Source: a virus. Taken from it: DNA of 23,432 bases. The notes beneath the pieces were generated by a model. The model was not told the origin of the DNA. It saw only the letters and a program-made list of their open reading frames with translations, and did not search any database. Shown piece by piece: positions 1 through 23,432 of this stretch. The DNA is taken from UHGV virus genome UHGV-0174115. One strand, written 5' to 3'. Numbering within the stretch: the first letter of the stretch is position 1; each line of letters starts with the position of its first letter. The position numbers and the translations under genes were made by a program.

Positions 1-55
1 GCCTACACCAGCGGCAGCACCTGTAGCAGCGCCTACACCAGCGGCAGCACCTGTA
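1..55 (+). repeat. In-frame tandem repeat (25-nt core gcctacaccagcggcagcacctgta twice, 30-nt period) encoding PTPAAAPVAA x2
   Basis: Direct repeat visible at 1-25 and 31-55; runs to the window edge so copy number may be higher upstream. Confidence 0.7.
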
Positions 56-196
56 AAAGTAATGACTGAAAAAGCAGGTGGTGCAACTTACGAACAGTTT
101 ATTGCGCAAGGTTGGAACGATGAACAACTGATCGCTAACGGTTATATGGTAATGACCACCCCGGCCCCGAATTTTCTCAACGGTAACGGTTACTGA
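2..196 (+). CDS. Hypothetical protein, 3' end only (5' end outside window); Pro/Ala-rich repeat linker then ~45-aa C-terminal domain
   Basis: Open frame from window edge to TGA at 194-196, translating ...PTPAAAPVAAPTPAAAPVKVMTEKAGGATYEQFIAQGWNDEQLIANGYMVMTTPAPNFLNGNGY*. Confidence 0.5.
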   Translation, partial: PTPAAAPVAAPTPAAAPVKVMTEKAGGATYEQFIAQGWNDEQLIANGYMVMTTPAPNFLNGNGY

Positions 197-238
197 TAGT
201 TACTGGAACTGGGACGATATACCGCTTTAAACAGACAT

Positions 239-259
239 GGGGCCATAGTGCCCCATTTA
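239..259 (+). promoter_or_regulatory. Conserved 21-nt element ggggccatagtgccccattta, copy 1 (hairpin GGGGC-catagt-GCCCC)
   Basis: Identical 21-mer recurs at 538-558; both copies lie ~17-36 nt upstream of a plus-strand start codon. Function (promoter, operator, processing site or weak terminator) not determinable by eye. Confidence 0.4.
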
Positions 260-274
260 TCAACGAGGTATAAG

Positions 275-529
275 ATGAATCAAGAACAATTTGTACAAGA
301 ACAAGAAATGTTTGAAAAATTATCTTTAAAAGACCAATTGTCATACGTAAAGAAACACGGAGTGATTCAAAAAAGATTTAATAGCGTTTTAAGAACTTCC
401 CGTGAAAATTTTGGTAAATTTTATTTCGCGTATGAAGTGCAAAACGGTTACGGATGGCGATTTGCACGCGCTTCTACAAAAGAAGAAAGTGATCGGTTAT
501 ATAATGAATGGGTTAATAAGCGTTCATAA
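275..529 (+). CDS. Hypothetical small protein (84 aa)
   Basis: ATG at 275 with GAGG 7 nt upstream; the track's 248 start is a GTG lying inside the hairpin element. No recognisable motif. Confidence 0.5.
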   Translation: MNQEQFVQEQEMFEKLSLKDQLSYVKKHGVIQKRFNSVLRTSRENFGKFYFAYEVQNGYGWRFARASTKEESDRLYNEWVNKRS

Positions 530-537
530 CTGAAAAC

Positions 538-558
538 GGGGCCATAGTGCCCCATTTA
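538..558 (+). promoter_or_regulatory. Conserved 21-nt element ggggccatagtgccccattta, copy 2
   Basis: Exact repeat of 239-259, placed 18 nt upstream of the polymerase-like gene start at 576. Confidence 0.4.
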
Positions 559-575
559 CTTATCAGGGTTTTATT

Positions 576-2432
576 ATGTCAGATGCTTACGTTCACGATA
601 TTGAAAACTATCCTAATGTTTTTCTGTTCGGTGCTATTCATGCGTTAACTGAAACACCTTATATTTTTGAGATTTCACATCGTCGCGATGATCGTCAGGC
701 TTTTTACCTGTTCACGGAATATTTGCGTGAACATCGTGCTGAAGAAGTTGGTTATAACAATCTGGGTTACGACTATCCTGTTCAGCATTCTATTTTGAAC
801 AACATCATGTATATCACCAACGCAGACATTTATAAAAAAGGTGATTCGATAATTAACGCTGGTGATGAAAATCGTTTTGCTCATATGGTGTGGGAAAAAG
901 ACTGGATAGTTCCCCAACTTGATTTGTATAAAATTCATCATTTCGACAATCAGGCAAAACGAACAAGTCTGAAAACACTTGAATTCAATATGAGAATGGA
1001 AAACATTGAAGACCTCCCATTTACGCCAGGGACTTACTTAACCAATTCTCAAATTGATACGCTTCGTCAATATCTGATACACGATTTAAAAGCGACTTTG
1101 ATATTTTATAAACACAGTAAAAAACTGATCGATTTTCGTCGTGAACTTTCTGCTAAATACGGTCGTAATTTCATGAACCATAACGACACGAAAATTGGTA
1201 AAGATTATTTCATTATGGAACTTGAAAAATCAGGTATTCAATGTTTCGAACCGGGTAGCAGAAAACCACGACAGACGCACAGACCATCAATCGCATTAAA
1301 CAGCGTGATTTTCCCTTATGTCCGTTTTGAACAGCCTGAATTTAATCGTGTTCTTAACTGGTTACGTCAACAGGTCATCACTGAAACAAAAGGCGTGTTT
1401 ACTGATTTAAGCGCTGACATTAACGGGTTCTCGTTTGATTTTGGTACGGGTGGTATCCACGGGTCTATTGAATCTCAAACTATCAGGTCCACTGAAAATT
1501 ATGTGATCATCGATCTGGACGTTGCCAGTTTTTACCCGAACCTTGCGATCAGTAATGAACTTTATCCGGCACATCTGGGTAAACAATTTTGCACCATTTA
1601 TAAAAATGTTTATGACATGCGTTCCAGTTACCCGAAAGGTACACCAGAAAATGCAATGTTAAAACTGGCGTTAAACGGTGTGTATGGTGACAGTAATAAC
1701 GTATACAGTCCATTCTACGATCCTGCTTATACAATGGCTATTACGATTAATGGACAGTTACTTTTGTGCATGTTGGCTGAAGAACTTCTGAAAATCTCTG
1801 GTTTGTCCATGATCCAGGCTAACACAGATGGTCTTACGGTTTACGTGCCACGAGTGTTTACCGGACAAGTAGAACAGGTTCGTCACGCGTGGGAAAAATT
1901 AACCAGACTCCAGCTTGAAGAAGCGATTTATGACGTGATGTTTATCCGCGATGTAAATAACTACATCGCTGTTTATGAAGGTGGTAAGAAAGTTAAACGT
2001 AAAGGTGCTTATTGTCACAGTGTTGATCTGGGTTGGCATCAAAACCACAGTATGCAAGTTGTCGCAAAAGCGGCTGAAGCAGCACTGGTACACAATAAAG
2101 ACATTCGTGATTTTATAACATCACACGAAGACATTCACGATTTTATGTTGGTGACGAAAGTACCGCGTAACAGCAAATTACTATGGGGTGATAAACAAGT
2201 TCAGAATATCACTCGTTATTATGTCAGTACAGATGGTGCGCCGTTGACAAAAGTTATGCCACCGCTGGCAAAATCACTGAAACTGAATCCTGACGCGCCT
2301 GAACGCCGTATGTCAGTGTGCAAAGGTTGGTTGACCACTGAGTGCAACGACATGAAACGTTTTAACCGGACAACGCTCAATTATGATTTTTACATCAAAG
2401 AAGCTGAAAAACTCGTTGCACCACTTCGGTAA
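576..2432 (+). CDS. Family-B DNA polymerase-like protein (618 aa), compact, with 3'-5' exonuclease-like motifs
   Basis: PolB-like motifs read in order: DIE near N-terminus (Exo I-like), HFDN (Exo II-like), YLIHD (Exo III YxxxD), DLDVASFYPN (motif A, DxxSLYP), KLALNGVYG (motif B, Kx3NSxYG), NTDG (motif C position, normally DTDS), KRKGAY (KxY-like). Start ATG 576 with AGGG 7 nt upstream. Motif-level only. Confidence 0.6.
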   Translation: MSDAYVHDIENYPNVFLFGAIHALTETPYIFEISHRRDDRQAFYLFTEYLREHRAEEVGYNNLGYDYPVQHSILNNIMYITNADIYKKGDSIINAGDENRFAHMVWEKDWIVPQLDLYKIHHFDNQAKRTSLKTLEFNMRMENIEDLPFTPGTYLTNSQIDTLRQYLIHDLKATLIFYKHSKKLIDFRRELSAKYGRNFMNHNDTKIGKDYFIMELEKSGIQCFEPGSRKPRQTHRPSIALNSVIFPYVRFEQPEFNRVLNWLRQQVITETKGVFTDLSADINGFSFDFGTGGIHGSIESQTIRSTENYVIIDLDVASFYPNLAISNELYPAHLGKQFCTIYKNVYDMRSSYPKGTPENAMLKLALNGVYGDSNNVYSPFYDPAYTMAITINGQLLLCMLAEELLKISGLSMIQANTDGLTVYVPRVFTGQVEQVRHAWEKLTRLQLEEAIYDVMFIRDVNNYIAVYEGGKKVKRKGAYCHSVDLGWHQNHSMQVVAKAAEAALVHNKDIRDFITSHEDIHDFMLVTKVPRNSKLLWGDKQVQNITRYYVSTDGAPLTKVMPPLAKSLKLNPDAPERRMSVCKGWLTTECNDMKRFNRTTLNYDFYIKEAEKLVAPLR

Positions 2433-2471
2433 ACCGTATAGAATTATTTAAAACTTATTGAGGCGATAACA

Positions 2472-3008
2472 ATGCATACTTCACACAAATTCGTAGCTGG
2501 TTCACCGATTGGTGTCTTTACTCCCGGTAAAATTTATAACCGTGTTGACGGGTTCACCCGTGACGGTCGTTCCCGTGGTTTTTATATTGATGACCGTGGT
2601 GAATTTCGTTTAACAGACGACGACATGTTCGAACCTGCAGAACAGGTCCAACTGCGTTTACCACAGATGCCAATGTTCCCGGCCCGTCAGGAACGTCTTA
2701 AACTGGCTGCACGCTGGGGAACGTCTGAAATCAGTATCAGTAACTGGTACAAAGTTGATGACCTGATGAAACCGTGGCGCATCAGTGACGCTATTTGTGG
2801 CACTCGTGTTCTTACAGAACCTAATACAACGACATTTAAACCTGGTGAACTGGCTGAACTGGCTAACTCCCGTGGTTATCTGCTGTCTGAATTATCCGTT
2901 CGTTGGGGATGGCATTACGGATGTGAAACTTTACACACTATCAGCACGGATCCGCGCCGTGTTGCGCTTATCTGGGATATGTTAGAAGGAATGAATCGTC
3001 ATGACTGA
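2472..3008 (+). CDS. Hypothetical protein (178 aa)
   Basis: ATG 2472 with GAGG 9 nt upstream; long ORF with no shadow competitor of similar length; no recognisable motif. Confidence 0.55.
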   Translation: MHTSHKFVAGSPIGVFTPGKIYNRVDGFTRDGRSRGFYIDDRGEFRLTDDDMFEPAEQVQLRLPQMPMFPARQERLKLAARWGTSEISISNWYKVDDLMKPWRISDAICGTRVLTEPNTTTFKPGELAELANSRGYLLSELSVRWGWHYGCETLHTISTDPRRVALIWDMLEGMNRHD

Positions 3009-3213
3009 TTACAGTGTTTTAAGTGATATTTCAATCAACGCAATGGTTAGTCGTAAATTGTACGGTGAACCATCACATGAACATCGTCTGGAACTGGTGA
3101 ATCAAGTAGTCGATTATTGTAATAAACCAGACAATGCAATGCCGATTATTATTGAAAATAAAATTAGCATTGCGTTCGACACTAATGAAAACGAATGGTT
3201 GGGATATGATTAA
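3001..3213 (+). CDS. Hypothetical small protein (70 aa)
   Basis: ATG 3001 overlaps the upstream stop (ATGACTGA); AAGGA 9 nt upstream. Confidence 0.45.
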   Translation: MTDYSVLSDISINAMVSRKLYGEPSHEHRLELVNQVVDYCNKPDNAMPIIIENKISIAFDTNENEWLGYD

Positions 3214-3293
3214 CGAACCTACAATTTATTGTTCTCACGCTAATCCACTCCGTGCCGCAATGATTGTGTTCTTACAGATGCAGGAAAACAACC

Positions 3294-3647
3294 ATGATTA
3301 AACTCTGTTACATTGCCGGGCCTTATCGCGCTGATTGTGCGCTTAAAACATCCCGTAACGTGTCGCGCGCTGAACAGGCAGGTAAACGACTTGCTTTACA
3401 ACGTCCGGGGTGGTTCCCGGTTATCCCTCACAAGAACACCGAATTGTGGGACTTTGACGGCGGTTTACGCAATATACAACCTGAATACTACCTGTCAGGC
3501 ACATTAGAAGTTATGCGCCGCTGTGACGCTGTTCTGGTGCTTCCTGATTATCGTCGTTCATCTGGTACGCTAGCAGAAATTGCAGAAGCTGAACGTCTGG
3601 GTATTCCTGTGTATTACAGCGTGGAGAGCGTACCGGAACATGGCTAA
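3294..3647 (+). CDS. DUF4406-like protein (nucleoside 2-deoxyribosyltransferase-like fold), 117 aa
   Basis: MIKLCYIAGPY... N-terminus and CDAVLVLPDYRRSSGTLAEIAEAERLGIPV C-terminal motif as recalled for the DUF4406/NDT-like family; ATG 3294 with AGGA 8 nt upstream (track start 3264 is TTG). Confidence 0.55.
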   Translation: MIKLCYIAGPYRADCALKTSRNVSRAEQAGKRLALQRPGWFPVIPHKNTELWDFDGGLRNIQPEYYLSGTLEVMRRCDAVLVLPDYRRSSGTLAEIAEAERLGIPVYYSVESVPEHG

Positions 3648-4161
3648 AGACAACTGGGAAACACCGTGGGATTTTATTGATAATGTTTCTCGTGAATTCC
3701 CGCTTGTTCTTGATGTGTGTACCGATGGTTCTAACGCTAAATGTTCGTTGTTTATCACTGATAGTCTGAATAAAGACTGGCATTCGATTGTTCAAAGTAA
3801 TGGTGGTGGGTTCGTCTGGTGTAACCCACCGTACAGCGATCCGTCCCCCTGGGTTAATAAAATAATAACCACTGTTTATCAGGGAACTGGTTCGTTATTA
3901 CTTGTGAACGCTATGACGTCTGCAGACTGGTTTCATAAAGCACTGACACATTGTTCAGAACTATGGGTATTTAAAGGTCGTATAGCGTTTGTAGATCCTG
4001 ACACCGGGTTACCTGCAGGCGGAAATGACCGTTCACAGGTGATGTTTGTTTTCGACCCACATCATATCGGTGAATGTAAAACGAGATCTGTAAAAGTTTC
4101 CGACTATCAGAAAATAAAACGACAAGCGTACAGGAGTTATTGTTATGTCCACAATCGTTGA
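3640..4161 (+). CDS. dam: Phage-type DNA N6-adenine methyltransferase (Dam family)
   Basis: N-terminal WETPWDF and catalytic NPPY motif (GFVWCNPPYS) typical of phage Dam N6-adenine MTases; ATG 3640 overlaps upstream stop (ATGGCTAA). Confidence 0.85.
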   Translation: MAKDNWETPWDFIDNVSREFPLVLDVCTDGSNAKCSLFITDSLNKDWHSIVQSNGGGFVWCNPPYSDPSPWVNKIITTVYQGTGSLLLVNAMTSADWFHKALTHCSELWVFKGRIAFVDPDTGLPAGGNDRSQVMFVFDPHHIGECKTRSVKVSDYQKIKRQAYRSYCYVHNR

Positions 4162-4378
4162 ATTCAACCCTATGGATCCTGCTAAACGCCCAACAGGACG
4201 CTTTGCAAGATTGCCACAAACACGCGAACAGTTTTTTCCATTGTTGAACATGCGAGGGATTAAAACAGATCCACACGGGTTGATAGGAACATCCTTGTTC
4301 ATGTACCGAACTGAATATCCGGTTCCCGCATCGTGGATTGAGGTGTCGGTTGAAGATTTACTGAAGACTGTCTACTAA
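4145..4378 (+). CDS. Hypothetical small protein (77 aa)
   Basis: ATG 4145 with AGGAG 8 nt upstream; 3' end overlaps the convergent o-spanin 3' end. Confidence 0.4.
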   Translation: MSTIVEFNPMDPAKRPTGRFARLPQTREQFFPLLNMRGIKTDPHGLIGTSLFMYRTEYPVPASWIEVSVEDLLKTVY

Positions 4379-4606
4379 TGCGTTGTGAATAGTTGCACAT
4401 TTGAAATAAATATCTAACCACTGGTCATTAACATCTGTTGAATCATTTCCTGTCAGACCGTTCAGCCGTGGAAGGTTTTCGGTCTGACACTTCTGAACTA
4501 ATGCGGCCTGATAAACGGGCTTCTGCTTCGGTAACTCGTTCGTTGTACAAGCGTTGATATTCAGAAGTAAGACACTCGTTACGAAAAACAGTATTAGTCT
4601 TTTCAT
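4358..4606 (-). CDS. Outer-membrane spanin (o-spanin, Rz1-like lipoprotein)
   Basis: Signal peptide plus lipobox-like LLLNINAC; 82 aa; out of frame and overlapping the 3' part of the i-spanin gene (overlapped spanin architecture). Confidence 0.55.
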   Translation of the reverse strand: MKRLILFFVTSVLLLNINACTTNELPKQKPVYQAALVQKCQTENLPRLNGLTGNDSTDVNDQWLDIYFKCATIHNALVDSLQ

Positions 4607-4841
4607 GTCGTATTTCCACGATTTTAGTATTCTGCGACCAGTCAGCTAAACCACGAAGTACATCATCCGCTAGTTCCTGTTGTGCTTTTAACCGTTGTTG
4701 TTCCAGTTCAATAGCATCTAGTTGTTCCTGACGTTCTTCGTTTAACCGTGCTTTATATCCAGCGTGGTAACACGTATACGCACCTACGCTTAACACAAGA
4801 ACGGTCGCAACAACGGTGATTAGCACACTACGGGTTGTCAT
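4443..4841 (-). CDS. Inner-membrane spanin (i-spanin, Rz-like)
   Basis: N-terminal TMD (VLITVVATVLVLSVGAY) followed by charged coiled-coil-like region; directly downstream of the endolysin region; contains the overlapped o-spanin ORF. Confidence 0.6.
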   Translation of the reverse strand: MTTRSVLITVVATVLVLSVGAYTCYHAGYKARLNEERQEQLDAIELEQQRLKAQQELADDVLRGLADWSQNTKIVEIRHEKTNTVFRNECLTSEYQRLYNERVTEAEARLSGRISSEVSDRKPSTAERSDRK

Positions 4842-5058
4842 TTGGTGTACCTCGTTGTTTATCTACAGCGATTTTTTTAGCACCAACATACTGACCTATA
4901 CAGAAACCGAAATAGGTTAACAACACTGTATCATCAAGTGTGCGGTCCACGGCCTGATAAATCAGAATGCCTGTTACCACGAGGAAGCCTAAAGCCGCTT
5001 GTGCGCGGCTTAAAGAGATCCCCCCGGTTGTGTTACGTAATATGCTGAATTTATCCAT
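4828..5058 (-). CDS. Small two-TMD membrane protein (holin/antiholin-like)
   Basis: Two hydrophobic segments (AALGFLVVTGILIY, VLLTYFGFCIGQYVG); start uncertain (ATG 5058 chosen; an ATG at 5088 would overlap the endolysin 3' end). Confidence 0.45.
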   Translation of the reverse strand: MDKFSILRNTTGGISLSRAQAALGFLVVTGILIYQAVDRTLDDTVLLTYFGFCIGQYVGAKKIAVDKQRGTPNDNP

Positions 5059-5068
5059 GATTGTTATC

Positions 5069-5458
5069 TCACGCGGGATATTTCGCATGTGGTAACTGGA
5101 AGTGTGGACCATCTTTCAGTGTTTTCCAGTCACCACCCCATTCAACAGGGATATTCAGTTCTTTTGCAGCCTGTTTAAATGCAGTGGCAATCTGTTCGTA
5201 ATATTTCCATTCCCATGATCCGGCAGATGTAGGATAAGCAAATACATCCACGGCGTGACCCGAAATATGGCGACTGTTCATCGTCTGACTTTTACCTGCA
5301 GCAACTAGTTGTCGTTGTCGTTCAACAGTTCGTAAACCTTCTGTGATACCGAAATCAACGGGTGATAACTGAAGTGCCCGACGCACGATTTTCACAAGAT
5401 CTGGGTTAACCCCTTTCAGATTGTTTTCGCTTCTCTGACTGAATTTAAAGTTACTCAT
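5069..5458 (-). CDS. Endolysin, peptidase M15 family (L-alanyl-D-glutamate peptidase type)
   Basis: Zn-ligand pattern SRHISGHAVDV ... DGPHFQL and overall similarity to T5-type M15 endolysins; ATGA overlap with upstream gene. Confidence 0.85.
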   Translation of the reverse strand: MSNFKFSQRSENNLKGVNPDLVKIVRRALQLSPVDFGITEGLRTVERQRQLVAAGKSQTMNSRHISGHAVDVFAYPTSAGSWEWKYYEQIATAFKQAAKELNIPVEWGGDWKTLKDGPHFQLPHAKYPA

Positions 5459-5778
5459 TGCTTACTCCCGGTTTTACGTTGTTCCGCTTTCAAACCTTCA
5501 ATAACAACTTTCAGGTCATTTGTTGACTGTGTTAGCTCTTTAACACTAGTGAGGATTTCAGCGTTCTGTGTGGCCTGATATTCGATTTTGATGTCGTGAA
5601 CATCCACTCGGGATTCCACTCGCTTTGCCAGATTAAGCGCCTCATGCGCATAGGTTTTTGCATCAGTAATATCTTTTTCATTAGAATTGATTTGGTTTTG
5701 AGTTACTCCGTAACCTACCAACCCCGTGGCAACAAATGCTATTATAGGCCAATACCTTAACACTGGGTTATCAGACAT
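5455..5778 (-). CDS. Single-TMD protein upstream of endolysin (putative holin)
   Basis: N-terminal TMD (YWPIIAFVATGLVGYGV) then charged helical C-terminus; first gene of the lysis cluster; AGGAG 9 nt upstream of ATG 5778. Confidence 0.4.
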   Translation of the reverse strand: MSDNPVLRYWPIIAFVATGLVGYGVTQNQINSNEKDITDAKTYAHEALNLAKRVESRVDVHDIKIEYQATQNAEILTSVKELTQSTNDLKVVIEGLKAEQRKTGSKQ

Positions 5779-5804
5779 TGTTTTACACTCCTGGAGAATT
5801 AAAG

Positions 5805-8411
5805 ATGGCTAACTGTAACGATTATATCAGCGCTGATGATTTGAAAACAGGCAAACAAGCGATTTTACATATTGAGCATGTAGCGAAAAGTCGTGATGCT
5901 GCTGGCAACCCTGCACTGGAAGTAACAGATACTATTCGTGGTGAATCAGTTACTAACAAGACGCTTGATGGTTTACAGCGAATGTACACGGGGGCCATTA
6001 GTCAAGTTGGTTATGTCACACTAAAAAGTTTTCAATCAGGCGTACCTTTGCCGAATAACGAACTGACACTACCGAATCAAGTATTACAAGATGAAACAGA
6101 CGGTGAATACTACAGATGGGATGGTGTTTTCCCTAAGGTTGTCCCATCTGGCTCAACACCAGTTAGCACGGGGGGCATTGGTGTAGGTGCATGGTTAAGC
6201 GTTGGAGATTCCACTCTTCGTAGTCAGGTTGAAATTACCGCTGAGTCAATTGGTGTTGTAAGTGGTGTTGTTTCGCAATCTGTAGCAAAATCCAACGCTG
6301 ATATTATCAATGCTAAAGCGGCAGAGATAAGTGCTGTGGGTGGTGGGAAAATAATTTTCACCAGAGATTTATATCAGGTGCATATGAATGAGTCTGATTT
6401 TAGTTCTTCACCCGAAACAATTCGAGTAGCAGCGCTTTGTATTCCTTATGATAATGTAATTCTCGAAGGTCAAGGATGGAATTCAACTACTATACAAGCA
6501 TGGGCAACCAACTCCGCATATGGTGTTTTGCAGTGGTCAAAAGCACCATTGCAAAATGGTGTGACGAAAGTTCATGGTGTGGGTCTACACAACATTTGTA
6601 TCGATGGTAATTACCAAGGGGATTTCACACCGGGGTCTTATGTAAGACAGACAGAAGGGATTGTAGGTGCAGGCATTGAAGGTTTGAGCATCAACAACCT
6701 CAAGGTTAAAAACTGTTCCCACTATGGGATGGGTTTGCAGAACGGCGGCTACAAAGGGTGCATTATTGATGGTTACTGGTCAGAAAATACCGGTGCTGAT
6801 GGTATCGATATTAAAGATAATGGCTCAGTCAGCCGTGCATTCCAGTTAAATAACATCTTTGTTTTTAATTTTGGACAACTTGATGAACCAAAGAACCCAT
6901 GGGCTGGTGTTGATGTCATGTCAATTGCGCCAAAAGTATCTAATGTCTACATTTCTGACTTTGGAGATGTTGGTTGCCCAGGGGCGGGTGTTCGCATAAA
7001 GCAGGGACCAATAGGTGATCTGGCTGGAAGGGGATCAAGTGCGTGGGCAAATGTTTCTGACATAACGGTTGTACAAAACAGGTTTGGTGCAGCTTATACG
7101 ACATTGATTGGGCTGCACATAAAAGCTCCTTTTGTAAACTTCAGCAACATCGTTGCAATAGGATACGAAGGCGGGAGAATGAAAAATGGCGTCTGGATAG
7201 AAGAGAGGCACAGCCGGGGTTCTAATATTCAGATAGCCAACGCGGAAGATGGTTTATCTGTTACCGCCTCAACCAGTGGCACATCTGATGGACGACAGTA
7301 TGGTGATGGTGACGATACGGTAATTAACGGCCTTGTATGCAGAGATGTTAACCGGGCTGCAATCATCAACAGGAAATACGTGAAGTTAAGTGGGATAACT
7401 TTTAAAGATTGCCCTGTAGGGTTTGTATCTGGTGGTAGTGGCTCTGGTAAAATAACGATAAAAGGGGTGCATTTAGATAATGTTCCAAACCCATTTGGTC
7501 TAATGGGCGGAACTCACCACATCATCACTGATGTTACCGGCCCAAGCTCTGCAGATTGGCAGGCTGGGACTGGTGTTATAAAAGGTGCAAGTGATTTTGT
7601 TGCCACCACAATCATGAGCAAAAATAGCATACGTCTTTATTCTGGCTCCACAGATGATGCGCTTGGTACGGAAGTCGCGCGCTTTGCCTCGACTGTAAGT
7701 GATGTATTTTCTACGCTGCGTATCACTGGCAACCTCCAGCCGGTCGCCGCTAACACATATTCTGTAGGTACAAACTCATTGCCATGGGCAGGCGGTTATA
7801 CCCAGACGGCGTTTACTGTCACCTCCGATGAAAGGCAAAAATCTCGCCCAGTGATGCTGGCTCGTGGTTCTCTCGAACCCGCCCAAACGACAGATTCACG
7901 GTTAATGGAAGCCCCGTACGCAGATGATATTCTGGATGCCTGGGCGGAAGTAGATTTCGTTCAGTTCCAGTTCATTGACCGAATAGAGGTAAAGGGAGAC
8001 GATGGTGCGCGCTGGCACTTTGGAATTATTGCTCAGCGTGCCAAGGAGGCATTTGAACGCCACGGACTTGACCCTCACAAGTTTGCTTTCTTCTGTTACG
8101 ATCCAGAAGAAACCATTCCTGCTGTGTATGAATCCGTCCCGGCGAAGTATGAAGTTGTGCCAGCCGTTTATGATGCCGATGGGAATCTGGTTTCGCCAGA
8201 GTTGTGGGAAATGACTGAACCAGCGCATGAAAAGTTGGTGGCTGAGTCATATGTTGTTGGTGAGAAGTATGGTATCCGTTATGAAGAGGCGTTAGTCCTT
8301 GAAGCTGCATTACAACGAAGGAAATATACAAGACTCTTGACGTTAACCGAAAAACTAGCGTCAAGAGTAGAAATACTAGCGTCAAGAGTAGAAATACTAG
8401 AAAAGAAATAA
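5805..8411 (+). CDS. Tailspike/tail fibre with beta-helix (pectate-lyase-like) region and C-terminal intramolecular chaperone (peptidase S74-like) domain
   Basis: Gly/Asn-rich central region (e.g. NCSHYGMGLQNGGYKGCIIDGYWSENTGADGIDIKDNG) and C-terminal ...DSRLMEAPYADDILDAWAEVDFVQFQFIDRI...ARWHFGIIAQ... resembling endosialidase-type chaperone domains. ATG 5805 with GGAG 8 nt upstream (track 5778 is TTG). Confidence 0.8.
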   Translation: MANCNDYISADDLKTGKQAILHIEHVAKSRDAAGNPALEVTDTIRGESVTNKTLDGLQRMYTGAISQVGYVTLKSFQSGVPLPNNELTLPNQVLQDETDGEYYRWDGVFPKVVPSGSTPVSTGGIGVGAWLSVGDSTLRSQVEITAESIGVVSGVVSQSVAKSNADIINAKAAEISAVGGGKIIFTRDLYQVHMNESDFSSSPETIRVAALCIPYDNVILEGQGWNSTTIQAWATNSAYGVLQWSKAPLQNGVTKVHGVGLHNICIDGNYQGDFTPGSYVRQTEGIVGAGIEGLSINNLKVKNCSHYGMGLQNGGYKGCIIDGYWSENTGADGIDIKDNGSVSRAFQLNNIFVFNFGQLDEPKNPWAGVDVMSIAPKVSNVYISDFGDVGCPGAGVRIKQGPIGDLAGRGSSAWANVSDITVVQNRFGAAYTTLIGLHIKAPFVNFSNIVAIGYEGGRMKNGVWIEERHSRGSNIQIANAEDGLSVTASTSGTSDGRQYGDGDDTVINGLVCRDVNRAAIINRKYVKLSGITFKDCPVGFVSGGSGSGKITIKGVHLDNVPNPFGLMGGTHHIITDVTGPSSADWQAGTGVIKGASDFVATTIMSKNSIRLYSGSTDDALGTEVARFASTVSDVFSTLRITGNLQPVAANTYSVGTNSLPWAGGYTQTAFTVTSDERQKSRPVMLARGSLEPAQTTDSRLMEAPYADDILDAWAEVDFVQFQFIDRIEVKGDDGARWHFGIIAQRAKEAFERHGLDPHKFAFFCYDPEETIPAVYESVPAKYEVVPAVYDADGNLVSPELWEMTEPAHEKLVAESYVVGEKYGIRYEEALVLEAALQRRKYTRLLTLTEKLASRVEILASRVEILEKK
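8355..8396 (+). repeat. Perfect 21-nt tandem duplication (ctagcgtcaagagtagaaata x2) encoding LASRVEI x2 at the tailspike C-terminus
   Basis: Direct read of sequence; in-frame heptad duplication followed by LEKK and stop. Confidence 0.75.
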
Positions 8412-10940
8412 TTAATCATCCTGATAATAACGTGCATCATAATTGATGCACGTTAAACCCACTTGATAGTTATTATCCCTCCCTGATGGTTCCATAGTCT
8501 GAACCAACATCGCTAGCTTACTCCGTTGGTCATCTGCTCGGATCACAAATGCGGTTCGGTCACGTAACCAACCCGTATAAATTTCTTCAGACGGTTGATG
8601 ACTCAGGATTACTGTGAATTCATCGTTTCCAGCAATAATTGGAATATTTTCAATTGTACCCAGTCGCCCAGTAAGCGTAATTGAATAAACGTTACCTGGT
8701 GCAATTACCACCGGATCACTTAAAGTAAGTGTTAAGCCATTTACATCTTCAACGAAACCTTCCATTTGTTTCATTCGAGTGTTGTCGATCATGTCGACTC
8801 GCATACCGGGTGTAGCCTGTAACCCGATACTGTTGGTAATTGTTTCGTGGGTTATGCGTTGATAGCGAAGTTTGTTCATTTCACGATCAGCACGGATTGT
8901 AGCCAGATACTTAGACTGACACGCAACCAGGTCAATTTTGTTCAGGTTTATTTCTTCACCACGGGTGACATACAGATAAGACTTAACATCGTGGTCGAAG
9001 TATTTAACCTGAACGCCTGTATAATCTTTTGGTGGGGCGAATGTGCGGGTACGTTTATCACTGTCCGGGATCTTATATGCGTGACCAAACTGCATAGCAG
9101 ACTGATCCTGTGGTAATTCGGGCCAGAAGTATAGCACACTACCGACCTGATACGGGGTCACATTAACGGTACTGCAAATCGTCTGTAACCCTTCTTCGTA
9201 GGTGGTGCTATTGTTATCAAACGTGTAACCAGCCTGAATAGCACGAATATCACCAAAGTAATCTAACAATTGTTGTTGAACTGCGTACAGTGCTGTCTGG
9301 TCTATTGTACTGATGGTACGACGACCAAATACAGGATCGAGGTGCATGGACATAACAATGTCTGCGAAGTTCGAACTTGCGATACCATTATAAACACGGG
9401 TTGCTGTCATGTTTAATTTACGTTCTTTTTGTTTTAAAGCAGCATTGGTCGCTTTTGTTACAGCATGAATAAGCGTTACATCACCATAAGAGCGTGGTGA
9501 AATGTTACTGATTGCGTAGAGATCACGCCATTTAACATTGTCAACAACTGTTCCTTCGAAGTCTTTATCCGTATTCGATAAACGTCTTACCGAAACGTTT
9601 ACAGGTCCATTAAACGGGTTTTTCAGTATGACAGTCTTACCCACTGATTCCGTAAATCGTCCGGTAACCTGAAACGGATGATTTACACTCGCCTGAATAC
9701 CTGCTGGGTCTGAAAGAATCAACATGAAATCAATAGTAAATGGGTATACATCACCGTCCGTTTTATACACTCCGTTCTGCGCATACATGTTAATCATTAC
9801 TTTATCAGCATTTTCTAATAGATATGGTCCGACAATATACGGCGTGGTACTGTCAAGAGACGGTGAAAACTTGTATAAAACACTTCCACTTTCTTCGGTA
9901 GTTTCAAGTTCCCAGTAACCATCATTTCGCAAATAAGCCTGTGTATATGCAGCCTGGCCATTTTCAGACAGAATATCCCAACCATCACGACCATTAGTAT
10001 CAATGATTAACGTATTCTCACCTGCATAAATAACATCATATTCACCGGACAGGTCATTACGTACATACGTGTTTAACGGTAACGTATTAGGTGTAAAACT
10101 GTAAAATTGTGATAAACGAATTTTACCACCGATTGGTGCACGTTCTGACCAGTCAATCGTAGTGTTATCATCGCTGGAAATCGTAGTATCAATTTCACCA
10201 GTGCTGTAAATTTTAAAACTCGCTTTGCTGATATCAGCATAGTTTGGTGGCTTGACTTCAGATCCGTCTGCTTCGTTCGATGACTTAGCAACCATGATCG
10301 GAAAAGTGTTAATATCAATTGCACCACCGATATTCATGTACGGCGAACCATAACCGGGCGCATTACCTTTTTTATAAAAGTCTAATTTTTCACCACTGAT
10401 ATTTATAGCAGGTGTAATACCGTCACGAACATCTTCGACTTCGTATTCACCAACACCCAGACACAGAAACTGAACTTCATATTCTGTTCGGTCAATGAAG
10501 ATTCGGTAGTCCATTAACAGATCGGGATATGCCAGTACACGACCACGGATATCAGAAATACGTTCACCCGGTCGTGAAGCGTTGGTACGCCCCTGAAGCG
10601 CGTTGTTAGATGATGCTGAACGTGAGTTCTTAAGATTAGCCGACGCACTGGTATTCGGCATGAACAATTTTAAAATGGGGTTTAAAATTGTGCTAATAAC
10701 TTTCGTTATTGCACTAACCACCCCACCTTTTGGTAATTCATAAATGTGATAAACAGCATCAGGATCAGTTAATACGCTGGGGTCAGTGACCCATTTCTGG
10801 GTAATGTTTTCGTCGTTTTTATAAATCAGTAACCCACGCGGACGAACTGTACCCACGGGCCAGCGTTTCAGCATCCATTCACCAAAGTCAACGTTATCCG
10901 CATGTTCAACAGGATTAGTGTGATAAATGACTTTAGACAC
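8412..10940 (-). CDS. Large tail-tip / central fibre (host-specificity, J-like by position) protein, 842 aa
   Basis: Last and largest gene of the tail-tip module downstream of tape measure and small tip proteins; GTG start 10940 with GGAG 9 nt upstream. No specific motif recognised. Confidence 0.5.
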   Translation of the reverse strand: MSKVIYHTNPVEHADNVDFGEWMLKRWPVGTVRPRGLLIYKNDENITQKWVTDPSVLTDPDAVYHIYELPKGGVVSAITKVISTILNPILKLFMPNTSASANLKNSRSASSNNALQGRTNASRPGERISDIRGRVLAYPDLLMDYRIFIDRTEYEVQFLCLGVGEYEVEDVRDGITPAINISGEKLDFYKKGNAPGYGSPYMNIGGAIDINTFPIMVAKSSNEADGSEVKPPNYADISKASFKIYSTGEIDTTISSDDNTTIDWSERAPIGGKIRLSQFYSFTPNTLPLNTYVRNDLSGEYDVIYAGENTLIIDTNGRDGWDILSENGQAAYTQAYLRNDGYWELETTEESGSVLYKFSPSLDSTTPYIVGPYLLENADKVMINMYAQNGVYKTDGDVYPFTIDFMLILSDPAGIQASVNHPFQVTGRFTESVGKTVILKNPFNGPVNVSVRRLSNTDKDFEGTVVDNVKWRDLYAISNISPRSYGDVTLIHAVTKATNAALKQKERKLNMTATRVYNGIASSNFADIVMSMHLDPVFGRRTISTIDQTALYAVQQQLLDYFGDIRAIQAGYTFDNNSTTYEEGLQTICSTVNVTPYQVGSVLYFWPELPQDQSAMQFGHAYKIPDSDKRTRTFAPPKDYTGVQVKYFDHDVKSYLYVTRGEEINLNKIDLVACQSKYLATIRADREMNKLRYQRITHETITNSIGLQATPGMRVDMIDNTRMKQMEGFVEDVNGLTLTLSDPVVIAPGNVYSITLTGRLGTIENIPIIAGNDEFTVILSHQPSEEIYTGWLRDRTAFVIRADDQRSKLAMLVQTMEPSGRDNNYQVGLTCINYDARYYQDD
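8429..8454. terminator. 11-bp perfect-stem hairpin (aacgtgcatca-taat-tgatgcacgtt) at the junction of convergent tailspike and tail-tip genes
   Basis: Perfect inverted repeat read directly; lies within the last codons of the minus-strand gene, 18 nt past the plus-strand tailspike stop. No clean U-tract, so terminator role is tentative. Confidence 0.35.
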
Positions 10941-11292
10941 TTTTCATTCTCCAGAACGTGATTTCTTTATGTGCTGTCTTGATTATACTTAAAGGTGATC
11001 TGATTGTCTGTCCTGGTGAATCACCCGGTGGTTGATAACAATGATGAACCATTCCACAATCCCATACGCCGACATGAAAACCGCCTGAATATCTGTTCTT
11101 CATCAGTACAAGCGCGCCTTGTTCCGGTGTGGCAATTGGTGAAAAACGTTTTCGCATCCATCTGACAAACGCAATATCCCATTCATCACCTGAAACAGTT
11201 TTTAATATATGTGGGTAGTTGTGGACCTGATACCACTGACTAACCTCGTGTGTACAATTCCATTTGTCAATATCGTAGCGGTCACCGATCAT
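10933..11292 (-). CDS. Small tail-tip protein with NlpC/P60-like Cys/His pattern (lambda gpK-like C-terminal domain?)
   Basis: 119 aa with WNCTHEV ... GFHVGVWDCGMVHHCY; sits between minor tail proteins and the large tip protein; ATGA overlap with upstream gene. Confidence 0.4.
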   Translation of the reverse strand: MIGDRYDIDKWNCTHEVSQWYQVHNYPHILKTVSGDEWDIAFVRWMRKRFSPIATPEQGALVLMKNRYSGGFHVGVWDCGMVHHCYQPPGDSPGQTIRSPLSIIKTAHKEITFWRMKSV

Positions 11293-11795
11293 GTTGCATA
11301 CGCCAGTAGAGTGGGAAAACGTTCAAACGTATATAATTCACCTGTCCCGGCAAAGTTCGTAATAGGTGGTGACGCTGTAAACGTACAACCCTGTGGTTCA
11401 GTAGTAATATCGCCAGATTCCAGAAGATATGGTCCATCCTGAATATCAGACATGGAACCATCTTCACGGTAAACAAACGTTCGCAACTCAACAGATGGTT
11501 TTTCATTACTGTCAAGAGGAATTAAATCCAGATATACACCGACAACTTCATTCAGATCCTGAATGGTGAATGAATAATCCTGTGATAAATCGTTTTGTTT
11601 ATTCGCCTTCTTGACGGACATCGGAACGTACTCATACTCGTATTCCTTACCGTCTTCATGCACAGCGATAAATCCCGGATAAACACTGGTGATGTATAGC
11701 GGATTGGGCCATGAACTATGATTTAGTTTCACACCGTCAACAACACCTTTACCAGTTGTTGCAACGGTTAATAATTCACGCAGTTCGTCTTTCAT
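11289..11795 (-). CDS. Minor tail (tip assembly) protein
   Basis: Position in tail-tip module; ATG 11795 overlaps upstream TGA (ATGA); the track's 11807 start is GTG. Confidence 0.4.
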   Translation of the reverse strand: MKDELRELLTVATTGKGVVDGVKLNHSSWPNPLYITSVYPGFIAVHEDGKEYEYEYVPMSVKKANKQNDLSQDYSFTIQDLNEVVGVYLDLIPLDSNEKPSVELRTFVYREDGSMSDIQDGPYLLESGDITTEPQGCTFTASPPITNFAGTGELYTFERFPTLLAYAT

Positions 11796-12295
11796 TCTGG
11801 TGTCCACGCATTGTTTAAGAGTAAGCCAGTATCAATAATTTCTTTAAGGTAACAAGCAGCGTAATCACCCTGGCATTTAGTGATTAACAATCGTGACGCC
11901 ATTGCGCAACGGTCGATTACCGGAACAGCTTGCAACTGTAGATCGACAGATCCTTTCCATCCTACAACAGAGGATGACGGGTTACTGACAATCTGAACAA
12001 CGTGTTCCTGAATCAAACCGTTCACAAACAGTTGCATCACAAACCGCTTACTACCTTCAGCGATTTCCATATTATAAAAGTCGTCCCACCACTGAAGCAT
12101 CGCAGGACTGTATAACTGAATTGTACACGACACCTGAGCAGGACCACCAAAGGCGCTACGACCTAACCGTGATAGCGTCCCGGAAATATCAGATTTAGTT
12201 ACACCCCACGGTGGACTATAACTGTAATTATCACGCTCAGGTAACACCATTTTCGCGCCGTACTCAAGCCGTGGTAAATCATCTGTATTGCTCAT
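11792..12295 (-). CDS. Minor tail (tip assembly) protein
   Basis: Immediately downstream of the tape measure gene, with start overlapping its stop (TAATG). Confidence 0.4.
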   Translation of the reverse strand: MSNTDDLPRLEYGAKMVLPERDNYSYSPPWGVTKSDISGTLSRLGRSAFGGPAQVSCTIQLYSPAMLQWWDDFYNMEIAEGSKRFVMQLFVNGLIQEHVVQIVSNPSSSVVGWKGSVDLQLQAVPVIDRCAMASRLLITKCQGDYAACYLKEIIDTGLLLNNAWTPE

Positions 12296-15210
12296 TATAT
12301 TTTCCTGTTCGCATCATAGTTAGACCTGAACGCTTTATTTGTCTGACTGTACGGGTCATTCCATTGTGCCGCTGATTGTCGTGGGAATTCTTCACCTATG
12401 ATAAGCACTACATCATCCCGTGTTAATCCTTGTTTCACCTGAACACGTTCACCACCGTAGTTATGAACCTGAATATTAGGTGATGAACCACCTTCAGATC
12501 CGGGGGTGTATGTCCCGCGATTCATTGCTTCCAGAGTGCTACGATAACGACTGGTAGCCTGTTTGGTACTGACAAACTCACCATTACTCAAACGTGCGTT
12601 TATACTGTCACTCTGACCTGTACCCGGACCTTTAACATAACCACCCGTTGCAAAACCTGTTGCAGCCACAGACTGAATGTTACCTAACACGCTTGTTCCG
12701 TATGATAAAGCCTGTGCAATGAATGGAATATTCGCCGGGAACGGCAACGCCATAGCCTGACTAACGGCTGTCCACAGGTTAATACTCGCCTGTGCGATAC
12801 TAAAGGCTTTAGACAGTGCAAACATCGCTTTATACGCGTTTGATTGCTCACCTTTAGATTGTGCCAGACCAGCAGCCATTTGACCCAAAAAATCAGCACT
12901 GGATTGTAGCAACAAGCTGTAGTTAGCATTTGCAAGATTCGTACGGGCTTGTTCCCCAGCCTGTTGAATCTGCGTTTTCATATCCTGGTATTGTTGCTCG
13001 TTGATTAAATCTTGTTCACGGGCAGTTTGGATAATACTAAGACGTGTTGCTTCCTGTTGATTAACCTGATCAATTTGTGATTGATACGGGTTCAACTGTG
13101 CTTTCACATCAATGTCAACTTGTTTTACATCTGCGCTTAACTGTGCTATCTGCTGTTGACGTTGCAATGCAGCCACATGTGCATCAACAGCAGCACGTTC
13201 AGCATCTGTCGCGTCTTTATTCAGTCGTGACTGTGCTTCTGCCTGTTGTGACGCCAGCGTTAACTGTTGACGTACCTGATATTCTTTCTGATATGTTGCT
13301 GTAAGTTGTTCAACAGACGACCCCTGTGTTAAAGCAATCTGAACCTGTTCGCGTGCTAACTGAACATCATAATTACCAGCATTGATTTTATCCTGAAGCG
13401 TTTTCAGGTATTTCTGGTTAGCAGCCTGATTACGTTCCAGTTCTTTCTGTGCACGTTTAGCCGCAGATGCTTCAGCACTGGCTAATTTCTTCTGGTTTTT
13501 TTGATTTTCTTTATATTCTGCCTGTTGTTTCAACAACGCGGCGTAGTCTGCAATCTGTTCCTTTGTTGCTTTGTTACCCAGTTTCTGACTTGCTGCCAGT
13601 TCATAATTACCGTCAGCAAGCGCCTGGGTATAGGTAATCTGTTCTTTCAGGTTTTTAATCTGTTTTGCAGATTCGGCATCAGGACGTCCGGCAGCCTGAG
13701 CAGCCGTAATACTCGCCTGTAAAGTGCTTGCCTGATTTGCAAGATTTTCAGCAACACCTTTACCCAACGGAGTAGCCTGAACAACCCCTCGTTGTGCTTC
13801 TGCTTGTTGTTTTGTTAACTGAACATCAAGTTTTTTAAGTTCGTTTAATTTCTTCTGTGCAGCACTGGTGTCACCAACAAATTTTGTATACCCACCAATT
13901 GACTGTATTGTATACCCACGCTGAATTTGTGCTTCCAGATCTGCAATTTCTTTCAGATTGGCTTCGCGTTTTGCGGTAACACTGTTCAGATTGTTAGTGG
14001 CTTGTGCCAGTTTGTCAGCACCTGCAGCGGCTTTTATTAACTCTGTTGTACCCGATACACCACCTGCTAACAGGTCCAGGAATTTAGCCAGGAATTTAGA
14101 TGCGCCAATCTGCTGATCGAGTTCAGCGATAGCCACGGACAGGTTGTTACGTAACGCAGTGGCAGACTGATCTACAGAACGAGGAAGTTTATCGAACTGT
14201 GCGTTGATTTCATCAGTCGCGTTGTTTAACAACAACAGTTTATCACGGGTAATTTCACCATCAGAACCCAACTGTTTAAGTTCACCCGTGGTAACACCCA
14301 TCTGTTTAGCCAGCACCTGAAGAACAGTTGGTAACTGTTCCGACACAGATTTGAATTCATCACCCTGCAAAAGACCAGATGCAAATGCCTGTGATAATTG
14401 ATAAATAGCCGCTGATGCTTCAGCACTGGATGCGCCAGATACACGGGCCATTTTTTGCAGGTTGTCGGTAAACTGTAAAATAACCTGATTACTAATCCCG
14501 GCATCTTTACCAGCAGCGGCAAAACGCTGAAAACTGTTTGCCACAGCGTCAATATCTGTACCAGCACGGTTAGCCTGTTGTACTAATTGCGCAAAAATCT
14601 GTTGTGATTCAACCGACGTTGATGTGTACAGATTAATGCGACTCTGTAGCAGTTCAACTTTCGTTGCAGTATCTACAAACGCTTTACCCCAGTCGTAAAG
14701 TGATCCTGCAATCTGTAAACCAACAAACGCTTTTGCACCAGTGACAAGTGTTTCAAGAGCGCCTTTAGTTTTTTGTGTTGATTGATTAGTGTTATTCTGC
14801 TGATTATCAAGTTTTTTAAGACTGTTAGTCAGATCGTCAATTGCTTTCTTTTCATCAGCAGTTGCTTGTTTGATAATTTTGGCTAATTCAGCAAATTTCT
14901 GTTGATTATTAACAGTCTGACCAGCCGCACGAGCAGCAGCACCCTGTGTTGCTAACAGGCGTGATTGTTCCTGTGCTGCTTCACGAGTAGCCCTAGCTAC
15001 AGCAACAGCTTTAGTAGCCTGATTAGCTTGTTGTTGTGCTAGTTGCTGTGCTGCTTTTGCAACCTGCTGTTCAGCCACAGATAACTGATTAGCAGCCTGT
15101 GCTGCTGCTATGGTTGATTTTTCAGTCTGATCTAACTGACTGTTAAGATTATTAAGATTGCGGTCAGCCGAACCGGTGTCAATCTTAATATCAATAGGAT
15201 ATTGTGCCAT
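12295..15210 (-). CDS. Tail tape measure protein (971 aa)
   Basis: Long Ala/Gln/Leu/Lys-rich helical protein in the canonical position after the frameshifted tail chaperone pair and before the tip proteins. Confidence 0.85.
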   Translation of the reverse strand: MAQYPIDIKIDTGSADRNLNNLNSQLDQTEKSTIAAAQAANQLSVAEQQVAKAAQQLAQQQANQATKAVAVARATREAAQEQSRLLATQGAAARAAGQTVNNQQKFAELAKIIKQATADEKKAIDDLTNSLKKLDNQQNNTNQSTQKTKGALETLVTGAKAFVGLQIAGSLYDWGKAFVDTATKVELLQSRINLYTSTSVESQQIFAQLVQQANRAGTDIDAVANSFQRFAAAGKDAGISNQVILQFTDNLQKMARVSGASSAEASAAIYQLSQAFASGLLQGDEFKSVSEQLPTVLQVLAKQMGVTTGELKQLGSDGEITRDKLLLLNNATDEINAQFDKLPRSVDQSATALRNNLSVAIAELDQQIGASKFLAKFLDLLAGGVSGTTELIKAAAGADKLAQATNNLNSVTAKREANLKEIADLEAQIQRGYTIQSIGGYTKFVGDTSAAQKKLNELKKLDVQLTKQQAEAQRGVVQATPLGKGVAENLANQASTLQASITAAQAAGRPDAESAKQIKNLKEQITYTQALADGNYELAASQKLGNKATKEQIADYAALLKQQAEYKENQKNQKKLASAEASAAKRAQKELERNQAANQKYLKTLQDKINAGNYDVQLAREQVQIALTQGSSVEQLTATYQKEYQVRQQLTLASQQAEAQSRLNKDATDAERAAVDAHVAALQRQQQIAQLSADVKQVDIDVKAQLNPYQSQIDQVNQQEATRLSIIQTAREQDLINEQQYQDMKTQIQQAGEQARTNLANANYSLLLQSSADFLGQMAAGLAQSKGEQSNAYKAMFALSKAFSIAQASINLWTAVSQAMALPFPANIPFIAQALSYGTSVLGNIQSVAATGFATGGYVKGPGTGQSDSINARLSNGEFVSTKQATSRYRSTLEAMNRGTYTPGSEGGSSPNIQVHNYGGERVQVKQGLTRDDVVLIIGEEFPRQSAAQWNDPYSQTNKAFRSNYDANRKI

Positions 15211-15268
15211 GTTGGTTAACCTTTTCGTGAAGCATGTACACAGTTTAACACGTTAACCATAATATATG

Positions 15269-15291
15269 AAAAAGCCCGGAACTAACCGGGC
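15269..15291 (-). terminator. Intrinsic terminator-like hairpin (GCCCGG-N6-CCGGGC then U5 on minus-strand RNA)
   Basis: Plus strand reads aaaaaGCCCGGaactaaCCGGGC; on the minus strand the stem is followed by TTTTT. The stop codon of the chaperone T frame (15282-15284) sits in the loop. Confidence 0.5.
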
Positions 15292-16000
15292 TTATGTTTA
15301 TTTTTCTTCATCTCGGCAACACGTGCAGACCGCAATGCTATCAATAATTTCCACAAGAATTGTACATCAACGTTATACACCCGTGCATAACGCTCACAAG
15401 CAACCCAATCAGCACCTATCAAATCCAAAAAAGCATTCCAGTAAAAGATAGCATCAGGTCGCAATTCAGGACGTTTCTGTACAACACTCGGAACAGATAT
15501 ACCACGTGCAGCCGCCCCTTGTGTAACCCAGTCCAGGTCGTCCCCGTCTGTCTTATCGTTCCACAAGAGGAAGTCGATCAGTTTTTTTCAATCTGTTTTT
15601 CCCATTCGTCCTGGAAAAATGCGGAATTAATTGCAAACTGAATAATACGACTGTAGATCACCTGACCAAAACGTTCATCACTTAACAGTTCAATAGCTTC
15701 TTCAACACTGAATGGTTCCGGTTTGTCATCTTCACCAATCAGTTTCCAGTCCAGCATAAGAACATTAGCCACGAACTTAACACCTTCTGGTGTATATTCC
15801 TGATTCCACAGTTTTTCAAAGAAGTTTTCAGACAACACACCGTTCTGTTTTACATAGTCCGCGACTGTTACGTTATATACCTGGTTAGCGGTGTTCAGGT
15901 TCAACACGGTGATACTGAAATTTTCGTTTAAGATCAGTTCGGCAGAAGACTTTAGCACCAGTGGGGAAAGTGCTTTTTTCAGATGGTCAAATTTTGACAT
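15282..16000 (-). CDS. Tail assembly chaperone G-T fusion product via programmed -1 ribosomal frameshift
   Basis: 0 frame ends ...EKQIEKN*; the -1 frame from slippery heptamer A_AAA_AAC continues ...KKLIDFLLWNDKTDGDD... to the stop at 15282. Classic tail chaperone arrangement upstream of the tape measure. Confidence 0.6.
15578..16000 (-). CDS. Tail assembly chaperone (G-like, 140 aa)
   Basis: Small acidic protein between major tail and tape measure genes; ATG 16000 with AAGG upstream. Confidence 0.65.
   Translation of the reverse strand: MSKFDHLKKALSPLVLKSSAELILNENFSITVLNLNTANQVYNVTVADYVKQNGVLSENFFEKLWNQEYTPEGVKFVANVLMLDWKLIGEDDKPEPFSVEEAIELLSDERFGQVIYSRIIQFAINSAFFQDEWEKQIEKN
15581..15587 (-). 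other. Slippery heptamer A_AAA_AAC for -1 frameshifting (plus strand gtttttt)
   Basis: Heptamer sits in the last codons of the G frame, immediately before its TGA; the -1 frame is open from here for ~98 codons. Confidence 0.6.
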
Positions 16001-16061
16001 GGTTTTTACCTTTTATGTAATAGACGATTAGATAATAATAGTTCTGTACAAATTACGCAAC

Positions 16062-16085
16062 AAAAAAGCCCGGCGTTAACCGGGC
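16062..16085 (-). terminator. Intrinsic terminator after the major tail protein gene (GCCCGG-cgttaa-CCGGGC then U6)
   Basis: Plus strand reads aaaaaaGCCCGGcgttaaCCGGGC; on the minus strand the hairpin is followed by TTTTTT, 21 nt downstream of the major tail stop. Confidence 0.6.
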
Positions 16086-16105
16086 AACCACTACCATCTA
16101 CCAGG

Positions 16106-17563
16106 TCATGCTGTAGGCAAGTACGGGAACAAGCTGAACCCAATCATAAAACCGATCGACTCTTCTTCGTGGGCATTACCGCTAACAGTGACTTTCACTT
16201 TTTCGCCCGTTGCAAGGTTCTTAGAACCGTCGCCCAGTGTCATAGCGGGGATGTTAACCACAATTGCACCGTCACCGTTTACCCCGGCAAGTTCGAAGTT
16301 GACTGTTGCGTTGTTACGGATCGCAGCCAATACAGCACCGTCTGTCATCACCGTTTCAGTTTCCATCGTAATTTCCAGGTTACCGATGTTGGTAAACGCA
16401 GCACCCATCACGCCAAGCACGTTTTCGCCTGACACGTTGTTGTTCACAGTGACAGTAACGTCTTTCAGGAACGTACTGAGACCACTATCATCAATCCCGG
16501 TCAGTCGTACACGGTTCAGGTTCGTTACGGTGTTGTACGCTTCGTTAGCCACGAATTCAACATACCCGGAACCCGGTAGCGCGGTTTCTGACGGTGCTGA
16601 CAAGTCTTGTGCGACAAACGTCAGATCCATTGTCATTTTTTCGGTCAACGGCGCGTTGATCGTCATCTGATTTGCAGCTACAGCACGCGCATATTCATAA
16701 ATAACAGGTGTCGTGTTGTAACGTGCTTCCATCGTGTATTCAGTTTTCACGAACTCTGCAGAATCAACAGGAACGTTTCGAACAAAACTGGAAACAAATA
16801 AACGTACAGTTTTACCCGTACCTTCTTCAGTGGTGAATTCACTGTTAGCGAGAGTCAGAACATGATCACCAACCATAGTCACACGAGCCATTTTACTGGT
16901 TACGGACTGTGTTAGACCATCAATATAAATATACTGTCCAGGTACTAAACCCAGTGTGGAAAAATCCAGGGTGGTAGACGTCAACTGACCATTACTGTTA
17001 ACAGCGATGTCACCAGACGCTGCAGCATACCCCACGAGATATAAACGAGCTTCAGCAGGCGGTGACGCTTCAGCAGTAAGCCCTGACACGTTGATAGCAG
17101 TAGTGGTACTATCAGCGCCTACAGTTTTCAAACCGTTGTTTGCAGCCAGTGTAAAACCTGTTGCATAAACCAGTGCACCTTCAAGCAATGCGGCGTCAAG
17201 AGTAGCAACATTATAAGCGTCAGTACCAACACTGGTAACGTCAATATCAATTGCACCAGCACCGACCCATTTACTATAAAGGAACCCGTCACCCCAGTAG
17301 CGGAACGTATCAAGTGTCAGGTCTGTCTGAAAGCCCGGTGCAACTTCTACGTTAGTTACCGTGCCTTTACGTGCAGATCGGTCCGTACTGATCGGTGTAC
17401 GCTGAGTCTTTGTAATATCAGCACTGTAAGAACTGATTTCATTCGGTTGTTGAACAGTCCAGGGTGTACCAGAAACAGGTTCACAGACTTTTGCCACACT
17501 GAGTCGTGTTGCGTTTACATCAGCCGCAGGTGTTTGCGAACATTTAAAAATTGATTCAGCCAT
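16106..17563 (-). CDS. Major tail (tube) protein, 485 aa
   Basis: Large Thr/Val/Ala/Gly-rich beta-type protein directly upstream of the chaperone pair and followed by a terminator; size suggests an extra (possibly Ig-like) domain. Confidence 0.6.
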   Translation of the reverse strand: MAESIFKCSQTPAADVNATRLSVAKVCEPVSGTPWTVQQPNEISSYSADITKTQRTPISTDRSARKGTVTNVEVAPGFQTDLTLDTFRYWGDGFLYSKWVGAGAIDIDVTSVGTDAYNVATLDAALLEGALVYATGFTLAANNGLKTVGADSTTTAINVSGLTAEASPPAEARLYLVGYAAASGDIAVNSNGQLTSTTLDFSTLGLVPGQYIYIDGLTQSVTSKMARVTMVGDHVLTLANSEFTTEEGTGKTVRLFVSSFVRNVPVDSAEFVKTEYTMEARYNTTPVIYEYARAVAANQMTINAPLTEKMTMDLTFVAQDLSAPSETALPGSGYVEFVANEAYNTVTNLNRVRLTGIDDSGLSTFLKDVTVTVNNNVSGENVLGVMGAAFTNIGNLEITMETETVMTDGAVLAAIRNNATVNFELAGVNGDGAIVVNIPAMTLGDGSKNLATGEKVKVTVSGNAHEEESIGFMIGFSLFPYLPTA

Positions 17564-17599
17564 TGTTCTAAGCCTCGTTTGATTGCAATCATTCGTAGT

Positions 17600-18022
17600 T
17601 TAATATATTTCTTCGTATTCGTAACTAAGTACGACGTTCGTTAAAAACCACGCGTTATCACGACCCTGATGACGAATATCAACACTCGTGTAAATTAACG
17701 GGTGATCCTGCCAGACACCTTCAAATAATTTTGCAAGCCGATCCGCAATATCAATACTCAAAGTGTCCATACCATACTGAGCAGGTGTGCGTACCTGTAA
17801 AAAAACGTTTCCTGTTCTTAAACGACGACGACAAACACCTTCCCCACCCAGCGTGGTTATTGTCCACGGACCGGGATTGTGTGTCAGAATCAGACCTGGT
17901 TTTTCTGTAGTGTCGTCAGGAAGTTGACCAGAAGCGATTGTAAATCTGTCAGGCGTAATTTCCACAGGAAGATTCGCCAGAACGCGATTATAAACAATTC
18001 CTGAAACATCTGAGAGTGTCAT
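17600..18022 (-). CDS. Neck/tail terminator-like protein (by position)
   Basis: 141-aa gene directly upstream of the major tail gene; start overlaps upstream stop. Confidence 0.4.
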   Translation of the reverse strand: MTLSDVSGIVYNRVLANLPVEITPDRFTIASGQLPDDTTEKPGLILTHNPGPWTITTLGGEGVCRRRLRTGNVFLQVRTPAQYGMDTLSIDIADRLAKLFEGVWQDHPLIYTSVDIRHQGRDNAWFLTNVVLSYEYEEIY

Positions 18023-18453
18023 CACTGATTAAACCTCACCATTATTCCGGCTTTTAATATAGCACGTTCGACAAACCCGGAAGGTGTCTGTGTACTGCTA
18101 CCACCATTGAGAACCCCAATGTAAGGAACGTTGTTAGTAATATGCAGTTCCTGACCATTAACTTTAATACTGCTGATAGTGACCGTATCCTGTTCGACAC
18201 GTGCTTTACTGGCTTCAACATTACCTGTTGGTGTATCAGGACTATTAGCGGGTTGTCCCTGATCGAACCACCAGTTGTTGCTTGCCCAGCCTGTATCTAC
18301 AGGTGTACCGTCAGGTGGTTCACTGACAAGAATATTACGTAACGTCAGGACATACCGGATGACTTCACGATCGGTAAAATCTCGCAGGTCAGCTTTAATG
18401 TCTTTAAAGACACCTGTTATACGGTTTATGTCATTAACGTTAGCCTTAGCCAT
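18022..18453 (-). CDS. Head-tail joining (neck) protein (by position)
   Basis: 143 aa from ATG 18453, one nt after the upstream TGA; GGAG ~11 nt upstream. Confidence 0.4.
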   Translation of the reverse strand: MAKANVNDINRITGVFKDIKADLRDFTDREVIRYVLTLRNILVSEPPDGTPVDTGWASNNWWFDQGQPANSPDTPTGNVEASKARVEQDTVTISSIKVNGQELHITNNVPYIGVLNGGSSTQTPSGFVERAILKAGIMVRFNQ

Positions 18454-18454
18454 A

Positions 18455-18829
18455 TCAGGCCGCTCCAACAGGGTGAATAAATGCCATATCATCCCCTAAC
18501 AATCGTGGGTTTTGACGATCAAGAAGGCGATATTCTTTACCACGTTCATCAACCACAACATCACCCCGATCAGGAACAAATCGCGGTTCAAAACTCTGAC
18601 TATCCATAATTACCATCGTTGTGGTTATTCTGGTCATAGTAGTCGGATCCCACTTTTCTAATGGGTAAATATAACCACGACAGGTGTGTGATTCAGTAAC
18701 GGTTGTACCCGGTAATGTAGGATTAGACGGGTTGGGAACTGTTGTCACACGTTTTACCGTCAAATCTTCACCTACTTCAGCAAGTGCACGAGTAACACCT
18801 TTCAGGACACTTTGACGTTTGTCTGCCAT
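18455..18829 (-). CDS. Head closure / head-tail adaptor-like protein (by position)
   Basis: ~124 aa; ATG 18829 overlaps upstream TGA. Confidence 0.4.
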   Translation of the reverse strand: MADKRQSVLKGVTRALAEVGEDLTVKRVTTVPNPSNPTLPGTTVTESHTCRGYIYPLEKWDPTTMTRITTTMVIMDSQSFEPRFVPDRGDVVVDERGKEYRLLDRQNPRLLGDDMAFIHPVGAA

Positions 18830-19239
18830 CACCGTTCACCCTCGTTAAGTGCACGACCACCGCTTTCAAGTGTTACAGGTGGGTTGTCGAACTGACCACG
18901 TTGAATAGCAGGTTGCATACCAGCGCCAGTTAATGTAGCTCCACCAACACCCATAAAACTACCTAACAAACCGCCACCTGAATCAGCGCCAGTATTAATA
19001 CGTAAAATAAAATCTTTTTTAAGTTTATTCCAGGCGTCTGCTGACTGACTACTGCTGAGTGAGATCGGACCTACTTTAATATCAGTATCGTTGCTGGCAA
19101 TAGACGCCATATAATCACAGAGAGCGACGCAAATACTGAGAGGATTTGTATAACCGTTGTCAATGTACCACTGAATTTGTTCATCAGTAACATCAGGGAC
19201 ACTGATCAAATAACGAATACCTTCAACTGTAATAGCCAT
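18829..19239 (-). CDS. Hypothetical structural (connector-region) protein, 136 aa, Gly-rich C-terminus
   Basis: Start taken as ATG 19239 (AGGTGA 4 nt upstream); the longer track ORF (to 19413) would read through an intrinsic terminator hairpin. Confidence 0.4.
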   Translation of the reverse strand: MAITVEGIRYLISVPDVTDEQIQWYIDNGYTNPLSICVALCDYMASIASNDTDIKVGPISLSSSQSADAWNKLKKDFILRINTGADSGGGLLGSFMGVGGATLTGAGMQPAIQRGQFDNPPVTLESGGRALNEGER

Positions 19240-19278
19240 GTGATCACCTGTGAGAAATGTTTTCGTTATATTAGCACG

Positions 19279-19304
19279 AAAAAAAGCCGTCTTAAACAGA
19301 CGGC
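19279..19304 (-). terminator. Intrinsic terminator (GCCGTCT-gttta-AGACGGC then U7 on minus-strand RNA)
   Basis: Plus strand reads aaaaaaaGCCGTCTtaaacAGACGGC; on the minus strand a 7-bp GC-rich stem is followed by 7 T. Lies at the 3' end of the non-coding island, ~40 nt upstream of the next gene start. Confidence 0.6.
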
Positions 19305-19328
19305 AAATGGCTCTGGGTGATAATGAGG

Positions 19329-19408
19329 GTTTTACATAACTGGTCATCCACACCTGACGTCCCAACATACCCCTATGCGTGACACGTGAATAACCAGTTA
19401 TGTAAAAC
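19329..19408. repeat. 16-bp perfect inverted repeat (gttttacataactggt / accagttatgtaaaac) separated by 48 nt
   Basis: Arms at 19329-19344 and 19393-19408 read directly; spacer contains the palindromes gacgtc and cacgtg. Confidence 0.7.
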
Positions 19409-19718
19409 GACACGCAGTTCAGGATGTTTCACAACATGCTTTACCCACGATTTGCGGCTTTCCCGCCAGCAAGATAAGGATCACCTCCTTATCAGCGAGT
19501 GTTTGGTTGCAGTGCCAGGCGCTTATCTTCTGGTTGTTTCTGAGAACTGCAATTCACCACAACGATAAGAGCACTGAGATGTATGATAATCGTCGCAGCA
19601 CCACTTTAAACAACTCAATGCTCTTACCTGTTGTGTGCCGGTTACGTTTATCCGGCGTCTTTCGACCGATTAAGTGGTAGTGTCTGCTATGCAGTTCTGT
19701 CACTGACTTAACAATAGG

Positions 19719-20072
19719 TCAAGAATAGTTATATGTCAAGCCTTGTGATTCACACCATTCAGCAGCGGCACTTTTACTGCTGAATGATTCTGAATTCATC
19801 GGCATACCCATAACATAAACGTTATAGGTTTTTGGCGCGTCACGTCGGATTTCAGCCGCAGTGGTTGATGCCGATTCTTCGGTTGCTACAGTCACTGGTT
19901 CTTCAACGGTCACAGTAGCTGGTTCAATGTGGCGCATACGCACAAGGGCATTTAAAACAGCCGGGATAGCTTTTGATGTTGATACTTTATCGCCAGCGGA
20001 CATCTGTTTACCGTTCCACAGCATCGGACGGGTGAAAACATATTTCAGTGACGGATCATATGAATTACGCAT
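19719..20072 (-). CDS. Hypothetical protein (117 aa) downstream of the major capsid gene
   Basis: ATG 20072 with GAGG 9 nt upstream, just after the capsid-gene terminator; the longer track ORF (to 20315) would overlap the capsid gene 3' end. Confidence 0.5.
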   Translation of the reverse strand: MRNSYDPSLKYVFTRPMLWNGKQMSAGDKVSTSKAIPAVLNALVRMRHIEPATVTVEEPVTVATEESASTTAAEIRRDAPKTYNVYVMGMPMNSESFSSKSAAAEWCESQGLTYNYS

Positions 20073-20087
20073 GATTTTAACCTCATG

Positions 20088-20117
20088 AAAAAAAAGGGGC
20101 AGCATAAGCCACCCCTT
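20088..20117 (-). terminator. Intrinsic terminator after the major capsid gene
   Basis: On the minus strand an imperfect stem (4 G:C pairs, two mismatches, 2 more pairs, loop of 4) is followed by T8; lies 20 nt past the capsid stop. Confidence 0.55.
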
Positions 20118-20136
20118 AATAATACCACAGTTGTTA

Positions 20137-21156
20137 TTAAACCGCGTCGTAGAACAGAACGCCCAGGTCAGGTGCAACCATCTGAACATCAATGGCAAAT
20201 TCCGCTTCAACGAAATTACCACGGCGACCTTCAACACCCGGGTAGGTGCGGATAGACGGACCGTTGTTAACACCCAGACCGATGAACTCGTTCCACACGA
20301 AGCCCGCAGCAGCAACAGGTTTCATATTACCAACAGTCGGTTCAACATAGTTGAGCATCAGTACACCAGTTTTAGCAAACTGGAAGTCTGACAGCGGATT
20401 GCCGTCACCGTCTTCAACGCCATCAGTAGCCATGTTAACCACGGACTGCATGATTTCCAGTTCGTCAACTTCCAGCAGTGCAGCCAGTGCCTGTTTAGTC
20501 ACGATCCCCGGATTCTGAGTGGTAGAACCACCATTAATGCGGTCAATAACAGCCGAGCTACGGGTCAGTGCGTCATACACGTCCAGCGTCATCAGTGCTT
20601 TGTTCCAGCGACGACCACCGGATGCCAGAGAGAACGCAACACGACGTGACAGGATATCACCAATCGGATCGGCATTCGCATTAGACCATTTCAGGAATTC
20701 ACCCGTGGACGGAGACGCGTTTTTACCCTGGAAATCAAGACCCCATTTACCAGCGGTCAGGAATTTTTCAGCAAAATCCACTTCTTTGTTGATCAGTAAC
20801 GCATCTGTGGTTACTGCTGATGCTTCCATATCCAGTTGCTGACCGTTCTGAACGTTTGCACGTTTTTTGTCAGAAATGAAGATACGGATCGCATCGTCAT
20901 CAACAGTGTAACCCTGGTTTTTGGTTTTATAACCAATAGTGTTAGCAACACCATCTTCGGCACGTTTGGAGTTAACCGGACGACCGAAATAACCTTTCGG
21001 GTAAGTCAGAAACTTACCAGCAGCCTGATTAACAGGAACTACCGGGAAATAACGAGTACCGACAAACAGTGATGTATCCTGCCAGTAACTTACAGAAAAG
21101 TTAGACAGGAATGTATCTGGTGCGCCAACGTCGCGAAAATTCTGTTTGTAACTCAT
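20137..21156 (-). CDS. Major capsid protein (339 aa)
   Basis: Position after protease-like/scaffold-like/decoration-like genes (lambda C-Nu3-D-E-like order), strong AAGGAG RBS 8 nt upstream of ATG 21156, terminator immediately downstream, typical size. Confidence 0.7.
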   Translation of the reverse strand: MSYKQNFRDVGAPDTFLSNFSVSYWQDTSLFVGTRYFPVVPVNQAAGKFLTYPKGYFGRPVNSKRAEDGVANTIGYKTKNQGYTVDDDAIRIFISDKKRANVQNGQQLDMEASAVTTDALLINKEVDFAEKFLTAGKWGLDFQGKNASPSTGEFLKWSNANADPIGDILSRRVAFSLASGGRRWNKALMTLDVYDALTRSSAVIDRINGGSTTQNPGIVTKQALAALLEVDELEIMQSVVNMATDGVEDGDGNPLSDFQFAKTGVLMLNYVEPTVGNMKPVAAAGFVWNEFIGLGVNNGPSIRTYPGVEGRRGNFVEAEFAIDVQMVAPDLGVLFYDAV

Positions 21157-21159
21157 CGG

Positions 21160-21570
21160 TTATGCTCCTTTAGAATACGGTGCAATAAGTAATGCGGTAA
21201 CTACCTGGTTTTCAGCAGTGGCATCAGTTTGAGAAATAGCCACAACCAGTTGATCAGTAGTAGCGGTCTGGAATCGTCCGTCAGCACCAACAGCAAGCTC
21301 AACACCTGTGGCGAACGTTGCAGCGGCTTTTACTGGTACGAATTTTTCTTTTTCATTCACCAGGTCAAAGAATACACCTGCTGCGACATCATCAACCGCC
21401 ACACCGTCAATACGACCGCCAGCCGTTGGGAGTTTGTATTTAGGTACACATTGGTTAGTGTCACCTAAACTGGTATCCAGAACAAGACCAACACCTGCCG
21501 AAATAGCCACGGATGCAACGGCACGGGTCGGGCGCTCATAGTTCCAGTAGATTTTGCTGTTCTTAGCCAT
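21160..21570 (-). CDS. Head decoration-like protein (DUF2190-like composition)
   Basis: 136 aa, Ala/Gly/Val-rich (GVAVDDVAAG, GVELAVGADG), immediately upstream of the major capsid gene; start overlaps upstream stop. Confidence 0.45.
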   Translation of the reverse strand: MAKNSKIYWNYERPTRAVASVAISAGVGLVLDTSLGDTNQCVPKYKLPTAGGRIDGVAVDDVAAGVFFDLVNEKEKFVPVKAAATFATGVELAVGADGRFQTATTDQLVVAISQTDATAENQVVTALLIAPYSKGA

Positions 21571-22829
21571 TATTCGTCACCTCGCATCGCTTCGATTGCT
21601 TCCTGACCTTTTTTAGTTGCAGAAATGGCCTGCATAGCCTGGGTGCGTGTTTTACCCGGATTTGCTTTCAGCCATTCGTTGATCATGTCTTCCAGTGCAC
21701 TGGAACCTTTACCACTGCCGTTCGGCGCGGCTGGTTCTTTACGTGCTTTCCAGAGTTCGTCGGCCTGTTTGAGTTTTTCAACCAGGAAGTTACGATCCGC
21801 TTCCGGCAAACGCTCAAGAGTCATGACCATCTGGGTTTTCTGTACCATTTCACCCGGAATGTGTGCGAAATCAGCGTTCACGGTTTTTTCAGCTTTCGCC
21901 AGTGCCGCTTCAGTCTGTGCTTTGCGAAGTTGTTCGTCCTGAGATTTCAGAACGTCATACATCGGACCAGCTACAGATTTCTGAACAACCTGACCAGCAA
22001 TCGTGGTAAACGATTCATCAGCCTGTTTAGCCATCGTCACGAGGGCATCGCGAGCAGTCGCATCCATTTTACGGAATGCTTCCTGATCAGATTCAGGCAG
22101 AGAATTATGATACGCCTTATGGACGTCGTTCATCTCAGCCAGGGCTTTGTATTTTTCCAGTTCGGACATTTCGATTTCCTCTGCCGTTTTTAAAACTTGA
22201 GGTACTTCCTGGTCCGGGTGTAATTTTTTCCACGCGGATCGGACTTTGTTTTTCACACCTGCTAAATCGGCTTCAGGGATTTCAACTTTGTTACCGTGAT
22301 AACCCGGACCTAATGCAGCAAGTGCAGCGCCTACAATACGCGCATCAGGTTCACCGCCAGGGGTAGCTGTTAAACGAAGTTTCCAGGTTGAAGGTTTTTC
22401 TGGATCTGGTACATATGCATAATCAGATGCCGGGAAAACTTCACCGTCTTCAGTTTTACCACCTTTCGCTTTATTCATCGAAATACCAGCGGCCTGTTGC
22501 AACGTTATAATATATTCATTTACCGCGTCACGCAATGCTGCTTGTTTATCGGTAACAGAATCATCTTTTGCAATATCCTCTGCTGCTTCATAAAGCGCAT
22601 CGTTCAACATCCACGAATTAGAGAGGAAATCGCGAACTTTCTGTTCAAGTTCTTTTTCAGCCAGTGCTGCACTGAATGTTGACTTTAAAAGAGCAACGGC
22701 TGGCGGTTCTGAATGTGATTTAAGAACAAGAGCGTTTGCTCCCTCGTGAGCAGGTTTTGTCACGCCGGACAGAAAACCGATCTTCATCGATTTAGCGCGG
22801 CGTAAATGATTAGTACCATCTGTACGCAT
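21570..22829 (-). CDS. Scaffolding-like protein (419 aa, Ala/Lys/Glu-rich helical)
   Basis: Low-complexity helical composition and position between the XkdF-like and decoration-like genes; start overlaps upstream stop (TAATG). Confidence 0.5.
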   Translation of the reverse strand: MRTDGTNHLRRAKSMKIGFLSGVTKPAHEGANALVLKSHSEPPAVALLKSTFSAALAEKELEQKVRDFLSNSWMLNDALYEAAEDIAKDDSVTDKQAALRDAVNEYIITLQQAAGISMNKAKGGKTEDGEVFPASDYAYVPDPEKPSTWKLRLTATPGGEPDARIVGAALAALGPGYHGNKVEIPEADLAGVKNKVRSAWKKLHPDQEVPQVLKTAEEIEMSELEKYKALAEMNDVHKAYHNSLPESDQEAFRKMDATARDALVTMAKQADESFTTIAGQVVQKSVAGPMYDVLKSQDEQLRKAQTEAALAKAEKTVNADFAHIPGEMVQKTQMVMTLERLPEADRNFLVEKLKQADELWKARKEPAAPNGSGKGSSALEDMINEWLKANPGKTRTQAMQAISATKKGQEAIEAMRGDE

Positions 22830-23239
22830 TATTCCACATCCTCATAATATGCAGTTCCACCGATACTATATCCCGTATATTCACCAGTCTGAAACTTTTT
22901 CAAAACTTCGTCATCAGTTATCAACGTACCAACAATGACGCCTGTCTGATCCAGTTTATCAACCAGCCCAAAACTTGCCGCAATGTCTTCAGTCATCGGG
23001 AACGCAAACACAACTTTCCCAACAGGTTGTTCATTGTGCATATTGTCCATGATGCGCTGGTCAGAATTCATAAAGTCCAGCCATGCTTTCAGAGTGACAT
23101 CCTCGGGAAATTGTTCGTTGTCCGTGTCTGTGTAAATTTCTAACTGACCTGTCTCCTGATTACGTTTTTTACAGATACTACCCCAACCGAATACCATACG
23201 TAGTGAGTTGTCAACCTTATTAACTTTTACGTTAATCAC
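22829..23239 (-). CDS. XkdF-like protein (putative prohead protease / head morphogenesis)
   Basis: 136 aa with MVFGWGS ... GYSIGG pattern recalled for the XkdF family; GTG start 23239 (GAGGA ~9 nt upstream) overlaps upstream stop as GTGA. Confidence 0.5.
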   Translation of the reverse strand: MINVKVNKVDNSLRMVFGWGSICKKRNQETGQLEIYTDTDNEQFPEDVTLKAWLDFMNSDQRIMDNMHNEQPVGKVVFAFPMTEDIAASFGLVDKLDQTGVIVGTLITDDEVLKKFQTGEYTGYSIGGTAYYEDVE

Positions 23240-23432
23240 GGGGATTGTCCTCGTATTGTTTCAACATGACTAAATTCTAACATTTCAGATGAATAATTGC
23301 ACTGGTGATACACGCTGTTTACAACGTTACCGAATATCTCAGAAAGATTCTTGATCGGTTCAACAGCAGTCGTTACTGGTTCAACAGCAGTCGTTACTGG
23401 TTCAACAGCAGTCGTTACTGGTTCAACAGCAG
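23236..23432 (-). CDS. Hypothetical head-region protein, 3' end only (5' end outside window), with C-terminal AVEPVTT heptapeptide repeats
   Basis: Minus-strand frame open from window edge to TGA at 23236-23238: ...AVEPVTTAVEPVTTAVEPVTTAVEPIKNLSEIFGNVVNSVYHQCNYSSEMLEFSHVETIRGQSP*. Position suggests portal or a minor head protein but this is not verifiable here. Confidence 0.5.
   Translation of the reverse strand, partial: AVEPVTTAVEPVTTAVEPVTTAVEPIKNLSEIFGNVVNSVYHQCNYSSEMLEFSHVETIRGQSP
23357..23432 (-). repeat. 21-nt perfect tandem repeat (ggttcaacagcagtcgttact, 3.6 copies, cut by window edge)
   Basis: Direct read; in frame on the minus strand, encoding AVEPVTT repeats. Confidence 0.8.

Follow-up and report, generated by a model that had tools for sequence, protein, structure and literature searches.

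Two identical 21-nt hairpin elements flank a small gene between the single-stranded DNA-binding protein (SSB) and DNA polymerase genes of a tailed phage. They are probably a junction duplication, formed when a foreign 278-bp segment carrying a single gene was inserted at a conserved, single-copy hairpin that itself looks like a leaky terminator or attenuator. The DNA analysed (hereafter the window) is a stretch of 23,432 nt from one virus genome. Judged from its sequence, the window derives from a Sashavirus-like (9NA-like) siphovirus; it is 96-97% identical to the Sashavirus phages Sasha, Sergei, Solent, Bas82, PDP46, AVIO78A and PJ16, and 79-87% identical to SP-062/069, to a group of Klebsiella phages and to 9NA. 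The features of the locus are collected in Table 1.

Table 1. Features of the SSB-polymerase region of the window
Feature	Position	Strand	Remarks
Gp2.5-like ssDNA-binding and annealing protein (SSB) gene, 3' end	1-196	+	Homologous to Sasha gp63 and Bas82_0067
Intergenic leader 3' of the SSB stop codons	197-238	+	Conserved among relatives
Resident hairpin, 7-bp stem AUGGGGC/GCCCCAU, loop CAUAGU	237-256	+	Probable leaky intrinsic terminator/attenuator after the SSB gene
Direct repeat, copy 1	239-259	+	Left context resident
Foreign insert, 278 bp	260-537	+	Shine-Dalgarno GAGG (265-268), 84-aa ORF, 8-nt trailer
84-aa protein gene	275-529	+	Own GAGG at 265-268
Direct repeat, copy 2	538-558	+	5-bp core stem only (538-553); right context resident
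Polymerase gene leader	559-575	+	Shine-Dalgarno AGGG (565-568); resident, identical to the Sasha sequence that follows the one hairpin there
DNA polymerase gene, 618 aa	576-2432	+	Family B according to the literature and one depositor

The Sasha and Bas82 homologues of the upstream gene are annotated as 'ssDNA binding and annealing protein, Gp2.5-like'. The polymerase has been assigned to PolB (PMC11348598), and the depositor of the SP-062 record made the same family B assignment through a COG0417 note on its polymerase. Both genes belong to one operon, which runs from a hypothetical gene (gp65) through an exonuclease gene to the SSB gene, the polymerase gene and further genes. The head of this operon is a divergent promoter region ~3 kb upstream, so that the hairpin lies inside the operon and not at its head. 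At both of its ends the window has a tandem repeat, a 30-nt one inside the SSB gene (1-55) and a 21-nt one at 23336-23432. The SSB repeat is where many metagenomic contigs of this phage stop, and the repeats at the window ends therefore look like assembly break points.

Insertion of a foreign gene with duplication of a resident hairpin

The 21-mer GGGGCCATAGTGCCCCATTTA occurs twice on the + strand, exactly where the original prediction had placed it. The other elements of that description were also borne out: each copy contains the stem GGGGC/GCCCC and the 6-nt loop CATAGT, each lies shortly upstream of an ATG (the repeats end 15 nt and 17 nt before the start codons), and the two bracket the 84-aa ORF. 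The repeat is exactly 21 nt long, as the bases differ at 238/537 and again at 260/559. No further copy was found in the 23.4-kb window when up to 3 or up to 5 mismatches were allowed, and the pattern GGGGC-N3-9-GCCCC matched these two copies only; the number of copies expected by chance, from 100 dinucleotide-preserving shuffles of the window, was 0. We also considered longer, degraded homology around the repeats, of the kind that a donor with a homologous intergenic region might have supplied. This was rejected, because local alignments of the flanks scored at the level of chance (compared with shuffled sequence).

Comparison with relatives revealed the empty site. All 24 GenBank relatives (24/24) have the SSB gene, one hairpin and the polymerase gene, without the 84-aa gene; they align to the window in two pieces that skip 260-537, and their SSB-polymerase intergenic region is 80 bp. 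When the window was aligned to Sasha and Bas82 by megablast, the two pieces left 278 nt of the query unaligned and overlapped by 21 nt in the subject. Another 11 single-copy loci without the 84-aa gene came from scans of JGI metagenomes and IMG/VR. The two-copy arrangement was seen among the loci from these two scans in contigs L021 and L003, both of which carry the 84-aa gene, and the second copy of L003 has an altered stem base. Copy 1 has its native flank on the left, and copy 2 has its native flank on the right. Together with the skipped 260-537, these native outer flanks indicate that the window carries a 299-bp insertion, consisting of 278 new bp and a 21-bp duplication of resident sequence. 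Insertion was thus accompanied by duplication, and every relative seen without the gene has a single copy; indeed, the comparison that had been proposed as a check showed that relatives lacking the 84-aa gene keep exactly one hairpin copy in the same context.

The composition of the insert is foreign. Its GC content is 32.7%, against a window mean of 43.8% (sd 3.6), and is below that of every 278-nt segment sampled across the 23.4 kb. This supports the earlier suggestion that the repeats are the recombination boundaries of an inserted moron. A transposon with a target-site duplication was rejected: there are no terminal inverted repeats at the ends of the insert, its only ORF has no family match, and 21 bp would be atypically long for such a duplication. 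We found no donor, that is, no 84-aa gene beside such a hairpin, in GenBank phages, IMG/VR or JGI metagenomes. Scanning IMG/VR and the JGI metagenomes with the exact and the degenerate 21-mer returned SSB-hairpin-polymerase loci and two further contigs only, both short, metagenomic and unrelated (L025, 818-841; L020, 1016-1036, reverse strand). The match in L025 extends to 24 nt and follows a tiny membrane ORF, where a terminator might be expected. GenBank phages gave no match to either contig, and the two copies are probably coincidental, since by a rough estimate about one chance match is expected in such a collection.

The 84-aa gene was at the same single site in all of the 22 carrier contigs that we read (about 40 carry the protein), and its product forms one 90%-identity cluster in a collection of 5.8 billion proteins. 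An exhaustive HMMER search yielded three small homologous proteins at 33-37% identity, to which hypothetical proteins of Seuratvirus can be added; the homologues as a whole span 28-37% identity. These homologues come from other phage types and align with the 84-aa protein over its full length with conserved motifs, which argues that the ORF is a real gene. Three homologues are encoded at L017 2441-2710, L018 1441-1716 and L032 1897-2157. The Seuratvirus homologues, and also P0011, one of the three small proteins (its gene follows a Vut_1/YhhQ-like gene), lie in or next to gene clusters for 7-deazaguanine modification. In Seuratvirus (Queuovirinae) the homologous genes belong to the 7-deazaguanine DNA-modification cluster, with a YhhQ-like preQ0 transporter region on one side and queD on the other, a setting that may hint at what the 84-aa protein does. 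The protein itself had no match in Pfam or PADLOC and an insignificant one in PHROG; AlphaFold gave a pLDDT of 58 for the protein alone and of 65 with an alignment of 8 sequences, and Foldseek against BFVD returned no match with E < 1.

The resident hairpin and the fate of its two copies

The resident hairpin, which includes most of copy 1, has a 7-bp stem with 5 G-C pairs and a 6-nt loop, followed by the tail AUUUACUUAU; its predicted folding energy is -11.4 kcal/mol (z = -2.3). Copy 2 forms the 5-bp core stem only, because its left flank is foreign; it lacks both the two outer stem pairs and the conserved leader. An Rfam scan of positions 1-3000 at E up to 10 gave no match at the locus, so that a known RNA family was rejected for the hairpin.

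The idea that the element is a repeated early promoter or operator was not supported. With as many as 5 mismatches allowed, the complete Sasha genome and 50 kb of Bas82 each contain a single match to the 21-mer, the element lies inside an operon, and no sigma-70-like site was found on the + strand between 197 and 275. A genome-wide family of repeats, promoters or operators was likewise rejected, as the scans of the window, Sasha and 50 kb of Bas82 (up to 5 mismatches) gave this locus only. The element is not a repeated regulatory signal.

The alternative offered originally was an RNA processing site or weak terminator. For the resident hairpin this is plausible: its stem is terminator-like, and two depositor groups (TransTermHP, WebGeSTer) annotated it as a terminator, in Sasha and AVIO78A. 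The weak U-tract speaks against it: AUUUACUUAU has three consecutive U and 6/10 overall, whereas other terminators in the window have 6-8 U. A simple terminator scan with lax settings (5 T in 8) accepts copy 2. Given the weak U-tract, termination may be inefficient or absent. Distant relatives (46-58% protein identity in the polymerase) have at this place, where an intergenic region exists, a strong GC hairpin that is unrelated in sequence and carries a canonical U-tract; it lies after a gene on the same strand and 7-25 nt upstream of the polymerase start codon, an ATG (contigs L075, L079, L090, L094, L099, L117 and L118; in L075 the preceding gene is an SSB homologue). The position and structure of the hairpin are thus conserved while its sequence turns over, which is the signature of a terminator or attenuator rather than of a specific operator. 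These sequence comparisons make leaky intrinsic termination or attenuation the most likely role of the resident hairpin. A leaky terminator would make sense after the SSB gene, since SSB is presumably needed in amounts far above those of the polymerase.

The hairpin is nevertheless conserved beyond what a generic terminator would need. Between Sasha and each of 9NA, Carvaje, phi_KPN_H2 and VLCpiS10a, the 63 nt from the SSB stop through the hairpin and the following ATTTA are identical at 60-62 positions (95-98%), as against 54-88% for the flanking coding DNA in the same comparisons. Intergenic regions of the replication module are, however, generally better conserved than coding DNA (Sasha versus 9NA), which tempers this conservation as a unique signal. 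The stem is invariant across genera and the loop nearly so, which hints at sequence-specific recognition. Among single-copy genomes, nucleotide 6 of the loop is T or C in many and nucleotide 4 is changed from A to G in BDX09P1. In L055 the closing C-G pair of the stem is replaced by a U.G wobble, which is tolerated in RNA and not in DNA.

Conserved sequence also surrounds the hairpin and the polymerase gene. The core of the leader after the SSB stop (197-238), ACTGGGA-YRA-YATACC-RCT, is kept at 1425-1460 of L075, where the polymerase is 58% identical and the hairpin is replaced by a canonical terminator; retention of the motif without the resident hairpin suggests that the motif is older than the hairpin. 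On the other side, the 39 nt after the polymerase gene (2433-2471) are 95% identical between Sasha and 9NA, with flanks at 75%, so that the polymerase gene is bordered by conserved non-coding sequence on both sides.

The two copies of the repeat vary asymmetrically among the 22 carrier contigs, which represent 11 haplotypes. Copy 1 has no variable site. In copy 2, 541 G>A creates an A.C mismatch in the stem in 4 of the 22 contigs and 548 T>C changes the loop in 2 of them; positions 537 and 559, which adjoin copy 2, vary as well. Although the asymmetry amounts to 2 versus 0 variable sites in 21 nt, in a clade that is less than 4% divergent, it is suggestive of function staying with the upstream context beside the SSB gene. 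The polymerase-proximal copy 2 looks redundant.

Two other differences between relatives were noted. Two related canonical terminator hairpins at 15269-15291 and 16063-16085 (AAAAAGCCCGG....CCGGGC, 87% identical to each other) bracket the tail-assembly-chaperone genes, and beside each of them relatives have additional DNA; at 16059/16060 Sasha has 701 nt and Bas82 341 nt of extra DNA, and 13666-15262 is replaced in Bas82. These two sites suggest a tendency of indels to be located at intergenic hairpins in this phage group. A second small replacement was found in the same operon as the insert, at 3028-3242, which has no alignment to Sasha or Bas82. The NinX-like gene there (3001-3264) encodes 70 aa in the window, L006 and L008, versus 113 aa in the carriers L004, L005 and L007.

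Origin of the insertion and alternative readings

The events may be pictured as follows. A foreign 278-bp segment with a single gene (a moron or ORFan) probably inserted onto the pre-existing hairpin between the SSB and polymerase genes. In the mRNA, this hairpin would act as a leaky terminator or attenuator, and perhaps as a stabiliser of the 3' end, separating the abundantly needed SSB from the polymerase and the later genes. Copy 1, with its native upstream context and 7-bp stem, would have retained the original job, and copy 2 would be a redundant 5-bp remnant before the polymerase gene, free to decay. The two 21-mers match at 21 of 21 positions including loop and tail, which rules out an imported terminator of coincidental similarity and means that resident sequence was used twice. 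The duplication could have arisen when foreign DNA was joined to two misaligned sister molecules, by fill-in of a staggered break around the hairpin, by template switching at a replication pause just past the hairpin, or by integration of a circle that carried one hairpin. Annealing proteins and exonucleases of the T7/Red type enable short homologies to recombine. This phage encodes an annealing protein and an exonuclease immediately upstream of the locus, which would be consistent with annealing-based recombination.

The gene is missing from every outgroup (SP-062/069, at least six Klebsiella phages, 9NA and metagenomic relatives), and nucleotide diversity among carriers is 1.2% in the ORF compared with 2.4% in the polymerase gene and 3.3% in the 3' end of the SSB gene. 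The absence from outgroups and the halved diversity favour a single gain within the Sashavirus lineage. Within that lineage, carriers and non-carriers are interleaved and share mosaic flanking haplotypes, and in polymerase haplotypes a non-carrier is no further from a carrier than carriers are from each other. Because flanks and polymerase haplotypes are mosaic, phylogeny does not tell a gain from a loss inside Sashavirus. Over positions 576-1515, the first 940 nt of the polymerase gene, 25 Sashavirus sequences have 62 parsimony-informative sites, and the strong mosaicism of their haplotypes points to very frequent homologous recombination among these phages. The indel is thus polymorphic for presence or absence in a pool that recombines freely. 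Its polymorphism could persist through homologous transfer that uses the flanks, through recurrent exact deletion between the 21-bp repeats, or through the two together; direct repeats of this length would make precise deletion easy, which fits such a polymorphism. We infer the direction of the event (a gain, then spread or loss) as well as the route of the duplication.

Four other readings bear on these observations. Were the hairpin-gene-hairpin arrangement ancestral, relatives without the gene would have lost it by recombination between the 21-bp repeats; a precise deletion would produce exactly their single-copy state, and the interleaving of carriers and non-carriers with shared flanking haplotypes means that some Sashavirus non-carriers may be secondary losses. 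As an account of the whole locus, loss is nonetheless improbable, as it would require many independent losses in the outgroups, and as the GC content of the insert is aberrant, its diversity is half that of the flanks and its protein is confined to a single 90%-identity cluster. A mobile cassette, made of the gene and one hairpin and integrating at the hairpin as a small circle in the manner of a PeSL mini-circle or an integron, is still harder to credit. The filled and empty sites do have the topology of circle integration, as with ORFan192 of RB49 compared with phi1 (PMC2839356), and the annealing protein and exonuclease genes are close by. However, the gene occupies one site in every carrier contig read, the hairpin is at one place in the genomes examined and so offers no second target, and no integrase was found among the window ORFs, the annotated features of the whole of Sasha or those of 50 kb of Bas82. 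In addition, the homology is 21 nt, compared with ~100 bp for PeSLs, and the model does not explain the origin of the first flanked copy. An assembly artefact, in which a collapsed repeat or a chimera mimics a duplication, can practically be dismissed: the window does begin and end in tandem repeats, as short-read contigs typically do, but the same structure recurs in 22 contigs from different samples and assemblers (ENA, JGI, NCBI, Logan), in 11 haplotypes, with the ORF intact in all.

The hairpin might, on the other hand, be a sequence-specific operator, an RNA or DNA site whose duplication put the new gene under the same control. Its stem and loop are almost invariant across genera, both copies lie 15-17 nt before a start codon with similar Shine-Dalgarno spacing, and the gene downstream encodes a family B polymerase, as does T4 gene 43 with its translational operator. 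We regard an operator as unlikely, since it is the copy adjoining the polymerase gene that decays (541 G>A, 4/22) while copy 1 is invariant, and since copy 2 lacks two stem pairs and the whole leader and yet the lineage is widespread. Moreover, distant relatives have unrelated canonical terminators at the same position, and there is no other copy in the genomes examined and no Rfam match. A related and likewise improbable possibility is that the hairpin together with its conserved leader is a specifically recognised site, either an RNA operator or a preferred substrate for Gp2.5-type annealing or the exonuclease, so that the duplication is functional. If so, the captured gene would be co-regulated with the replication genes, or single-gene cassettes would be captured and excised precisely and reversibly. 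A junction duplication at a resident, probably leaky terminator or attenuator remains our preferred reading.

Comparison with known systems

In T4 and RB69, DNA polymerase regulates its own synthesis through the translational operator of gene 43. The hairpin described here resembles that operator in being short and located just 5' of the Shine-Dalgarno sequence of a family B polymerase gene, but it shares no sequence similarity with it, its polymerase-proximal copy is not conserved in carriers, and it is a putative site. It also resembles intrinsic (Rho-independent) terminators in its GC-rich stem of 5-7 bp, its 6-nt loop and its location between a highly expressed gene and the genes that follow; its tail is U-rich, although the U-tract of AUUUACUUAU is interrupted, and the conservation of its sequence exceeds what the structure needs. 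It is unlike an integron cassette, which has an attC site in the form of a 57-141-bp imperfect palindrome and an integrase; here the palindrome is 16-20 nt, and no integrase was seen in the ORFs and annotated features searched.

Classical morons, as described in lambdoid and other tailed phages by Hendrix and colleagues, bring their own promoter and terminator. As with a moron, the extra gene stands between genes that are adjacent in relatives, has a deviant base composition and is followed by a terminator-like hairpin. Unlike the classical moron, it has no detectable promoter of its own, and the 'terminator' downstream is a duplicate of resident sequence. The locus is a well-sampled case of a tailed phage gaining or losing a single orphan gene at an intergenic hairpin, with the empty site kept in dozens of relatives and the filled site polymorphic in natural populations. 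Because of its 21-bp repeats, the 84-aa gene is expected to be genetically unstable, and the site is a tolerated insertion point that could serve in the engineering of Sashavirus phages.

The closest parallel is offered by the promoter-early stem-loop (PeSL) cassettes of T4-like phages (Arbiol et al. 2010, PMC2839356; Comeau et al. 2014, PMC4122927). In RB49, ORFan192 is flanked by two promoter and stem-loop motifs, and phi1 has one motif and no gene (PMC2839356). The stem-loops of PeSLs work as terminators, and ORFans are deleted or inserted when two of them recombine (PMC2839356; see also PMC4122927). Both systems thus have an ORFan between two copies of a stem-loop and a relative that lacks the ORFan and keeps one motif; in both the stem-loop is terminator-like, and in PeSLs the motif is where the crossovers behind gain and loss take place. 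PeSLs also border the DNA polymerase gene of RB49 and phi1, comparable to the hairpin beside the polymerase gene here. The differences are that PeSLs number ~50 copies per genome, are ~100 bp long and contain a strong sigma-70 early promoter, whereas our element is single-copy in the genomes examined, shares 21 nt and has no promoter consensus, and that PeSLs belong to T4-like myoviruses and this element to a 9NA-like siphovirus. The insertion is therefore a further instance, from another phage group, of a type of event already known, rather than a new mechanism, and it indicates that the pattern of a stem-loop duplicated around an ORFan is not limited to T4-like phages or to multi-copy promoter cassettes.

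Follow-up and report, generated by a model that had tools for sequence, protein, structure and literature searches.

The gene at positions 576..2432 (+ strand) of the window, a 23,432-nt stretch of the virus genome UHGV-0174115, encodes a 618-aa family B DNA polymerase (PolB). The protein is very probably the replicative, primer-dependent and proofreading PolB of Sashavirus, a member of a large phage-specific PolB lineage that includes the crAss-like PolBs. The ORF starts with ATG and exists exactly as given in the first-pass annotation. The source phage, a Sashavirus, is a virulent E. coli siphovirus of the 9NA-like type. The polymerase family is already known and catalogued, and the gene is an ordinary phage replicase. 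Polymerase activity of the 618-aa protein is predicted from its sequence; in the literature, no biochemical characterisation was found for any member of this exact polymerase lineage.

The PHROG profile phrog_1252 ('DNA polymerase') matched the 618-aa protein with an E-value of 2.8e-214, and Sashavirus proteins annotated as 'DNA polymerase' showed 99-100% amino acid identity to it. Homologs were found in 969 phage records and formed 4,843 clusters at 50% identity; this diversity was drawn from a cluster-representative search and a profile query, the first homolog search having returned only proteins at least 98% identical. Pfam gave no match to the window polymerase, DNA_pol_B included. Among 55 relatives, PF10108 (DNA_pol_B_exo2) was matched by 31, and PF00136 was weakly touched by two. 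NCBIfam returned only Pol II matches, far under the cut-off. When the family profile was run against the PDB, it matched PolBs and nothing else (E = 1.2e-6), and the alignments paired motifs A, B, C and KxY. Of the PolB profile check proposed in the first-pass annotation, the Pfam part thus came up empty for the window protein, but the family profile did reach solved PolBs. The three-dimensional fold is that of a PolB, with an N-terminal 3'-5' exonuclease followed by the palm, fingers and thumb subdomains; the AF2 model had a pLDDT of 94.8 and a pTM of 0.90.

With 618 aa versus a family median of 659, the polymerase is among the more compact members. Relatives carry insertions of 30-100 aa after residues 275, 539 and 567 that are absent here, and the earlier remark that the protein lacks large insertions was right. 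The motifs and their conservation, given below as counts in an alignment of 157 polymerase relatives, likewise bear out the earlier view of a compact family B polymerase, and its proofreading exonuclease is intact.

All three exonuclease motifs were recovered. ExoI (D8-I-E10; 597..605, +) holds the exonuclease metal ligands, and its D and E were found in 152/157 relatives, the other five having gaps. ExoII (N61-N-L-G-Y-D66; 756..773, +) retained N61 in 152 and D66 in 154 of the 157, and in ExoIII (Y166-L-I-H-D170; 1071..1085, +) both Y166 and D170 were kept in 155/157. D8 and E10 align to D712 and E714 of GP55, the replicase of Lactococcus phage 1706, and alanine mutants of these two GP55 residues are without exonuclease activity (PMC12205980).

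The polymerase motifs A and B noted earlier are indeed recognisable. Motif A (D313-L-D315-V-A-S318-F-Y320-P321, followed by N; 1512..1538, +) aligned to the archaeal LDfrSlYPs, and D315 was present in 157/157. By this conservation D315 is assigned as the catalytic metal ligand of motif A; the corresponding part of GP55, LLDVESLHP, contains D949, which is essential for synthesis (PMC12205980). Motif B (K363-L-A-L-N367-G-V-Y-G371; 1662..1688, +), the fingers helix involved in dNTP binding, was in register with KilaNsfYG of solved PolBs, with K363 and G371 in 157/157 and N367 in 156/157. In HMMER alignments to the Thermococcus 9N and KOD polymerases, iidLDvaSfYPn was paired with ivyLDfrSlYPs, KlalNgvYG with KilaNsfYG and qaNTDG with yaDTDG. 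Motifs A, B and C are therefore aligned with the PolB catalytic residues, and the suggested register check turned up no displacement. Additionally, the segment F289-G-T-G292-G293-I-H295 (1440..1460, +) follows a family-invariant GGxH pattern, G292, G293 and H295 being found in 13/13 full-length phage lineages. It occupies the position of the PolB YxGG motif and would be its equivalent.

The motif C variant (Q414-A-N416-T417-D418-G419; 1815..1832, +) is where the protein departs from the canonical DTD. N416 occupies the place of the first Asp and D418 is the second catalytic Asp, and qaNTDG aligned without a gap to yaDTDG of the 9N and KOD polymerases. The replacement by Asn reported in the first-pass annotation was confirmed: N416, T417 and D418 were each invariant in 157/157 relatives and in 14/14 phage lineages sampled, crAss-like phages among them. 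A second departure was found at the KxY motif, whose canonical Lys senses the minor groove; here N461-N462-Y463 (1956..1964, +) falls on K592-K-Y594 of the 9N polymerase, with N461 in 155/157 and Y463 in 156/157. In terms of PolB membership, the second, metal-ligand Asp of motif C and the Tyr of KxY (Y463) are thus present, and the first Asp and the KxY Lys are absent. The two changes co-occur in crAssphage LMMB, cr115_1 and CAjan, as well as in phages of Leuconostoc, Enterococcus, Staphylococcus, Stenotrophomonas, Achromobacter, Pseudomonas, Rhodobacter and Acinetobacter. A basic strand, K474-R-K476-G477 (1995..2006, +), follows and aligns to the 'tTRGl' strand of archaeal PolB; K474, K476 and G477 were found in 151/157, 126/157 and 143/157, respectively.

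We consider N416 and N461 most likely to be fixed, lineage-defining substitutions that are compatible with full activity, and not inactivating mutations. Work on RB69, phi29 and Pol epsilon has reported the KxY Lys to be essential, and its change to Ala in other PolBs nearly abolishes synthesis (PMC4333401). However, Kazlauskas et al. 2020 (PMC7544198) described MotifC and KxY as 'profoundly' different in the crAss-like and HelPrimPolB groups of PolBs, and activity is documented for PolBs without the first Asp of motif C, namely piPolB with TTD (PMC5695915) and GP55 with KTD (PMC12205980). Since this position is Thr in active piPolB and Lys in active GP55, the first Asp of motif C is needed neither for membership in PolB nor for activity.

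Near the primer 3' end, the two Asn residues might be coupled and stand in for the canonical Asp/Lys pair in a charge-neutral way; the positive charge missing there may come from the conserved K474 and K476. D313 was considered as a carboxylate compensating for the missing motif C Asp and was rejected. This extra Asp is kept only among closer relatives, and it is not the general solution because crAssphage LMMB and phages of Leuconostoc, Enterococcus, Staphylococcus and Stenotrophomonas have H, Q, M, K or R at its position. If N416 and N461 are coupled, the hold on the catalytic metal and on the primer terminus may change. The Asn pair could then be more than a neutral signature and could give the clade distinct properties, such as another balance between polymerase and exonuclease, a changed metal preference, or the ability to accept unusual primers or modified bases; we regard this proposal as rather unlikely.

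The genomic context is that of a replication gene. Positions 2..196 (+) hold the 3' end of a gene for a Gp2.5-like ssDNA-binding/annealing protein (SSB), cut by the window edge, whose frame translation ends at 196. Base 1 of the window corresponds to position 101 of the Sasha locus, inside the CDS gp63 'Gp2.5-like ssDNA binding protein' that ends at 296. This SSB gene is the final gene of the replication module ahead of the polymerase, in the same order as in Bas82 and 9NA. The full order in these two phages is PrimPol-D5 helicase, DEDDh exonuclease, SNF2/DEAD helicase, PD-(D/E)XK nuclease, Gp2.5-like SSB and polymerase. A GGGGC/GCCCC hairpin (538..558, +) lies upstream of the polymerase start and is followed by an AGGG ribosome-binding site (about 565-568); at equivalent positions, the Sasha annotation has a terminator (locus 338-355) and an RBS (367-370). 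The lysis genes are on the - strand (4358-5778), with five + strand genes between them and the polymerase. The earlier statement that the polymerase is encoded beside the lysis cassette and outside a replication module was wrong, as the module lies directly upstream in complete relatives, past the left edge of the window. That impression was an artefact, because the window edge cuts off the upstream replication module.

Downstream of the polymerase, a gene for a 178-aa protein (2472-3008) was found in 31 phage records, all from the 9NA/Sasha/Proteus-Isfahan clade, versus 969 for the polymerase, and its product had no match in PDB, Pfam or NCBIfam. As a clade-restricted protein without a database match, it was rejected as a general accessory or processivity factor and as a terminal protein. 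In Guyu and CAjan, a sliding clamp gene adjoins the polymerase. In the 9NA-like replication module, Pfam detected neither a sliding clamp nor any further type of processivity factor, and a clamp there was rejected: the genes upstream in Bas82 encode a DUF2800/PD-(D/E)XK nuclease, the SSB and a 256-aa protein without a Pfam match.

The gene content and the conserved residues suggest how the enzyme would work. The AEP PrimPol-SF3 helicase of the phage would unwind the DNA and lay primers, and the Gp2.5-like SSB would coat the single strands. Judging from conservation and the alignment to solved PolBs, the primers would be extended by two-metal catalysis at D315 (motif A) and D418 (motif C), with the dNTP bound by K363 and N367 of motif B and by R349. 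Errors would be removed by a DEDDy site consisting of D8, E10, D66, Y166 and D170, as homology to the validated GP55 residues predicts.

The missing canonical residues could also be read as damage. The protein would then be a partly inactivated or repurposed PolB (exonuclease-only, structural, or active in translesion synthesis or repair like archaeal PolB2), and a host or another phage polymerase would replicate the genome. The loss of the first Asp of the near-universal DTD, the loss of a Lys that is essential in RB69, phi29 and Pol epsilon, and the absent Pfam DNA_pol_B match are all consistent with this. However, a decaying active site would vary, yet both Asn substitutions are invariant over thousands of clusters, alongside conserved D315, D418, K363, N367 and G371 and a complete exonuclease site. 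The loss or variability of the catalytic Asp residues of motifs A and C and of the exonuclease residues, which marks inactivated homologs such as PolB2 and the C-terminal half of Pol epsilon, is absent, D315, D418 and the DEDDy residues being kept. Moreover, dN/dS was 0.051 against Sasha and 0.039 against Bas82, and the protein is the sole annotated polymerase in the complete relative Bas82. In the same clade, PolB was swapped for PolA in situ between Vibrio phages of 99.5% ANI, with 1.237.B as the one that has PolA (PMC11348598). Finally, piPolB and GP55, both without the first motif C Asp, are efficient polymerases. Inactivation or repurposing, raised in the first-pass annotation, is thus unsupported, and we consider it very unlikely. 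Since curated profile libraries such as Pfam DNA_pol_B miss the family, a motif-based reader can take the conserved N-T-D for a lesion.

An intact enzyme might instead start DNA synthesis de novo, as piPolB does. The motif changes run parallel in the two proteins, with (T/N)-T-D-G as motif C and the KxY Lys missing, and the 'KTRG' motif of piPolB has a similar counterpart in the conserved K-R-K-G strand at 474-477. But the window polymerase has neither TPR1 nor TPR2, and the KH-X8-KTRG pattern is missing, the residues upstream of K474 being NNYIAVYEGGKKV. The gene lies among the replication genes of a virulent phage that encodes its own AEP primase-helicase, and not in a pipolin. For de novo synthesis, the related GP55 depends on the separate primase domain and not on the PolB domain (PMC12205980). 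Little probability is therefore left for a piPolB-like mode of initiation.

A protein-primed polymerase of the phi29 type, which would start replication from a terminal protein at linear genome ends, is almost certainly not what the gene encodes, and this part of the first-pass annotation is largely refuted. The compact size of 618 aa would suit such an enzyme, as would ExoI at residue 8, with no N-terminal domain ahead of it. The exonuclease motifs do lie at almost the residue numbers of phi29, as had been claimed (D9/E11, D63 and Y162/D166 in the phi29 RefSeq protein, whose numbering is the canonical one minus 3). However, motifs A and B (D315 to K363) are 48 residues apart versus 134 in phi29, and motifs B and C (K363 to D418) are 55 apart versus 75; because of these spacings, TPR1 and TPR2 must be absent, and 55 is the spacing of archaeal PolB (9N), to which this stretch aligned without a gap. 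The family HMM gave no reported match to phi29 DNAP. When GP55 and phi29 were aligned globally to the family HMM with hmmalign, the polymerase half stayed unaligned, and local hmmsearch domains were used. Compared with phi29 DNAP, the window polymerase is longer by 65 residues from ExoIII to motif A and by 80 residues in the thumb/C-terminal region, and it has NTD and NNY in place of DTD and KTY.

The relatives point away from protein priming as well. 9NA packages circularly permuted DNA by a pac/headful mechanism and has no specific ends (PMC4153490), and the deposited Bas82 record is circular and includes genes for the small and the large terminase. In the annotations of Bas82 and 9NA, the polymerase is flanked by the SSB and the clade-restricted 178-aa protein, neither of which is a terminal protein. 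For these relatives, the proposed look for a terminal protein gene or inverted terminal repeats gave a negative answer. Additionally, relatives encode an AEP PrimPol-SF3 helicase, and the 9NA PolB falls in the PolBmain cluster of Kazlauskas et al., not in their pPolB cluster.

The DNAP of Enterococcus phage IME199 (PMC10590003) was tried as a biochemical proxy and rejected, as its published residues (D30, E32, D112, D251, S360, D596 and Y639) could not be mapped onto the homolog from an Enterococcus siphovirus. IME199 was absent from the 60 listed of the 103 relatives of that homolog. The IME199 enzyme was modelled on phi29 and linked to phages with terminal inverted repeats (PMC10590003), and we treat it as a phi29-type enzyme that provides no evidence for the family of the window polymerase.

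For genome annotation, the identification of a primer-dependent, proofreading PolB changes little, since near-identical phages already call the gene a DNA polymerase and the family appears in published PolB surveys. Its interest lies in the family, which is very large, holds the crAssphage replicase and does without two residues that, when mutated, cripple the polymerases RB69, phi29 and Pol epsilon. In at least 4,800 clusters (50% identity), including that of crAssphage, the most abundant human-gut virus, both near-universal 'essential' PolB residues are swapped for Asn. As a compact, single-subunit, mesophilic PolB that proofreads and comes from an E. coli phage that is easy to grow, the enzyme would be a convenient model for the question posed by the missing residues.

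Among the closest known systems are the polymerases of 9NA, a Salmonella phage (gp65), of phage Sasha (gp62) and, from E. coli, of PJ16, AVIO78A and Bas82. These phages share the gene order SSB, polymerase and 178-aa ORF, and their records annotate the gene as 'DNA polymerase'. The amino acid identity of the polymerase was 98-99% to Sasha, Bas82 and PJ16 and 58% to 9NA, and there is no substantive difference in the polymerase itself. Unlike these relatives of the 9NA/Sasha type, the window has an extra cassette of about 299 bp between the SSB and polymerase genes, which was found in no GenBank relative. Sashavirus and Nonanavirus have been listed as encoding PolB (Yutin et al. 2024, PMC11348598), and the 9NA PolB was placed in PolBmain in Supplementary Table S2 of Kazlauskas et al. 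2020 (PMC7544198).

The crAss-like PolBs, from crAssphage (Carjivirus) and Birpovirus cr115_1, are full-length homologs (tblastn E = 2e-62 for cr115_1 and 2e-27 for crAssphage LMMB). They share with the window polymerase an ExoI at the extreme N-terminus, a motif C that reads N-T-D-G and N-x-Y at the KxY position, and the published trait of the crAss-like group, divergent MotifC and KxY (PMC7544198), fits the window polymerase. By homology and this shared signature, the polymerase most likely belongs to the group that Kazlauskas et al. 2020 call 'crAss-like', within the Pol-epsilon-N-like clade. However, its identity to the crAss enzymes is just 25-29%, it is shorter (618 aa versus 665-775 aa), and it has D313 two residues ahead of the catalytic D315, which crAssphage LMMB does not. 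Moreover, it is encoded by a 55-58 kb enterobacterial siphovirus.

In piPolB, the first motif C Asp (TTD; NTD here) and the KxY Lys are also lost and activity is kept (PMC5695915), whereas TPR1, TPR2, KH-X8-KTRG and the location in an integrated mobile element are found in piPolB and not in the window polymerase. GP55, a helicase-primase-PolB 'four-in-one' replicase of the HelPrimPolB group, is a homolog that scored 94 bits against the family HMM, with local hmmsearch domains covering the exonuclease domain, motifs B-C and the thumb. Both polymerisation and proofreading were demonstrated experimentally for GP55, in which D949 corresponds to D315 of the window polymerase (PMC12205980). The two differ at the first position of motif C (Lys in GP55, Asn here) and in motif A (DVESLHP in GP55, DVASFYP here), and the SF3 helicase and AEP primase that are fused to GP55 are encoded by a separate gene in the relatives of the window phage.

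Translation and ORF listing confirmed an ORF at 576-2432 (+ strand) with an ATG start and a product of 618 amino acids. Pattern searches recovered all the motifs named in the first-pass annotation, namely ExoI (D8-I-E10), ExoII (N61-N-L-G-Y-D66), ExoIII (Y166-L-I-H-D170), motif A (D315-V-A-S-F-Y-P), motif B (K363-L-A-L-N-G-V-Y-G) and motif C (Q414-A-N416-T-D418-G). The exonuclease motifs were indeed found at phi29-like positions, with residue numbers almost equal to those in the fetched phi29 polymerase. The protein had no Pfam match and was assigned to phrog_1252 ('DNA polymerase', E=2.8e-214) by PHROGs; PF10108, a PolB-type exonuclease family, was matched by 31 of 55 relatives. In a phmmer search, the single sequence matched PDB sequences weakly, all of them PolBs. 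Specifically, iidLDvaSfYPn, KlalNgvYG, qaNTDG and vNNYiav were aligned to ivyLDfrSlYPs, KilaNsfYG, yaDTDG and kKKYavi, respectively, of the Thermococcus 9N and KOD polymerases, without a gap between motifs B and C. A profile search and a structure prediction, both among the checks proposed in the first-pass annotation, gave the same answer. A profile built from 55 family members matched PDB PolBs more strongly than the single sequence did (E=1.2e-6), and all 48 PDB sequences at E<=0.1 were PolBs (archaeal enzymes, Pol alpha, Pol II, RB69/T4 and ASFV). The AlphaFold2 model, with the family alignment as input, had a mean pLDDT of 94.8 and a pTM of 0.90, and Foldseek matched it to PolBs throughout its top 50 (probability 1.00, E about 1e-14 to 5e-13). 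The protein is a family B polymerase with its motifs in register with the PolB catalytic residues.

The window shares 96% nucleotide identity with Sashavirus genomes (E. coli phages 536P12, AVIO78A, Bas82 and PJ16), 91% with Salmonella phage Sasha and about 82% with phage 9NA, and public databases hold proteins 99-100% identical to the polymerase, several of them named DNA polymerase. The family was detected by tblastn in 969 phage records, including Crassvirales, Seuratvirus CAjan, Rheinheimera Barba phages and Leuconostoc, Enterococcus, Pseudomonas and Vibrio phages, and an exhaustive HMMER scan yielded 4,843 representatives of 50%-identity clusters. Sashavirus and Nonanavirus are listed as PolB-encoding genera by Yutin et al. 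2024, who also described how PolB was replaced in situ by PolA between a pair of Vibrio phages of this clade sharing 99.5% ANI (PMC11348598). The polymerase gene is a frequent insertion target in the family. Many relatives have insertions, variable in sequence or length, at three fixed sites, namely after residues 275 (48 sequences, median 51 aa), 539 (11 sequences, median 33 aa) and 567 (56 sequences, median 33 aa) of the window protein, and some homologs, for example, in Klebsiella phage FZ14, were broken into two or three tblastn pieces near homing-endonuclease-type genes.

An alignment of 157 sequences combined the window protein with six named phage polymerases and 150 representatives at 42-56% identity. 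N416, which replaces the first Asp of the canonical motif C, T417 and D418 were each present in 157/157, and D315, K363 and G371 were equally invariant. The exonuclease Asp, Glu and Tyr residues were conserved in at least 152 sequences. At the KxY motif, which lies at the primer terminus, the Lys position was Asn (N461) in 155/157 and Y463 was kept in 156/157. A second sample came from the weakest-scoring part of the tblastn ranking, which was not selected on motif. N-T-D and N-x-Y were found in all 14 of its lineages, including crAssphage LMMB, cr115_1, CAjan, and Leuconostoc, Enterococcus, Staphylococcus, Stenotrophomonas, Achromobacter, Pseudomonas (two), Rhodobacter and Acinetobacter phages. 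Purifying selection on the polymerase gene is strong, with a dN/dS of 0.051 in the comparison with Sasha and 0.039 in that with Bas82 (dS about 0.14). PolBs bind their metals through the Asp of motif A and the second Asp of motif C, both of which are intact here. In the RB69 literature, D411 and D623 are placed on the metals, and D621 belongs to the 'triad' only 'directly or indirectly'. The replaced Asp had raised the possibility of a partly inactivated PolB, which is contradicted by the invariant N-T-D, the intact metal ligands and the dN/dS values; the motif C variant is a lineage signature, not a lesion.

A protein-primed enzyme, also considered in the first-pass annotation, did not survive comparison with phi29. 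The interval from motif A to motif B is 48 residues in the window protein versus 134 in phi29, where it contains the TPR1 insertion, and that from motif B to motif C is 55 versus 75, the latter containing TPR2; the motif B-to-C spacing is exactly equal to that of archaeal PolBs. The ExoIII-to-motif A interval (145 versus 80) and the region after KxY (155 versus 75) also differ. The phi29 DNA polymerase had no reported match to the family HMM, and 9NA DNA is circularly permuted and packaged from a pac site (PMC4153490). Moreover, the 633-aa 9NA polymerase was placed in the PolBmain cluster, not the protein-primed cluster, in the supplementary table of Kazlauskas et al. (PMC7544198). A piPolB-like enzyme, the primer-independent type of pipolins, was rejected because the window protein has no TPR1, TPR2 or KH-X8-KTRG motif, there is no pipolin context and the phage encodes its own primase.

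The apparent isolation of this family B polymerase beside the lysis cassette was an artefact of the window start, since replication genes lie directly upstream in the complete genomes of Bas82 and 9NA. Their order is a primase gene, a DEDDh exonuclease, an SNF2/DEAD helicase, a 256-aa protein of unassigned function, a DUF2800/PD-(D/E)XK nuclease and a Gp2.5-like SSB, followed by the polymerase (domains from Pfam). The primase gene is identified as an AEP primase-helicase because it carries an NrS-1-type PrimPol helix-bundle domain, D5_N and an SF3 helicase domain in Pfam. Bases 2-196 of the window are the final 65 codons of the SSB gene. No second polymerase is annotated anywhere in the Bas82 genome. 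In some distant members of the family, Pseudomonas phage Guyu (L012 188-1351) and CAjan (L003 4853-5806), a sliding-clamp-like gene, annotated as 'putative replicative clamp' or 'DNA polymerase beta subunit', is directly upstream of the polymerase, whereas none was recognised by Pfam in the 9NA-like module; processivity factors therefore appear to differ within the family.

The C-terminal SSB tail contains a tandem repeat of PTPAAAPV-type units (1-55), where a 'direct tandem repeat region' is annotated in Sasha, and ends in ...FLNGNGY. A 21-nt sequence, GGGGCCATAGTGCCCCATTTA, is perfectly repeated in direct orientation between the SSB and polymerase genes, at 239-259 and 538-558; each copy forms a GGGGC/GCCCC hairpin that is annotated as a terminator in Sasha. 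The repeats bracket an insertion of ~299 bp (intervening segment about 260-537) that was present in 0/22 matching GenBank phage records, in which the flanks alone match and are contiguous. It carries a small ORF (275-529, +; 84 aa) without Pfam, PHROG or NCBIfam matches, whose weak relatives (33-34% identity, E about 5e-4) are hypothetical proteins of other E. coli phages. The segment resembles a moron-type cassette whose insertion at the terminator also duplicated it.

Downstream of the polymerase, five small + strand genes precede the lysis cassette on the opposite strand. They encode a 178-aa protein, a phrog_444 protein whose positional counterpart is annotated as NinX in Sasha and 9NA, a nucleoside-deoxyribosyltransferase-like protein, a Dam methylase and a 77-aa protein. 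The 178-aa ORF (2472-3008, +) starts 40 nt past the polymerase stop codon, matches phrog_19205 (function unassigned) over its full length and has no PDB, Pfam or NCBIfam match. It directly follows the polymerase in the inspected annotations of Bas82, 9NA and Sasha and was found in only 31 phage records, all of the 9NA/Sasha/Klebsiella/Proteus-Isfahan clade; the protein is no general partner for polymerases of this family. The methyltransferase slot (3580-4161, +) holds a short Dam-type enzyme (PF05869, about 173-193 aa) in the window and Bas82 and a 393-aa methyltransferase in 9NA and Sasha (L007 15367-16548, L017 3477-4658); the methylase type looks to have been swapped in situ between close relatives. 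The 877-aa tail spike (5778-8411, +) carries a Tail_spike_N adaptor domain of the TSP1/Gp66 type at its N terminus and a Peptidase_S74 intramolecular chaperone at its C terminus. Its receptor-binding part has been exchanged, because nucleotide similarity to all Sashavirus relatives ends inside the gene at about 5975-6136, and Bas82 has a 647-aa fibre instead. The gene directly abuts a tail-protein gene (-) at 8411/8412 (gap 0). Bas82 carries one more gene there, Bas82_0054 (130 aa, annotated 'single strand DNA binding protein'), which the window lacks. Within the tape-measure gene (12295-15210, -), the AT skew reached -0.27 at 13001-14000, whereas it stays within about +/-0.1 in the rest of the window, and this stretch of the protein is probably compositionally biased or repetitive.

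The polymerase combines a PolB fold with complete conserved catalytic sets for both activities, and its strongly constrained gene is placed in a replication module; TPR insertions are absent. We infer that it would extend primers from the phage PrimPol-helicase on an SSB-coated template, with proofreading presumably performed by its DEDDy site. In other PolBs, the KxY Lys contacts the minor groove through a hydrogen bond to the n-2 base; changing it to Ala nearly abolished synthesis in RB69 and Pol epsilon (PMC4333401). Because the two changes always co-occur, N416 and N461 might stand in, close to the primer 3' end, for the canonical Asp/Lys pair. An Asn such as N461 could still give and take minor-groove hydrogen bonds, and the positive charge may be supplied by the conserved K474/K476 on the next strand. 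An extra Asp, D313, was rejected as a compensator since it is absent from distant family members.

The finding is real but ordinary, because near-identical genomes already have the gene correctly annotated, two surveys have catalogued the family, and Kazlauskas et al. had pointed out the deviation at motif C and KxY in the crAss-like PolB group. Literature searches found no biochemically characterised member of this exact lineage, which includes the crAssphage replicase and is without two residues essential in other PolBs. Among known systems, piPolBs carry T-T-D at motif C and polymerise efficiently (PMC5695915). GP55, the helicase-primase-PolB of phage 1706, carries K-T-D and is a demonstrated polymerase with proofreading (PMC12205980); its PolB domain scored 94 bits against the window-protein family HMM, with motifs B-C aligned in register. 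Exonuclease activity was lost in GP55 D712A/E714A and synthesis in D949A (PMC12205980). D712/E714 align to D8/E10 of the window protein, and D949 lies within LLDVESLHP, the counterpart of its motif A. PolB activity without the first motif C Asp therefore has precedent in piPolBs and GP55.

Follow-up and report, generated by a model that had tools for sequence, protein, structure and literature searches.

The DNA investigated here, a stretch of 23,432 nucleotides from the virus genome UHGV-0174115 to which we refer as the window and whose first letter is position 1, carries on its plus strand a six-gene early/replication operon extending from position 576 to position 4378. It comprises, in this order, a DNA polymerase gene (576..2432; phrog_1252, 2.8e-214), a hypothetical gene, a NinX (DUF2591) gene, a gene encoding a protein related to nucleoside 2-deoxyribosyltransferases (NDTs), a DNA methyltransferase gene and a conserved 77-aa gene (phrog_25980; 4145..4378), which is the last gene of the operon and whose end at position 4378 is convergent with a lysis cassette on the minus strand. 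The synteny around the DNA polymerase gene, with which the operon begins, is identical in the phages PDP46, 9NA and Carvaje. The NinX gene, located upstream of the NDT-like gene, is split in the window into a 70-aa and a 55-aa open reading frame (3001..3301, plus strand). The NDT-like gene, hereafter gene A, encodes 117 amino acids between an ATG and a TAA codon (3294-3647, plus strand) and belongs to the DUF7768/DUF4406 family with NDT fold. Gene B, which likewise starts with ATG (3640-4161, plus strand), encodes a phage Dam protein of family PF05869 consisting of 173 amino acids.

[quoted passage not shown] The close match to PDP46, AVIO78A, PJ16 and Bas82 identifies the window, as judged by its nucleotide sequence, as belonging to a 9NA-like E. 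coli siphovirus. At the protein level, the gene A product shares 100% identity with its AVIO78A orthologue and 98.3% with that of PDP46, while for gene B the identity to AVIO78A amounts to 98.3%. The operon, the gene order and the overlap described below are present in the published 9NA-like phages (AVIO78A, PDP46, PJ16, KarinMuster/Bas82, 9NA with gp62/gp61, and Sasha) as in the window. In the GenBank entries of PDP46 and PJ16 the two genes are named “2'-deoxynucleoside 5'-phosphate N-hydrolase 1” and “DNA N-6-adenine-methyltransferase”, and in AVIO78A the gene A orthologue is named “nucleoside 2-deoxyribosyltransferase”; the genome announcement of 9NA mentions neither gene. Since the pair is already annotated in near-identical published genomes, and since both genes belong to common phage families, it is a known and ordinary gene pair rather than a new system and, as it stands, of low interest.

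Gene A and gene B share the eight nucleotides ATGGCTAA (3640-3647, plus strand), as can be read directly from the sequence, so that the ATG of gene B falls within the final codons of gene A and precedes the gene A stop codon by 5 nt. A GGAGAG motif located inside gene A (3624..3629, plus strand) precedes the start codon of gene B by 10 nt and presumably acts as a Shine-Dalgarno-like element, a putative function. This motif or the form GGGAG is kept in the 9NA-like relatives irrespective of the type of methyltransferase encoded downstream. Both start codons agree with the N-termini of homologues, as those of gene A open with MKL.YIAGPY and the Dam homologue of the outgroup contig L012 opens with MAKDNWETP, identical to gene B. 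Upstream TTG starts, at position 3264 for gene A and at position 3580 for gene B, are ruled out by these N-termini. With the start of gene B lying inside the end of gene A, and with this arrangement being conserved, the two genes constitute a translationally coupled pair, whose coupled expression is predicted.

Overlaps of this kind occur at four of the five junctions of the operon, which consist, in order, of a 39-nt gap, three overlaps of 8 nt each (ATGACTGA, ATGATTAA and ATGGCTAA) and one overlap of 17 nt between gene B and the 77-aa gene. It is the stop codon of NinX that overlaps the start codon of gene A by 8 nt (ATGATTAA). The overlap between gene A and gene B is therefore not distinctive within the operon, though it is conserved in relatives. 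No promoter-like or terminator-like site stands out within the operon (576-4378), and co-expression of gene A and gene B is plausible. As it would be common to all six genes of the operon, however, the overlap is no specific sign of a joint function of these two.

Profile searches place gene A above the Pfam thresholds of two families, namely PF24963 (DUF7768; 6.9e-9, 36.4 bits, cutoff 26) and PF14359 (DUF4406; 5.4e-7, 30.4 bits, cutoff 22), and match it to phrog_355, annotated as “nucleoside 2-deoxyribosyltransferase”, with 4.6e-26. Towards PF05014, the NDT family proper, it scores 17.7 bits, which is below the cutoff of 28.8, so that gene A is to be regarded as a relative within the superfamily and not as a member of PF05014. 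NCBIfam holds no model for gene A, nor for the 77-aa gene. Among ten longer gene A homologues or open reading frames, inspected for domain fusions, only DUF7768 was found, in addition to read-through from upstream (e.g. from an HNH gene). In the literature searched, mentions of DUF4406 exist; a functional study of it was not among them.

Because sequence searches against the PDB, performed both with the single protein and with a profile of 41 sequences, yielded sub-significant matches only (BcmB, E 0.22; 1t1j and TbNDT, E 0.2-0.3), a fold search was needed to assign the fold of gene A. The AlphaFold2 model of the protein has a pLDDT of 95.7 and a pTM of 0.89. Its best Foldseek matches in the PDB are NDTs (6evs with E 6.6e-5, 8pqr and 2a0k), the DUF1937 protein 1t1j, human and rat DNPH1, and MilB/BcmB, with TM values of 0.56-0.68 and probabilities of 0.99-1.00 for the NDT, DNPH1, MilB/BcmB and 1t1j matches. 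The model shows the flavodoxin-like alpha/beta fold of the NDTs. At low rank, behind the NDT and DNPH1 structures, the same search returns the TIR protein ThsB2 (8v6t) with a probability of 0.84.

In an alignment of 41 homologues, Y6, G9, N22, A26, P45, C77, V80, S89, G91, E95 and A99 are invariant, and H46, E72, D78 and R12 are nearly so. To relate these residues to characterised enzymes we used three independent low-scoring HMM alignments, with rat Rcl, BcmB and TbNDT, which agree with each other; the rat Rcl sequence agrees with 2khz, and the position of its catalytic aspartate is marked by the solved structures of the mutants D69N and D69A. Glu95, after strand 4, aligns with the nucleophilic Glu93 of Rcl as well as with the corresponding glutamates of BcmB and TbNDT. 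Tyr6, at the end of strand 1, coincides with the triad tyrosine in the “IYIAGP” segment of TbNDT, a residue which orients the glutamate and excludes ribonucleotides (PMC12884076). Ser89 aligns with Ser87 of Rcl and with the serine of BcmB at the 5'-phosphate position, which is occupied by aspartate in the nucleoside-specific TbNDT; a lack of Asp/Asn there is described as the mark of monophosphate substrates (PMC12884076). The Asp/Asn of the triad, in contrast, has no counterpart in gene A, in that these low-scoring alignments place Thr70 at the position of the catalytic Asp69 of Rcl, with the nearly invariant Glu72 following two residues later. The chemistry of gene A may therefore differ from that of DNPH1. 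From these residues we infer gene A to encode a putative N-glycosidase or transferase for 2'-deoxynucleoside 5'-monophosphates, in which the acid/base arrangement would be a variant one.

Gene A thus has the NDT fold in common with DNPH1/Rcl, MilB and BcmB, and also the N-terminal tyrosine, the 5'-phosphate serine and the glutamate nucleophile, the latter two within the motif S-x-G-T-x-x-E, although its sequence similarity to these proteins is below significance (E 0.03-0.2). It differs from Rcl by Thr70 at the position of Asp69 and by invariants of its own family (N22, P45, H46 and C77). DmtZ of Z-genome phages, which we compare by its description, is like gene A a small, phage-encoded, single-domain member of the NDT superfamily, in which uncharged residues likewise replace the Asp/Asn at the 5' position and whose substrate is a dNMP (PMC12884076). 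The enzyme hydrolyses dAMP and transfers the deoxyribose 5-phosphate to the Z base (PMC12884076). While dmtZ adjoins PurZ0 and DutZ in the dZ pathway, the gene A locus is without such genes.

Gene B exceeds the threshold of the Dam family PF05869 by far (1.3e-30, 106.8 bits, cutoff 28.1), matches phrog_111 with 3.6e-47 and falls just short of the TIGR01712 equivalog cutoff (91 bits against 97.05). The (D/N)PP(Y/F) motif is present as NPPY at residues 62-65 and is kept in the homologue of contig L012. T1 and HP1 Dam are phage Dam methyltransferases of PF05869/TIGR01712. As small orphan N6-adenine methyltransferases with NPPY motif, the Dam of Stx phages and chi_017 of phage Chi resemble gene B, though its identity to PF05869/TIGR01712 members outside the 9NA-like group is only 28-39%. 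A PDB sequence search with gene B revealed no relative with a solved structure. We regard gene B as an ordinary orphan methylase of the phage Dam family which is predicted to methylate adenine at N6. GATC occurs 82 times in the window compared to 106 expected occurrences and is not strongly depleted; as a clue to Dam specificity through avoidance of the site, this ratio of 0.77 is uninformative. With these results, several statements of the initial annotation are borne out, which had described two open reading frames at 3294-3647 and 3640-4161 overlapping by 8 nt, had assigned them to the DUF4406-like and phage Dam families, and had proposed that they are co-expressed.

The initial annotation had further speculated that the NDT-like gene and the Dam gene are partners, which should then co-occur in related genomes. 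We therefore inspected 17 9NA-like loci (the window, PDP46, AVIO78A, 9NA, SP069, Carvaje, Kpn BU9, VLCpiS10a, Proteus phage Isfahan and eight IMG/VR contigs). In all 17, the NDT-like gene is followed by an overlapping gene for a DNA methyltransferase, which comprises between 173 and 517 amino acids and belongs either to PF05869 or to PF01555. Co-occurrence thus holds for a methyltransferase as such. It does not hold for Dam, however, since the PF05869 enzyme (173-246 aa) is found in only four loci (the window, PDP46, AVIO78A and contig L012). Carvaje and the contigs L004 and L005 harbour a short N6/N4 enzyme of PF01555 (259 aa), and in the remaining 9NA-like loci the PF01555 enzyme is long (375-517 aa) and variable in its middle part. 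Where the window has a Dam of PF05869, the slot of 9NA, Sasha, SP069 and the Klebsiella and Proteus relatives contains a PF01555 N6/N4 methyltransferase.

All three types of methyltransferase share one start ATG inside the end of the NDT-like gene, as seen from the junctions ...cATGGcTAA, ...cATGGtTGA and ...cATGGtgatTAA, and the overlap in the relatives amounts to 8 or 11 nt, with 14 nt in Proteus phage Isfahan. At the opposite end, the window Dam and the unrelated long PF01555 enzymes of the 9NA type have the C-terminus ...YVHNR* in common, because the respective codons are at the same time the start region of the 77-aa gene (ATGTCCACAATCGTTGA). The 17-nt overlap with this gene marks where the exchangeable methylase segment is bounded on its 3' side. 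The shared ATG together with the shared 3' boundary identifies the methylase body, on comparison of these genomes, as an exchangeable cassette between conserved flanks, with the coupling retained each time. As the methylase family varies behind the same embedded ATG, what is conserved is a coupled methylase slot and not a partnership of NDT-like protein and Dam. In contig L012, which represents an outgroup, the NDT-like protein is 67% and Dam 69% identical to the proteins of the window. This parallel divergence of both genes argues against a recent acquisition of the Dam version and indicates vertical inheritance of the NDT-like and Dam genes within one branch. The turnover in the slot, including length variants of the size of target-recognition regions, would fit selection by host restriction systems.

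To cover viruses beyond the 9NA-like clade, IMG/VR was searched by a pattern scan based on the 41-sequence alignment, from which 288 loci were confirmed and 80 fetched; distant homologues were defined by an identity of at most 50%, and their neighbours were scanned slot by slot against Pfam. All counts given for these distant loci are small and uncorrected for relatedness. Directly downstream of the gene A homologue (slot +1), 6 of 57 genes encode DNA methyltransferases, three of them N6/N4, two C5 and one MT-A70 enzymes, with no Dam among them. The slots +2 and +3 contain 3 DNA methyltransferases in 120 genes, and the slots -1 and -2 contain 9 in 100, eight of which are C5 enzymes. Other neighbours at +1 are genes for dATP/dGTP diphosphohydrolase, dNMP kinase, UDG, RusA, RdgC and exonucleases as well as unknowns, so that the downstream neighbours in distant viruses are largely other replication or nucleotide-metabolism genes. 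According to local profile searches, about 18 of about 66 non-duplicate loci have a methylase no more than 4 kb away, in each case encoded on the strand of the gene A homologue. A strong enrichment of methyltransferases at +1 in distant viruses was considered and dismissed: with about 6 of about 22 nearby methylases the enrichment is modest as well as uncorrected for relatedness, which is why we do not count it in favour of a functional link.

Among cultured phages the gene A family comprises 214 records, which essentially fall into the 9NA-like group and the Chi-like Casjensviridae. In Chi, the NDT-like chi_006 and the Dam-family chi_017 (TIGR01712, 4.3e-40) belong to one operon, although about 5 kb lie between them. 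Conversely, PF05869 Dam is carried by 2,024 of 50,697 phage records, and in a spread sample of 40 such records an NDT-like annotation under the match is confined to the 9NA-like record. With Dam present in no more than 4 of the 17 loci of the 9NA-like group, and in none of the six distant cases with a methyltransferase at +1, and with about 5 kb separating the two genes in Chi-like phages, there is no obligate NDT-like/Dam pair as such. Methyltransferases of many classes are moderately common near members of the gene A family, which is consistent with a shared replication/nucleotide module; their frequency near distant homologues could also reflect a functional link and not only the shared module.

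Taking these results together, we consider it probable that the locus is a packed early operon of a 9NA-like phage in which gene A provides a nucleotide-pool enzyme, gene B an exchangeable Dam, and the overlap a case of operon compaction. Gene A and gene B are the fourth and fifth genes of this tightly packed early/replication unit. The single-domain NDT-superfamily enzyme encoded by gene A would most likely cleave or transfer the N-glycosidic bond of a 2'-deoxynucleoside 5'-monophosphate and, like DNPH1 or DmtZ, act on the nucleotide pool. Gene B, as an orphan N6-adenine methyltransferase of the Dam family, would methylate the phage DNA. In 9NA-like phages its slot always contains some DNA methyltransferase, and unrelated methylase families have replaced one another there through recombination in conserved flanks, given on the 5' side by the start ATG inside the last codons of gene A and on the 3' side by the start of the 77-aa gene. 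The 8-nt overlap would provide co-transcription and probably a termination-reinitiation coupling of the methylase to gene A, and it would reflect the compaction seen at nearly every junction of the operon rather than a shared biochemical pathway, the two functions presumably being independent of each other. What speaks against this explanation is the fact that in the 9NA-like clade the methyltransferase is never missing after gene A, and likewise the somewhat frequent occurrence of methyltransferases near distant homologues and the presence of Thr70 at the position of the catalytic aspartate.

The constant presence of a methyltransferase after gene A is also an argument for a functional partnership in methylation, in which gene A would remove a by-product of the methyltransferase, either m6dAMP or m5dCMP released from degraded methylated DNA, or S-adenosylhomocysteine, which it would cleave to relieve product inhibition. 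Such a role would explain why the coupling of gene A is retained to whichever methylase fills the slot, as in 17 of 17 9NA-like loci even across the exchange of families; it also agrees with the recurrence of N6/N4, C5 and MT-A70 methyltransferases beside distant homologues and with the presence of both genes in one operon of Chi-like phages. Furthermore, DNPH1 provides a precedent, as it sanitises the modified dNMP hmdUMP (PMC10603095). Nevertheless, we regard this role as unlikely. About 73% of the distant loci are without a methyltransferase within 4 kb and 51 of 57 without one at +1, the enrichment stems from few and possibly related lineages, and the overlaps found throughout the operon account for the coupling without any shared function. 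As to S-adenosylhomocysteine, a ribonucleoside thioether, the invariant Tyr6 and Ser89 suit a deoxyribonucleotide better. To extend such a role to the whole DUF7768/DUF4406 family, as an accessory enzyme of phage DNA methylation which, being an N-glycosidase of the dNMP type with a variant site (Thr-x-Glu for Asp-x-Asn), would be coupled to the methylase for by-product disposal, appears quite improbable to us.

A joint role of both genes could also be sought in counter-defence or in the modification of virion DNA. In the former case, gene A would be an N-glycosidase of the TIR/NDT fold that destroys a nucleotide signal of host immunity or an NAD-derived messenger, gene B would act in anti-restriction, and both would make up a small locus against host defences with which the early operon closes. 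The rapid turnover of the methylase slot with its length variants from 259 to 517 aa is indeed reminiscent of an arms-race locus, and the fold search returned ThsB2, albeit at low rank and outranked by the NDT and DNPH1 matches. Gene A itself, however, is 60-100% identical across phages of Salmonella, E. coli, Klebsiella and Proteus while the methylase varies, and therefore behaves as a core and not as an accessory gene. In addition, its neighbours in distant viruses are genes of replication and nucleotide metabolism, and Bas82 is reported to be no more robust to the tested immunity systems than other small siphoviruses (PMC11990801), so that a counter-defence pair seems very unlikely. In the latter case, gene A would produce a non-canonical deoxynucleotide by base exchange on which the methyltransferase acts further, resulting in modified virion DNA. 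Precedents exist in DmtZ, which yields dZMP (PMC12884076), and in the co-occurrence of an NDT with genes of the dZ pathway (bioRxiv 10.1101/2025.10.22.683976). Yet no PurZ, DatZ, 7-deazaguanine or other modification genes adjoin the pair, methylases of different families can take each other's place, and the BASEL authors found Bas82 to lack any recognisable locus for modification and to be highly sensitive to restriction-modification (PMC11990801), which together render base hypermodification extremely improbable. The exchange of methylase families, the few methyltransferases directly downstream in distant loci and the distance between the two genes in Chi-like phages leave unsupported the more specific, speculative suggestion of the initial annotation that the NDT-like protein and Dam cooperate in nucleotide-pool or base-modification chemistry. 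We thus retain the packed operon with an exchangeable methylase as the preferred reading.

The fixed coupled slot, in which unrelated methylases replace one another precisely to the nucleotide, illustrates cassette mosaicism neatly. DUF7768/DUF4406, for its part, is a widespread phage family of replication modules with a recognisable but altered NDT active site, for whose function Bas82 of the BASEL collection is a tractable system. The slot of the 9NA-like phages, finally, offers a convenient experimental site for the insertion or swapping of methylases.

Directly downstream of the gene encoding the NDT-like protein, 9NA-like phages harbour a methyltransferase slot which accommodates three non-orthologous types of enzyme, namely PF05869 Dam, a short PF01555 type and a long PF01555 type of 375-517 aa whose middle part is variable. 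The comparison comprised the Dam gene of the window (3640-4161), the slot genes of three relatives (L002, 4269-5450; L003, 5269-6048; L084, 6079-7632) and the Dam gene of the outgroup contig L012 (4344-5084). All three types of slot methyltransferase use one common start ATG, located within the upstream gene, and the final five codons of two of the three also belong to the start region of the gene that follows. A gene for a 77-aa protein (window 4145-4378; phrog_25980, 1.4e-53) is kept in nearly all 9NA-like phages examined, where it always follows the methylase slot; its product finds no match in Pfam or NCBIfam.

The lysis cassette of these phages is mosaic as well. A Peptidase_M15_4 endolysin of 129 aa, encoded on the minus strand of the window (5069-5458) and compared with positions 5722-6282 of the relative L001, is common to the window and AVIO78A/9NA. 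At the equivalent position PDP46 and Kpn BU9 have a gene of 561 nt whose annotation is either glycosyl hydrolase or endolysin, and the cassette of Carvaje contains a 468-nt lysozyme-like gene.

Upstream of the NDT-like/Dam gene pair, NinX (DUF2591, PF10765; window 3001-3301) is split into a 70-aa ORF (3001-3213) and a 55-aa ORF in a different frame (3134-3301), its middle segment being divergent in sequence and lacking about 41 nt of the length seen in the relatives. NinX is unbroken in PDP46 (342 nt), AVIO78A (348 nt) and 9NA; the split form could be a pseudogene or a recombinant variant, or could result from an error in sequencing.

Salmonella phage Chi (NC_021315.1) resembles the 9NA-like phages in that its NDT-like gene, chi_006, is placed beside lysis genes, at the end of its operon. 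It shares 4 nt with chi_007 (both within 3423-4780, minus strand), which is annotated as PAPS reductase and yields only weak NCBIfam matches. The RefSeq product name of chi_017 (8661-9347, minus strand), "phosphoadenosine phosphosulfate reductase", looks like a mis-annotation, given that TIGR01712, the model for phage N6-adenine methyltransferases, hits this protein at 4.3e-40. The name probably originates from PHROG families with PAPS-reductase/Dam fusions, as phrog_33262 also matched the window Dam in the PHROG comparison.

Across the whole window (23.4 kb) the 4-base palindromes scarcest relative to expectation are AGCT (29 observed versus 75.5 expected), CTAG (11 versus 22) and GGCC (21 versus 34), which may reflect restriction-site avoidance.

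Follow-up and report, generated by a model that had tools for sequence, protein, structure and literature searches.

Only one virion gene is on the plus strand; the lysis cassette on one side of it and the tail-tip gene on the other are both on the minus strand. This raises the question of what the gene encodes, whether its orientation is peculiar to this genome and what a perfect repeat at its very end amounts to. The DNA analysed (the window) is the whole stretch of 23,432 nucleotides of virus genome UHGV-0174115 (features in Table 1). Very probably the gene provides a 9NA/Sasha-type siphophage with its only receptor-binding tailspike, a three-part mosaic with swappable content and a self-cleaving chaperone that ends in a slippage-born, likely neutral heptad. 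The first part, a group-specific anchor with its Tail_spike_N domain (aa 1 to ~142), would fix the spike to the tail tip; the second, a beta-helix receptor-binding or depolymerase domain (aa ~143-640), would have been horizontally acquired; the third (aa 674-868) is an intramolecular chaperone of the S74 family.

Table 1. Features of the tailspike locus, in window coordinates
Feature	Position	Strand	Basis or remark
Lysis cassette (holin, endolysin, spanins)	4358-5778	-	
Holin gene, divergent neighbour	5455-5778	-	phrog_24402, E 1.6e-55
Tailspike gene, 868 codons + stop	5805-8411	+	ORF, translation, PHROG tail spike families (best E 1.2e-53)
Genus-conserved 5' end (codons 1-57), start of virion-attachment region	5805-5974	+	Nucleotide homology
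Tail_spike_N (PF18668), aa 66-135	6000-6209	+	Pfam profile
Right-handed parallel beta-helix, aa ~150-630	6252-7694	+	Presumed glycan-binding or depolymerase domain
Candidate autocleavage motif T673-S674-D-E-R-Q-K679 (Ser-Lys dyad, Thr-Ser scissile bond)	7821-7841	+	Alignment
Insertion of ~20 aa (aa ~686-705) with second degenerate motif T695-T-D-S-R-L-M701	7860-7919	+	Homolog alignment
Peptidase_S74 / intramolecular chaperone core, aa 707-755	7923-8069	+	Pfam, PDB matches
C-terminal alpha-helix, aa 826-867	8280-8405	+	AF2; 10-residue block pLDDT means 72-89
21-nt tandem duplication	8349-8400	+	TRF: period 21, 2.5 copies, 96% matches, score 97
Tail-tip gene, convergent neighbour	8412-10940	-	phrog_469, E 1.4e-207
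Hairpin, perfect 12-bp stem + 4-nt loop	8428-8455	.	Candidate two-way terminator

The mechanically called reading frame (5778-8411) opens with TTG; the ATG at 5805 is preceded by GGAG 8 nt upstream and gives the 868-aa product, of which an identical copy (P0001) exists in a public collection. Three internal frames (7902-8228 and 8026-8385 on the minus strand, 8002-8214 on the plus strand) were rejected as genes, having no convincing family match.

The window belongs to a Nonanavirus/Sashavirus-type siphophage and is about 95% identical at the nucleotide level to E. coli phage AVIO78A. Its tailspike locus displays the features of these genera, namely holin and tail-tip flanks, an opposite strand and a conserved N-terminal anchor. 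The sequence-only reading rightly described the tailspike as the sole plus-strand virion gene of the window, all others being on the minus strand, and as lying between lysis cassette and tail tip (26 nt separate the holin and tailspike ATGs). It also called the gene inverted, and as a genome-specific feature this did not hold. The tailspike lies on the strand opposite to its neighbours in AVIO78A, 9NA and four metagenomic relatives as well, and orientation and synteny were uniform in AVIO78A, 9NA, L003, L004 and L010, precisely the observation which that reading had named as counter-evidence. A recent inversion of the gene is thus ruled out. The reversed strand of the gene in 9NA, and the fact that the receptor-binding part is often exchanged, were already described by Casjens et al. 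(PMC4153490).

The proposal of an exchangeable host-range cassette was borne out for the content of the locus. Eight relatives matched the tailspike gene only over query nt 1-170/171 (88-92% identity); nucleotide homology broke off at 5974 with AVIO78A and at 5971 with 9NA, and resumed with both exactly at 8412, the first base of the tail-tip gene. At the protein level the common anchor extended to about aa 142 (aa 1-143 of Sergei P0050, 83%), with junctions at aa ~58-68 or ~136-142. The anchor is a member of Tail_spike_N (E 7.6e-18, 64.8 bits against a cut-off of 25), and aa 53-215 matched PDB sequences of CBA120 TSP1/3/4 and others. The counterparts in Salmonella phage 9NA (tailspike gp55) and in Sasha, Sergei and AVIO78A ('tail fiber' genes, 688 aa in AVIO78A) resemble the window's gene in locus and in orientation between holin and tail tip, and their anchors share 74-84% amino acid identity with it over aa 1-142. 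Yet the receptor-binding parts are unrelated: that of 9NA is a P22-type endorhamnosidase and that of Sergei a different beta-helix. Likewise, the S74 chaperone domain of the window's tailspike was absent from the 9NA-like proteins P0067 and P0069 and from Sergei P0050, as judged from the precomputed Pfam domains of these three proteins. Chaperone-bearing spikes are tolerated at this locus: its occupant in L010 is a K1 endosialidase.

The same beta-helix and chaperone module was found, at 50-88% identity, fused to P2-, T7-, P22- and SU10-type anchors. A P2-like E. coli prophage carries it at 85% identity (L005; tail fibre P0006, GCA_013012625.1), the other carriers being a T7-like phage, a P22-like prophage and an SU10-like phage. 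These homologs are alike from aa ~136-142 to the end, whereas their anchors differ (Phage_tail_fib, Phage_T7_tail, Head_binding) and their C-terminal tails, of 13-28 aa, are without the window's duplication. Given the sharp breaks of nucleotide homology and the presence of one module on four other phage chassis, the content of the cassette is regarded as exchangeable: the slot between lysis cassette and tail tip is conserved, and the part that begins near codon 57 (nucleotide level) or 140 (protein level) and runs to the stop would be swapped by recombination. One receptor-binding and chaperone module on five virion chassis (9NA-like sipho-, P2-like myo- and T7-, P22- and SU10-like podophages) makes a textbook example. 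When it sits on the 9NA-like chassis, recombination has joined it near codon 57 and precisely at the stop codon, which indicates for phage engineering where a 9NA/Sasha-type tailspike may be cut and re-joined. To judge from its sequence, the common module points to an identical or similar surface glycan, probably on E. coli or a close relative.

A C-terminal chaperone domain had been proposed for the tailspike, and a Peptidase_S74 profile indeed matched it (PF13884, E 8.6e-10, 39.2 bits against a cut-off of 22), together with solved chaperones of this MEROPS/Pfam family: those of K1F endosialidase (endoNF, 3GW6, E 5e-17 to 7e-18), GA-1 gp12 (3GUD, 1e-14) and T5 pb1 (4UW8, 1e-5). The window's domain shares with them its C-terminal position, reaching the stop codon, and a Thr-Ser...Lys motif. 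The best solved relative is the 843-aa 'Tail spike protein' 9vvr (E 1.8e-55), which also matched the S74 core and is alignable over aa 8-143 (N-terminal) and over aa 642-769 and 818-844 (stalk and chaperone); its central receptor-binding domain is not alignable with the window's, and it has a short C-terminal tail. The predicted terminal helix falls where the three chaperones have their central coiled coil, and the corresponding helix forms a trimeric coiled coil in T5 pb1 and MyRF (PMC4690869, PMC8326128). Reading of the sequence gave the a/d pattern L844-T848-L851-V855-L858-V862-L865. By homology, the chaperone would put three chains in register through this three-helix coiled coil and its beta 'tentacles'.

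It is in this helix that the perfect 21-nt duplication (LASRVEI x2) announced by the sequence-only reading was found, as in-frame copies at 8355-8375 (L851-I857) and 8376-8396 (L858-I864). Chance does not account for it, since the period-21 run comprises 26 consecutive matches, whereas 100 shuffled versions of the window reached at most 13 (mean 10). The repeat does sit in a terminal coiled-coil-like tail; it does not, however, come after the chaperone domain as had been stated, but belongs to that domain's own terminal coiled coil. A 10-nt microhomology, GAAA(A/T)ACTAG, brackets the 21-nt unit (GAAAAACTAG at 8349-8358, GAAATACTAG at 8370-8379 and GAAATACTAG at 8391-8400), which makes the suggested origin by replication slippage plausible. 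Slipped-strand mispairing would have taken place between two near-identical 10-nt stretches that may themselves have been created by the heptad periodicity of the coiled coil; in the lineage as known, the extra heptad is fixed. Two alleles have GAAATA in the middle copy and the third has GAAAAA, a difference that would be expected of slippage junctions on either side of the single microhomology mismatch. The polymorphism that was claimed along with slippage was not observed: all three alleles of the protein cluster that were compared (868 aa each, on six contigs counting the window's) hold two copies, and no single-copy allele came up in IMG/VR, JGI metagenomes or GTDB genomes, where exact 19-25-nt patterns of the repeat unit had no match at all.

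The duplication adds exactly one heptad in register, with one Val layer at 'a' and one Leu layer at 'd'. The extra heptad might be adaptive, fixed because it strengthens the trimerising coiled coil, for instance to offset the polar Thr848 at 'a' or the ~20-aa insertion behind the cleavage site. Two copies are retained even in the allele with 14 residue differences, beta-branched Val at 'a' and Leu at 'd' favour trimers, and single core mutations in the MyRF coiled coil block trimerisation and cleavage (PMC8326128). We nevertheless consider this unlikely, as the three alleles make up a very small sample of what are probably close relatives, and the tail beyond the conserved QRR measures anywhere between 12 and 29 aa in homologs that look functional, so that its length appears weakly constrained. 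At 29 aa, a length confined to its allele cluster, the window's tail is at the upper end of this range and exceeds by one to two heptads the usual lengths, which peak at 15/16 and 22, themselves one heptad apart. Most likely the duplication is without consequence, neutral or mildly stabilising for a disposable chaperone trimer. By homology it would lie in the portion cleaved off after folding; in a discarded part whose tail length is naturally variable it would be of little importance.

Such cleavage is suggested by the candidate motif upstream of the core. It aligns with VSDARDK of 9vvr and VSDARKK of 6eu4, and TSDERxK occurs in most of the aligned homologs that bear the chaperone domain (the few variants include TSDADYK, TSNETEK and TSGAKFK). 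Ser674 and Lys679 reproduce the spacing of endoNF S911/K916, MyRF S587/K592 and T5 T1263-S1264/K1269 (PMC8326128, PMC4690869). Once the upstream trimer has folded, Ser674, activated by Lys679, would cut the Thr673-Ser674 bond, and the 195-aa chaperone would depart and be missing from the virion, the mature spike presumably corresponding to aa 1-673 and the released chaperone to aa 674-868. In endoNF (R897) and T5 pb1 (R1250) the active site is completed by an Arg that an adjacent chain contributes from the upstream triple beta-helix. No counterpart was found in the window's stalk, aa 640-673 containing neither Arg nor Lys, and Leu659 is aligned where 9vvr has Arg. This stalk Arg is not universal, as MyRF cleaves without it (PMC8326128), and its absence was therefore not taken as excluding membership of S74.

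The beta-helix preceding the stalk has the fold of depolymerase tailspikes. It was compared with the A-module of AlgE4 mannuronan C-5 epimerase (2PYG, 17% identity) and with polysaccharide lyases and phage depolymerases of pectin-lyase-like fold. Its best fold matches span epimerases, lyases and hydrolases, and no substrate could be assigned because all beta-helix enzymes score high. Over aa 150-640 no characterised enzyme matched at the sequence level. The beta-helix offered no assignable catalytic residues, and YG(F)DPH, the AlgE-type catalytic motif, was not apparent in it. No record of the phage database matched this receptor-binding domain at the nucleotide level, and tblastn matches to the tailspike were confined to its N- and C-terminal parts. 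Complete E. coli genomes gave one partial match (83%) and ~56-nt matches to the chaperone-coding 3' end, from which no host serotype could be inferred.

The lack of assignable catalytic residues would be compatible with a non-enzymatic, fibre-like adhesin; likewise, the missing 'sensor' Arg and the non-canonical spacing between Ser-Lys motif and core would suit a non-cleaving relic of a chaperone, retained on the virion. Both readings, taken together, seem quite unlikely: the fold is that of depolymerase tailspikes, the conservation of T-S-D-E-R-x-K in most homologs, spread over five phage chassis, argues for selection on cleavage, MyRF achieves cleavage with no stalk Arg, and in the T5 study only the processed protein inhibited infection by competition (PMC4690869).

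That spacing is due to the ~20-aa insertion, which, compared with solved structures, puts about 20 more residues between the intact Ser-Lys motif and the chaperone core. Neither the insertion, with its second motif, nor the lack of the 'sensor' Arg is shared by 3GW6, 3GUD and 4UW8, and 9vvr is likewise without the insertion. The second motif has neither Ser nor Lys in the window; about half of the homologs carry one (SSDERLM or TSDQRLI) and it is missing in the rest. In the HMMER alignment TSDARLK of 7y5s falls on this second motif, and a 20-residue gap opens relative to 9vvr. AF2 models most of aa 639-702 with a confidence below 50. An intact TSDERQK with a Lys-less (S/T)(S/T)DxRLM some 20 aa further on might define an undescribed S74 sub-type, in which a duplicated autocleavage motif lengthens the tether from cut site to chaperone core and the coiled coil changes by whole heptads through slippage. 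This seems very unlikely to us; if true, a relic motif or a coil length that tunes chaperone release, or a second cut site, would represent a new regulatory variant of S74, a domain type that the human transcription factor MYRF employs too.

It is extremely improbable that the duplication results from faulty assembly or sequencing, or that the assembler merged length variants coexisting in one population: although both window ends coincide with tandem repeats, so that repeats did trouble assembly, the two-copy structure recurs in independent assemblies from other samples (L003 and L004; SRR14663583, ERZ28624611), and the periodic stretch of 46 nt is shorter than a typical sequencing read.

Downstream, the stops of tailspike (TAA, 8409-8411) and tail-tip gene (TAA, minus strand, 8412-8414) abut, and a hairpin lies just beyond them, within the last codons of the tail-tip gene. 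Its folding energies (-23.1 and -26.4 kcal/mol, z -6.6 and -5.9) were equalled by none of 200 shuffles, and the AVIO78A record annotates a terminator at the equivalent position. It may act as a two-way terminator insulating the convergent tailspike and tail-tip genes. A scan for sigma-70 promoters between 4000 and 9000 returned no site against 9.5 expected, and no promoter was assigned. On the minus strand, TGaTATAAT is visible by eye.

In megablast searches with the whole window, the closest matches were siphophages of the 9NA/Sasha type. E. coli phage vB_EcoS_AVIO78A (AVIO78A) was the nearest (87% covered, 95% identity), followed by Salmonella phages Solent, Sergei and Sasha (85% covered, 93.5% identity), and 9NA was further off (66% covered, 82% identity). 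The gene order of the window (see table) agreed with the annotation of these relatives. In AVIO78A and 9NA, and likewise in the three metagenomic relatives for which context was fetched (L003, L004 and L010), both neighbours of the tailspike gene are encoded on the other strand. Since all of them share this orientation, the arrangement is ancestral to the 9NA-like group and not a local inversion. The sequence-only reading had itself named uniform orientation and synteny in relatives as refuting its claim, and the 'inverted' part of that claim is refuted by them. Indeed, Casjens et al. (PMC4153490) had already described this slot of 9NA-like phages and its opposite orientation. The tailspike, which carries an S74 chaperone, represents a new receptor-binding allele in this conserved slot, and the duplication near its C-terminus is a young, in-register one of a single heptad; the feature was correctly spotted but is ordinary.

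Gene blocks and sequence features of the window, with positions on the plus strand
Feature	Position	Strand	Remarks
DNA polymerase and small genes		+	first block in gene order
Spanins, endolysin, holin		-	second block
Tailspike gene	5805-8411	+	between holin and tail-tip blocks
Tail tip, tape measure, tail tube, capsid		-	last block
Chaperone insertion, about 20 aa	7860-7919	+	aa ~686-705, between cleavage motif and first helix of chaperone core
Perfect 21-nt repeat copies	8355-8375, 8376-8396	+	in frame, LASRVEI twice, aa 851-864
Perfect 12-bp hairpin	8428-8455	both	within last codons of tail-tip gene
Second perfect 21-nt tandem repeat	23357-23432	-	at least 3.6 copies, cut by window end
30-nt tandem duplication, gcctacaccagcggcagcacctgta...	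1-55		very start of window

The mechanical ORF (5778-8411) begins with a TTG that shares bases with the start codon of the holin gene. A GGAG precedes the ATG at 5805 by 8 nt, and translation from this ATG gives an 868-aa product, which was present unchanged in the public collection (P0001); 9NA gp55 uses the equivalent start and the AVIO78A annotation a longer one. Pfam matches were obtained for Tail_spike_N (aa 66-135, E 7.6e-18) and Peptidase_S74 (aa 707-755, E 8.6e-10, 39.2 bits for a cut-off of 22), and tail spike and tail fibre families were matched in PHROGs. An AF2 model from a 46-sequence alignment (mean pLDDT 72) was confident for aa ~70-130, a beta-helix at aa ~150-630 and the C-terminal helix, and poor for aa 1-69 and most of aa 639-702. 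The factual points made on this gene from sequence alone were all borne out by the ORF, Pfam/PHROGs, TRF and translation results.

The proposal that the tailspike content forms an exchangeable host-range cassette was well supported by sharp homology breaks, by the module on other chassis and by other spikes at the locus. All eight phage records with a nucleotide match covered only the first 170-171 nt of the gene. Pairwise blastn placed the left break at 5974 (AVIO78A) or 5971 (9NA), and homology to both came back exactly at 8412, the first base past the tailspike stop codon and, for the other strand, the first base of the tail-tip stop codon. At the protein level, Sergei (83%) and 9NA-like endorhamnosidases (78%) shared the N-terminal anchor up to about aa 142, and beyond it no close relative was found in the phage collection. 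About 38 proteins of a large protein collection carried the beta-helix and chaperone part at 50-88% identity, which began at aa ~58-68 or ~136-142. Homologous modules occurred behind a Phage_tail_fib N-terminus in a P2-like prophage of E. coli (L005), behind Phage_T7_tail in a T7-like phage, behind Head_binding in a P22-like prophage (L007), and in an SU10-type context in an SU10-like phage. Different spikes occupy the same locus in other 9NA-like genomes: L010 displayed a K1-type endosialidase (3501-6473) in the same oppositely oriented slot, with End_N_terminal, End_beta_propel, End_tail_spike and its own Peptidase_S74 domains. The 3' part of the cassette was somewhat G+C-richer than the flanks (0.48-0.51 versus 0.41-0.44).

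Neighbouring genes were recorded in both prophage contigs. Directly downstream of the L005 tail-fibre gene, whose receptor-binding module is 85% identical to that of the window, lies a resolvase/invertase gene (9199-9780, Resolvase and HTH_7), which resembles Gin/Cin-type fibre inversion systems. The gene directly downstream of the P22-type tailspike in L007 (7653-8396) displayed a weak Hexapep Pfam match; its product is possibly an acetyltransferase and may represent serotype conversion acting on the same glycan.

The best PDB match of the chaperone was 9vvr; others were 3gw6 (endoNF chaperone, E 7e-18), 3gud (GA-1 gp12), 4uw8 (T5 pb1), 6eu4 and 7y5s. The stalk ends in GGYTQTAFTVT|SDERQK, a stretch that HMMER paired with VSDARDK in 9vvr and with VSDARKK in 6eu4. 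TSDERxK was found in most aligned homologs bearing this domain, with exceptions such as TSDADYK, TSNETEK and TSGAKFK. Characterised members combine a Thr-Ser scissile bond with Ser(i)/Lys(i+5): S911/K916 in endoNF, S587/K592 in MyRF and T1263-S1264/K1269 in T5 pb1 (PMC8326128, PMC4690869). As motif, spacing and scissile bond are the same here, we infer cleavage at Thr673-Ser674, which would leave a mature spike of 673 aa and release a chaperone of 195 aa. Unlike endoNF and T5, and like MyRF, the tailspike has no counterpart of the stalk 'sensor' Arg, since aa 640-673 contain no Arg or Lys and Leu659 stands at the position of the 9vvr Arg. The insertion downstream of the cleavage site, shared by roughly half of the homologs and seen in none of the solved structures matched, holds a second, degenerate motif copy (TTDSRLM here, SSDERLM or TSDQRLI in relatives) that lacks the Lys in every case; the 7y5s cleavage motif aligned to this copy (HMMER). 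The cleavage-site segment appears to have been duplicated in tandem long ago. Together, the duplicated, half-degenerate motif and the missing Arg define a chaperone sub-type without a solved structure and are the only mildly unusual points of this gene.

TRF reported a 21-nt period at 8349-8400 (2.5 copies, 96% matches), and the run at this period was 26 matches long, versus a maximum of 13 across 100 shuffles. In solved chaperone domains, trimerisation is driven by a central coiled coil of three helices, the last one of each chain (PMC4690869, PMC8326128), which residues 1371-1394 form in T5 pb1 (PMC4690869); in the four-heptad alpha-4 helix of MyRF, single core mutations stop trimerisation and cleavage (PMC8326128). 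In the tailspike, AF2 predicted a single helix at aa 826-867, whose heptad core was read as L844(d), T848(a), L851(d), V855(a), L858(d), V862(a) and L865(d). The duplication would thereby add one Val 'a' and one Leu 'd' layer with the register kept and, by homology, would sit in the part discarded after folding. Among 52 relatives, the tail past the conserved QRR measured 12-29 aa, with modes at 15/16 and 22, and 29 aa occurred only in the three alleles of the window protein's cluster. As the modes lie one heptad apart and removal of one copy restores 22 aa, the commonest length, whole-heptad change is normal tail variation, of which the window's extra heptad, still perfect in DNA, is the youngest event.

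A slippage polymorphism had been proposed. Slippage is a plausible origin: the inferred precursor GAAAAACTAG-CGTCAAGAGTA-GAAATACTAG would contain a 10-nt direct repeat (one mismatch, 21-nt spacing), arising from the EKL.../EIL... coiled-coil periodicity and offering a substrate for slipped-strand mispairing. A polymorphism was not supported. The 90% cluster of the protein comprised three members of 868 aa, each with two copies: the window's own allele, an allele differing by one substitution (4 contigs, of at most 58 kb), and a divergent allele whose 14 substitutions include 12 in the insertion region. A single-copy allele was sought in this cluster and with exact patterns in IMG/VR, JGI metagenomes and GTDB genomes, but none turned up. 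At the start of the middle copy, the divergent allele reads GAAAAA and the others GAAATA, as expected if its slippage junction fell across the mismatch from theirs; a point change arising afterwards would have the same outcome. An assembly artefact is excluded because the duplication is present in independent assemblies.

The stop codons of the convergent genes abut (tailspike TAA 8409-8411, tail-tip TTA 8412-8414 in plus-strand reading). The nearby hairpin was far more stable than shuffles on either strand (z about -6 on both), and the AVIO78A annotation has a predicted terminator at the corresponding position; the hairpin is likely a two-way terminator and probably separates convergent transcription. 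At the other flank (5778-5830), only 26 nt separate the start codons of holin and tailspike, and their Shine-Dalgarno sequences occupy opposite strands of one near-palindrome, CTCCTGGAG, so that the promoter of each gene must be located within the other gene or past it. A simple scan of 4000-9000 detected no sigma-70-like promoters, versus 9.5 +/- 3.1 expected from shuffles. An extended -10-like TGaTATAAT, seen by eye on the minus strand (5829-5821) in the nucleotide-conserved first 57 codons, is a candidate that may serve the lysis cassette.

The second 21-nt repeat belongs to a small minus-strand ORF running off the window and encodes the heptapeptide (T)AVEPVT. Copy number does differ between relatives here: just 2.3 copies, and imperfect ones, were counted in the AVIO78A homolog, AVIO78A_046. 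A tandem repeat lies at each end of the window, a sign that the source contig may have broken at repeats.

Follow-up and report, generated by a model that had tools for sequence, protein, structure and literature searches.

The 479 nt between the genes for a 117-aa and a 136-aa protein in the structural operon of the phage analyzed here are a mosaic of portable modules which are common to unrelated phages. We consider it probable, at roughly 60%, that we are dealing with an accessory cassette of non-coding RNA, a "moron" located between the head and the neck genes, and that its long stem (LS) is a stem of the RNase III type. The complete stretch of DNA used for the analysis (23,432 nt, in the following called the window) belongs to a Sashavirus, a 9NA-like siphophage of the 9NA/Sasha type, with an identity of 98.8% to Escherichia phage Bas82 and of 97.7% to Sasha. 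The gap between the two flanking genes comprises positions 19240-19718. From 5' to 3' on the minus strand the following features were identified:

19719-20072, minus strand: upstream flanking gene, 117 aa, Sasha gp37-like (phrog_19242, E 2e-66)
19711-19739, minus strand: putative sigma-70-type promoter, TTGACA-N17-TATTGT, 10 of 12 consensus positions
19691-19697 (minus), 19544-19550 (plus) and 19414-19420 (minus): copies 1, 2 and 3 of the GAACTGC/GCAGTTC motif
19684-19694, minus strand: small 5' hairpin, CUGC-AUA-GCAG, containing GAACTGC copy 1
19635-19666, minus strand: two-hairpin module, GUC-GAAA-GAC (GNRA loop) and then GCCGG-AUAAACGUAA-CCGGC
19558-19635, minus strand: LS unit, a long stem of ~21 bp with adjoining pairs around a 45-nt cargo
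19635-19619, minus strand: 5' arm of LS, CACAAC-A-GGUAAGAGCA
19618-19574, minus strand: cargo of LS, 45 nt, hypervariable
19573-19558, minus strand: 3' arm of LS, UGCUCUUAUC-GUUGUG
19506-19560, minus strand: domain D2, closing helix UUGCAGU/ACUGCAA, hairpin CCAG-AAGAUAAGCGC-CUGG, GCAGTTC copy 2
19412-19503, minus strand: module C, with the Shine-Dalgarno mimic, UCUUGCUG, hairpins H1 and H2, a mini-ORF and GAACTGC copy 3
19491-19478, minus strand: Shine-Dalgarno mimic (anti-16S 14-mer), RNA UAAGGAGGUGAUCC, DNA TAAGGAGGTGATCC, exact
19472-19419, minus strand: TTG-start mini-ORF, 17 codons (MLAGKP...), 10-11 nt downstream of the Shine-Dalgarno mimic
19466-19454, minus strand: hairpin H1, GCGG-GAAAG-CCGC
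19437-19424, minus strand: hairpin H2, AUGUU-GUGA-AACAU
19329-19408, minus strand: module B, hairpin whose 16-bp stem is perfect and whose G-rich loop carries UAGGGGUAUGUUGGG
19279-19304, minus strand: putative intrinsic terminator, GCCGUCU-GUUUA-AGACGGC and then U7
19249-19242, minus strand: Shine-Dalgarno sequence of the downstream gene, AGGUGAUC
18829-19239, minus strand: downstream flanking gene, 136 aa, Sasha gp38-like (phrog_21889, E 5e-86)

An earlier note on this DNA had described the gap as about 480 bp of non-coding sequence, and we likewise found no credible protein gene in it. Neither Pfam nor PHROGs gave a match for the ORFs of 47-60 aa tested in the gap on both strands, and a conserved ORF recognizable by homology, which the note had named as one of the observations that would speak against it, was not among them. 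An ORF that is conserved together with a family assignment or with coding-type substitutions was not found in the gap; the only recurring ORF is a mini-ORF of 6-30 codons whose conservation ends after codon 6. In the record of Sasha the homologous stretch is annotated as non-coding. It is very improbable that the island is a small protein gene or a DNA-level site for packaging, replication origin or recombination. A protein gene would agree with the ORFs annotated in the homologous gap of other GenBank records, but the positions of these ORFs are inconsistent between the records, the tested ORFs are without family matches, and a 1-nt indel is present between close relatives (Bas82). Using megablast against complete genomes of E. 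coli the island was not found; only a 34-nt match in 3 genomes was obtained.

The same note had called the island highly structured and had proposed to fold the minus-strand RNA. The RNA from 19704 to 19268 is predicted to fold at -155 kcal/mol (z = -6.1), and the plus strand of the island gives z = -4.9. For the comparison of LS between phages we defined an LS-unit family as CACAAC-A-GGUAAGAGCA paired with UGCUCUUWYC-GUUGUG on the tRNA-sense strand, with a variable insert in between. The window segment 19635-19558 belongs to this family, with 16 of 16 scored pairs formed, one of them as G-U. Compensatory changes were found in 11 of the 16 LS pairs, while 0 of 500 shuffles reached any of five measures and the slide controls were low; the units for these counts were picked by similarity on both strands, which limits their diversity. 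On the minus strand G-U exceeds A-C by 35:14, and each of the 57 LS units that have a tRNA no more than 1.5 kb away is oriented like that tRNA. The strand bias and the co-orientation both point to a constraint at the level of the RNA. Compensatory changes, for which an alignment of homologous phages had been suggested, were also found in H1 and H2 (4 and 3 fully paired stem types, respectively), in the small hairpins and in the module B stems. These findings support the location of the island on the transcribed strand, and among the three roles proposed earlier they favor the structured non-coding RNA. A DNA-level site would fit the inverted repeats and the recombination hotspot of this region, but not the strand-specific tolerance of G-U or an orientation that is tied to tRNAs. 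Lambda is packaged from cos and replicated from ori in gene O, and P1 is packaged from pac in pacA. Because the modules of the island are located far from cos, pac and the origins in lambda and P1, a packaging or replication site, the third of the proposed roles, is not supported.

The LS arm is widely distributed. At least 120 IMG/VR viral contigs contain the exact 17-mer, and a scan of a genome collection yielded 102 matches in 596 Gb, about two thirds of which are expected by chance, with the credible ones in Enterobacterales. The identical 17-mer is present in lambda immediately after tR' (the 6S terminator), P1 contains a covarying LS after tRNA-Thr, and the late leaders of lambdoid prophages have LS units between tR' and the holin gene. 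Within the lambda late leader (44,787-44,870) the 3' arm differs from the window in one position (UGCUCUUAUC compared with UGCUCUUUCC in lambda), and here too the arms enclose a variable cargo and a D2-type domain comes next, on the strand of the late transcript; homologues of the lambda LS are also found in lambdoid and P22-like prophages. The context is different. In lambda LS is part of a Q-antiterminated leader, directly downstream of the 6S terminator and upstream of the holin gene, whereas in the window it is located in a virulent siphophage between head and neck genes, with a putative promoter of its own, fused modules and a closing terminator. Neither an annotation nor an Rfam family was found for the lambda LS element.

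The cargo is the most variable part, with 150 distinct sequences in 246 units. Outside the cargo the phage AVIO78A is identical to the window except for 3 positions, but it contains a lambda-type cargo; the cargo has been swapped between near-identical phages. Such a swap shows that phage RNAs evolve by the exchange of cassettes.

The LS duplex comprises ~21 bp in the predicted fold, and the length expected for an RNase III site is ~20-22 bp with hardly any interruption of the pairing. Between tR' and S of lambda, LS is the only duplex of ~20 bp without a following U-run, and Daniels et al. [quoted passage not shown] The intergenic sites of T7 are also processed by RNase III; they resemble LS as long intergenic duplexes in a late polycistronic transcript, but show no sequence similarity to it, and the comparison is by analogy alone. 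LS is most likely a double-strand-specific processing or stabilizing stem of the RNase III type. A cut in LS would separate the head part of the late transcript from the tail part; the ends formed in this way would be protected by stems, and the cargo hairpin would be set free or displayed. A role of Nus factors is an alternative, since the LS 3' strand is similar to boxA (UGCUCUUA/UGCUCUUU). A boxA (YGCUCUUUA-type) is single-stranded and located beside a boxB hairpin, in systems with N or rrn-type antitermination. The LS strand is base-paired, however, and its covariation in P1 (UACCCUUACC) as well as in other units leads away from the boxA sequence. The CACAAC/GUUGUG ends were compared with integron attC sites, but this analogy was rejected: they deviate from RYYYAAC/GTTRRRY, and an integrase is absent. 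If the RNA reading is correct, LS with its exchangeable loop is an unannotated conserved RNA element which is tied to tRNA genes and tmRNA-like modules; lambda and P1 are systems in which it is directly testable.

A putative promoter, which the earlier note did not contain, overlaps the end of the 117-aa gene: the -35 element is located within the last codons and the -10 element just past the stop codon, with a predicted transcription start at about 19704. The pattern TTGACn-N17-TATTGT is also present in PJ16, 9NA, Carvaje and VLCpiS10a, and the -10 element is TATCGT in SP069; the -10 hexamer is kept in the six 9NA-like relatives where it was located. In the record of AVIO78A a promoter is annotated at the same place. 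At the other end of the island the previously noticed terminator was confirmed as a 7-bp stem (19304-19286, 5 G-C pairs) with U7, about 40 nt upstream of the ATG of the neck gene (19239). It is annotated in Sasha and AVIO78A and conserved in all 9NA-like relatives examined. Judging from these elements, the minus strand would be transcribed from the island's own sigma-70 promoter, starting at about 19704, and additionally by read-through from the head genes. The transcript would end at about 19280, resulting in an RNA of about 420 nt, and the neck and tail genes would be transcribed only by read-through of the terminator. The anatomy of the island is shown by the sequence: it is a chain of two small hairpins, LS with its cargo, D2, the Shine-Dalgarno mimic with two hairpins, and the hairpin with the G-rich loop, and these modules fold independently and are exchanged horizontally. 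Its homology to other phages, modularity, covariation and strand specificity and the swap of the cargo are shown in the same way, whereas the activity of promoter and terminator, the cut by RNase III and the binding of ribosomes are predictions.

Morons are independently transcribed insertions in phage late operons (PMC2629481). The cassette resembles them by its predicted promoter and terminator, its position between two conserved late genes and its variation among related phages; in contrast to them its cargo is RNA alone and no protein is encoded. In the same slot 9NA, SP069, Carvaje, VLCpiS10a, PJ16 and PDP46 contain different sets of modules with a length of 204 to ~1300 bp, including a tRNA-Ser in Carvaje and VLCpiS10a, and tmRNA-like modules occur in the slot of relatives. 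LS and module B are missing in 9NA and are therefore dispensable; as 9NA lacks most of the cassette, the latter is accessory. It may provide a benefit to the phage. A known protein partner is not encoded near the island. Outside this slot the modules are present in lambda, P1 and hundreds of other enterobacterial phages and prophages, mostly beside tRNA genes, and in other phages they are found together with tRNA genes and tmRNA-like modules. Phage tRNA arrays (the leader of the P1 ban operon and the islands of Saltrevirus, Skatevirus and Carvajevirus) have modules in common with the window on the strand of the tRNA, and those of Carvaje and VLCpiS10a occupy the same genomic slot; these arrays contain tRNAs, whereas the version of the window is tRNA-less according to ARAGORN and the Rfam tRNA model. 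The arrays of Saltrevirus, Skate and IME207 are antisense to the flanking structural genes, with their own TTGACA-N17-TAGATT promoter upstream and their own terminator downstream. The Pas sRNAs of EPEC prophages, with PasB inside the structural operon, are a functional parallel, likened by description alone. If the RNA reading holds, the "empty" gap of 479 nt constitutes a genuine genetic unit of the structural operon, a non-coding moron, of a kind that annotation pipelines now skip or fill with spurious ORFs, and LS provides a handle on why phages carry tRNA islands and on the role of inter-tRNA sequences.

The close connection to tRNA arrays leads to another explanation, which we regard as rather unlikely: the island could be the functionless leftover spacer of a tRNA/tmRNA-like array, kept by recent ancestry and spread by recombination. 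The missing tRNA, together with the tRNA-Ser in the slot of Carvaje and VLCpiS10a, would be expected for such a decaying remnant, as would the CCGG hairpin if it is a collapsed acceptor stem of tRNA-Thr, and the content varies among close relatives, with most of the cassette lacking in 9NA. A test for purifying selection in comparison with synonymous sites is also of no help against it: among close Sashavirus relatives it had no power, because the flanking third-codon positions are equally similar, which makes conservation between them uninformative. However, the supposedly decayed parts are conserved across unrelated genera with compensatory changes, GNRA loops (GAAA, GAGA, GACA, GUAA) are kept, the promoter -10 element and the terminator are intact, and the strand bias and the 57/57 co-orientation indicate constraint on the RNA.

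To which known class the RNA of the cassette might belong was analyzed with Rfam 15. The covariance-model scan proposed earlier gave no match at the gathering score in the whole window; the best matches below threshold were models of miRNA precursors fitting the hairpin shape of LS (23.6 bits, threshold 100). In 30 related loci, searched with gathering and permissive settings, only tRNAs, STnc100 (two), weak matches of tmRNA models on tag-like modules and one 16S-like fragment were detected. ARAGORN found 0 tRNA genes in the window, and RF00005 had no match at E up to 10 in 19100-19850; the only tRNA resemblance in the window is the CCGG/CCGG hairpin, which is similar to the acceptor stem of tRNA-Thr. 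A tmRNA combines a tag frame containing a GCA resume codon with a tRNA-like domain that accepts alanine. The tag-module pattern is absent from the window, which also has no tmRNA match in Rfam or ARAGORN, and the tmRNA-tag-like modules are confined to relatives; for these modules in relatives and in P1, peptides of the kind ANDD.../ANEE... are predicted.

Domain D2 is 82-87% identical to P1, P7 and D6, and its closing helix differs among relatives (GUUGUGGUG/CACCACAAC in PJ16 and SP069). STnc100 (RF02076) is a gammaproteobacterial or prophage sRNA without an assigned function. In related arrays its model matches D2-type sequences (GUUUGGUGAA...CACCAAAC) located after stems similar to LS, but it extends neither to LS itself nor to modules B and C. 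The D2 versions of two other phages reached 52.9 bits (L007) and 24 bits (L005), the latter below the gathering threshold of 47 bits. No STnc100 match was obtained in the window at E up to 10 or in lambda-type units at E up to 1. In lambdoid late regions STnc100 is located near stx and the holin gene (PMC12370729, PMC13192938).

Two related explanations concern the mimicry of host RNAs. It is decidedly unlikely that the modules serve as decoys for defense systems or the translation apparatus, displaying mimics of stable host RNAs that soak up host nucleases or defense sensors. The arrays that share the modules contain tRNA genes, a 16S helix-like fragment, the 14-nt partner of the 16S 3' tail and tmRNA-like tag modules (48 copies, 15 distinct tags), a T-loop-like motif of tRNA was found in 13 of 150 cargos, the P1 cargo has in addition a D-arm-like stem, and the cargo is hypervariable and exchanged horizontally. 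This support is purely circumstantial, no defense system is implicated, and a neutral loop between conserved arms would vary too; moreover, 137 of the 150 cargos are without the T-loop motif, and the cargo of the window has no recognizable mimic and no T- or D-arm. Also unlikely is the more general proposal that LS units and their partner modules form an undescribed, horizontally exchanged RNA "display scaffold" with decoy arrays in enterobacterial phages including lambda and P1. Here the conserved arms would present hypervariable cargo hairpins, and the arrays, holding tRNA-like elbows, tmRNA-like tag modules, a 16S helix and the partner of the 16S 3' tail, would be processed into decoys against RNA-targeting defenses or nucleases of the host, with the island of the window as a minimal tRNA-less member.

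Module C was found in all islands of the 9NA-like type that were examined, and furthermore in Swiduovirus CF-SP1 and prophage contigs of ~45 kb; in one prophage contig (L234) it is located between the lysis and the terminase genes. The 14-nt complement of the 16S 3' tail described earlier is exact, and even with 2 mismatches only 0.06 matches to TAAGGAGGTGATCC are expected per shuffled window. This Shine-Dalgarno mimic most likely binds 30S subunits without making a conserved protein, as far as the sequence allows a prediction. The STAB-SD of cryIIIA is a Shine-Dalgarno sequence in the 5' untranslated region with a stabilizing function. Both are strong Shine-Dalgarno sequences that serve no real gene; STAB-SD shows no sequence similarity to the window, and the comparison is an analogy alone. 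The TTG mini-ORF downstream of the mimic is an addition to the earlier description.

The second role proposed before, a regulatory or attenuation boundary, is compatible with the data insofar as a terminator precedes the neck genes; the putative promoter of the island and its nature as a variable accessory insertion indicate that this is not the whole story. In its specific form we consider such a cis-regulatory leader or attenuator as possible, though not probable: the Shine-Dalgarno mimic, the 17-codon mini-ORF, H1, H2 and the terminator would form a read-through switch for neck and tail expression, sensitive to translation or to a factor, of the nut/boxB or leader-peptide type. Only module C and the terminator recur in all 9NA-like islands examined, where they immediately precede the neck gene each time, and the terminator has no bypass promoter. 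The start of the mini-ORF, ML(A/T)GK(P/L), recurs in four subfamilies, and H1, a short stem with a GNAAG pentaloop, is loosely boxB-like. On the other hand, no alternative anti-terminator pairing was found, and prophage subfamilies have module C in front of an ORF with no intervening terminator. The mini-ORF varies between 6 and 30 codons and is not conserved past codon 6, the compensatory changes of H2 lead to amino acid replacements in it (Cys to Arg), and UCUUGCUG and the AAG nucleotides are invariant beyond the coding need. The promoter, LS and module B are left unexplained by a switch, and they are part of the non-coding RNA cassette that we prefer.

The small hairpins at the 5' end are preserved as structures. 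The 5' hairpin is kept in 9NA (CUGC-GUU-GCAG), Carvaje and VLCpiS10a. The two-hairpin module has 35 distinct variants among the loci examined, in which the first hairpin stays paired (GCC-GAGA-GGC, GUCA-GAAA-UGAC, GUCAAC-UUGG-UUGAC) and the second covaries from CCGG/CCGG to CUGG/CCAG. The second hairpin (GCCGG/CCGGC) may be derived from the acceptor stem of tRNA-Thr; in P1 and two further loci (L017, L020) the long stem follows the 3' end of tRNA-Thr (...TAA(C/T)CGGCACCA). Y RNAs and YrlA are characterized by GNCGAAN0-1G in the 5' stem, T- and D-arm-like loops and a neighboring Ro60/Rsr gene (PMC4201824). The sequence GUCGAAAG (19666-19659) fits this motif, but was rejected as a Y RNA because it is a GNRA-loop hairpin in relatives (GAGA, GACA, GUAA); YrlA was not among the matches listed for the window (E up to 10) or for the relatives (E up to 1). 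A CRISPR repeat or RNA anti-CRISPR was also rejected, as the CCGG-AUAAACG hairpin is unlike type I-E/I-F repeats by eye and AUAAA is not conserved in relatives.

All three GAACTGC/GCAGTTC motifs reported earlier are present at their positions, and the window contains 8 copies (2.4 expected; 8 reached in 0 of 100 shuffles). They are not one repeated signal, since copy 1 belongs to the 5' hairpin, copy 2 to D2 and copy 3 to module C. A long-range pairing of copies 1 and 2, which appears in the minimum-energy fold, was discarded: 9NA, Carvaje and VLCpiS10a have the local copy-1 hairpin without copy 2.

Compared with 9NA, SP069, Carvaje and VLCpiS10a, the window has module B as an insertion. The arms of this hairpin (19329-19351 and 19386-19408, 23 nt each, 91% complementary) include the perfect 16-bp inverted repeat that had been noticed before. 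The loop motif of module B is also found in Saltrevirus, Skatevirus and IME207-type phages, where it is located on a different hairpin stem that covaries internally.

By sequence identity the window is assigned to Sashavirus, a 9NA-like virulent siphophage, since the 651 bases around the island share 98.8% identity with Escherichia phage KarinMuster_Bas82 and 97.7% with Salmonella phage Sasha. The virion genes are carried on the minus strand, and the gap of 479 nt between the head and neck genes is organized as follows:

19719-20072, minus strand: upstream flanking gene, 117 aa, Sasha gp37-like, strong PHROG match
19739-19711, minus strand: predicted sigma-70 promoter, 10/12 match
19635-19558, minus strand: long stem LS, the central element of the island, CACAAC-A-GGUAAGAGCA ... 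UGCUCUUAUC-GUUGUG around a 45-nt insert (the cargo)
19560-19506, minus strand: D2, downstream of LS, homologous to a P1 segment
19412-19503, minus strand: module C
19408-19329, minus strand: module B, an insertion specific to the Sasha group
18829-19239, minus strand: downstream flanking gene, 136 aa, gp38-like, strong PHROG match

The earlier note had described the gap as non-coding and highly structured, and all items that it listed were found at their positions. The ORFs tested in the gap had no Pfam or PHROG match. Folding of the minus-strand RNA gave z = -6.1 against shuffled sequence (plus strand, z = -4.9). The terminator has a 7-bp stem (19304-19286) with a U7 tract behind it, and the perfect 16-bp inverted repeat is located within 23-nt arms (19329-19351 / 19386-19408). 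The complement of the 16S rRNA 3' tail, TAAGGAGGTGATCC, is exact at 19478-19491 of the minus strand; even at 2 mismatches, 0.06 matches are expected per shuffled window. Three copies of GAACTGC or its complement were confirmed in the gap, and the window contains 8 against 2.4 expected. The promoter had been overlooked, as had a mini-ORF of 17 codons with a TTG start behind a perfect Shine-Dalgarno sequence.

The island runs from promoter to terminator, encodes no protein and is inserted between conserved late genes, and its make-up differs from relative to relative; it is a non-coding moron assembled from portable RNA modules of phages. The intergenic slot measures 479 bp in the window, Sasha, Bas82 and AVIO78A, about 204 bp in 9NA, 275 bp in SP069, 561 bp in PDP46 and 753 bp in PJ16; in Klebsiella phage Carvaje (about 740 bp) and in VLCpiS10a (about 1300 bp) it contains a tRNA-Ser. 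Local alignment to the 9NA-like relatives split the island into blocks, each of which can be present or missing regardless of the others, and only the promoter region, module C and the terminator are common to all 9NA-like slots compared. The promoter -10 element reads TATTGT in PJ16, 9NA, Carvaje and VLCpiS10a and TATCGT in SP069, and the sequence behind it differs. ORF calls in the slot vary between GenBank records. PDP46 carries a partial duplication within its island (L009 1417-1486), comprising a second CCGG hairpin and a lambdoid-type D2 start. In PJ16 a tmRNA-like module and two different LS units (L010 1497-1833) replace the 5' half of the window's island.

LS appears to be an undescribed conserved element of phages including lambda and P1. 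At least 120 IMG/VR contigs carry the exact 17-mer of its 5' arm; among the matches listed nearly all are accompanied by the corresponding 3' arm, and the 129 copies enclose 87 different inserts. In lambda LS is located at 44,787-44,870 and begins 8 nt past the U-run of tR', the 6S-RNA terminator; it is also present in HK629 and in late leaders of lambdoid and P22-like prophages, between tR' and the holin gene. A covarying LS stands directly 3' of tRNA-Thr in P1. For the covariation analysis, units were collected by sequence similarity only (at most 4 substitutions per arm, pairing not required), which yielded 246 units with 61 distinct arm pairs. Both-sided changes were found in 11 of 16 base pairs of the helix, and 92.6% of the cells were paired, compared with 30-62% when the partner column was slid; none of 500 shuffles attained any of the five measures. 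Examples of arm variants are GGUAAGGGUA/UACCCUUACC in P1 and AUAAUGGCA/UGCCAUUAU in locus L075. On the tRNA-sense strand 35 G-U pairs stand against 14 A-C mismatches, an excess which points to an RNA transcribed in the same sense as the tRNAs. A tRNA lies within 1.5 kb of 57 units, and all 57 have its orientation; 93 of the 246 directly follow a T-run of at least 4. The 3' arm resembles boxA, yet it is paired and covaries away from boxA, and this likeness is therefore a lead only.

The differences between Sashavirus islands cluster in the LS insert. Between the islands of AVIO78A and the window 27 positions differ, of which 24 fall within 19577-19612 and 3 outside the cargo. The AVIO78A insert is of the lambda type: several prophage contigs have the identical cargo, and that of lambda departs from it by one base. 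This has the look of a clean cassette exchange between unrelated phages. Sasha and PDP46 have the 3' half of their cargo in common with the window, and the first 11 nt of the Sasha cargo are those of the Skate-type cargo. The arms of LS therefore behave like constant borders, and the inserts between them are swapped. A tRNA T-loop-like motif occurs in 13 of 150 distinct cargos and is absent from the window's own.

In a sensitive search of GenBank phages different blocks of the island matched different groups: 19514-19575 matched P1, P7 and D6, 19613-19668 matched Saltrevirus, Skatevirus, IME207 and seszw-type phages, and 19637-19671 matched Klebsiella Taipeivirus myophages (Ackermannviridae) at 97-100% identity. 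Each match lies on the tRNA strand of a non-coding island with tRNA genes. The Saltrevirus, Skatevirus and IME207 arrays (L004 2162-2697, L014 1098-1700, L015 1033-1738), with tRNA-Met/Ile and other tRNAs, are antisense to the structural genes on both sides and run from their own near-consensus promoter, TTGACA-N17-TAGATT, to their own terminator; they are therefore autonomous transcription units.

Two small hairpins upstream of LS were found in 35 variants in all. The first keeps its pairing with different sequences and retains GNRA loops (GAAA, GAGA, GACA, GUAA); the second, CCGG-A...CGUAA-CCGG, covaries to CUGG/CCAG. Since LS follows the tRNA-Thr 3' end, ...TAA(C/T)CGGCACCA, in P1 and two further loci (L017, L020), the second hairpin may be derived from a tRNA-Thr acceptor stem that collapsed, a lead rather than a conclusion. 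The closing helix of D2 is UUGCAGU/ACUGCAA in the window and GUUGUGGUG/CACCACAAC in PJ16 and SP069, and Rfam STnc100 (RF02076) corresponds to larger D2 versions of other phages. In a prophage late-leader array (L067 624-670) a 47-nt segment within D2 scores as a helix of small-subunit rRNA (38 bits, E 1.6e-7) and resembles, with compensating changes, the region near positions 240-285 of E. coli 16S. The loop of module B, UAGGGGUAUGU(A)UGGG, recurs in the Saltrevirus/Skate arrays in a hairpin with a different stem, which itself covaries (AUAUCC/GGAUAU vs ACAUCC/GGAUGU). G-runs are found near this loop, both at 19361-19375 (minus strand) and in the Saltrevirus-type homologues; a G-quadruplex, or pairing to a pyrimidine-rich target, is conceivable.

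Module C comprises the 14-nt Shine-Dalgarno mimic, half buried in a local hairpin (GAUAAGGA/UCCUUAUC), an invariant UCUUGCUG, and the hairpins H1 (GCGG/CCGC, ACGG/CCGU, ACAG/CUGU or GCAG/CUGC; loop GNAAG) and H2 (AUGUU/AACAU, ACGUU/AACGU or ACAUU/AAUGU; loop GUGA). The mini-ORF starts ML(A/T)GK(P/L) in most copies and continues for 6 to 30 unconserved codons. The compensatory changes in H2 alter its amino acids, and the mini-ORF is read here as an RNA element with a possible hold on ribosomes rather than a protein gene. The module is also present in CF-SP1 and in prophage contigs of ~45 kb (L232, L234, L239, L243, L244, L246-L249 and L235, L241, L242, L245, L248, L250, L254), where it occurs as a leader (GGAGGUGAUC-N3-5-UCUUGCUG plus GNAAG hairpin), in L234 between the lysis cassette and the terminase genes. 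A regulatory (leader) or attenuating role, the second one considered in the earlier note, is compatible with module C and the terminator and may coexist with other functions, but it leaves the rest of the island unexplained.

The first role considered there, a structured non-coding RNA, is the one favoured. The island matched no Rfam family and does not qualify as tRNA, tmRNA, STnc100 or Y RNA; its closest known relatives are the unannotated lambda late-leader segment, STnc100, and phage tRNA islands, that of P1 included. The third role, a packaging or replication site, is unlikely, as is a protein gene. For this particular phage the island is possibly a functionless remnant of a tRNA array, although its modules show conservation and covariation across genera. 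The company kept by the modules suggests a decoy RNA as a further candidate.

As a non-coding moron, the island would be transcribed from its own promoter and by read-through from the head genes into an RNA of about 420 nt ending at 19280; the neck and tail genes would be expressed only through terminator read-through. The predicted LS duplex of ~21 bp is of the right size for RNase III, and Daniels et al. 1988 (cited in PMC7547250) reportedly described in vivo processing sites of this enzyme in lambda's Q-dependent late transcript. In our reading, LS is the only ~20-bp duplex between tR' and S of lambda that is not followed by a U-run. By analogy with the T7 intergenic sites, cleavage at LS would part the head mRNA from the tail mRNA, with stems remaining at the ends so created, and the cargo hairpin would be released or displayed. 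LS could also protect downstream RNA after the upstream piece has been processed, which fits its position right behind tRNA 3' ends and tR'. The Shine-Dalgarno mimic probably binds 30S subunits and would thereby stabilize the RNA or load ribosomes.

The RNA islands of relatives and of P1, not that of the window, contain tmRNA-like tag modules (48 copies, 15 distinct tags; L008 ~2650-2480, L012 ~2370-2230, L010 ~1834-1690, L007 ~2730-2560, L029, and L006 ~3240-3160, P1 ~68.9 kb). ARAGORN did not call them, Rfam tmRNA models gave sub-threshold scores only (11.7-27.8 bits), and no alanine-accepting tRNA-like domain was found at these modules. The tags have the form AN(D/E)x..(L/M/I)(A/M/V)(A/V)A, for example ANDDVVLMAA, ANEEMYLAVA and, in P1, ANDDLMMVAA; the resume codon GCA comes behind a stretch rich in A and U, and a double stop and lack of an ATG are frequent. 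The P1 module is located just downstream of the annotated 'dicF-like region' within the ban-operon leader.

Elsewhere in the window, an 877-aa plus-strand ORF (5778-8411) and an 842-aa minus-strand ORF (8412-10940) converge with 0 bases between their stop codons (8411/8412) and no terminator visible between them. A second strong intrinsic terminator (20094-20117, minus strand; 10-bp stem, then U-run) directly follows the major capsid gene and lies 21 nt upstream of the start of the 117-aa gene, so that together with the island terminator two terminators stand in series along the head-to-tail stretch.

Follow-up and report, generated by a model that had tools for sequence, protein, structure and literature searches.

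Hairpins that serve as RNase III processing sites are well known in phages, and include the intercistronic R sites of T7, the sib hairpin of lambda and the hairpin in the lambda N leader. The cut made by RNase III is staggered and double, leaves 2-nt 3' overhangs and is rnc-dependent, and the substrates of the enzyme are limited by sequence anti-determinants in the proximal and distal boxes. Transcribed hairpins are also formed by miniature palindromes, such as the Correia/NEMIS elements of Neisseria, the enterobacterial ERIC sequences and the RPE of Rickettsia; the Correia elements are reported RNase III targets.

The element described here is an 80-nt inverted repeat in a 23,432-nt stretch of the virus genome UHGV-0174115; the whole of that stretch is referred to as the window. 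We hold, with moderate confidence, that the repeat is an insertion specific to Sasha-type phages which would act as an RNA-processing or stability hairpin. It would have the size of an RNase III substrate and be cut in the stem, and the cut would alter the upstream message.

The inverted repeat and its predicted fold

The window belongs to a Sasha/9NA-type siphophage, and over 1 kb it is 98.6% identical to Escherichia phage KarinMuster_Bas82 (Bas82) and 98.2% identical to Salmonella phage Sasha; 9NA is likewise a Salmonella phage. The first-pass annotation had reported a 16/16 perfect inverted repeat with a 48-nt spacer, and this was re-found; on the plus strand the arms are GTTTTACATAACTGGT (19329-19344) and its exact reverse complement ACCAGTTATGTAAAAC (19393-19408). 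The two short palindromes that had been assigned to the spacer, GACGTC and CACGTG, were located at 19356-19361 and 19383-19388, the second of them spanning the boundary between the spacer and the extended arm. The repeat is, as claimed, far beyond chance: none of 300 first-order Markov shuffles of the window gave perfect 16-nt arms at spacers of up to 100 nt, and the maximum, 15, was reached once. With spacers of up to 100 nt, the 16-nt pair is the longest perfect inverted repeat of the window and also of the complete 58.5-kb genome of Bas82, the closest relative. The second-longest inverted repeat in Bas82 lies outside the window (4989-5016) and is a 28-bp perfect palindrome with zero spacer, AGCCGAAATTAAAC plus its complement. 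The arms are actually longer than first noted. According to a repeat finder they extend to 23 nt (19329-19351 / 19386-19408) and are 91% complementary, with two mismatches.

In minus-strand RNA the 23-nt arms are joined by 21 Watson-Crick and two G-U pairs. The predicted fold of this strand consists of 24 contiguous pairs (21 Watson-Crick, 3 G-U), above which come a bulge of 5 nt, an inner stem of 4 bp and, at the tip, the hairpin GCAUA-GGGG-UAUGU; the base of the hairpin is continued by the short stem CUGCGUG/CACCCAG. Folding supported the earlier suggestion of a long stem-loop in the minus-strand RNA. A 151-nt stretch has a folding energy of -55.2 kcal/mol (z -5.0, equalled by 0 of 200 shuffles), compared to -45.6 kcal/mol (z -3.7) for the plus strand, and for the 80-nt element alone the values are -38.3 kcal/mol (minus) and -26.1 kcal/mol (plus). 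The minus-strand fold of the element is the stronger because both arm mismatches are G-U on the minus RNA and A-C on the plus. If both mismatches arose as transitions, G-U at both on the minus strand has a chance expectation of about 25%, and the strand-specific wobble pairs weakly favour RNA over DNA.

The 80-nt hairpin is not itself an intrinsic terminator, as it is followed by CCCUCAUUAUC and the terminator is a separate hairpin at 19304-19279. In a scan of 18800-20300 against Rfam 15 (E <=10), the top match touching the element was STnc560, with 13.7 bits against a threshold of 55. ARAGORN found no tRNA and no tmRNA in the window, and comparison of the element with rRNA and tmRNA, as a test of mimicry, gave chance-level 10-mers only. 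The features of the locus are given in Table 1.

Table 1. Features of the minus-strand locus in window coordinates, with the states of the insertion site in the last three lines.
Feature	Position	Strand	Description
gp37-like gene	19719..20072	-	117 aa; phrog_19242; final head-module gene before the gap
Sigma-70-like promoter match	19711..19739	-	TTGACA-17-TATTGT; overlaps gp37 stop; consensus match only
Unit A	19558..19635	-	long hairpin CACAACAGGUAAGAGCA...UGCUCUUAUCGUUGUG, variable tip
Unit B	19506..19563	-	three-helix RNA module; five co-varying pairs
Conserved non-coding block	19412..19502	-	adjoins the hairpin on its 5' side; contains GCGG-GAAAG-CCGC and AUGUU-GUGA-AACAU as small hairpins
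Basal stem, 5' half	19411..19417	-	CUGCGUG; kept in relatives without the insertion
Hairpin 5' arm	19386..19408	-	GUUUUACAUAACUGGUUAUUCAC; perfect 16 nt = 19393-19408
Apical 34 nt	19352..19385	-	one more G-U pair, 4-bp inner stem, 5-bp tip hairpin
Hairpin 3' arm	19329..19351	-	GUGGAUGACCAGUUAUGUAAAAC; perfect 16 nt = 19329-19344
Basal stem, 3' half	19313..19319	-	CACCCAG; closes a loop of only 14 nt (9NA/SP069) or 10 nt (Klebsiella phages)
Intrinsic terminator	19279..19304	-	GCCGUCU-GUUUA-AGACGGC then U7; begins 24 nt downstream of the hairpin
Extended -10 promoter-like sequence	19268..19276	-	TGCTAATAT; directly past the terminator, ~30 nt before gp38 ATG; sequence only
gp38-like gene	18829..19239	-	136 aa; phrog_21889; start = ATG at 19239
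10 nt at site			Klebsiella Carvaje-type phages
14 nt at site			9NA, SP069
94 nt at site			Sasha clade; includes the repeat

Genomic setting, insertion history and proposed role

The local genes all lie on the minus strand, in the order major capsid, terminator, gp37-like, a gap of ~480 nt, gp38-like and a homologue of the head-closure protein Hc1. The inverted repeat is placed in the gap, which holds no credible gene and runs from the head module to gp38-like, the first gene of the connector module. The terminator that follows the hairpin is annotated in the Sasha record and kept in 9NA, SP069 and the Klebsiella relatives, and a sequence equivalent to the extended -10, TGnTA(A/G)AAT, is retained in the 9NA, Klebsiella, Proteus and Flyfo relatives. 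Since the terminator is only 24 nt on and the extended -10 comes directly after it, the hairpin marks the 3' end of the head-module transcription unit, and we infer that gp38 and the genes downstream would have a promoter of their own, from which transcription begins anew. That the minus strand would be transcribed through the gap is implied by the orientation of the genes, by the terminator downstream and by the co-varying RNA modules on the same strand. The sigma-70-like match at 19739-19711 may mark the point where an independent non-coding transcript begins. The BASEL paper is silent on this region. Repeats are also seen elsewhere in the window, where two long ORFs converge (5778-8411, plus; 8412-10940, minus). 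Here (8333-8389 and 8428-8455) ACTCTTGACGTTA is followed by two copies of its complement, with which it pairs, then comes a 12-nt perfect hairpin with a 4-nt loop, and the repeats at 8333-8455 may be a bidirectional terminator region.

The insertion site, between the conserved GAACUGCGU and CCCAGAGCC, was found in three states only (Table 1). Three gap-pattern scans of IMG/VR returned mostly chance matches, and after filtering the 10-, 14- and 94-nt states were left. The simplest history would be one clean 80-nt insertion in the Sasha lineage, given that the Klebsiella outgroups are without the element. In the distant relatives Proteus Gorganvirus and Flyfo Tbat2_2 the spacer is only 70-85 nt; that of Flyfo contains a clear terminator then the extended -10, and the Proteus spacers retain the extended -10. 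The element is dispensable for the basic life cycle, as 9NA, SP069 and the Klebsiella relatives live without it.

Altogether 17 Sasha-type copies were found (the window, 9 distinct GenBank genomes, 4 IMG/VR contigs and 3 metagenome contigs), and the element is intact, with identical arms, in every one. The first-pass annotation had taken conservation and co-variation of the arms in related genomes as the touchstone of the repeat. Conservation is complete within the Sasha clade and does not extend beyond it, the whole element being absent from the nearest outgroups, and co-variation cannot be scored because the arms never vary. In 13 Sasha-type sequences the varying positions number 0/46 in the arms, 3/34 in the apical part and 17/137 among the third-codon positions of gp38 (Fisher, arms against gp38 third positions p = 0.0056; arms against apical part p = 0.07). 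The arms are less variable than synonymous sites and appear constrained; their invariance is weakly informative in so young a clade (the 1-kb region is 96.6-99% identical). All the variable positions of the element (19384, 19359 and 19358) are apical. In the L029 variant GACGTC is changed to GATATC, ie CG to UA, and both of the predicted inner-stem pairs are retained.

E. coli RNase III accommodates a duplex of ~22 bp (PMC6212723). The predicted hairpin, with 24 contiguous pairs and 4 more, supplies the at least ~20-22 bp of largely uninterrupted dsRNA expected of a substrate. Cleavage in the stem would be the most likely effect of the insertion, as the 24-bp helix fits the duplex that the host enzyme takes. 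What is observed is the repeat itself, with its strand asymmetry, its position, the history of its insertion and arms that vary less; transcription of the region, cutting by RNase III and the effects of the cut we infer. The insertion sits in the loop of the conserved CUGCGUG/CACCCAG stem, within a hairpin-rich non-coding locus of the minus strand. The minus-strand transcript would then fold into the 24-pair hairpin just before the terminator that closes the transcription unit, and host RNase III would cut the stem. It is proposed that by this cut the upstream RNA would lose the terminator hairpin, and that the major capsid/gp37 message and the structured RNAs of the gap would thereby change in stability or maturation, much as in lambda sib retroregulation or T7 intercistronic processing.

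The main rival to the RNase III reading, which we consider possible but doubtful, is that the element is a functionless palindromic insertion that was made once, is transcribed, and is tolerated because it sits in a permissive loop. It could have originated, for example, by template switching, by hairpin-mediated repair or as a one-off mobile palindrome, and its perfect arms would reflect youth or intrastrand correction, not selection. Such a passenger would be expected to look much as the element does, ie confined to one young clade, missing from the nearest relatives, single-copy, and with invariant arms that offer no co-variation. The gap is also an indel hotspot, with 82 additional nt in PDP46 and ~290 in PJ16 (relative to window ~19560-19710), and in the L020/L036 variant both partners of one predicted inner pair are changed, to a non-standard G-A, which disrupts that pair. 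The lower variability of the arms compared to synonymous sites (p = 0.0056) and the intactness of all 17 copies argue the other way, and so does the lack of a donor sequence in phages, E. coli genomes, plasmids or GTDB. In phages, blastn with a word size of 11 returned only 10 Sasha-type records, all 100% identical. Zero element matches were obtained in 5,426 E. coli genomes and 72,556 plasmids at E <=10. Two pattern scans of GTDB, with one genome per species for 185,579 species, gave zero matches and then one chance 21-mer inside a gene, and a one-arm search of IMG/VR gave 4 true loci plus chance single matches. A word-7 blast of the whole Bas82 genome found no second copy, ie the element is single-copy per phage genome.

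The surrounding gap and the less probable readings

Judged from sequence comparison, the gap is a mosaic of putative structured RNA modules that recur in unrelated phages (P1, P22-like, Jersey-like), and these comparisons show a minus strand that would work as structured RNA. Each module keeps its closing stem and varies at the tip; the 80-nt hairpin is itself a tip of this kind. The block next to the hairpin (~90 nt) is nearly invariant in Sasha-type phages, 9NA and SP069, and can still be made out in Klebsiella Carvaje-type phages and Jedunaviruses (ZCEC13, BUCT_49532). It begins with UAAGGAGGUGAUCC (19478-19491), whose 14 nt are perfectly complementary to the 3' end of 16S rRNA, and one block hairpin has one compensatory pair. 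UAAGGAGGUGAUCC is part of a small hairpin at the block start, where it covers loop and stem; in the 17-codon ORF after it the changes are non-synonymous or pairing-compensatory, and only 6 codons are present in the Jedunaviruses.

Unit B is common to the 9NA-like phages, P1/P7/D6 and the P22-like phages. Over 6 sequences 94% of cells are paired and 5 pairs are changed on both sides, which was equalled by 0 of 500 shuffles and by no slid control; Unit B has no Rfam match. In P1 (locus L051, ~1195-1260) it lies just past tRNA-Thr in the Pban leader. In epsilon34 (locus L052, ~1001-1060) it lies in the PL-to-N leader, with a boxB-like hairpin on one side and an N-like gene on the other, which we take to be the position of the lambda N-leader RNase III hairpin. 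In Escherichia phage ZCEC13 (locus L042, ~1130-1170) the variable tip of a Unit B-like module carries a 29-37-nt GGTGAGGTAATGGCTCACCATGGCGACGA that is 86% identical to E. coli 16S rRNA helix ~250-280, with differences that keep pairing; BUCT_49532 has a different insert at that position.

Unit A has a conserved base, ACAACAGGUAAGAGCA / UGCUCUUAUCGUUGU, and is preceded by a CCGG...CCGG hairpin, the whole covering 19558-19659. Its 5' half together with the CCGG hairpin matches (~90%) unannotated DNA of more than 100 Jersey-type Salmonella/Klebsiella phages, and in the one example examined, phage 64795_sal3, the match adjoins a tRNA(CAU) on the same strand. The tip in P1 (locus L051, 1115-1200) and in the Klebsiella phages holds a tRNA T-arm-like GGUUCGA(A/G)UCC. 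The 3' strand of Unit A is boxA-like (UGCUCUUA), a resemblance that may be incidental since P1 co-varies there. The tips of Unit A differ in AVIO78A and PJ16, and SP069 is without Unit A entirely. The 82-nt insertion of PDP46 duplicates the GUUGUGGUGAA junction and brings a second copy of the CCGGAUAAACGUAACCGG hairpin, and in PJ16 the 5' part of the gap is swapped for the ~290 nt.

In Klebsiella phage Carvaje the gp37-gp38 gap holds a tRNA-Ser(GCU) (locus L040, 592-679) immediately upstream of the conserved block, so RNA genes do occur at this locus. A tmRNA-like tag module, AUAAAU GCA AAC GAA GAA ... UAA, is seen in the gap of PJ16 (locus L005, ~1341-1484, minus), Carvaje (L040, 205-339) and KP13-27 (locus L041, 131-340), with a weaker one in P1 (L051, 461-628); the window is without it. 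The predicted tags are ANEERFLMAA and ANEEMYLAVA. The Rfam matches of this module are sub-threshold (best 27.8 bits; beta_tmRNA match E = 1.6e-4), and ARAGORN called no tmRNA in the module of the relatives. PJ16_048, an opposite-strand ORF annotated over the module, is probably spurious.

This company of tRNA and tmRNA-like modules, the promoter-like site at 19739-19711 and the apparent constraint on the arms would suit a hairpin that is excised as a stable ~80-nt RNA and acts on a host or phage target, eg as a decoy for a dsRNA-binding factor. We regard such a trans-acting RNA as improbable: no Rfam family matches, and the apical part, the expected determinant of specificity, is the part that varies most. 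A wider version, to which we give an equally small chance, sees in the gap a modular non-coding RNA cassette of an undescribed kind, of which the hairpin would be a functional arm acquired recently; the hairpin would be processed to a stable dsRNA with a role of its own, and might for example titrate or decoy a host dsRNA-binding or defence factor. The modules of this cassette would circulate among P1, P22-like, Jersey-type, Jedunavirus and Klebsiella 9NA-like enterobacterial phages, and the idea would also take in the 14-nt complement of the 16S rRNA 3' end and the tRNA and tmRNA-like modules of the relatives.

A site acting at the level of DNA, ie a cruciform, a protein-binding site (for example for the small terminase) or a transposon-like pair of terminal inverted repeats, is less probable again. 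The 16-bp arms are perfect on DNA, and terminal inverted repeats around a short core give the element the outline of a MITE. However, a spacer of 48 nt is unfavourable both to the extrusion of a cruciform and to a dimeric operator, so that neither of these earlier suggestions is supported, and the folding energy favours the RNA of one strand. The small terminase fares no better, as the element (17974-18053 in Bas82) is more than 16 kb from both terL (1-1764) and terS (53526-54278) and is missing from 9NA; its absence from 9NA, SP069 and the Klebsiella relatives means that it is not a group-wide packaging site. Nor is it a MITE: the 16-bp perfect ends are present, but the element is single-copy, nothing like it occurs in the E. 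coli genomes, plasmids or 185,579 species genomes searched, and the flanks (...GCGTGTC / CCTCATT..., ie GTC and CCT) show no target-site duplication. The ends, GTTTTAC...GTAAAAC, suggested a CRISPR repeat or an RNA anti-CRISPR; presumably they are neither, since enterobacterial repeats differ in length and sequence.

That the repeat codes for an N-terminal extension of gp38 is very improbable: there is no stop in the 63 codons that precede the ATG, and a long gp38 is annotated in Bas82 (Bas82_0039), PDP46 (PDP46_0047), AVIO78A (AVIO78A_052) and 9NA (9NA_042), but the two extensions use different frames for the nucleotides in common with 9NA/SP069, in the Klebsiella relatives the frame is shut 8 codons upstream of the ATG, the putative extension contains the intrinsic terminator and the promoter-like element, and the ATG at 19239 has its own Shine-Dalgarno sequence, AGGTGA, and is the start used in the Sasha, PJ16 and SP069 records. 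By this comparison of frames the 194-aa ORF (18829-19413) is an ORF-calling artefact; such extensions of gp38 run through the terminator, and in Sasha-type phages also through the hairpin.

Comparison with known systems

Taken alone, the hairpin is a minor feature, regulatory or structural, of a single phage clade. The more interesting lead is the surrounding gap, a shared, unannotated structured-RNA locus of enterobacterial phages. The analysis also corrects a recurring misannotation, the long gp38 carried through the terminator in several GenBank records. For the fate of phage late mRNA the locus provides a natural experiment, in that the presence of exactly this 80-nt hairpin before the terminator sets the Sasha-type phages apart from the 9NA type; Bas82 belongs to the BASEL collection and can be grown on derivatives of E. 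coli K-12.

The locus may be compared with the spacer hairpins and stable RNAs of phage tRNA clusters, such as those of the P1 Pban leader and the T4 tRNA region; Carvaje has a tRNA-Ser in the same gap. Units A and B, which flank the hairpin, recur beside tRNA genes in the P1 Pban leader (dicF-like region, tRNAs) and in the Jersey-type phages. Unlike these P1, T4 and Jersey-type clusters, the window is devoid of tRNA genes, and those phages do not have the 80-nt hairpin.

Like the Correia, ERIC and RPE sequences, the hairpin is a short element with inverted ends that is inserted in a putatively transcribed region or RNA gene and would form an RNA hairpin. Those elements are multi-copy and usually have target-site duplications, whereas the Sasha-type element is single-copy and has neither a duplication nor relatives in the E. 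coli, plasmid and GTDB sequences searched.

The RNase III sites of T7 and lambda are likewise long, near-perfect helices of about two turns in a non-coding stretch of a polycistronic phage transcript. There is no sequence similarity to them, however, and cleavage of the Sasha-type element is a prediction. The T7 sites have internal loops, whereas the helix of the Sasha-type hairpin is uninterrupted for 24 bp. Lambda sib too stands beside a terminator and is placed to change the fate of the upstream message, but it overlaps the terminator, which the Sasha-type hairpin does not. On these comparisons the element, which belongs to no curated RNA family, would work like a phage RNase III-type hairpin and in form resembles a transcribed miniature palindrome.

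Follow-up and report, generated by a model that had tools for sequence, protein, structure and literature searches.

What is a perfect copy of the 3′ end of E. coli 16S rRNA doing in a phage genome, with no gene attached to it? The window analysed here (the whole stretch of 23,432 nt, UHGV virus genome UHGV-0174115) belongs to a Sashavirus/9NA-like phage, and an earlier note on its sequence had claimed an exact 14-nt match to the 16S terminus. Sequence reading and a pattern search located it on the plus strand at 19478-19491, which reads GGATCACCTCCTTA and is identical to the final 14 nt of E. coli rrsH (L133, 1900-1913). It is the sole match in the window on both strands, even with up to two mismatches, for which dinucleotide shuffles give an expectation of 0.09. 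The chance of such a match, put at about 1 in 10,000 in the note, was recomputed arithmetically as about 1.7e-4 for an exact 14-mer on both strands. The match is real and not a product of chance.

The tail of 16S rRNA past helix 45 is 13 nt long. RNA made from the minus strand bears UAAGGAGGUGAUCC, which forms 14 contiguous pairs with the final 14 nt of E. coli 16S rRNA, so that the claimed full complementarity to the anti-Shine-Dalgarno (anti-SD) sequence holds. Among all 22-nt tiles of both window strands (mean duplex energy with the 16S tail -7.9 kcal/mol, sd 2.8), this site gives the strongest duplex, at -26.7 kcal/mol. The 23 real gene ribosome-binding sites (RBSs) of the window range from -1.5 to -11.6 kcal/mol (median -6.9; major capsid gene -7.9), and the best of them is exceeded more than twofold.

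UAAGGAGGUGAUCC is the 5′ edge of an RNA element of about 80 nt (19493 to 19413, minus strand), in which an SD hairpin is followed by AUCUUGCUG, by hairpin P1 and lastly by a hairpin of three parts that a GNRA loop caps. Its parts are as follows:

19478..19491, minus strand: extended Shine-Dalgarno (SD) UAAGGAGGUGAUCC, duplex with the 16S tail -25.8 to -26.7 kcal/mol
19473..19493, minus strand: predicted RNA hairpin GAUAAGG-[AGGUGAU]-CCUUAUC formed by a palindrome, present in MFE and centroid folds, without covariation support
19467..19475, minus strand: conserved linker AUCUUGCUG, nearly invariant, also in type-A members fetched without requiring the linker
19454..19466, minus strand: hairpin P1, GCGG-GAAAG-CCGC, 4 bp with a GNAAG pentaloop; closing pair A-U in 72, G-C in 10 and G-U in 1
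19413..19449, minus strand: composite hairpin P2/P2b/P3 with pairs that change on both sides and the GNRA cap GUGA at 19432-19429
19419..19472, minus strand: possible mini-ORF from UUG to UGA, 17 codons (MLAGKPQIVGKACCETS), not conserved as a peptide

The helices of this element are real RNA helices on the minus strand. Pairing is kept in 92.4% of cells, compared to 24-46% in slid controls, and double-change cells number 237 against 76 in shuffles, with none of 500 shuffles reaching the observed value. Changes on both sides were found for four of the six P2 pairs and for all seven pairs of P2b and P3; the non-closing pairs of P1 are invariant, partly since the search pattern demanded them. Two P2 positions are dominated by U-G and G-U pairs, and because such pairs are used, the helices work as RNA on one strand. 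The covariance model recovers the window element at 19406-19475 (minus strand) with 59.5 bits (E 1e-10).

Conservation in related phages had been set beforehand as a test of the motif, and it is kept well beyond the close relatives 9NA and SP069. One copy per locus occurs in 9NA-like phages, Carvaje-, Jeduna- and Swiduoviruses (the last represented by CF-SP1), a P22-like Proteus phage and lambdoid prophages. At least 150 IMG/VR contigs carry the element (lambdoid prophage contigs of Enterobacterales), as do genomes of 19 Enterobacterales species. Matches in Pantoea and Pseudomonas genomes were discarded as chance hits inside coding sequence. Members were gathered by patterns that demanded the P1 core and left SD, P2 and P3 free; conservation of core and linker is therefore partly circular. 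The conserved block begins exactly at the SD, and the flanks diverge. Among about 81 distinct upstream variants, nearly every one still forms 10-14 pairs with the 16S tail. The median duplex energy is -19.5 kcal/mol, and only 0.4% of shuffle trials reach -15 kcal/mol or lower. The variants arrive at this pairing by different sequences, namely the perfect 14-mer, AAGGA[U]GGUGAUC, AAGGCGGUGAUC, GAGGAGGUGGUCC and GGAGGU[U]GAUC, and it is therefore the complementarity that is preserved, not one sequence.

The 6-7-6 palindrome described in the earlier note is present (ATAAGG at 19474-19479, atcacct at 19480-19486, CCTTAT at 19487-19492) and is lengthened to 7 bp by G19473/C19493. In the predicted RNA hairpin the stem takes up the 5′ half of the SD and the loop takes up GGUGAU. 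Over 173 family contexts, the predicted pairing is 0.66 for the 5′ half of the SD and 0.46 for its 3′ half, and 66% of the contexts agree with a seed-in-loop model by thermodynamic prediction. The palindrome itself is kept in the 9NA/Sasha group only; other members sequester the SD via different partners, and its GAUC(C) part has no constant cis partner across subfamilies. In L014-type members a hairpin is inserted between SD and AUCUUGCUG, with the 10-nt length of the single-stranded path kept. A complement of AUCUUGCUG, as a cis or rRNA partner, was absent from the rrn operon.

No conserved protein-coding ORF is attached to the SD, and the statement that only short ORFs start nearby agrees with what was found (17 aa from the UUG at 19472, 21 aa from a GTG at 19484). 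The UUG belongs to the linker (19472-19470). Across members the frame is 6, 9, 12 or 17 codons long, the shorter versions arising because covariation in P1 (C to U) creates a UAA stop. The only shared peptide part is MLxGKP, which is dictated by hairpin P1. The two codons compatible with the P-site read AUC-UUG in 126 distinct sequences, AUC-UGG in 18 and UUC-UUG in 13, and among about 165 distinct sequences, targeted IMG/VR scans included, neither of the two codons was ever found to be AUG or GUG. UUG is a legitimate start codon and AUC a weak near-cognate one. Since UUG is kept in about 88% of the variants (UGG stands in 18 distinct ones) and AUC is in frame with it, the mini-ORF may be translated at a low level.

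Judged from sequence, we tentatively favour the reading that a conserved, folded phage RNA docks ribosomes at the 14-nt match, an extended SD that would bind 30S subunits and be translated poorly or not at all. Such an SD could engage the single-stranded 3′ tail of 16S rRNA over its entire length. GGUGAUC, partly exposed in the hairpin loop, could seed the pairing, and the downstream (C)CUUAU or AUCUU would keep AAGGA in the stem; pairing with the 30S subunit would then open the SD hairpin and clamp the subunit onto the RNA. At the P-site the family offers only AUC or UUC followed by UUG or UGG, and because an efficient start codon is missing there, docking would lead to a persistent 30S-RNA complex with little or no translation instead of protein synthesis. 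Selection would act on P1 and the GNRA-capped P2/P3 together with the SD. The effect is probably post-transcriptional: the phage transcript would be protected or its turnover controlled, or the access of ribosomes to the cargo that follows would be regulated. Ribosome capture or sequestration, the leading idea, is consistent with the analysis, and rreB (PMC5711450) offers an experimental precedent.

The genomic setting bears on what such a complex might do. In the window, the element sits in an ORF-less stretch of about 420 nt, flanked by capsid genes on one side and head-tail connector genes on the other, together with the following features:

19711..19739, minus strand: candidate sigma-70-like promoter, TTGACA-17-TATTGT, 10/12 matches
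19556..19636, minus strand: long hairpin seen in the fold, upstream domain of the ORF-less RNA
19329..19408, minus strand: insertion of about 80 nt forming a hairpin with 23-nt arms, between element and terminator and outside the conserved element
19279..19304, minus strand: intrinsic terminator GCCGUCUGUUUAAGACGGC followed by U7, kept in all 9NA-like relatives and annotated in Sasha

The candidate promoter may mark the start of a transcription unit of about 420 nt, and TTGACA promoters likewise precede the homologous units of CF-SP1 and ZCEC13. The full ORF-less unit (429 nt) folds with -152.5 kcal/mol and z = -5.6, which is unusually structured. Its upstream hairpin module recurs in the same order in the leader of CF-SP1 and partly in Jedunavirus, and the insertion at 19329..19408 is absent from 9NA, SP069 and Carvaje. 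The positions of the element are in late or structural regions, or in the interval from lysis to terminase genes. Of 133 loci, about 80 have the start of a gene 11-26 nt downstream and only 34 have a terminator within 330 nt; some members are standalone units. With contexts this heterogeneous, no single cis-consequence fits all members. In two phage groups the element occupies a unit with no or almost no ORFs, which has a consensus-like promoter and a terminator of its own and is oriented against the neighbouring genes. This arrangement speaks for the RNA itself having a function; strand orientation was judged from annotated examples, as raw-ORF statistics were too noisy.

Several other readings compete with 30S docking. 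It is possible, if rather doubtful, that the SD is the genuine RBS of a translated mini-ORF beginning at UUG or the preceding AUC (M(L)LxGKP...), and that the act of translation, not the peptide, stabilises or regulates the transcript; the ribosome might, for example, stall at a Pro-stop. The six-codon mini-ORF of the EHEC espADB mRNA would be the model. In nearly all members UUG follows the SD duplex at a distance of 2-5 nt, every member has the frame AUC-UUG-CUG-RCG-GGN-AAG-CCG open, mostly up to a Pro-UAA, and a change from UUG to UGG is merely missense if AUC is the start. RBSs that protect mRNA have been reviewed (PMC3997798), and the rreB mRNA, a comparable case, is itself weakly translated (PMC5711450). 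However, one base change would create an AUG or GUG, and none occurs in the roughly 165 distinct sequences; UUG is lost in 18 variants, and UUC replaces AUC in 13. The GGAGG-to-UUG spacing of 9-11 nt is above the optimum (taken from general knowledge), the position of the stop is a by-product of A-U versus G-C covariation in P1 (6 to 17 codons), and three of four substitutions between Sasha and 9NA are non-synonymous. Less probable is that the purine tract serves as a strand of the RNA's own architecture, or as a site for a protein or another RNA, with the 16S complementarity as a by-product and the ribosome uninvolved. In predicted folds the tract is usually paired, to UAACCCC, CUUCUC, CCUUAU or AUCUU, and a hairpin inserted between SD and linker is typical of folded-RNA junctions. 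The intramolecular partner varies by subfamily, though, whereas the 16S complementarity is kept in all of them, GAUC(C) included; even variants with single-nucleotide bulges or mismatches retain 10-14 pairs to 16S rRNA, and reading the sequence revealed no complementary GAUCACC within the element. A protein site could be seen in CAAGGAUG of type-A members, which we take to resemble a CsrA site, but GGA motifs number only 3 in the 429-nt RNA of the window and 4-5 in the unit of ZCEC13 (about 500 nt) by hand count. By chance about 8 would fall within 500 nt, and GGA is thus not enriched; on this count and reasoning over full units, a CsrA sponge was rejected.

Two further readings place the function in transcription or in the DNA. 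An antiterminator RNA like put of HK022, acting in cis to modify the transcribing RNA polymerase so that it passes the terminator at 19304-19286 and enters the head-tail connector genes, would match the element roughly in size and shape (about 70 nt with two stem-loops). It would also suit the 9NA-like phages, in which a strong terminator lies 35-115 nt past the element and ahead of essential genes, and the 34 of 133 loci with a downstream terminator. We consider it very unlikely: most members have a gene, not a terminator, next to them, the conserved 16S complement is given no role, and covariance model R1, with its filters switched off, reached at best 5.8 bits (E 1.2) on HK022 24000-32000, where the put sites should lie. 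In addition, put sites lie just downstream of early promoters (PMC9378689), which differs from the position of the element. The leader-peptide attenuator proposed in the earlier note does not fit either, as the terminator follows 35-115 nt past the stop codon, no alternative antiterminator pairing was seen on reading the sequence from the one to the other and terminators accompany only the minority of loci given above; in the window, 115 nt including the unrelated insertion separate the stop codon from the terminator stem. The probability that ATAAGG-N7-CCTTAT is an operator or other protein-binding palindrome acting as DNA, or that the match arose by chance, is slight. An inverted repeat (6-7-6, or 7-7-7) with GATC at its centre is there, but Carvaje, Jeduna, P22-like and lambdoid members lack the palindrome and yet keep the 16S complement, and the G-U pairs of the adjoining helices call for RNA on one strand; for chance, the expectation of about 1e-4 is set against conservation of the motif in unrelated phages. 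The note had left hairpin and operator side by side. Because the helices next to it have G-U pairs and compensatory changes that fit the minus strand only, the palindrome appears to act at the RNA level, which favours the hairpin and leaves the operator-like DNA site, limited as its palindrome is to the 9NA/Sasha group, without support. Three candidates were dismissed on anatomy: a group I intron (the flanks are not exons), an RNase III site (the helices are too short) and a prfB-like frameshift site (no ORF crosses the site).

For 30S docking with little or no translation, the best reading is a functional likeness to the alpha-proteobacterial rreB small mRNAs or to STAB-SD. The rreB small mRNA has a 17-nt SD, of which half is hidden in a hairpin and a seed stays single-stranded; it binds 30S subunits strongly, as its co-sedimentation with them shows, and is translated weakly owing to the long SD and a non-AUG start (PMC5711450). 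The element resembles rreB/rreR (Hahn et al. 2016/17, PMC5711450) in an SD that covers the whole single-stranded 16S 3′ tail (17 nt in rreB and at least 16-17 nt among alpha-proteobacteria, 14 nt here), in its partial burial in a hairpin with an exposed seed (predicted for the element), in a non-AUG start with a tiny ORF and, in some hosts, in having its own sigma-70-type promoter and terminator and adjoining a tRNA gene. In contrast to rreB, it is borne by phages and prophages of Enterobacterales, has two additional covarying hairpins and often leads directly into variable cargo genes. Its start codon is sometimes lost, and a conserved small ORF or peptide directly after the SD, by which rreB/rreR is recognised, is absent (6-17 codons, peptide not conserved). 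Homology to rreB/rreR is unlikely, because phylum, length and architecture differ.

STAB-SD of Bacillus thuringiensis cry3A (Agaisse & Lereclus 1996, as summarised in PMC4113751) is an SD-like sequence in untranslated RNA, near the 5′ end of the transcript that it stabilises, and binds 30S subunits without initiating translation. The element would share the lack of initiation and the pairing with the 16S 3′ end, by which a bound 30S subunit protects the transcript in the case of STAB-SD. STAB-SD lacks an initiation codon; the element has neither AUG nor GUG, but the weak start UUG in most variants, as counted above. STAB-SD is also a short motif lacking adjoining conserved hairpins, and it blocks the 5′-3′ exonuclease RNase J1. 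To our knowledge, Enterobacterales have no RNase J1. A consequence of the STAB-SD type may not transfer, because a 5′-bound ribosome protects downstream RNA far less in E. coli than in Bacillus (PMC3997798). In EHEC, the RBS of a six-codon mini-ORF is reported to protect the espADB mRNA from RNase E (Lodato et al. 2012, ref 98 in PMC3997798). This enterobacterial leader, in which ribosome binding reportedly stabilises downstream mRNA, may be compared with the 6-7-codon MLTGKP frame seen in most members of the family. It differs in being, as reported, a translated unit with a conventional RBS, whereas the element has a far longer SD, a weak or absent start and a conserved fold. The put RNA of HK022 (PMC9378689) is likewise a phage RNA of about 70 nt with two stem-loops, and in some genomes the element lies upstream of terminators; the two are set apart by the missing covariance-model similarity, by genomic position and by the absence of a 16S complement from put.

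A more far-reaching reading, which we think improbable, is that a phage-encoded RNA acts in trans, clamps the anti-SD tails of host 30S subunits and reprogrammes or protects ribosomes during infection; in a milder form, it would be a portable 'ribosome-anchor' leader placed before accessory or anti-defence cargo, e.g. a Tad2-like gene. Such an RNA would be an abundant, highly folded transcript, made from a strong promoter of its own in Jeduna- and Swiduoviruses and possibly in the window. If this were true, phages and hosts would interact in a way that has not yet been described.

If the docking reading is correct, many Enterobacterales phages and prophages carry a dedicated RNA device, among them virulent Salmonella, E. 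coli and Klebsiella phages in therapy collections (e.g. BASEL phage Bas82). The conserved feature of the device would be near-maximal pairing with the mRNA-docking tail of the ribosome, uncoupled from protein synthesis, and the rreB/STAB-SD idea of non-initiating SD-30S complexes would extend to Gamma-proteobacteria and viruses. Genome annotation would gain a so far unannotated RNA family. E. coli K-12 and Salmonella LT2 could serve as hosts in a tractable system for studying the effects of a clamped 30S subunit on RNA in a Gram-negative cell, possibly on stability, Rho access, expression of neighbouring cargo or, in trans, on ribosomes. As a natural compact part with very high predicted 30S affinity, the element may also interest synthetic biologists.

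The RNA element is apparently undescribed. Rfam 15 gave no match to it at gathering or permissive thresholds for the window, locus L012 and seven representative loci, which gave only tRNAs elsewhere and, below threshold, miRNA/sRNA noise. A search by sequence through about 8 million papers did not find its core, literature on 9NA/Sasha yielded nothing useful, and the Pas sRNAs of a preprint are unrelated, E. coli-restricted sRNAs. GenBank carries no annotation of the element, and several records annotate spurious CDSs across it. The idea of a 'mosaic of 16S fragments' was dropped, since the lone significant segment is a helix-11-like stretch of 40 nt in ZCEC13, which is absent from the window and all other loci.

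ROOL and GOLLD RNAs are often found near tRNA genes in phages. The ORF-less unit is comparable to them in being phage-borne, unusually structured and sometimes located beside tRNA genes; it differs in being smaller and modular with a variable upstream domain and in lacking an Rfam match. Within the ORF-less units, only the SD element of about 80 nt is common to all members. ARAGORN found no tRNA or tmRNA in the window and three tRNAs in the 3-kb stretches around the element of each locus, of which only the tRNA-Ser of Carvaje adjoins it. Adjacency to a tRNA is thus rare, being limited to Carvaje and a T-arm-like remnant in locus L107.

The perfect 14-nt match to the 16S rRNA 3' end described in the earlier note was confirmed. 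GGATCACCTCCTTA is located on the plus strand at 19478-19491 and is identical to the E. coli 16S rRNA 3' terminus (rrsH locus L133, 1900-1913). No second match was found on either strand of the window with up to two mismatches allowed, the number expected from shuffles of the window being 0.09. When both strands were tiled against the 16S tail, the duplex at the site was the strongest in the window with -26.7 kcal/mol (mean of the tiles -7.9, sd 2.8 kcal/mol); 23 plausible gene starts range from -1.5 to -11.6 kcal/mol, with the major capsid gene start at -7.9 kcal/mol. The match is far outside chance. The surrounding 6-7-6 palindrome is likewise present at 19474-19492 and gains a seventh base pair when 19473/19493 are included. 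The description as a super-Shine-Dalgarno (SD) tract lacking a real ORF also holds. The site could serve just two ORFs, one of 17 aa from the UUG at 19472 and one of 21 aa from the GTG at 19484.

The window represents a Sashavirus/9NA-like siphophage and is 99% identical to Escherichia phage KarinMuster_Bas82 in this region. The site lies on the transcribed (minus) strand inside a stretch of about 480 nt without a credible gene. The features of the region are as follows.

19719-20072: 117-aa gene downstream of the major capsid gene, one flank of the stretch
19739-19711, minus strand: sigma-70-like candidate promoter TTGACA-17-TATTGT
19491-19478, minus strand: SD
19475-19467, minus strand: linker
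19466-19454, minus strand: hairpin P1
19449-19413, minus strand: composite hairpin P2/P3
19432-19429, minus strand: GNRA loop
19304-19286, minus strand: intrinsic terminator, followed by U7
18829-19239: first of the genes leading to the annotated neck and tail-terminator genes, other flank

The 429-nt RNA between promoter and terminator has a predicted folding energy of -152.5 kcal/mol (z = -5.6 compared to shuffles). In Bas82_0039 (PQ850612), 9NA_042 (KJ802832) and PDP46_0047 (PQ783785) the downstream CDS is extended across the terminator into the region, and of the CDSs annotated there in these records (with PDP46_0046 also in PQ783785), one is on the opposite strand. No CDS is annotated over the region in Sasha; Sasha and SP069 annotate a 136-aa form starting at the AUG equivalent to window position 19239. 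CDS calls reaching into the RNA element are probably over-extended or spurious.

Between the SD element and the terminator, an inverted repeat with 23-nt arms (19329-19351 / 19386-19408, 91% complementary) forms an insertion of about 80 nt. Sasha-like phages have this insertion, which 9NA, SP069 and Carvaje lack; it resembles a small hairpin insertion or a MITE-like element. The major capsid gene is directly followed by another strong intrinsic terminator (20094-20117, minus strand; 10-bp stem, then U7), annotated in Sasha too, suggesting that attenuation is graded along the operon of late genes.

On the RNA strand, the order from 5' to 3' is extended SD, linker, P1, the dinucleotide AA and the composite hairpin. 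The linker, (A/U)UCU(U/G)GCUG, begins 2-5 nt past the end of the duplex, and the consensus of P1 is RCGG-GNAAG-CCGY; the pattern used to retrieve members fixes both. In the composite hairpin, an internal loop separates the 6 bp of P2 from the 2 bp of P2b, a mismatch follows, and the 5 bp of P3 carry a GNRA tetraloop at the tip. The window matches a covariance model built from 60 sequences at 19406-19475 (minus strand) with 59.5 bits (E 1e-10). Among 100 matches (84 distinct) aligned with, and thus fitted to, the model itself, standard pairs occupy 92.4% of pair cells, compared to 24-46% after a shift of the 3' partners by 1-3 columns. Changes on both sides of a pair were found in 237 cells versus 76 ± 8 in shuffles, none of 500 shuffles reaching 237. 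Compensatory changes affect four of six P2 pairs and all seven P2b/P3 pairs, and the P1 closing pair is A-U (n = 72), G-C (n = 10) or G-U (n = 1). U-G and G-U predominate at two P2 positions and would turn into A-C mismatches on the opposite strand, which identifies the minus-strand RNA as the functional molecule. A second retrieval without the core requirement (pattern GGTGATC...GTGGCTAAGCAC) yielded ATCTTGCTGACGGGTAAGCCGTAA as near-invariant, preceded by a variable spacer, among members that are mutually close relatives.

Conservation of the motif in related phages, which the earlier note had named as a check, was found in 9NA-like relatives and beyond. An alignment of the intergenic regions of Sasha, Bas82, AVIO78A, PDP46, 9NA and SP069 revealed an almost invariant block from ACACUCGCUGAUAAGGAGGUGAUCC to ...CUGAACUGCGU with replaced or deleted flanks. 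In sensitive BLAST searches with a 111-nt query, the homologous block starts exactly at the SD in three further phage groups; it occurs in Klebsiella Carvajeviruses (about 92% identity), Jedunavirus myophages (76-78%) and the P22-like Proteus phage Brookers. A further carrier is Salmonella phage CF-SP1 (Swiduovirus). The exact core CTTGCTGRCGGGNAAGCCGYAA is present in at least 120 IMG/VR contigs, among the matches listed mostly lambdoid prophages, in which the element lies on the late-gene strand, flanked by the terminase genes on one side and the lysis cassette or morons on the other. Of 21 species-representative genomes with the core, 19 are true members according to the covariance model (62-88 bits), all from Enterobacterales; the other two matches are chance occurrences inside coding sequence. 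Each of 100 loci searched has exactly one copy. Rfam 15 contains no matching family, the core is absent from the literature searched by sequence, and the GenBank records examined have no RNA annotation of the element. The 16S match is the conserved 5' part of a structured RNA family of Enterobacterales phages, which is apparently undescribed so far.

Complementarity to 16S rRNA is a trait of this family and not an accident of the window's phage. Among about 81 distinct variants of the upstream sequence, nearly every one forms 10-14 bp with the 14-nt 16S tail. A first tally gave a median of -19.3 kcal/mol (range -15.0 to -25.8) and a second one -19.5 kcal/mol with a single outlier, in which an inserted hairpin puts the SD beyond the scanned 30 nt; shuffling gives a mean of -6.5 ± 2.6 kcal/mol, with -15 reached in only 0.4% of trials. 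The SD is perfect in 9NA-like phages (UAAGGAGGUGAUCC). Other forms are GAGGAGGUGGUCCA (one G-U pair), CAGGAGGUGAUCC, AAGGA[U]GGUGAUC and GGAGGU[U]GAUC (one bulge each) and AAGGCGGUGAUC (one mismatch). The intramolecular partner of the SD varies too. The window pairs it with CCUUAU and many lambdoid members with AUCUU(GC); other members use UAACCCC or CUUCUC from upstream, and Carvaje uses AGCGAAUCAC. What is under selection is thus the ability to pair with 16S rRNA, with some sequestering partner kept. One subfamily has a 16-nt hairpin inserted between GGUGAUC and CUAUCUUGCUG, which keeps the single-stranded path at 10 nt, as in other members. In predicted ensembles of 173 contexts, the 5' half of the SD is paired with a probability of 0.66 versus 0.46 for the 3' half (GGUGAUC), and is the more paired half in 66% of contexts. 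The predicted window hairpin GAUAAGG-[AGGUGAU]-CCUUAUC fits a buried 5' half and an exposed 3' half. These predictions lend modest support to a loop-exposed GGUGAUC that would act as seed for 16S pairing.

The SD could serve a translated regulatory mini-ORF. Its frame, (AUC)-UUG-CUG-RCG-GGN-AAG-CCG, is uninterrupted in every member, but the length varies (6 codons in most members; 9, 12 or 17 in others). The codon after CCG is UAA if the P1 closing pair is A-U and CAA if it is G-C, making the stop codon a by-product of RNA pairing. Replacements of the candidate start UUG were sought in three targeted IMG/VR scans, one per position. No A, G or C was found at the first position, hence no AUG, GUG or CUG. 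At the second position 30 contigs from several subfamilies differ, nearly all with UGG, and these are true members by the covariance model; the third position yielded one variant. The preceding codon in distinct IMG/VR sequences is AUC (n = 145), UUC (n = 13), GUC (n = 3) or AUU (n = 1), never AUG. With AUC/UUC 6-8 nt and UUG 9-11 nt downstream of GGAGG, the better-placed codon is a non-start, and the sole legitimate start is weak, distant and dispensable. These observations argue against a conserved, efficiently translated mini-ORF; low-level initiation falls outside that argument. A translated regulatory mini-ORF is rather unlikely in our view, though it ranks second among the readings.

The leading, if tentative, reading is that the extended SD would trap the 30S subunit in a complex that initiates poorly or not at all. 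Possible outcomes of such docking include effects on transcript stability or turnover, access to the downstream cargo, a roadblock on the RNA and action in trans on ribosomes. The closest published analogue, sharing this principle, is rreB/rreR, an alpha-proteobacterial mRNA of 165 nt in which a 17-nt SD precedes a 14-aa ORF with a GUG start; it co-sediments with 30S subunits and is only weakly translated owing to its long SD and non-AUG start (PMC5711450). A hairpin with a single-stranded seed buries half of this SD, and the function of rreB is not known (PMC5711450). rreB adjoins a tRNA gene, as does the Carvaje element. However, the conserved peptide that defines rreB/rreR is missing from the phage element and there is no sign of homology, so the element is described here as one that "works like" rreB and is not filed as a member. 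Mechanistic relatives are STAB-SD, described in PMC4113751 as binding 30S without initiating translation and so blocking RNase J1, and a mini-ORF ribosome binding site (RBS) reported to shield espADB mRNA against RNase E (reference 98 in the review PMC3997798). According to that review, a ribosome bound at the 5' end gives poor protection to the RNA downstream of it in E. coli. HK022 put RNA resembles the element in size and two stem-loops only, and the covariance model finds nothing in the HK022 region 24000-32000. Readings other than 30S docking and the mini-ORF are less probable still.

The position of the element identifies a slot for accessory genes. In about 80 of 133 loci, a gene preceded by an SD of its own begins 11-26 nt past P2; the cargo comprises phrog_6581 of function not known (about 60 loci), DUF2560, a Tad2-like anti-Thoeris domain (Thoeris anti-defence 2, PF11195; about 24 nt downstream in the IMG/VR prophage L045), terminase-small-subunit-like proteins and others. 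A terminator follows within 330 nt in 34 of the 133 loci (9NA-like phages and some prophages). In Jedunavirus ZCEC13, the element lies midway in an ORF-less unit of about 500 nt, on the strand opposite the flanking baseplate genes, bounded by TTGACA-17-(TG)AATTAT and a GC hairpin followed by U10. CF-SP1 has a homologous leader of about 400 nt behind TTGACA-17-TAGATT, on the strand opposite its neighbours; its upstream modules are those of the window, in unchanged order. The leader is followed by a 57-aa ORF, whose hydrophobic sequence suggests a small membrane protein, and after that by a terminator. Given these varied contexts, the element is a portable RNA module with a function that is probably intrinsic to the RNA. 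In the window, the RBS of the next gene (19239-19251, minus strand; AGGUGAUCACAUG) shares the 11-mer GGUGAUCACAU with the commonest form of the element (type A), in which AUC stands in place of the AUG.

The whole ORF-less RNA of about 420 nt may be a modular, larger ncRNA family. An upstream module at 19612-19668 (GGUCGAAAGAC, a GCCGG...CCGGC hairpin and CACACAACAG) has matches of about 90% in many further phage records, chiefly Salmonella phages of about 45 kb; all 14 of the latter among the 120 matches listed match this stretch alone. A long hairpin at 19556-19636 (AACAGGUAAGAGCAUU.../...AGUGCUCUUAUCGUUGU) is common to the window, CF-SP1 and Jedunavirus. PDP46 has an 83-nt insertion (alignment columns 170-252) that duplicates the CCGGAUAAACGUAACCGGCACAUAACAG module and contributes an extra GGUGAAUACGCAGGCUGAUGCGU hairpin; a hairpin similar to the latter occurs downstream of the element in Jedunavirus. 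Loci of the L012 type have conserved hairpins GAAGCUCUUCACUGAGGGGCUUC and UUCC-CCCGACA-AGGAA about 45-70 nt upstream of the SD; both precede many lambdoid copies, and GAAGCUCUUCACUGAGGGGCUUC is a bona fide terminator with a U-run in some loci (GGGGCUUUUUAAUGG). In the ZCEC13 locus only, 40 nt (1324-1363) are 82.5% identical to 16S helix 11 (E. coli 243-282; E 3e-6 against one rrn operon), with compensatory stem changes; the ORF-less unit that contains them also contains the 16S-tail complement. In Carvaje, a tRNA-Ser gene (1092-1179) ends about 25 nt before the element, and a Sasha-like IMG/VR contig (L107) has a tRNA T-arm-like remnant, GGUUCGAUUCC, just upstream of it.
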